A stretch of DNA of 7,812 bases, taken from IMG/VR virus record IMGVR_UViG_2711768009_000002; one strand, 5' to 3'. Made by a program: the position numbers and the translations under genes. How positions within the stretch are numbered: the first letter of the stretch is position 1; every line of letters begins with the position of its first letter. This document shows, piece by piece, positions 1-7,812 of the stretch. Under the pieces are notes generated by a model. It saw nothing but the letters and a program-made list of their open reading frames with translations. It searched no databases and was not told where the DNA came from. Source of the stretch: a virus (Duplodnaviria > Heunggongvirae > Uroviricota > Caudoviricetes).

Positions 1-108
1 CTCCAATGACTAGTCTAAAAACTAGTATTAAGACTATCACTTATTTAAGTGATACTGGTTGTCTGGAGATTCAGGGGGCCAGTCTAGTAAGGCTGCGAGA
101 GGTGAATA

Positions 109-480
109 ATGTCGCCATCATTACGCAAGGCTGTTGCAGTTGCTATTGGTGGCGGGGCTGTTGCTATAGCATCTGTGTTAATCACTGGCCCAGGTGGTAA
201 CGATGGTCTGGAAGGTGTCAGCTACATACTATACAAAGATATCATTGGTGTATGGACTGTATGTCACGGACACACCGGAAAAGACATCATGCCTGGTAAA
301 ACGTATACCGAAGCAGAATGCAAAGCTCTCCTGAATAAAGACCTTGCCACTGTCGCCAGACAAATTAACCCGTACATCAAAGTCGATATACCGGAAACAA
401 CGCGCGGCGCTCTTTACTCGTTCGTTTACAACGTGGGCGCTGGCAATTTCAGAACATCGACGCTTCTTCGCAAAATAAAC
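109..480 (+). CDS. SAR (signal-anchor-release) endolysin, T4-lysozyme-like phage lysozyme; 3' end lost in the N-run
   Basis: ATG at 109 with GAGAGGTG RBS at 97-104. Translation [51 protein letters not shown]... has a Gly/Ala-rich weakly hydrophobic N-terminal SAR segment followed by a lysozyme core with E-x8-D-x5-T spacing ([17 protein letters not shown]). From memory it is near-identical to phage 21 R and E. coli prophage SAR lysozymes. The ORF runs into Ns at 481, so the true end is unseen (about 165 aa expected). Confidence 0.88.
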
Positions 481-784
481 CNNNNNNNNNNNNNNNNNNN
501 NNNNNNNNNNNNNNNNNNNNNNNNNNNNNNNNNNNNNNNNNNNNNNNNNNNNNNNNNNNNNNNNNNNNNNNNNNNNNNNNNNNNNNNNNNNNNNNNNNNN
601 NNNNNNNNNNNNNNNNNNNNNNNNNNNNNNNNNNNNNNNNNNNNNNNNNNNNNNNNNNNNNNNNNNNNNNNNNNNNNNNNNNNNNNNNNNNNNNNNNNNN
701 NNNNNNNNNNNNNNNNNNNNNNNNNNNNNNNNNNNNNNNNNNNNNNNNNNNNNNNNNNNNNNNNNNNNNNNNNNNNNNNNNNNN
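481..784. other. Run of 304 N (assembly gap or masked sequence)
   Basis: Directly visible as n characters. It hides the endolysin 3' end and the 5' ends of Rz and Rz1; its true length is unknown. Confidence 0.97.
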
Positions 785-967
785 AAATGCCCTGTGCCAT
801 CCTCAGCCGAAACCTCCAGCGCCTCCGGCATGGGCAATGATGCCACCGTCGAACTCTCTCCAGTTGCTGGACGAAACGTTCTCGGTATCCGGGACGGAAT
901 CATCAGCGACCAGACAGCATTGAGAATGCTTCAGGAGTACATCAGGATCCAATGCCTTGGGGGGTAG
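785..967 (+). CDS. Rz: i-spanin Rz, C-terminal fragment (5' end in gap)
   Basis: Frame open from the gap edge to TAG 965-967. Translation ...GIISDQTALRMLQEYIRIQCLGG has a Cys near the C-terminus, as recalled for lambda Rz. It sits directly downstream of the endolysin and contains an embedded +1-frame ORF, which is the classic Rz/Rz1 architecture. Confidence 0.6.
   Translation, partial: KCPVPSSAETSSASGMGNDATVELSPVAGRNVLGIRDGIISDQTALRMLQEYIRIQCLGG
786..923 (+). CDS. Rz1: o-spanin Rz1 lipoprotein, C-terminal fragment, embedded in the +1 frame of Rz
   Basis: +1 frame relative to Rz, open from the gap edge to TGA 921-923. Translation ...HPQPKPPAPPAWAMMPPSNSLQLLDE... is proline-rich and resembles the PPPPPAW core of lambda Rz1 (recalled, not searched). 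Confidence 0.6.
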   Translation, partial: NALCHPQPKPPAPPAWAMMPPSNSLQLLDETFSVSGTESSATRQH

Positions 968-1055
968 CGGTAATTTTACTCATTATCCTTCAAATCAGAT
1001 TCTGTTGTCAGAGGAATGGGGGAAGCTGGATTCGCAAGAGCTTTTTATGGGCAGT

Positions 1056-1565
1056 TTAGCTAAAAAAAGGCAACACGAAGCTAAAACTACCAACATAAAG
1101 TGCTGACCAGCTAGCAGCTGAAATCAGACTCACTGTATACACTTTCACTGGATGAAGTTGCAACATTCCTGCCACCAAAGGAGCAATATAACGCAGCACG
1201 GCGATAAAGCGCGAAGTGAAAAGTATTGACACAGAGTTATTTTGCAACTGAAGGCGAACCCGTTCTATTGTATTGGAACGGCTTGATATTATACATGCAA
1301 GTTGAGGGATATGCCCAATTATTATACCAAGATGGTAATTAACGATAGTACCGCACCATGCGCCACTCATGACCGTGATTCCAGCTTCCCATGGTGAAAG
1401 AGTCGTCTTGCTGACTGTAATTACAGTGGCCATCATAATTGATGCTGGTGGCAATATCGCCGAAATGAGTAAAGTGGATTTTGTGAACGCTATTATAAAA
1501 AGAAGCCCCCATAGGCGATATGGATGAAGTACAAAATAGTTCATCAAAGCATTTATCCACTCCAT
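1056..1565 (-). CDS. Small multi-pass inner-membrane protein, DedA/VTT-domain family (YqaA-like); prophage moron
   Basis: Minus-strand ORF with stop TAA (revcomp of 1056-1058) and ATG at 1565-1563 (the ORF track starts it 1 codon earlier at TTG 1568). A GAAGGAAAG RBS lies 8 nt upstream (revcomp of about 1570-1578). The protein is very hydrophobic (4-5 predicted TM helices) and contains FTSRFIAVLRYIAPLVAGM, matching the DedA-family RF[IL]xx[IV]R..xP.VAG motif, plus an upstream STLLISAILPPAS segment recalling the YqaA ATLLPGNSE region. The gene is visibly AT-richer than the flanking phage genes. Confidence 0.5.
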   Translation of the reverse strand: MEWINALMNYFVLHPYRLWGLLFIIAFTKSTLLISAILPPASIMMATVITVSKTTLSPWEAGITVMSGAWCGTIVNYHLGIIIGHIPQLACIISSRSNTIERVRLQLQNNSVSILFTSRFIAVLRYIAPLVAGMLQLHPVKVYTVSLISAASWSALYVGSFSFVLPFFS

Positions 1566-1762
1566 CAATGTCTTTCCTTCTGTGAATTTTTCTTTGCTAT
1601 TTAACCGTGATACGACTTAATTTAGGCTTAAACACCTTACATTTACAAGGTACTCCTGTGGGGGGCCCTGCCACGGAGCGTCGCAGGAGTGAGTGATGAG
1701 GAAGAATTAAAGCAACCTATTGTGACAGGCAGCGATAACAGTAAATCACAGGAAGCATAATC

Positions 1763-2527
1763 ATGGCAAAACCGGACTGGGAGGCCATCGAATCGGCATA
1801 CCGGGCCGGAGTCCTTAGCCTCCGTGATATAGGCGAGAAATACGGCGTTACAGAAGGGGCTATCAGGAAGAGGGCCAAAAAGCTTGGTTGGGCACGCAGT
1901 GGCGGTACGCAGGTTTGCAAAAATGGTACGCAAAAAAGGAAAGTGCGTACCAGCAGAAAGCCTGCCATTACTGGCCTTACACAAAAAAGTACGCAACTAA
2001 AAACAGAATCTACACCGGATACGAAACCGATACGCGGAATGCGTACCGATCCCCCGACTAACCCATTCCAACCCGGTAACCAGCAGGCATTAAAACACGG
2101 TGGTTATGCCCGTCGCCTTCTGCTCAAAGATGAGGTGATAGAGGACGCTAAAGCGTTGACGCTCGAGGACGAATTATTTCGCCTTCGTGCTAACAACCTT
2201 GTCGCTGCAGAGAATATTGGTCGGTGGTTGGTGTCGCTGGAAGATGCTAATGGGGACCAGGAAAGGAAGATGCTGATTGAAAATATCAGCGCCGCCGAGA
2301 AAGCAATGATGCGCAATACAGTTCGTATTGAGTCCATCGTTGGCACGCTTGCGACGGTAGGAAAAATATTTGCTGATACAGCCTACCGCAAGGCCGCCAC
2401 TGATAAGGTGTCTCTGGAGGCTGATCGTCTTCGCCGTGATGCAGGTATTGATGATGGCAATGGAGAGCGTGACCTCAATGACTTCTACTCTGACATCCAA
2501 ACCGACGCTGAATCCGGCTTTACGTAG
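1763..2527 (+). CDS. Terminase small subunit (N-terminal HTH DNA-binding domain)
   Basis: ATG 1763 with AGGAAG RBS at 1749-1754; stop TAG 2525-2527. The N-terminus DWEAIESAYRAGVLSLRDIGEKYGVTEGAIRKRAKKLGW is a typical terminase-small-subunit HTH, followed by a basic linker and a coiled-coil-like C-terminal region. It lies immediately upstream of, and overlaps, the terminase large subunit gene. Confidence 0.6.
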   Translation: MAKPDWEAIESAYRAGVLSLRDIGEKYGVTEGAIRKRAKKLGWARSGGTQVCKNGTQKRKVRTSRKPAITGLTQKSTQLKTESTPDTKPIRGMRTDPPTNPFQPGNQQALKHGGYARRLLLKDEVIEDAKALTLEDELFRLRANNLVAAENIGRWLVSLEDANGDQERKMLIENISAAEKAMMRNTVRIESIVGTLATVGKIFADTAYRKAATDKVSLEADRLRRDAGIDDGNGERDLNDFYSDIQTDAESGFT

Positions 2528-3881
2528 TTTCTGGACTATGCGGGCACGTAACAAAGTGCTTTATGGTGGTCGGTCATCGTCAAAATCATGGGATGCCGCT
2601 GGCATTGCCATATTTCTGTCGAATAAATACACCCTGCGTTTTTGTTGTGCCCGTCAGATCCAGAATAAAATCGAAGAGTCGGTGTATACCCTGCTCAAAA
2701 TTCAGATAGACAGGTTTGGTCTGCGGCACCGTTTCCGTATTCTGAACAACAAAATCATTAACCGGGTTACTGGCTCGGAATTTGTTTTTTATGGATTATG
2801 GCGCAACATCGAAGAAATTAAGTCACTGGAGGGGATCGATGTGTTGTGGCTGGAAGAAGCCCACGCACTGACGGAATACCAGTGGAAAATTCTGGAGCCA
2901 ACGATCCGTAAAGAGGGTTCGGAATGCTGGTTCATATTCAACCCCGGACTTGTTACTGATTTCGTCTGGCGCAACTTCGTTGTTGATCCGCCCGAAGGCA
3001 CTCTCATCCGCAAAATTAACTATGACGAAAATCCGTTTCTGTCTGACACCATGCTTAAGGTTATCGACGCGGCGCGACGCCGTGATCCGGATGGTTTTAA
3101 ACATGTGTATGAGGGCGTTCCGGAGTCTGATGATGATGCGGCAATCATCAAACTGTCTTGGATAGAAGCCGCAGTGGATGCGCACAAAACGTTAAATTTC
3201 GAACCCAGTGGAAGAAAGCGTATTGGCTTTGACGTGGCTGACAGTGGTACAGATAAGTGCGCTAACGTTTACCGTCACGGATCCGTTGTTTTCTGGGCCG
3301 ACGAATGGAAGGCCAAAGAAGATGAATTACTGAAGAGCTGCCAGCGTACTTATCAGGCGGCGCTGGAGCGTGAAGCAGATATTGTTTACGACTCTATCGG
3401 TGTTGGTGCGTCTGCCGGTGCTAAATTCTCTGAAATTAACGCTGACCGGAAGAGCGAGAACGCATACGCGCGACGTGTGAATTACCAGAGGTTTAACGCC
3501 GGTGCTGGTGTGCATGAGCCAGATGACGAGTACAACGGCATCCCCAACAAAGACTTTTTCGCAAATCTTAAGGCTCAGGCATGGTGGCTGGTGGCTGACC
3601 GTTTCAGAAATACGTTTAACGCCATTAACAACGGAGAACAGTATCCTGTGGATGAGCTGATCAGCATAGATTCTCGTTGTCCGTTGCTTGAAAAGCTGAA
3701 ACTGGAACTGACAACACCTCATCGTGATTTCGACCGTAACGGACGTGTGATGGTCGAAAGTAAAAAAGACCTCGCAAAACGCGAGATACCGTCACCAAAC
3801 GTTGCTGATGCATTCATTATGGCCTTCGCGCCAATCGATACATCGCTGGATATCTGGGAACAGCTGGGGAGACAGGCCTGA
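2478..3881 (+). CDS. Terminase large subunit, PBSX/Terminase_3-like (ATPase plus nuclease)
   Basis: Long ORF in frame 0 ending TGA 3879-3881. P-loop-like YGGRSSSKS and Walker B-like IDVLWLEEAH are present, with an N-terminal LNPALRSFW...ARNKVLYGG region typical of this family as I recall it. The start is uncertain: ATG 2478 is chosen (GGAG at 2462-2465), with alternatives 2451, 2460 and 2538. The ORF-track start at 2370 would overlap terS by 158 nt and is not favoured. Confidence 0.85.
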   Translation: MTSTLTSKPTLNPALRSFWTMRARNKVLYGGRSSSKSWDAAGIAIFLSNKYTLRFCCARQIQNKIEESVYTLLKIQIDRFGLRHRFRILNNKIINRVTGSEFVFYGLWRNIEEIKSLEGIDVLWLEEAHALTEYQWKILEPTIRKEGSECWFIFNPGLVTDFVWRNFVVDPPEGTLIRKINYDENPFLSDTMLKVIDAARRRDPDGFKHVYEGVPESDDDAAIIKLSWIEAAVDAHKTLNFEPSGRKRIGFDVADSGTDKCANVYRHGSVVFWADEWKAKEDELLKSCQRTYQAALEREADIVYDSIGVGASAGAKFSEINADRKSENAYARRVNYQRFNAGAGVHEPDDEYNGIPNKDFFANLKAQAWWLVADRFRNTFNAINNGEQYPVDELISIDSRCPLLEKLKLELTTPHRDFDRNGRVMVESKKDLAKREIPSPNVADAFIMAFAPIDTSLDIWEQLGRQA

Positions 3882-5347
3882 TGGCACGAAACAAACAAGC
3901 CCTGCGGCGAACTGTGCAGGCCACAGCTGATGGTTATGAGAATTTTATTGCCCGCGTAGGGATGCAGACACCTAACCAGCACTCAGCATCCACCTACCGG
4001 GCTAATTTCACCAGTCGTAACCGCATGCTGGTGGAATGGTCCTATCGTTCATCCTAGATCATCGGCGAAGCAGTCGATGCTATCCCGGATGATATGACCC
4101 GCAAAGGCATTCGCATCACTTCGGAAATTGATGCAAAAGATCGTGGCATTCTCGAATCACAACTGGATGAGTTGCAAATCTGGGATGCGCTGAATGACGT
4201 GCTGAAATGGTCGCGCCTCTACGGCGGCGCGGTGGGTTTCATCATGATTGAGGGGTAGGCACCAATGACCCCGCTGCGACCCGAAACCATCGGTAAGGGC
4301 AAGTTTAAGGGGATTCTCCCGCTCGACCGCTGGATGGTCGACCCGGCACTGACCCGCCGCATTAAAGATATGGGGCCGGACCTGGGTAAACCTGAGTTTT
4401 ACGATGTGGTGACCACAGCAACGGGAATTCCTGCCTGGCGCATTCATCACAGTCGCCTGATTCGCTTTGATGGCGTCACGTTGCCATTTCAGCAGAAGAT
4501 GACCGAGAACGAATGGGGAATGTCGGTTGTAGAGCGTATCTGGGATCGTCTTACCGCGTTCGACAGCGCTACTGTCGGCGCGGCGCAGCTGGTCTACAAG
4601 GCGCATTTGCGTACCTACAGCGTGGAGAAGCTACGCGAGCTTATCGCACTTGGTGGTCCTGCGTATGAAGCGTTGCTGAAGAATATCGACCTGATTCGAC
4701 AGTTCCAGAGTAATGAAGGCATGACGCTCATGGACTCGCGGGATAAGTTTGAAACCCATCAGTACAGCTTCAGTGGTCTGGATGACATCCTTTCGCAGTT
4801 TGTAGAACAGATTAGTGGCGCTGTTGGTATCCCACTGGTGCGGTTGTTCGGACAGTCCCCGAAAGGATTTTCTACCGGTGATGCAGACCTTGCCAACTAT
4901 TACGATCGCATCAGTTCGTTGCAGGAGAGGCGTTTACGTCTTCCGGTGCGGCGGATACTGGACATCATGCATCGTTCGGAACTTGGCAAGCCGCTGCCGG
5001 ACGATTTCACGTTTGAGTTTAACCCGCTCTGGCAAATGTCTGATGTCGATCGCTCAACGGTGGCGTTAAACACCACCAACGCAATCAGTACGGCGCTGGG
5101 TGATGGTCTGATGACACTGAAAGCCGCTATGACTGATTTGCGAGAAAATTCTGACGTAACCGGCATCGGGGCATCCATTACCGACGAGGACATCGAGAAT
5201 GCCGAAGATGAAGCGCCGCCCGGCATCGGCGAACCTGATGACGAACCGCAGGAGCCGTCAGGCGGAAATCCGGTATCGAACCAGCCTACGCAGGATAGCG
5301 AGGGCGGTCGGAGACATCGTAAATGGTCGCTACGATGGTTCAAATGA
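3881..5347 (+). pseudogene. Portal protein gene interrupted by two in-frame TAG (amber) codons at 4055-4057 and 4256-4258
   Basis: ATG 3881 overlaps the terL stop (cTGATGg). A single reading frame runs 3881-5347 as 58 codons, TAG, 66 codons, TAG, 362 codons, then TGA 5345-5347, giving 488 codon positions, a normal portal size. The position between terL and the MuF-like gene is the canonical portal slot. Translation verified by hand: ...LVEWSYRSS*IIGEAVDAIPDDMTRKG...GFIMIEG*APMTPLRPETIGKGKF... Confidence 0.7.
4265..5347 (+). CDS. Portal protein, largest uninterrupted segment (360 codons from the first ATG after the second TAG); what an ORF caller would report
   Basis: ORF-track entry 4265..5347 in the same frame as 3881. 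There is no convincing RBS before ATG 4265 (upstream is ...attgaggggtaggcaccaATG), so I regard it as the distal part of the interrupted portal gene rather than an independent start. Confidence 0.45.
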   Translation: MTPLRPETIGKGKFKGILPLDRWMVDPALTRRIKDMGPDLGKPEFYDVVTTATGIPAWRIHHSRLIRFDGVTLPFQQKMTENEWGMSVVERIWDRLTAFDSATVGAAQLVYKAHLRTYSVEKLRELIALGGPAYEALLKNIDLIRQFQSNEGMTLMDSRDKFETHQYSFSGLDDILSQFVEQISGAVGIPLVRLFGQSPKGFSTGDADLANYYDRISSLQERRLRLPVRRILDIMHRSELGKPLPDDFTFEFNPLWQMSDVDRSTVALNTTNAISTALGDGLMTLKAAMTDLRENSDVTGIGASITDEDIENAEDEAPPGIGEPDDEPQEPSGGNPVSNQPTQDSEGGRRHRKWSLRWFK

Positions 5348-5981
5348 CAGTATCACGGAAATTATTGCGGCGCTGGAGCGTTACAGTGAAATCATCACCC
5401 CCTGGGCGACAAAGGTCGCGGAAAACTTTACTGCGGACCTAACCCGGCAGAACGAGAAAGTTTGGCGGCAACACAGCAAGAACATCAGTCGCGAGCTCCG
5501 CAATCTTGTGGAAAGCGCTCCTGTGGGCCAGGTGATGCAATCCATCATCGCCGAACAGGTCAAGTACATCAAATCTCTGCCTCTCGAGGCCGCAGACAGG
5601 GTGTACGACATCCAGAACAAAGCGATAGAGGCTGTTGTCACCGGTGGTCGGGCGGAGCAGTTTGCTAAAGAGATTGCATCTACCGGCGATGTTGCTAAGT
5701 CTAGGGCCGATCTGATTGCCCGAACGGAACTGGGAAGAGCAACGGGCGCGCTGGATATGGCCCGAGCGATAGCTATTGGCTCGGATGGTTATATTTGGCG
5801 TACAGCCGATGATGGCGATGTCCGAGATTCCCACGATCACATGAAAGGTAAATTCGTCCGCTGGGATTCACCTCCAACTTTGGACGGCATGACCGGCCAC
5901 GCGGGCGAGCTGCCAAACTGCCGCTGCTATAAAGAGATCGTGTTTGTTCGCGTTCCATTCGCAATGAAAAGGGCAGCATAA
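5199..5981 (+). CDS. Head morphogenesis protein, SPP1 gp7 / phage Mu F family
   Basis: The C-terminal half has the family hallmarks LIARTELGRA, DDGDVRDSHDHMKG and ELPNCRCY (ARTE, D-x-R-x-S/R-H, NCRC). Stop TAA 5979-5981. Start ATG 5199 has a GAGGA RBS at 5186-5190; alternatives are 5208 and 5238. No in-frame GTG/TTG start exists nearer the portal stop, so the 5' end overlaps the portal 3' end by at least 110 nt. Confidence 0.8.
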   Translation: MPKMKRRPASANLMTNRRSRQAEIRYRTSLRRIARAVGDIVNGRYDGSNDSITEIIAALERYSEIITPWATKVAENFTADLTRQNEKVWRQHSKNISRELRNLVESAPVGQVMQSIIAEQVKYIKSLPLEAADRVYDIQNKAIEAVVTGGRAEQFAKEIASTGDVAKSRADLIARTELGRATGALDMARAIAIGSDGYIWRTADDGDVRDSHDHMKGKFVRWDSPPTLDGMTGHAGELPNCRCYKEIVFVRVPFAMKRAA

Positions 5982-5984
5982 CCC

Positions 5985-7205
5985 ATGAAATACTTTTTTG
6001 AGACCAGGCTCGGGGAAACCCGATACCGCCTGGCTGACGGCTCGTTGCTGTGCAAAGACGTGCCGATAGGACGAACAGGTAAGCAGCTCTATGGTGCTGA
6101 TGACCTGCCAAAACTGAAACCCGATAAGTTCGGTGAAATAGTCGTCACGCGTTCTCCTGAGCAGGTATTCCATCCGGCCACGCTTGCCTCATTCGAAGGG
6201 ATGAGCATCACGATCCTGCATCCTGAAGATGAAAACGGGAATGTGCGGCTGGTAAATCCCGAGAACTGGAAAGAGCTTGCTGTCGGGCACCTCCAGAATG
6301 TCCGGCGCGGGACGGGTGAGCAGTCTGATTTGATGCTGGCTGACCTTATCGTCAAAGACGAAAGCGCCATTCAGCTTATCGAAGATGGCCTGCGCGAAGT
6401 GTCGTGCGGCTATGACGCGGAGTACGAGCAGACCGAGCCAGGTAAAGCCGAGCAGGTCGATATTACCGGAAACCATGTGGCTCTTGTCCCTAAAGGCAGA
6501 GCCGGAAATCGTTGTGCAATTGGAGACAGAGACACAATGGCAAATCAAAAGAAAAACTGGTGGAACCGCATGCGTGCGGCCATCAAGACAGGAGATGCCG
6601 ACACCATGAACGAACTGGTGGAGTCGGCTCCCGCATCGGTTACAGGAGATGAGGGGGATTTGCCGCAGGGCGTTAATCTCAACATCAACCTGTCCCCGCA
6701 GCAACCACTACCGGACAAAGCACCAGAGATGGGCGGAGATCCAACCGGCGACAGTGATGATGACCTCAAAACATTACTGAAAGCCCTGCTGGCTAAGCTG
6801 GAAAGAAATGCCACGGGCGATAACGATAATAAGCCTGACGATAATCCGACCGGTGACGGCGAGGACGATGAAGAGGAAACCACGATTACTGGTGACTCAG
6901 CCTGGCGTGCCGAAGTTATCGTTCCGGGTATCGATCTGAGCCGTAAGATGAAACCGACCGCGTTCAAACGCGAGGTTCTGGCTTCTGCTGACAAAACGCT
7001 GGTTCGCCAGATAGTCGGTGATGCGGATATCCGCAAATTACCGAAACAATCGGTCGACATGGCGTTTAATGCCGTGTCTGAGGTTGCCAAAGGGCGAAAC
7101 ACCCGCGCCACCACCGGCGATGCACAGCGCCTAAACATGGGCATGACCAGTATCGCTTCCCTGAACAAACAAAACGCTGAATTCTGGGCAAACCGTAAAG
7201 GGTAA
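5985..7205 (+). CDS. Head scaffolding-like protein (406 aa; N-terminal globular domain plus acidic low-complexity linker and C-terminal helical region), possibly DUF2213-type
   Basis: ATG 5985 lies 3 nt after the MuF stop; stop TAA 7203-7205. The assignment rests on position between the MuF-like and small head protein genes and on the acidic D/E/G/T-rich central region (GDPTGDSDDD...DNPTGDGEDDEEE) typical of scaffold-like proteins. No catalytic motif was recognised with confidence. Confidence 0.5.
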   Translation: MKYFFETRLGETRYRLADGSLLCKDVPIGRTGKQLYGADDLPKLKPDKFGEIVVTRSPEQVFHPATLASFEGMSITILHPEDENGNVRLVNPENWKELAVGHLQNVRRGTGEQSDLMLADLIVKDESAIQLIEDGLREVSCGYDAEYEQTEPGKAEQVDITGNHVALVPKGRAGNRCAIGDRDTMANQKKNWWNRMRAAIKTGDADTMNELVESAPASVTGDEGDLPQGVNLNINLSPQQPLPDKAPEMGGDPTGDSDDDLKTLLKALLAKLERNATGDNDNKPDDNPTGDGEDDEEETTITGDSAWRAEVIVPGIDLSRKMKPTAFKREVLASADKTLVRQIVGDADIRKLPKQSVDMAFNAVSEVAKGRNTRATTGDAQRLNMGMTSIASLNKQNAEFWANRKG

Positions 7206-7208
7206 AAA

Positions 7209-7715
7209 ATGAATAATGTATTTCTGTACCGGATGCCTGTTGGCATTGCCGGGGCTGTCTCTCGCCCGCAGGACTTAACCGTCGAACCGGTGGTCCTTAA
7301 ATCCGATAACGCCTTCGCTGCCTATGGCCTGGCTGGTAAATACGATGATGACGGTTTTTTCGTGCCGCTGGCAGATGGTGATACCGCAGACAAGGTGAAG
7401 GGGATCTACGTGCGCCCTTATCCGACCACGTCGCAGCCGGACATGGTTCGCCAGGTGGGAACAGGCAAGAACTTCCCGGGCGACGCCATGAAGCGTGGCT
7501 ACGTGACCGTTAATCTCGGTTCTGATTTTGATGCCAGCACTATCAAAAAAGGCGATCCGGTATACGTTGTCGTCTCCACTGATGAATCCATCAAAGTGCC
7601 GCTGGGTGGATTCATGTCCACGTCAGTCAGTGGCAAAAACGTGGTGCTGACCAACGCTGAATTCACAGGTGCCGGTGATGCTGACGGCAATGCAGAAATT
7701 TCCTGGAAGATTTAA
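7209..7715 (+). CDS. Small head protein, probable decoration/cement-type protein preceding the major capsid gene
   Basis: ATG 7209 lies 3 nt after the scaffold stop; stop TAA 7713-7715. The 168-aa Gly/Val/Asp-rich, beta-rich-looking sequence sits in the slot that head decoration proteins occupy in SPP1-like head modules. Assignment is by position and composition only. Confidence 0.4.
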   Translation: MNNVFLYRMPVGIAGAVSRPQDLTVEPVVLKSDNAFAAYGLAGKYDDDGFFVPLADGDTADKVKGIYVRPYPTTSQPDMVRQVGTGKNFPGDAMKRGYVTVNLGSDFDASTIKKGDPVYVVVSTDESIKVPLGGFMSTSVSGKNVVLTNAEFTGAGDADGNAEISWKI

Positions 7716-7730
7716 GGAACAGACGAATGA

Positions 7731-7812
7731 GGTGATGCTGCCAACTTACTGATTTAGTGTATGATGGTGTTTTTGAGGTGCTCCAGTGGCTTCTGTTTCT
7801 ATCAGCTGTCCC
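7731..7812 (+). mobile_element. IS1 insertion sequence, left end (terminal inverted repeat plus start of insA); continues beyond the window
   Basis: GGTGATGCTGCCAACTTACTGATTTAGTGTATGATGGTGTTTTTGAGGTGCTCCAGTGGCTTCTGTTTCTATCAGCTGTCCC matches the canonical IS1 left terminus as I recall it, including the GTG-initiated insA reading frame (M)ASVSISCP. Confidence 0.85.
7786..7812 (+). CDS. insA: IS1 InsA, first 9 codons (partial; continues beyond window)
   Basis: GTG 7786 followed by GCT TCT GTT TCT ATC AGC TGT CCC, giving (M)ASVSISCP, the known InsA N-terminus, inside the IS1 left end. Confidence 0.75.

Follow-up and report, generated by a model that had tools for sequence, protein, structure and literature searches.

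Locus and prophage cassette

The window, by which we mean the whole analysed stretch of 7,812 nucleotides of Caudoviricetes DNA, contains lysis and packaging genes of a prophage, with a gene for a DedA/VTT family membrane protein between them (Table 1). The lysozyme gene, the end of the Rz-type gene, terS and terL are all on the plus strand, and the DedA gene is on the minus strand, convergent with the Rz-type gene end. A run of N at 482–784 hides the 3′ part of the lysozyme gene. The open frame of the DedA gene can be extended to a TTG (1056–1568, minus strand, 170 aa); since every homologue begins one codon past this TTG (MEW...), the ATG is the likely start. The first-pass annotation had described a very hydrophobic protein of 169–170 aa, encoded antisense to the surrounding phage genes, lower in GC than its neighbours and separated from terS by a divergent gap of 197 nt. 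These points held: the GRAVY value is +0.87, the GC content of the gene is 0.42 (GC3 0.38) against 0.47 for lysozyme, 0.57 for the Rz end, 0.51 for terS and 0.52 for the remaining window, and the intergenic region (1566–1762) is 197 nt long. The ribosome-binding site, previously called strong, is present as an AAGGA core whose position is kept as GGAG or AGGA in homologues, and is adequate rather than strong. A promoter and terminator scan found no terminator 3′ of the DedA gene, and an Rfam search of the whole window at a permissive threshold gave no match; neither a riboswitch nor a known sRNA goes with the DedA gene itself. Folding of 990–1060 and 1641–1700 on both strands gave z values between −1.0 and +0.3, and the inverted repeat at 1651–1691 was not significant.

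Table 1 Features of the window around the DedA gene
Feature	Position	Strand	Remarks
IS2, terminal 86 bp	1–86	−	found at 20,770 places in 4678 E. coli genomes
Phage lysozyme, RrrD-like	109–481	+	Pfam Phage_lysozyme, 105 bits; RefSeq 'lysozyme RrrD' in the near-identical locus L001
Rz-type spanin ('lysis protein'), C-terminal part	785–967	+	Pfam Phage_lysis, 30.6 bits (cut-off 25.4); annotation in L001
Insert relative to related prophages (moron cassette of E. coli/Shigella)	958–1755		798 bp
Conserved DedA module	1046–1640	−	75 nt upstream, ORF and about 10 nt past the stop; common to Citrobacter loci
DedA/VTT coding sequence	1056–1565	−	ATG 1565–1563, TAA 1058–1056; 169 aa, Lys-type, minimal
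Shine-Dalgarno core AAGGA	1575–1579	−	read from the sequence; 9 nt 5′ of the ATG
Conserved −10-like hexamer TTAAAT	1599–1604	−	in the invariant block GGTTAAATAG of alignment A1
PhoP-box-like direct repeat TGTTTA-AGCCT-AAATTA	1618–1634	−	9/12 matches; 12–13 nt 5′ of the −10-like hexamer
Earlier candidate promoter TTGTAA, 18 nt, TAAATT	1619–1648	−	8/12 consensus matches, under the scan threshold
terS, terminase small subunit	1763–2527	+	PHROG 370, 319 bits
terL, terminase large subunit, PBSX family	2478–3881	+	Pfam Terminase_3, 131 bits; RefSeq annotation in L001

The DedA gene is not part of the chromosomal backbone: it lies inside a prophage integrated beside modC/ybhA (FDAARGOS_944). In local BLAST comparisons, an E. 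coli prophage (L002) and a Klebsiella phage (L032) matched the window at 785–957 and again from 1756 onward, with the same breakpoints. The cassette is missing there, with 57 bp in L002 between the Rz and terS sides where the window has 798 bp. Its GC content is 0.426, and its right flank (1641–1755) was found only together with the DedA gene, in five genomes. The conserved module within it is 82% identical to a C. youngae prophage (L003) and 77% identical to C. meridianamericanus (L008), and the homology ends exactly at 1046 and 1640. We conclude that the gene was acquired as a module of about 0.6 kb, comprising a 75-nt control region and the ORF, whose nearest relatives are in Citrobacter and Kosakonia.

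Related arrangements exist at this junction. A copy with 78% identity lies antisense between the lysis genes and a lambda-type terminase of a second prophage, which is from Citrobacter and unrelated to the first, and RMDEC465 has the same lysis module and DedA gene beside a different terminase. In DLP12, borD and ybcV lie antisense after rzpD, i.e. in the same slot, and the Rz–terS site is a classic moron slot. Like a moron, the DedA gene lies between modules inside a prophage, is absent from close relatives and deviates in base composition. The core of the first-pass annotation, an AT-richer antisense DedA/VTT moron between Rz and terS, is thus supported by the Pfam match and the selection described below, by the context and by the 798-bp insert. 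We conclude that a lambdoid E. coli/Shigella prophage carries 1056–1565 (minus strand) as a functional cargo gene, i.e. a moron.

At the left edge of the window, the IS2 end adjoins an 'IS3-like element IS2 family transposase'. Window position 87 corresponds to position 19192 of L001, within the holin coding sequence (18999–19214). Since IS2 is inserted 23 bp before the holin stop, the prophage is lysis-defective in the source genome. The DedA gene is intact in prophages in which the holin gene or terL is split by IS2.

The exact protein was present on at least 1000 Shigella/E. coli contigs, with the frame intact and the sequence 99–100% invariant. The gene is common in Shigella. Among complete E. 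coli genomes, 6 of 5426 carried it. No close homologue was detected in 50,697 phage records, no phage protein with this fold in BFVD and no defence-system match with PADLOC; the sole match in PHROGs was weak (31 bits) and to an unannotated family. The gene is rare as phage cargo. Our literature searches found no paper on prophage-borne DedA proteins or on the Lys-type subfamily described below, and nothing relevant on DedA together with a PhoP box.

A Lys-type subfamily of DedA proteins

Pfam VTT_dom (PF09335) matched residues 42–162 with 52.4 bits at a gathering score of 33.9 (E = 9.3e-14), far beyond chance expectation for an antisense ORF, and the domain was present in 19 of 19 homologues. 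BLASTP aligned the protein to K-12 YqjA with 24% identity (E = 3e-9) and with the motifs in register; the DedA-type motif RFIAVLRYIAPLVAGM quoted in the first-pass annotation aligns with RFIAFVRTLLPTIAGL of YqjA. RefSeq has already given the protein the name 'DedA family protein'. The protein stayed under the cut-off of every NCBIfam equivalog model, those of the UptA type included (NF052604, 19.5 bits at a cut-off of 250; NF052605, 16.0 bits at a cut-off of 300), and the E. coli-type DedA equivalog PRK10847 gave 30.7 bits at a cut-off of 236. The protein is a 169-aa member of the DedA family that consists of the VTT domain only.

The AF2 model from a 56-sequence alignment had a pLDDT of 83.6 and a pTM of 0.79, compared with a pLDDT of 56 from a shallow alignment of 17 sequences. 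Its helices span residues 15–30, 32–35/41–52, 58–85, 111–118/124–134 and 139–168. The predicted order is an N-terminal amphipathic helix, TM1, re-entrant hairpin 1 with the LPPAS tip and TM2, followed by two cytoplasmic helices, re-entrant hairpin 2 with the RFIAVLR motif and TM3. [quoted passage not shown] Searches of the PDB found no solved structure of the VTT/DedA fold.

Residues E39, D51, S52, R130 and R136 of YqjA matter for its function and are placed by a model at a site for lipid headgroups (bioRxiv 10.64898/2026.09.20.752871). In UptA, R112 and R118 bind C55-P, and E32 forms a hydrogen bond with R118 (PMC11474028). By alignment, the arginine pair R119/R125 of the window protein corresponds to R130/R136 of YqjA and to R112/R118 of UptA, and the serine after the first hairpin tip is kept. 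The start of hairpin 1 has no acidic residue: K29 sits where YqjA has E39 and UptA has E32, and the position of YqjA D51 is occupied by Ala. Judged by its sequence, the protein is not a typical DedA, as Lys replaces the glutamate that is essential in YqjA and UptA.

This exchange defines a subfamily. Lys was found at the YqjA E39 position in 22 of 22 members, compared with Glu or Asp in all 35 other DedA proteins; R125 is invariant across the subfamily, and two members have Lys at position 119. The subfamily is small: its proteins of about 170 aa are confined to Enterobacterales (70 species), and only 12 representative clusters at ≤1e-30 were found among 1.84 billion proteins. The window protein keeps every subfamily-invariant residue, and dN/dS values of 0.15–0.24 (0.24 between the window gene and the other prophage copy) indicate purifying selection. 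Orthologues occur in about 65 non-phage contexts, with chromosomal copies in Enterobacter, Morganella and Arsenophonus whose GC content is near that of the flanking DNA (within about 5 points in the chromosomal Enterobacter, Huaxiibacter, Lelliottia and Morganella loci); Arsenophonus endosymbionts retain them in genomes of 0.85–0.94 Mb. Outside the subfamily, the best-scoring relatives are DedA domains that form part of DedA-PAP2-LssY_C fusion proteins.

Upstream region and Mg2+ channel neighbours

Conservation of the DNA starts 75 nt 5′ of the ATG. The sigma-70 promoter proposed earlier does have its hexamers at 1648–1643 and 1624–1619, but it is not conserved: its −35 hexamer falls beyond the end of the conserved module at 1640, and its −10 hexamer is not −10-like in the Citrobacter copies. 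Conservation gives this candidate no support, and a sigma-70 consensus promoter scan of 1566–1762 on the minus strand found none. The hexamer TTAAAT is a putative −10 element; its position is the same in Citrobacter, Enterobacter, Lelliottia and Huaxiibacter, with TCTAAT in some Enterobacter, and the sequence 17 nt 5′ of it does not match a −35 element.

The direct repeat 5′ of this hexamer has relatives at −65 to −70: TGTTTA-N5-GATTGA in the C. youngae prophage, TGTTGA-N5-GATTGA in Citrobacter and GGTTGA/GGTTTA-N5-CATTTA in Enterobacter. The layout of repeat, 12 nt and −10-like hexamer recurs across genera. The window repeat is a degenerate copy, owing to its second half-site, and the repeat is better kept in the relatives; it is lacking upstream of the orthologues in Morganella, Arsenophonus and Kosakonia. 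We defined a PhoP box as (T/G)GTTTA-N5-(T/G)GTTTA with at most two mismatches, about 12 nt 5′ of a −10 element. The window site has three mismatches, and the homologous site has two in the C. youngae prophage copy and three in the other Citrobacter and Enterobacter copies. Sites of this quality showed no clear enrichment, as the window had 25 against an expectation of 13.7, and a site at least as good arose in 26% of the shuffled versions of the upstream region. Its match quality being near chance, the window site taken alone was not accepted as significant. It is not among the sites listed by a screen of the whole S. flexneri 301 genome in which up to two mismatches were allowed. Shigella PhoP boxes validated by EMSA include GTTgA half-sites (PMC5775216).

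In 22 Enterobacter loci, a separate, perfect PhoP box is found around −104, some 55 nt 5′ of an M-box, and its target may be mgtE and not the DedA gene. The borD gene, of which we take vboR to be a synonym, has a perfect PhoP box, 12 nt and a −10 element, i.e. the layout of the conserved block of the DedA subfamily. The vboR gene is listed among the directly PhoP-regulated genes (PMC2789325). These comparisons suggest that the conserved promoter is laid out like the activator-dependent PhoP type, with a direct repeat, 12 nt, a −10 element and no −35 element.

Chromosomal members of the subfamily lie beside Mg2+ channel genes in 39 of the 70 species loci, in three arrangements: divergent from M-box–mgtE, with M-box–mgtE downstream, or convergent with corA. 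The mgtE gene adjoins in 25 Enterobacter/Lelliottia/Huaxiibacter loci and in six Arsenophonus loci, with M-box riboswitch scores of 112 and 108 bits. The corA gene adjoins in all eight Morganella loci; since the two genes are convergent there, this adjacency says nothing on co-transcription. Divalent cations have been connected with DedA proteins before, as Klebsiella DedA mutants are rescued by Mg2+ or Ca2+ and a Xanthomonas DedA has been implicated in Mg2+ uptake (PMC10846249).

Function and comparison with known systems

We infer that the gene product is a membrane protein that serves the lysogen by handling lipid phosphates, in connection with Mg2+ or envelope stress. It would act in the inner membrane of the lysogen, where the arginine pair would bind or translocate a lipid with a phosphate headgroup (polyprenyl-phosphate or an anionic phospholipid). 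Coupling to protons or cations through a carboxylate, the canonical mode, would be absent, and Lys may replace the coupling ion; loss of the Glu could also mean lost transport rather than a changed mechanism. Since the chromosomal orthologues are linked to M-box–mgtE or corA, the physiological setting would be Mg2+ limitation or envelope stress. The beneficiary would be the host, through lysogenic conversion, and not the lytic cycle; a benefit to the host is suggested by the frequency of the gene in Shigella and by its maintenance in decaying prophages. Taken as a whole, this explanation (a host-serving Lys-type DedA moron with lipid handling by the Arg pair, a Mg2+/envelope setting and a PhoP-type promoter layout) has, in our estimate, slightly better than even chances of being right. 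A more far-reaching version makes the subfamily a distinct functional class, in which Lys stands in for the coupling carboxylate and which is part of the response to Mg2+ limitation, given its links to M-box–mgtE, corA and PhoP-type promoters; temperate phages would have captured one such gene together with its low-Mg2+-responsive promoter and would pass it on between E. coli and Shigella as a factor of lysogenic conversion suited to Mg2+-poor, antimicrobial-peptide-rich host compartments. We consider this version rather unlikely.

The protein might instead be an ordinary, redundant DedA, i.e. a PMF-coupled undecaprenyl-phosphate flippase like UptA, YghB and PA4029 in which the E-to-K exchange is neutral, and which would provide extra lipid-carrier recycling, e.g. 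for O-antigen or Ara4N modification. This would agree with the VTT domain and both retained arginines, with the weak NCBIfam matches, which point to UptA models, with the retention of orthologues in the small Arsenophonus genomes, and with the fusion proteins as nearest outside relatives, as PAP2 includes undecaprenyl-pyrophosphate phosphatases. However, the exchanged Glu is indispensable to YqjA and takes part in C55-P binding by UptA, the opposite charge is found at its position in 22 of 22 subfamily members and in none of the 35 other DedA proteins, the UptA equivalog scores are far under the cut-offs, and most loci link the subfamily to Mg2+ channel genes, not to cell-wall genes. We therefore regard an ordinary DedA as quite improbable. 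E. coli has eight DedA paralogues (PMC11474028), and with several already in E. coli/Shigella, the added value of another one is in doubt.

A service to the phage itself, by superinfection exclusion, by lysis timing via the membrane potential or by heterodimers that alter host DedA proteins, appears distinctly improbable. The gene does adjoin the lysis cassette and occupies the same junction in two unrelated prophages, and mixed dimers are conceivable because YqjA dimerises via its re-entrant hairpins; against this, it is antisense to late transcription, has no PADLOC match, and is kept intact in prophages unable to lyse or package, which fits a benefit to the host. The many non-phage contexts and the mostly flank-like GC of the chromosomal orthologues also make superinfection exclusion and lysis timing, both raised in the first-pass annotation, less likely than the effect on host physiology it had named beside them. 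It is very doubtful that the gene is a hitch-hiking passenger from a Citrobacter-like donor, silent or decaying and functionless in E. coli/Shigella. The degenerate second half-site of the upstream repeat, the decay of the host prophages and the low GC content, which in enterobacteria often accompanies H-NS silencing, would suit such a passenger; the intact and nearly invariant frame on at least 1000 contigs, the dN/dS of 0.24 relative to the other prophage copy and the retention of all subfamily-invariant residues would not. A spurious antisense hydrophobic ORF, finally, has its antisense position in its favour and nothing else, and is refuted by the Pfam match (E = 9e-14), the conserved homologues in 70 species and purifying selection; we give it practically no chance.

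The host-serving Lys-type moron that we favour seems to represent a cargo type new to the Rz–terS slot, as there is no close copy in the 50,697 phage records and we found no paper on a prophage-borne DedA. DedA proteins are the subject of active research, both as flippases of lipid carriers and phospholipids and as polymyxin resistance determinants. A conserved natural Glu-to-Lys subfamily, stripped to the bare VTT domain, is a ready probe of their coupling mechanism, and its repeated pairing with Mg2+ channels gives a concrete lead, open to testing, in the debate on how DedA proteins are linked to divalent cations.

Compared with known systems, the protein resembles YqjA and YghB in its VTT domain, in an alignment that is ungapped through hairpin 1, in the RFIA..R...P..AG motif of hairpin 2, in the Arg pair and the Ser after the hairpin tip, and in the predicted three TM helices and two hairpins. 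It differs from YqjA in length (169 aa versus 220 aa; its N-terminus is shorter and a C-terminal helix is missing), in having Lys for E39 and Ala for D51 at only 24% overall identity, and in being encoded by a prophage. With UptA of B. subtilis and PA4029 of P. aeruginosa, it shares the superfamily and the two arginines that contribute to C55-P binding; it is set apart from UptA by the Lys in place of E32, the hydrogen-bond partner of R118, and by its low scores with NF052604 and NF052605. The DedA-PAP2-LssY_C proteins match with about 85 bits, their domain starts at residue 1–7 as it does here, and their D51-equivalent is likewise non-acidic, but they keep the Glu and are 430–720 aa long, with phosphatase and LssY_C domains. 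In genomic position, the closest parallels are bor of lambda and borD of DLP12, which occupy the antisense slot directly after Rz/Rz1 and before the packaging genes and have their own promoter, with the borD layout of PhoP box, 12 nt and −10 resembling the upstream block of the DedA subfamily. The bor gene encodes an unrelated small lipoprotein, and borD has a perfect PhoP box and is reported to be PhoP-regulated (via vboR), whereas the site in the window matches at 9 of 12 positions and is putative.

A DedA gene of a narrow Lys-type subfamily

The open frame beginning at a TTG comprises 170 codons on the minus strand (1056-1568). Because all homologues start one codon further on, with M-E/A-W, and the Kosakonia copy has TTC instead of the TTG, the following ATG was taken as the start codon. 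The product matched the VTT (DedA/SNARE-associated) domain above the curated Pfam threshold (52.4 versus 33.9 bits, E = 9e-14) and is very hydrophobic (GRAVY +0.87). The GC content of the gene is 0.42 (GC3 0.38) versus 0.52 for the rest of the window, and its neighbours, encoding phage lysozyme, the Rz C-terminus, TerS (PHROG 370, 319 bits) and TerL, are all on the plus strand. These results agree with the first-pass annotation, which had described a very hydrophobic DedA/VTT-family protein, to be checked against Pfam, encoded opposite to the surrounding phage genes and lower in GC than they are; its coordinates, motif and 197-nt intergenic length were correct as well. We conclude that the ORF is a genuine DedA-superfamily gene.

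The protein is minimal, with a short N-terminus and without the C-terminal helix. Its AF2 model (56-sequence alignment; pLDDT 83.6, pTM 0.79) has helices in agreement with the predicted TM1, hairpin 1, TM2, two cytoplasmic helices, hairpin 2 and TM3. No resembling solved structure was found in PDB searches, and in a viral structure library the resemblance was limited to giant-virus 'SNARE associated Golgi' proteins, with no phage protein of similar structure. The protein scored below the cut-offs of all NCBIfam equivalog models (PRK10847, 30.7 versus 236; UptA models, 19.5 and 16 versus 250 and 300), and PADLOC gave no match.

In a 57-sequence alignment, the position of E39 in the K-12 DedA protein YqjA is occupied by Lys in 22/22 subfamily members and by Glu (34/35) or Asp (1/35) in other DedA proteins. 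Since the D51 position varies outside the subfamily, the Glu-to-Lys exchange is the sole diagnostic change. A word-indexed search returned 19 relatives and no more. An exhaustive profile search of 1.84 billion representatives returned 12 clusters at E <= 1e-30, all of ~170 aa, below which the score fell sharply to ~85 bits. The next tier consisted mostly of N-terminal DedA domains of ~430-720-aa proteins, and 8 of the 10 longer matches scanned also had a PAP2 phosphatase domain, an LssY_C domain or both (proteins P0038, P0040, P0043, P0045, P0047, P0072, P0086 and P0101). Such fusions form a large class, the nearest relatives outside the subfamily.

When one genome per species was scanned, the subfamily was found in 70 species, 70/70 of them Enterobacterales: nearly every Enterobacter species, Kosakonia, Citrobacter, Lelliottia, Huaxiibacter, Morganella, Proteus myxofaciens and Arsenophonus, the last including endosymbiont genomes of 0.85-0.94 Mb. 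Chromosomal copies (Enterobacter, Huaxiibacter, Lelliottia, Morganella) differ from their flanks by at most ~5 GC points, and the prophage copy lies 8-10 points under its surroundings. Comparison of the window gene with the Citrobacter or Kosakonia copies gave a dN/dS of 0.15-0.24, which indicates purifying selection, also between the two prophage copies. The window protein belongs to a narrow Lys-type subfamily.

A moron at the lysis-packaging junction

In local BLAST against prophages without the DedA gene (E. coli 2024CK-00474 and Klebsiella phage ST16-OXA48phi5.2), homology covered 785-957 and resumed at 1756; the E. coli relative has 57 bp in place of the 798 bp at 958-1755, as expected from the earlier proposal of a moron between the lysis and packaging modules. 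Within this cassette, homologous Citrobacter loci share solely 1046-1640, a segment comprising the ORF with 75 nt upstream of it and ~10 nt past the stop (82% and 77% identity). The right flank (1641-1755) occurs exclusively with the DedA gene. It contains, upstream of terS, an inverted repeat at 1651-1691 with an 11-bp stem (ACTCCTGTGGG...CGCAGGAGT), whose folding energy was not distinguishable from that of shuffles (z = -1.0).

In RMDEC465, a different terS/TerL is joined to the same lysis module and DedA gene. A C. youngae prophage carries a 78%-identical copy, also antisense, which is flanked by a different lysis cassette (holin_8, GH19 endolysin) and by a lambda-type terminase. At least two unrelated prophage backbones have thus received the module at their lysis-packaging junction. 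The junction is a known moron slot: in K-12 DLP12, it is occupied by borD and ybcV, which are antisense and flanked by rzpD/rzoD and nohD. We conclude that the DedA gene is moron cargo and evolves under purifying selection.

Some arrangements differ. In two IMG/VR contigs, the Rz end is separated from the cassette by ~1.45 kb without an ORF of >=150 aa (L022, 6603-8052), or lies ~3.5 kb away and inverted relative to it (L030, 5814-6669 and 10136-10256). In C. meridianamericanus (L008/L009, 7584-8510), a 74%-identical copy directly follows a dinI-like gene among ordinary chromosomal genes; this locus may be all that is left of a decayed prophage.

A few E. coli genomes contain prophages with 99.8-99.9% identity to the region. 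RefSeq calls the product there 'DedA family protein' (WP_011069285.1), so that this name is already in databases. The FDAARGOS_944 prophage adjoins modC/ybhA and consists of an integrase, Rac-like early genes, a tRNA cluster, a DLP12-like holin/RrrD/Rz lysis cassette, the antisense DedA gene, terS, terL, portal and a contractile-type tail module. In the near-identical intact prophage L001, four tRNA genes (Ile, Arg, Thr, Gly; 18009-18319) lie between the Q-like region and the lysis cassette; an O121 strain has Val in place of Gly. The length of the 303-N run at 482-784 is not real: the corresponding stretch has 409 bp in L001 (19587-19995) and in the further locus L019. The lysozyme gene has its 3' end there, and the stretch also includes the 5' part of Rz, presumably along with Rz1.

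The 595-bp module was present in 6/5426 complete E. coli genomes, and no close homologue of the gene was found among 50,697 phage records. The exact protein occurs on at least 1000 contigs, with S. sonnei, S. flexneri, S. dysenteriae and E. coli named, and 14 IMG/VR contigs carry the gene at 99% identity.

The IS2 end truncates a class II holin gene 23 bp before its stop codon, and the prophage of this genome is therefore probably lysis-defective. In S. flexneri SFBU1023 and E. coli ECMA0423 (loci L035, 2093-3423, and L036) and in the four IMG/VR contigs L018, L023, L026 and L029, terL is interrupted at the position of window 3141-3145 by a ~1331-bp insertion ending in the same IS2 terminus, with flanking alignments overlapping by 5 bp. 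The sequence mapped on both sides is otherwise collinear in 5/6 loci; L026 was matched at the left side and the IS2 end alone. The DedA gene is intact beside the split terL.

Magnesium channel neighbours and the upstream region

In 25 Enterobacter, Lelliottia or Huaxiibacter loci, mgtE is divergent from the DedA gene; in six Arsenophonus loci it lies downstream on the same strand. In Morganella, the DedA gene is flanked by rarD and corA (L085-L088, L092, L095-L097, about 5000-6470) and is convergent with corA in 8/8 loci, with stop codons 7-10 bp apart. Altogether, 39/70 loci have an adjacent Mg2+ channel gene, in three arrangements and from two unrelated channel families. With two or three Mg2+ transporter genes among the few thousand genes of a genome, we consider two independent adjacencies by chance very unlikely, an estimate of our own and not a formal test. 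A link of DedA proteins to divalent cations is already on record: Mg2+ or Ca2+ rescues yqjA yghB mutants of Klebsiella, and a DedA protein of Xanthomonas has been implicated in Mg2+ uptake (PMC10846249).

Features of the DedA gene, its upstream region and related loci
Feature	Location	Strand	Remark
DedA CDS	window, ATG 1565-1563 to TAA 1058-1056	-	169 aa
IS2 terminal 86 bp	window 1-86		multicopy in E. coli; adjoins IS2 transposase in other genomes
-10-like TTAAAT	window 1604-1599	-	TCTAAT in some Enterobacter
Upstream repeat	C. youngae prophage		TGTTTA-GGCTC-GATTGA
Upstream repeat	other Citrobacter		TGTTGA-N5-GATTGA
Upstream repeat	Enterobacter		GGTTGA or GGTTTA-N5-CATTTA; also TGTTGA-GGGTT-TATTTA
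M-box Mg2+ riboswitch before mgtE	L011 7673-7842	-	Enterobacter, 112 bits
M-box Mg2+ riboswitch before mgtE	L014 8810-8979	+	Arsenophonus, 108 bits

The conserved upstream block has no -35 hexamer; a direct repeat with an 11-bp period lies 12 nt upstream of the -10-like hexamer, the same layout as in PhoP-activated promoters. Conservation does not extend to the promoter suggested by the first-pass annotation, whose -35 falls beyond the limits of the shared module and whose -10 coincides in part with the second half-site of the repeat. The layout of repeat, 12 nt and -10 is also found before borD (TGTTTA-GGGTT-TGTTTA, 12 nt, TACGAT), which we take to be vboR. The latter is listed among the genes directly regulated by PhoP (PMC2789325), and validated Shigella PhoP boxes include GTTgA half-sites (PMC5775216). 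From these motifs, PhoP control of the Enterobacteriaceae members is a reasonable inference. The window's own repeat is degenerate (TGTTTA-AGCCT-AAATTA, 9/12) and not above chance; PhoP control of this prophage copy is only a possibility.

A perfect PhoP box with variable spacers lies at about -104 in 22 Enterobacter loci and may serve mgtE. Because it is conserved and precedes mgtE together with the M-box, Enterobacter mgtE may be under dual Mg2+ control. In the Enterobacter locus L011 this box (TGTTTA-N5-GGTTTA, about 7897-7913) is ~55 nt upstream of the M-box; across >20 species the half-sites are conserved and the spacer varies. No terminator was found after the DedA gene, and its transcription therefore probably continues into Rz, antisense to that gene.

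Possible role and comparison with known DedA proteins

We propose that the protein would serve the lysogen by binding or translocating a phosphate-headed lipid under Mg2+ limitation or envelope stress. A role in serving the phage is less likely, because most family members are ordinary chromosomal genes and the gene stays intact in IS2-disabled prophages. In the proposed lysogen function, lipid handling would no longer proceed via the canonical carboxylate; other transporter families offer precedents for a lysine that substitutes for a coupling ion. Our literature searches found no paper on a prophage-borne DedA protein, nor any account of the Lys-type subfamily or of the way it pairs with Mg2+ channels. 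The finding is of moderate interest for phage biology, where the classic slot carries an apparently new type of cargo; for the field of DedA mechanism the interest is greater.

The window protein aligns without gaps to YqjA through the first hairpin. In YqjA, E39, D51, R130, R136 and S52 are important for function and have been placed by modelling at the site of the lipid headgroup (bioRxiv 10.64898/2026.09.20.752871). The equivalents of S52, R130 and R136 are kept (S42, R119, R125), whereas E39 and D51 are replaced by K29 and A41. In UptA, a C55-P flippase of the family, the equivalent Arg pair and E32 contribute to C55-P binding, and E32 hydrogen-bonds R118 (PMC11474028); the window protein has this Arg pair as well, but a Lys at the position of E32.

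Follow-up and report, generated by a model that had tools for sequence, protein, structure and literature searches.

The portal gene of the stretch of DNA analysed here (the window, 7,812 nucleotides in total) is, almost certainly, a fixed nonsense pseudogene in a decayed prophage of Shigella sonnei. The window itself belongs to a decayed myovirus-type prophage of the S. sonnei chromosome, of which it is a unique stretch with IS2 and IS1 at its ends. Its portal gene, which has no uninterrupted full-length coding sequence, is a pseudogene of the PF06381 portal family and not a working member of it. The two in-frame stops of this gene are both TAG, each is one base away from the codon found in relatives, TGG (Trp59) and CAG (Gln126), and both are derived.

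The features of the window are listed below, one per line, together with the evidence on which each assignment is based. Positions are those of the window unless a locus is named; L001 is an intact prophage related to that of the window, and L006 is one of the S. sonnei loci.

1-86, minus strand: end of an IS2 that interrupts the holin gene of the prophage; the unique contig is bounded here on the left, with the match to L001 ceasing left of base 87.
87-109, plus strand: the ~23 bases at the 3' end of the class II holin gene, which remain after the IS2 insertion (window 87 = L001 2101; L001 holin CDS 1908-2123).
109-481, plus strand: 5' three quarters of the lysozyme gene rrrD, whose 3' end lies within the N run (Pfam Phage_lysozyme, 6.3e-30; rrrD in the L001 annotation).
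482-784, no strand: N run of 303 masked positions; the identical chromosomes have 409 bases there, with the end of rrrD and the start of the Rz-like lysis gene.
785-967, plus strand: 3' part of the Rz-like lysis gene (= L006 6521-6703, within the PF03245 Phage_lysis gene at 6233-6703).
1056-1568, minus strand: DedA/VTT-family membrane protein gene, probably a moron (L001 annotation; Pfam VTT_dom; weak NCBIfam DedA match).
1763-2527, plus strand: gene for 254 aa ending in TAG, placed in the small-terminase slot by its position; profile searches gave no family match.
2478-3881, plus strand: terminase large subunit gene (terL), intact, 467 aa (Pfam Terminase_3, 4.5e-38; L001 annotation).
3881-4057, plus strand: portal fragment 1, codons 1-58 and then TAG (Trp59 to amber, G>A at 4056).
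4058-4258, plus strand: portal fragment 2, codons 60-125 and then TAG (Gln126 to amber, C>T at 4256); gene callers begin a 54-aa ORF at ATG 4094.
4259-5347, plus strand: portal fragment 3, codons 127-488 and then TGA, called as a 360-aa ORF from ATG 4265 (C>T at 4803, Ala308 to Val).
5238-5981, plus strand: Mu F-like head morphogenesis gene, intact, sharing 110 bases with the 3' end of the portal gene but read in a different frame (Pfam Phage_Mu_F, 1.5e-18; L001 annotation).
5985-7205, plus strand: DUF2213 head gene, intact (Pfam DUF2213, 2.8e-42).
7209-7715, plus strand: capsid cement / minor capsid protein gene, intact (Pfam XM1_gp53_minor_capsid, 4.4e-30; Phage_cement, 2.8e-21).
7727-7730, plus strand: ATGA, the four bases with which the major capsid gene (DUF2184) begins, the remainder being lost (the L001 DUF2184 CDS start at 9847 = window 7727; homology stops at 7730).
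7731-7812, plus strand: left end of IS1; divergence from L001 starts at 7731, and the junction takes the place of every head, tail and tail-fibre gene downstream.

The left-hand element was identified through the genes that adjoin it in the identical S. sonnei chromosomes (locus L003, 4397-5625), which match the NCBIfam models "IS2 transposase TnpB" with 728 bits and "IS2 repressor TnpA" with 276 bits; in the S. sonnei loci, the ORF of the holin continues into this IS2. At the right-hand end, the first-pass annotation of this DNA had claimed an IS1 insertion downstream of the portal, and this is what we found: the prophage sequence ends at 7730/7731, and in the identical chromosomes insA (PF03811, PF12759) and insB (PF03400) come directly after, followed by a chromosomal lactonase gene (pgl by position). 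An ORF of 243 aa called at 109-840 was discarded as an artefact of reading through the Ns.

Translation of positions 3881-5347 gave one continuous frame of 488 codons plus a terminal TGA. Two stops alone interrupt it, both of them TAG, at 4055-4057 (codon 59) and 4256-4258 (codon 126); as the first-pass annotation had described it, there is no frameshift and no stop of another type. Its placement between terL and the Mu F-like gene was also borne out, and it lies in a head module: the TGA of terL overlaps the portal ATG at 3881 (ATGA), and the Mu F, DUF2213 and cement genes come next. When X is placed at the two stops, the read-through product matches Pfam PF06381 Phage_portal_3 (DUF1073) with an E-value of 5.8e-104 and 348.1 bits (cut-off 33.8) over residues 55-402, so that both stops fall inside the match, while the intact ancestor-like portal protein reaches 255.1 bits with TIGR01555 of NCBIfam, for which the cut-off is 196.25. 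Solved structures exist for portals of this PF06381/TIGR01555 (HI1409) type, those of Pam3 (8hds) and E217 gp19 (8fvh), to which the portal sequence aligns with E = 2.2e-37 (residues 15-413) and 1.1e-14, respectively. The read-through product matches this family over the whole of its core; however, the window copy cannot yield the full chain. An SD-like GAGGGG is present 9 bases upstream of ATG 4265.

The comparison with relatives indicates which codons preceded the stops. The prophage of E. coli FDAARGOS_944, which is 99.9% identical, has an intact portal CDS of 488 aa, in which the two codons read TGG and CAG. Residues 59, 126, and 308 are W, Q, and A in six relatives, down to 85% nucleotide identity, and W59 and Q126 align to a W and a Q of the solved Pam3 portal (8hds, E = 2e-37); Trp59 and Gln126 are invariant in every relative examined. 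It had been predicted that Trp or Gln at the stop positions would be the sign of a single-base change from TGG or CAG to TAG, and the closest relatives show precisely these two residues. Homologues that begin only at the Met equivalent to 4265, which the first-pass annotation had named as refuting its reading, did not appear: all homologues have 487-488 aa and align from residue 1.

The in-frame stops themselves are not conserved in relatives. Exact searches for the 61-mers containing the TAGs found neither of them in 5,426 complete E. coli genomes (0/5,426), nor is either TAG present in 11 metagenome contigs. In 13 further loci, S. flexneri SFBU1023 among them, the portal is free of internal stops and the two codons are TGG and CAG throughout (0/13). 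An exact 39-mer containing the first TAG had no match among the GTDB species representatives, so the window is not from one of those genomes; S. sonnei was recognised by exact look-up of the proteins. A degenerate pattern that covers all four allele combinations, applied to metagenomes and species representatives, returned no one-TAG intermediate from which the two events could be ordered, 13 of its 13 matches being TGG with CAG.

The closest of these relatives is the intact sister prophage of E. coli FDAARGOS_944, FDAARGOS_943, and VL40, which is sited between ybhA and ipaHb. The identity of 99.9% of the FDAARGOS_944 copy holds over window positions 87-481 and 785-7730, with the same order of lysis cassette, DedA, terminase, portal, Mu F, DUF2213, and cement genes. 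The induced phages vB_EcoM-606R2, -689R2, -611R5, and -683R1 have a head module that is ~94% identical to the window and an intact portal that is 98% identical. In the sister prophage and in the induced phages, an uninterrupted portal of 488 aa is followed by capsid, tail, and fibre genes, whereas in S. sonnei the portal is cut by two stops and the prophage breaks off at IS1.

Outside the N run, the window is 100% identical to six chromosome-scale records, among them HE616528.1 and CP019689, which correspond to S. sonnei 53G (lineage II) and S. sonnei 75/02 (lineage IIIc), respectively (PMC5447701); the S. sonnei chromosomes identical to the window thus represent lineages II and III. The two portal TAGs are present in 10 independently assembled chromosomes, six of which are base-identical to the window. 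In a public assembly collection, the portal fragment products are on record in 2,737 blocks (58 aa), 2,758 blocks (54 aa), and 2,576 blocks (360 aa). The allele is common to independent isolates and lineages, with lineages II and IIIc among the 10 chromosomes and each fragment in more than 2,500 blocks. As judged from these sequences, the double-TAG allele is fixed in S. sonnei lineages II and III, arose before their split, and is not a strain-specific lesion. The blocks with portal fragments are mostly contigs of 5-10 kb, as would be expected of a stretch flanked by IS copies.

Essential phage genes of the S. sonnei prophage are broken or absent. The holin gene is interrupted by IS2, and the major capsid gene gives way to IS1 after its first four bases. 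Where the genes for the major capsid, neck, tail, baseplate, and tail fibres would be, there are IS1 and genes of the chromosome. Beyond the IS1 junction on its right side, over at least 19 kb, the S. sonnei loci have no match to the prophage of the intact relative; in locus L032, no match to S. sonnei lies beyond position 29986. This remnant is unable to make phage. The explanation that the first-pass annotation had ranked first, a recent point inactivation of a defective prophage, is supported in its substance by the IS2 in the holin gene, the IS1 from the major capsid gene onward, and the stops one base away from TGG and CAG. The word "recent" does not hold in the sense of a strain-specific event, since the allele predates the split of lineages II and III.

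The sequence of events that we propose is as follows. Once the prophage was no longer maintained as a phage, its portal gene would have gained two independent G:C>A:T hits, TGG>TAG at Trp59 and CAG>TAG at Gln126, and would also have acquired one missense change, Ala308 to Val. With the genes for the major capsid, neck, tail, and tail fibres deleted, there would be no use for a portal. Translation from ATG 3881 is expected to stop after 58 residues, with weak restarts at ATG 4094 or ATG 4265 conceivable at most, and no functional portal would be produced. Translation of the C-terminal fragment of 360 aa may be possible.

Five derived changes were counted on the S. sonnei lineage, all of them G:C>A:T transitions. 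By type they are one synonymous, two missense, and two nonsense changes, too few for dN/dS. In addition to the three portal changes, they comprise a missense C>T at 230 in rrrD (Pro to Leu, polarised with L031) and a synonymous change at 1284 in the DedA/VTT gene (also polarised). This pattern would fit relaxed selection, n = 5 being far too few for testing. Compared with the intact ancestor, the portal frame has three substitutions and zero indels in 1,467 bases, and the frame has remained in phase because, with only three mutations, there was hardly any chance of an indel. The description of the frame as "kept in phase" is correct as to its being intact, but this carries no significance beyond chance. 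In the portal gene, G:C>A:T changes can create 49 nonsense changes, 28 of which (57%) are TAG; given two nonsense hits of this kind, the probability that both stops are amber is ~0.33. A frame that is open across two stops of the same type can mimic recoding or suppression, which calls for caution; the recoding-like look arises here because the gene has only three mutations and the G:C>A:T bias gives TAG more often than other stops.

It could be argued that the knock-out of the portal was favoured by selection and not by drift, expression of the remnant portal being costly or triggering a portal-sensing immune system. Avs-type sensors, which are portal-sensing abortive-infection systems, are one possible reason for leaky portal expression to be costly. 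Two of the five derived substitutions are nonsense, which is nominally above expectation (P ~0.02, calculated post hoc for a locus chosen for its two stops); three of the five fall in the portal, which makes up 20% of the compared length (P ~0.06, also post hoc); and the other genes of the window are all still intact. However, these statistics are weak, and the stop at codon 59 alone abolishes the protein, with the second stop and the missense change being invisible to selection. Moreover, the S. flexneri and FDAARGOS_944 copies of the same prophage have an intact portal, and the FDAARGOS copies decay elsewhere, with an IS2 in terL of FDAARGOS_943 and, in FDAARGOS_944, a frameshifted head-tail gene and truncated recE and tail-fibre genes. 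We consider selection a very unlikely cause of the knock-out, and there is just as little likelihood that the excess of hits (two nonsense and one missense of five) reflects selection in the S. sonnei ancestor against expression of the prophage portal. Clustering as proof of selection or of a single mutational burst was rejected, the P values of 0.02-0.06 being post hoc and the portal changes falling on both strands (G>A, C>T, C>T).

Two further explanations had been offered in the first-pass annotation, and neither is supported. According to one of them, the prophage is functional and behaves as an amber conditional-lethal phage, viable and making its portal only in an amber-suppressor host, which would suit two amber lesions in an otherwise intact frame. 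But there is no complete phage, every structural gene that would follow the cement gene on the right being deleted and the holin gene split by IS2; because the structural genes are missing, this explanation is refuted as far as phage production is concerned. The stops are absent from relatives, the hosts are natural clinical isolates of one clone and not laboratory suppressor strains, and the locus has no tRNA-CUA: a scan for it gave none in the window, in 21 kb of each of the S. sonnei loci L003 and L006, or in 13.5 kb of each of the intact relatives L001 and L002. Taken together, these observations make a suppressor-dependent phage exceedingly improbable.

The other explanation, that the portal is translated through both TAGs by programmed stop readthrough or by reassignment of TAG, could draw on the occurrence of two in-frame TAGs in a late structural gene, one of them at a Gln position, but its probability is negligible. 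The stops are absent from all relatives, and those with 98-99.9% identity carry a sense codon at each of the two positions; only one of these is Gln, the other being Trp; and TAG is the normal terminator of the gene at 1763-2527, whose length is the same as in relatives. In-frame TAGs are confined to the portal among the genes of the window, and terL, Mu F, DUF2213, and cement are free of in-frame stops of any kind. No suppressor tRNA was found in the locus, and the intact relative has four tRNAs, which read codons for Met/Ile(CAT), Arg, Thr, and Gly. Recoding of TAG to Gln was also considered and is ruled out by the Trp site, the TAG terminator at 2525-2527, and the sense codons of relatives. 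Classical amber (sus) mutants and TAG-recoded phages are similar to the window in having an in-frame TAG in a late gene; the window differs from them in that there is no complete phage, the locus has no suppressor tRNA, a TAG terminator is found next door, and the stops are absent from relatives. A sequencing or assembly error, with sense codons at both sites in the true genome, has nothing specific in its favour and is hardly worth considering, as ten chromosomes, each assembled independently, share these TAGs, six agree with the window base for base, and the fragment proteins are in more than 2,500 blocks.

The fixed pseudogene agrees well with what is known of Shigella gene decay, in which nonsense mutations, frameshifts, and the expansion of IS1 and IS2 create pseudogenes (Hawkey et al. 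2020, PMC7373316). Both IS1 and IS2 are among the IS types expanded in all Shigella species, and every Shigella reference genome has at least 199 pseudogenes (PMC7373316). The case described here is alike in its S. sonnei host, in its nonsense point mutations fixed across lineages, and in the cutting of the remnant by IS2 and IS1; it is unlike in that the gene is phage cargo and not a core metabolic gene, and otherwise in nothing of substance. The portal pseudogene of the window was not found singled out in the Shigella literature examined. The decay of Shigella genomes and of their prophages is well documented, and this fixed pseudogene, as one more instance of it, matters little in itself. 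On the practical side, the two nonsense SNPs and A308V, which occur neither in the 5,426 complete E. coli genomes searched nor in the copy of S. flexneri, could be markers specific to the S. sonnei clone.

The portal gene is a double-nonsense pseudogene, fixed at least across lineages II and III of Shigella sonnei, and it lies in a prophage remnant without capsid and tail genes. On translation, its frame, 3881-5347, gives 488 codons and a terminal TGA, with TAG at codon 59 (4055-4057) and at codon 126 (4256-4258) as the sole stops in between; the first-pass annotation, which described the frame as broken by just these two TAG codons, was true as stated. The read-through product, with X at both stops, matches Pfam PF06381 (Phage_portal_3, formerly DUF1073; 5.8e-104) over residues 55-402, so the portal homology is continuous across both stops.

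Features of the window and substitutions in the portal
1-86: end of an IS2 copy (left edge)
1056-1568, minus strand: DedA/VTT-family membrane protein gene, moron-like, between the lysis cassette and the terminase genes
1763-2527: 254-aa gene in the small-terminase position, overlapping terL by 50 bases
Directly 5' of the portal: large terminase gene (its TGA stop overlaps the ATG of the portal)
4056: G>A, TGG to TAG at Trp59
4256: C>T, CAG to TAG at Gln126
4803: C>T, GCA to GTA, Ala308Val
3' of the portal, in order: Mu F-like gene, DUF2213 gene, capsid cement gene
7731-7812: end of an IS1 copy (right edge)

The window has its closest annotated relative in E. coli FDAARGOS_944, a prophage that FDAARGOS_943 and VL40 also carry in near-identical form. 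Identity to the window is 99.9% over 87-481 and 785-7730, and the portal of this relative is an intact 488-aa DUF1073 CDS. Across the approximately 7.3 kb compared there are nine substitutions and no indels, and three of the nine are in the portal. Outgroup polarisation places the changes at 230, 1284, 4056, 4256 and 4803 on the lineage of the window, and those at 2221, 2759, 3769 and 7192 on the FDAARGOS_944 side. Six relatives, with nucleotide identities down to 85% and among them Salmonella phage SEN34 and Citrobacter phage Omnitron, all have Trp59, Gln126 and Ala308, and the first two of these residues align with Trp and Gln of the solved Pam3 portal (8hds). In the test proposed earlier, Trp or Gln at the stop sites would imply a single-base change from TGG or CAG, and exactly this outcome was obtained. 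Neither TAG-bearing 61-mer has an exact copy in 5,426 complete E. coli genomes, where every best match is a single mismatch away, and TGG and CAG, without an internal stop, are present in 11 metagenome contigs, S. flexneri SFBU1023 and E. coli ECMA0423. A portal allele with one TAG was not found among the relatives, metagenome contigs and genomes compared.

With three substitutions over its 1,467 bases and no indel, the portal keeps its frame open by default, and an open frame across two stops needs no explanation. All five changes derived on the lineage of the window are G:C>A:T transitions (one synonymous, two missense and two nonsense); they look like new, unselected mutations, and their direction is consistent with raw mutation bias. 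The four changes on the FDAARGOS_944 side are all from A:T (T>C, T>A, A>C, A>G) and may be recombination imports rather than new mutations. In the ancestral portal, 49 stops could be reached by G:C>A:T changes (28 TAG, 17 TGA and 4 TAA), and the probability that both are amber, given two such nonsense hits, is about 0.33. Nonsense changes represent 5.0% of G:C>A:T changes in all the coding sequence of the window; the probabilities of at least two nonsense changes in five (about 0.023) and of at least three of the five falling in the portal (about 0.058) are nominal, as the locus was chosen for having two stops, and we do not take them to show selection. That loss of the portal was favoured by selection, for which only these weak post hoc statistics speak, is highly improbable. 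Every Shigella reference genome has at least 199 pseudogenes (PMC7373316). The double-TAG portal is an ordinary feature, already explained.

Recoding or programmed readthrough of the TAG codons, one of the options initially considered, is contradicted by the sense codons that near-identical relatives have at both sites, by the presence of Trp, not Gln, at one of them, by the lack of in-frame TAG in the other genes, and by the neighbouring gene 1763-2527, which terminates with TAG. With point inactivation, ribosomes initiating at 3881 would stop at 4055, and translation restarting from ATG 4094, or from ATG 4265 with its GAGGGG 9 bases upstream, may yield short products or ones truncated at the N terminus, neither of which would act as a portal.

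The FDAARGOS_944 prophage extends roughly 40 kb, from an integrase gene adjoining ybhA to the ipaHb effector gene, and its neck, tail, baseplate and tail-fibre genes follow the cement gene as a complete set. In S. sonnei, the holin gene is split by IS2 (NCBIfam: IS2 TnpA 276 bits, TnpB 728 bits), and homology to the prophage ends at window position 7730, four bases into the major capsid gene. The IS1 reported earlier downstream of the portal module is indeed there, with its end at 7731-7812 and insA and insB next, followed by chromosomal lactonase and LysR-type regulator genes. By position, the lactonase gene is pgl, and the position of the remnant suggests that it occupies the same chromosomal site as the sister prophage, adjoining pgl. 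At least 19 kb of the FDAARGOS_944 prophage to the right of the IS1 junction has no match in the S. sonnei loci. The S. sonnei element is a remnant, not a phage; with sense codons in the relatives and the structural genes gone, the first-pass preference for point inactivation in a defective prophage was right. The absence of structural genes rules out phage production by an element viable only in an amber-suppressing host. A search for a tRNA with a CUA anticodon was negative across the window, 21 kb of two S. sonnei loci and 13.5 kb of each of two intact relatives. The sister copies decay elsewhere, FDAARGOS_943 by an IS2 in terL and FDAARGOS_944 by a frameshifted head-tail gene, a truncated recE and truncated tail-fibre genes. 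In the wider locus NZ_CP065613.1 (4280000-4329000), the intact sister prophage is flanked by ybhA and ipaHb, a T3SS effector gene, and includes four tRNA genes. FDAARGOS_944, deposited as E. coli, carries an ipaH gene; such genes are carried by Shigella and enteroinvasive E. coli.

In a public assembly collection, the 58-aa, 54-aa and 360-aa (C-terminal) portal fragments are present in 2,737, 2,758 and 2,576 blocks, respectively, mostly on contigs of 5-10 kb; sequencing error is excluded, as thousands of independent assemblies agree. Both TAG codons are present in all ten chromosome-scale records fetched, six of which match the window at every base apart from its N run. These six include HE616528.1 (S. 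sonnei 53G, lineage II) and CP019689 (S. sonnei 75/02, lineage IIIc) (PMC5447701). Further IS insertions upstream vary between lineages, whereas the two TAG codons are common to all. The portal mutations probably predate the split of lineages II and III, whose common ancestor has been dated to the late 17th century (PMC7373316). Given its edges in IS2 and IS1, and a near-identical contig of 7,919 bases also on record, the window looks like the unique stretch between two IS copies, as recovered by short-read assemblers.

Window positions 482-784 are 303 N, where otherwise identical S. sonnei chromosomes have 409 bases (6112-6520 of the chromosomal locus L006), so that coordinates to the right of the run are 106 bases short of the real sequence. 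A 243-aa ORF called at 109-840 is an artefact that reads through the Ns. The 409 bases comprise the end of the lysozyme gene rrrD and the start of an Rz-like lysis gene, and differ from FDAARGOS_944 at seven positions (1.7%, compared with nine, or 0.12%, in the other ~7.3 kb), six of which alter an amino acid of the lysozyme or Rz-like protein; a small patch of recombined sequence is one possibility.

The DedA/VTT cargo gene is rare among the 5,426 complete E. coli genomes (its 61-mer matches only 6), while the head module is common (382). The 254-aa gene has no Pfam or NCBIfam match. In vB_EcoM-606R2 and E. coli A34, the same portal is preceded by an annotated small terminase of another kind and by a longer TerL, which indicates that the packaging module is mosaic, with a breakpoint near 3792-3828. 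The first prophage tRNA (918-994 in the FDAARGOS_944 locus, 2320-2393 in L006) is tRNA-Met (anticodon CAT) according to ARAGORN and tRNA-Ile in RefSeq, the usual ambiguity of lysidine-modified tRNA-Ile2; it is the only one remaining in S. sonnei 53G, which has an IS3-family element in place of the other three. Some RefSeq annotations (hits in E. coli C and AS19-RrmA-) give the portal family the name "anti-CBASS protein Acb1 family protein", and most others use "DUF1073 domain-containing protein"; the former name is apparently an artefact of annotation, as the NCBIfam scan returned only TIGR01555 (HI1409 family) and the protein is clearly related to solved portals. With the extent that it is given in relatives, the Mu F-like head morphogenesis gene shares the final 110 bases of the portal (5238-5347) in a different frame, and its start differs between gene callers (247 or 152 aa).

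Follow-up and report, generated by a model that had tools for sequence, protein, structure and literature searches.

IS1 at the start of a major capsid gene as the probable left edge of a deletion in a cryptic Shigella sonnei prophage

Here we describe a 7,812-nucleotide stretch of viral DNA (Caudoviricetes; IMG/VR record IMGVR_UViG_2711768009_000002), hereafter referred to as the window, which is a 7.6-kb island of dead prophage lying between a copy of IS2 on its left and a copy of IS1 on its right (Table 1). Between the two elements lie the remains of a lysis module, a terminase and portal region and a series of head genes. Readable sequence amounts to 7,509 bases (1-481 and 785-7812). Both edges of the window fall 80-odd bases inside a repeat, which suggests a short-read scaffold that was broken at IS copies.

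Table 1. Features of the window (L004, intact prophage locus of Escherichia coli FDAARGOS_944)
Feature	Position	Strand	Remarks
IS2 end, terminal 86 bp, ends ...GGGGGCCAGTCTA	1-86	-	Left boundary of the prophage remnant
Class II holin gene, last 22 bp, truncated by IS2	87-108	+	Holin CDS = L004 6044-6259
Lysozyme gene rrrD, readable 5' part	109-481	+	rrrD = L004 6259-6756; PF00959 in S. sonnei loci
303 N	482-784	.	Stands for 409 bp in complete genomes: rrrD 3' end and 5' part of the Rz-type lysis gene
Rz-type lysis protein gene, readable 3' part	785-967	+	CDS = L004 6753-7223; PF03245 in S. sonnei loci
DedA/VTT-domain membrane protein gene, intact	1056-1568	-	Between lysis and terminase modules; no amino-acid differences from the intact prophage
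Hypothetical 254-aa protein	1763-2527	+	Upstream of large terminase
Terminase large subunit (PF04466), intact, one substitution A431D	2478-3881	+	
Portal gene (DUF1073 / PF06381), pseudogene	3881-5347	+	W59* (G>A at 4056), Q126* (C>T at 4256); split ORFs in ORF list
Mu F-like head morphogenesis protein, intact	5238-5981	+	
DUF2213 (PF09979) head protein, 406 aa, intact	5985-7205	+	
Capsid cement / minor capsid protein, 168 aa	7209-7715	+	PF23982, PF22758; identical to the intact prophage
Major capsid gene remnant	7714-7730	+	AAGGAA 7714-7719, ATG 7727-7729, first base of codon 2 (A) 7730; from alignment with the FDAARGOS_944 and SEN34 alleles
IS1, first 82 bp	7731-7812	+	Left inverted repeat from 7731, insA GTG 7786; window ends inside the element

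The left boundary was placed by comparison with a Shigella sonnei locus and with an intact prophage. Window positions 1-481 correspond to 2687-3167 of the locus in S. sonnei 53G (L008), in which the stretch 1380-2790 matches an 'IS3-like element IS2 family transposase' at 98-99%, to about 2774-2777. Homology to the intact prophage begins at window position 87 (L004 6237), with the final 22 bp of the holin gene. The IS2 end itself we take to lie exactly at base 86, in part from the known terminal sequence of IS2. The run of N further on differs in length from the sequence that it replaces (303 versus 409), which points to a scaffold gap and not to a mask that preserves length. An ORF of 243 aa (109-840) that could be read as a lysozyme-Rz fusion spans these 303 N and was rejected as an artefact.

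The DedA/VTT-domain gene is probably a cargo gene ('moron'), and the position of the 254-aa protein suggests that it is a putative small terminase subunit. The two nonsense codons of the portal gene, W59* and Q126*, represent independent mutations and are common to all of the S. sonnei loci and to one further IMG/VR contig (L018, described below). With its lysis module truncated by IS2 and two nonsense codons in its portal gene, the remnant is unable to make particles in any case, whatever happened at its right-hand end.

At that end, the stop codon TAA (7713-7715) closes the 168-aa ORF of the cement gene, as seen both in the sequence and in the ORF list. The ribosome-binding site AAGGAA is placed 7 nt ahead of an ATG that opens the frame ATG AGG TGA, or M R stop, and the left end of IS1, GGTGATGCTGCCAACTTACTGATTTAGTG..., begins at 7731. 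The 82 bases from there to the edge of the window correspond to IS1 bases 1-82; they are identical at all 82 positions to the IS1 of phage P1 (megablast against phage records, E about 1e-34) and, again over 82/82, to the IS1 at the same locus in S. sonnei 53G. This match is far beyond chance. The P1 record places the start of its mobile_element 'insertion sequence:IS1' at the base opposite window 7731 in the alignment, and insA begins 55 bases further in; correspondingly, the GTG at window 7786 (GTG GCT TCT...) opens the InsA N-terminus, VASVSISCP. The left inverted repeat of IS1 is present, with the terminal sequence GGTGATGCTGCCAACTTACTGAT... at the end of the element. From the other side, homology to intact prophages, drawn from 335 complete E. 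coli genomes, four vB_EcoM phages and SEN34, runs unbroken to 7730 and ends exactly there. The initial annotation of the window had called the element IS1 and had set its left end one nucleotide after the start codon; the identification stands, and the coordinates are correct to the base by our reading of the sequence and by the P1 annotation.

The gene that IS1 abuts was identified from its intact alleles. The aligned ATG is the annotated start of a 'DUF2184 domain-containing protein' in E. coli FDAARGOS_944 and of a 'major head protein' in SEN34, and the intact allele continues ATG ATT ACT TTT GAT. The intact 313-aa protein (L001:3928-4869) matches PF09950, 'Major capsid protein', with 294.7 bits against a cutoff of 26.8 (E = 6.8e-88). 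IS1 is thus placed after the first base of codon 2, that is, after base +4 of the major capsid gene, and the assignment that had been made from synteny is borne out by the intact allele.

Intact relatives were found in the FDAARGOS_944 prophage, in the phages vB_EcoM-606R2, vB_EcoM-689R2, vB_EcoM-611R5 and vB_EcoM-683R1, and in SEN34 (Brunovirus), all of which share the order terminase, DUF1073 portal, Mu F, DUF2213, cement and PF09950 capsid. Identity to the window is 99.9% for FDAARGOS_944, 98.5% for the four Escherichia vB_EcoM phages and 82-83% for Salmonella phage SEN34. The prophage is a SEN34-like or vB_EcoM-606R2-like temperate myovirus. The capsid gene and the complete tail module are retained in these relatives, whereas the copy in the window stops at base +4 of the capsid gene, its portal gene is inactivated and IS2 cuts into its left side. 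The right end of the FDAARGOS_944 prophage also carries ipaHb, a T3SS effector gene (L004 30761-32587), inside the block that is deleted in S. sonnei (see below). The presence of ipaHb in the intact prophage makes FDAARGOS_943 and FDAARGOS_944, both filed as E. coli, look Shigella- or EIEC-like.

The window stops 82 bases into IS1. Its right side was read from public contigs that encode exactly the 168-aa protein of the window, and the flank beyond it from genomes identical over the rest of the window. The junction is carried by five finished chromosomes (CP023645, CP045524, HE616528, CP049185 and CP019689), each with the gene order of the window followed by IS1. Two of these are S. sonnei 53G (HE616528; lineage II) and S. 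sonnei 75/02 (CP019689; lineage IIIc) (PMC5447701). The other three are treated as S. sonnei because they show the same arrangement of IS2, IS1 and genes. Window positions 1-481 are 100% identical in all five, and positions 785-7812 are 100% identical in three (53G, 75/02 and CP023645) and one base off in two. In the initial annotation, IS1 density of this kind had been called typical of Shigella and some E. coli lineages; the pointer to Shigella was right, as the complete identity of the readable window to 53G and 75/02 shows.

In each of these five chromosomes IS1 measures 768 bp, the length that had been anticipated, and in the S. sonnei loci that match the window it ends ...GGAGTCATTACC, the two ends forming imperfect inverted repeats. 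Both insA and insB are open in all five, with the A6C frameshift motif AAAAAAC at IS1 position 307; in 53G, InsA has 91 aa and a single difference from the InsA of P1. The called genes bear the Pfam families PF03811, PF12759 and PF03400. By sequence, the element is complete and apparently functional. Relative to the IS1 of P1, whose first 82 bp are identical, the 768-bp S. sonnei copy differs at 11 positions. Position 194 of the element (L008 10523-11290) is G in 53G and T in four other loci (L005, L006, L011 and L013), a difference that could be a lineage marker or the result of gene conversion between IS1 copies.

What lies beyond the right end of IS1 is the same in all five chromosomes, namely AACAGGGGGATTTACC ATG CTT ATT GGC TAT GTA CGC. 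This sequence, AACAGGGGGATTTACCATGCTTATTGGC, corresponds in the intact prophage to L004 33062 onward. At the right edge of the prophage stands a truncated DNA invertase gene, followed by pgl and ybhD, and position 33062 lies 16 bp upstream of it; the 43-aa product of the invertase remnant gives a weak Resolvase N-terminal (PF00239-like) match below the Pfam cut-off. Compared with the intact prophage, the five chromosomes lack L004 13987-33061, a block of 19,075 bp if the prophage of the S. sonnei ancestor is assumed to have been colinear with that of FDAARGOS_944. The lost block comprises the major capsid gene from its fifth base, the head-completion, neck, sheath and tube, tape-measure, baseplate and tail-fibre genes, and ipaHb. 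In the five genomes the two 9-mers that flank IS1 differ from each other, being GACGAATGA on the left and AACAGGGGG on the right, and there is no target-site duplication. In this the element is unlike typical IS1 copies, one of its flanks having been lost in the deletion.

Several readings of the left junction have to be weighed against this right flank. The initial annotation had taken IS1 for a simple insertion into an otherwise complete prophage, bordered by an 8-9 bp duplication, with the capsid gene resuming in frame behind the element and the insertion as the sole inactivating event. IS1 normally makes duplications of 8-9 bp, a habit that counts in favour of such an insertion, and the left junction alone is compatible with it. 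The right junction would then consist of the IS1 end, 8-10 bp of ...ACGAATGA and then TTACTTTTGATCAGG, and the allele with a 9-bp duplication would read IS1-GACGAATGA-TTACTTTTGAT; a search for the predicted right junction, with duplications of 8-10 bp allowed, was negative in GTDB species representatives, in IMG/VR and in JGI metagenomes. All five chromosomes that carry the junction have the other right flank, however, in which the expected repeat of GACGAATGA is replaced by AACAGGGGG and the invertase remnant and pgl stand where the capsid gene should continue. Since no capsid-like ORF resumes after the element, a finding that the initial annotation itself had named as decisive, the insertion model fails. 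Nor can one simple insertion be held to have ended virion production on its own, with about 19 kb of morphogenesis genes gone, two stops in the portal gene and IS2 cutting the left side; with the portal stops and the IS2 truncation, the phage is dead regardless. We consider this reading very improbable. Even if it were correct, the duplicated GACGAATGA would rebuild an ATG in front of TTACT..., leaving the capsid ORF whole and only its Shine-Dalgarno sequence displaced. The frame M R stop, which had been presented as the fate of the gene, is therefore not its fate even under a simple insertion with a 9-bp duplication, after which a complete capsid ORF would have lain downstream of the element, cut off from its ribosome-binding site. 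More generally, a 9-bp IS1 duplication that contains a start codon would not truncate the ORF.

It could also be asked whether there is an IS1 at this place at all, as the contig end might have been misjoined to, or have run into, a collapsed IS1 repeat. Starting 86 bases inside IS2, ending 82 bases inside IS1 and containing a run of N, the window resembles a short-read scaffold that breaks off in repeats. But the junction recurs, exact to the base, in five independently finished chromosomes and in four IMG/VR contigs (L015-L018), and we rejected an assembly artefact, to which we give virtually no chance, on the strength of the five closed chromosomes. A different matter is whether the right end of IS1 in the source strain is joined elsewhere in the chromosome, as it could be if IS1 copies had recombined after the original deletion and caused an inversion or translocation. 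Such an arrangement is seen in L016 (IMGVR_UViG_2671180338_000008, 1-2347), in which the identical junction of cement gene and IS1 and the full IS1 are followed by unrelated sequence rich in IS3/IS629, the right flank reading CACATGCTG; IS elements are documented to rearrange Shigella genomes at high rates (PMC8072062). L016 is a single draft-derived contig, though, whose flank represents either a later rearrangement by recombination between copies of IS1 or a misassembly at this repeat, and the invertase/pgl flank is found in all five closed chromosomes, which come from two lineages. We regard a different flank in the source strain as unlikely. The remaining contigs bear on the surroundings of the junction. 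L015 and L017 are colinear with S. sonnei 53G over the length that each covers. L018 (IMGVR_UViG_2734482572_000004, 7314-9300) shares with the window the IS1 junction and both portal stops; in place of IS2, its upstream part has an intact holin gene and a gene for a 373-aa protein that resembles a DNA methyltransferase by sequence motifs. The 5' end of its lysozyme gene is mosaic, with 21 clustered mismatches, which suggests recombination with the lysis cassette of another prophage. These variants underline that the sequence on one side of an IS is no guide to that on the other.

Taken together, the IS1 of the window very probably marks the left edge of an IS1-associated deletion within a cryptic S. 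sonnei prophage integrated next to pgl. That judgement combines the junctions, the missing DNA and the absent duplication, all of which are read from the genomes, with the way in which the deletion arose, which we infer. The genes from capsid to fibres, together with ipaHb, have been removed as one block. In one route (a), an IS1 resident at one endpoint would have undergone intramolecular transposition, giving rise to an adjacent deletion; in the other (b), two IS1 copies in the same orientation, one at each endpoint, would have recombined and looped out the intervening DNA. Both routes lead to the same final structure, by which alone they cannot be separated. They would differ in the ancestor: had insertion at the capsid site come first and an adjacent deletion followed, the ancestor would show the cement gene-IS1 junction together with IS1-GACGAATGATTAC, and with recombination between two IS1 copies it would show also GTCTTGTT(AACAGGGGG)-IS1 left end and IS1-invertase. 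An intermediate allele of this kind, with IS1 at one or both endpoints of an otherwise intact prophage, was not found in E. coli RefSeq, GTDB representatives, IMG/VR or JGI metagenomes. The left junction had no match in GTDB representative genomes, and neither the left nor the right junction occurs in any complete E. coli RefSeq genome; among the latter, the right-flank sequence is present only in FDAARGOS_943 and FDAARGOS_944, in both without IS1 at that place. Because the junction is common to S. sonnei lineages II and III, it is older than their split.

Deletions of this type are familiar. The classical IS1 'adjacent deletion' arises by intramolecular transposition of IS1. Deletions promoted by IS1 or by recombination between IS copies, both described from the gal region of E. 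coli and widespread in Shigella, likewise leave a single IS1 at a novel joint, with a block lost on one side and no duplication, and the present case does not differ from them in kind; what is particular to it are the endpoints, base +4 of the capsid gene and a point 16 bp upstream of the invertase remnant. IS1 accounts for the largest share of IS insertions in Shigella, in which gene interruption, deletions and rearrangements mediated by IS elements are documented (PMC7373316, PMC8072062). The locus is one more case of IS1 expansion eroding prophages and neighbouring genes in S. sonnei, a routine IS1-associated deletion and prophage decay in an IS-rich Shigella that is already contained in published, annotated S. 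sonnei genomes, and its value lies mainly in correct annotation. Where a contig breaks off inside an IS, a simple insertion cannot be assumed from the one visible end; in this case the second end falls 19 kb further along the ancestral map, and in one assembly it falls somewhere else entirely. The deletion may also have been one step in shaping the chromosomal ipaH repertoire of S. sonnei, ipaHb having been lost relative to the closest intact prophage.

By joining the strong ribosome-binding site and the ATG of the capsid gene to the IS1 end, the junction creates a minigene, AAGGAA-N7-ATG AGG TGA, of two codons, the second of which is a rare arginine codon. This frame of Shine-Dalgarno sequence, ATG, AGG and TGA is an accidental by-product of the junction. 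The bar minigenes of phage lambda sequester peptidyl-tRNA, and the putative minigene at the junction is formally alike. If the late operon were transcribed, it could conceivably tax tRNA-Arg(CCU) or influence the expression of IS1 insA, through ribosomes and read-through into the left inverted repeat, although we think either effect extremely improbable.

A second IS1 lies 2.6 kb downstream of the first in S. sonnei 53G (L008 13888-14655), in inverted orientation and with 2 mismatches to it over 768 bases. At this point ybhH, ybhI and approximately the first 95 bp of ybhJ (roughly L004 35660-38479) are missing, with the second IS1 in their place, and the two inverted copies bracket the invertase remnant, pgl and ybhD in the manner of a composite transposon.
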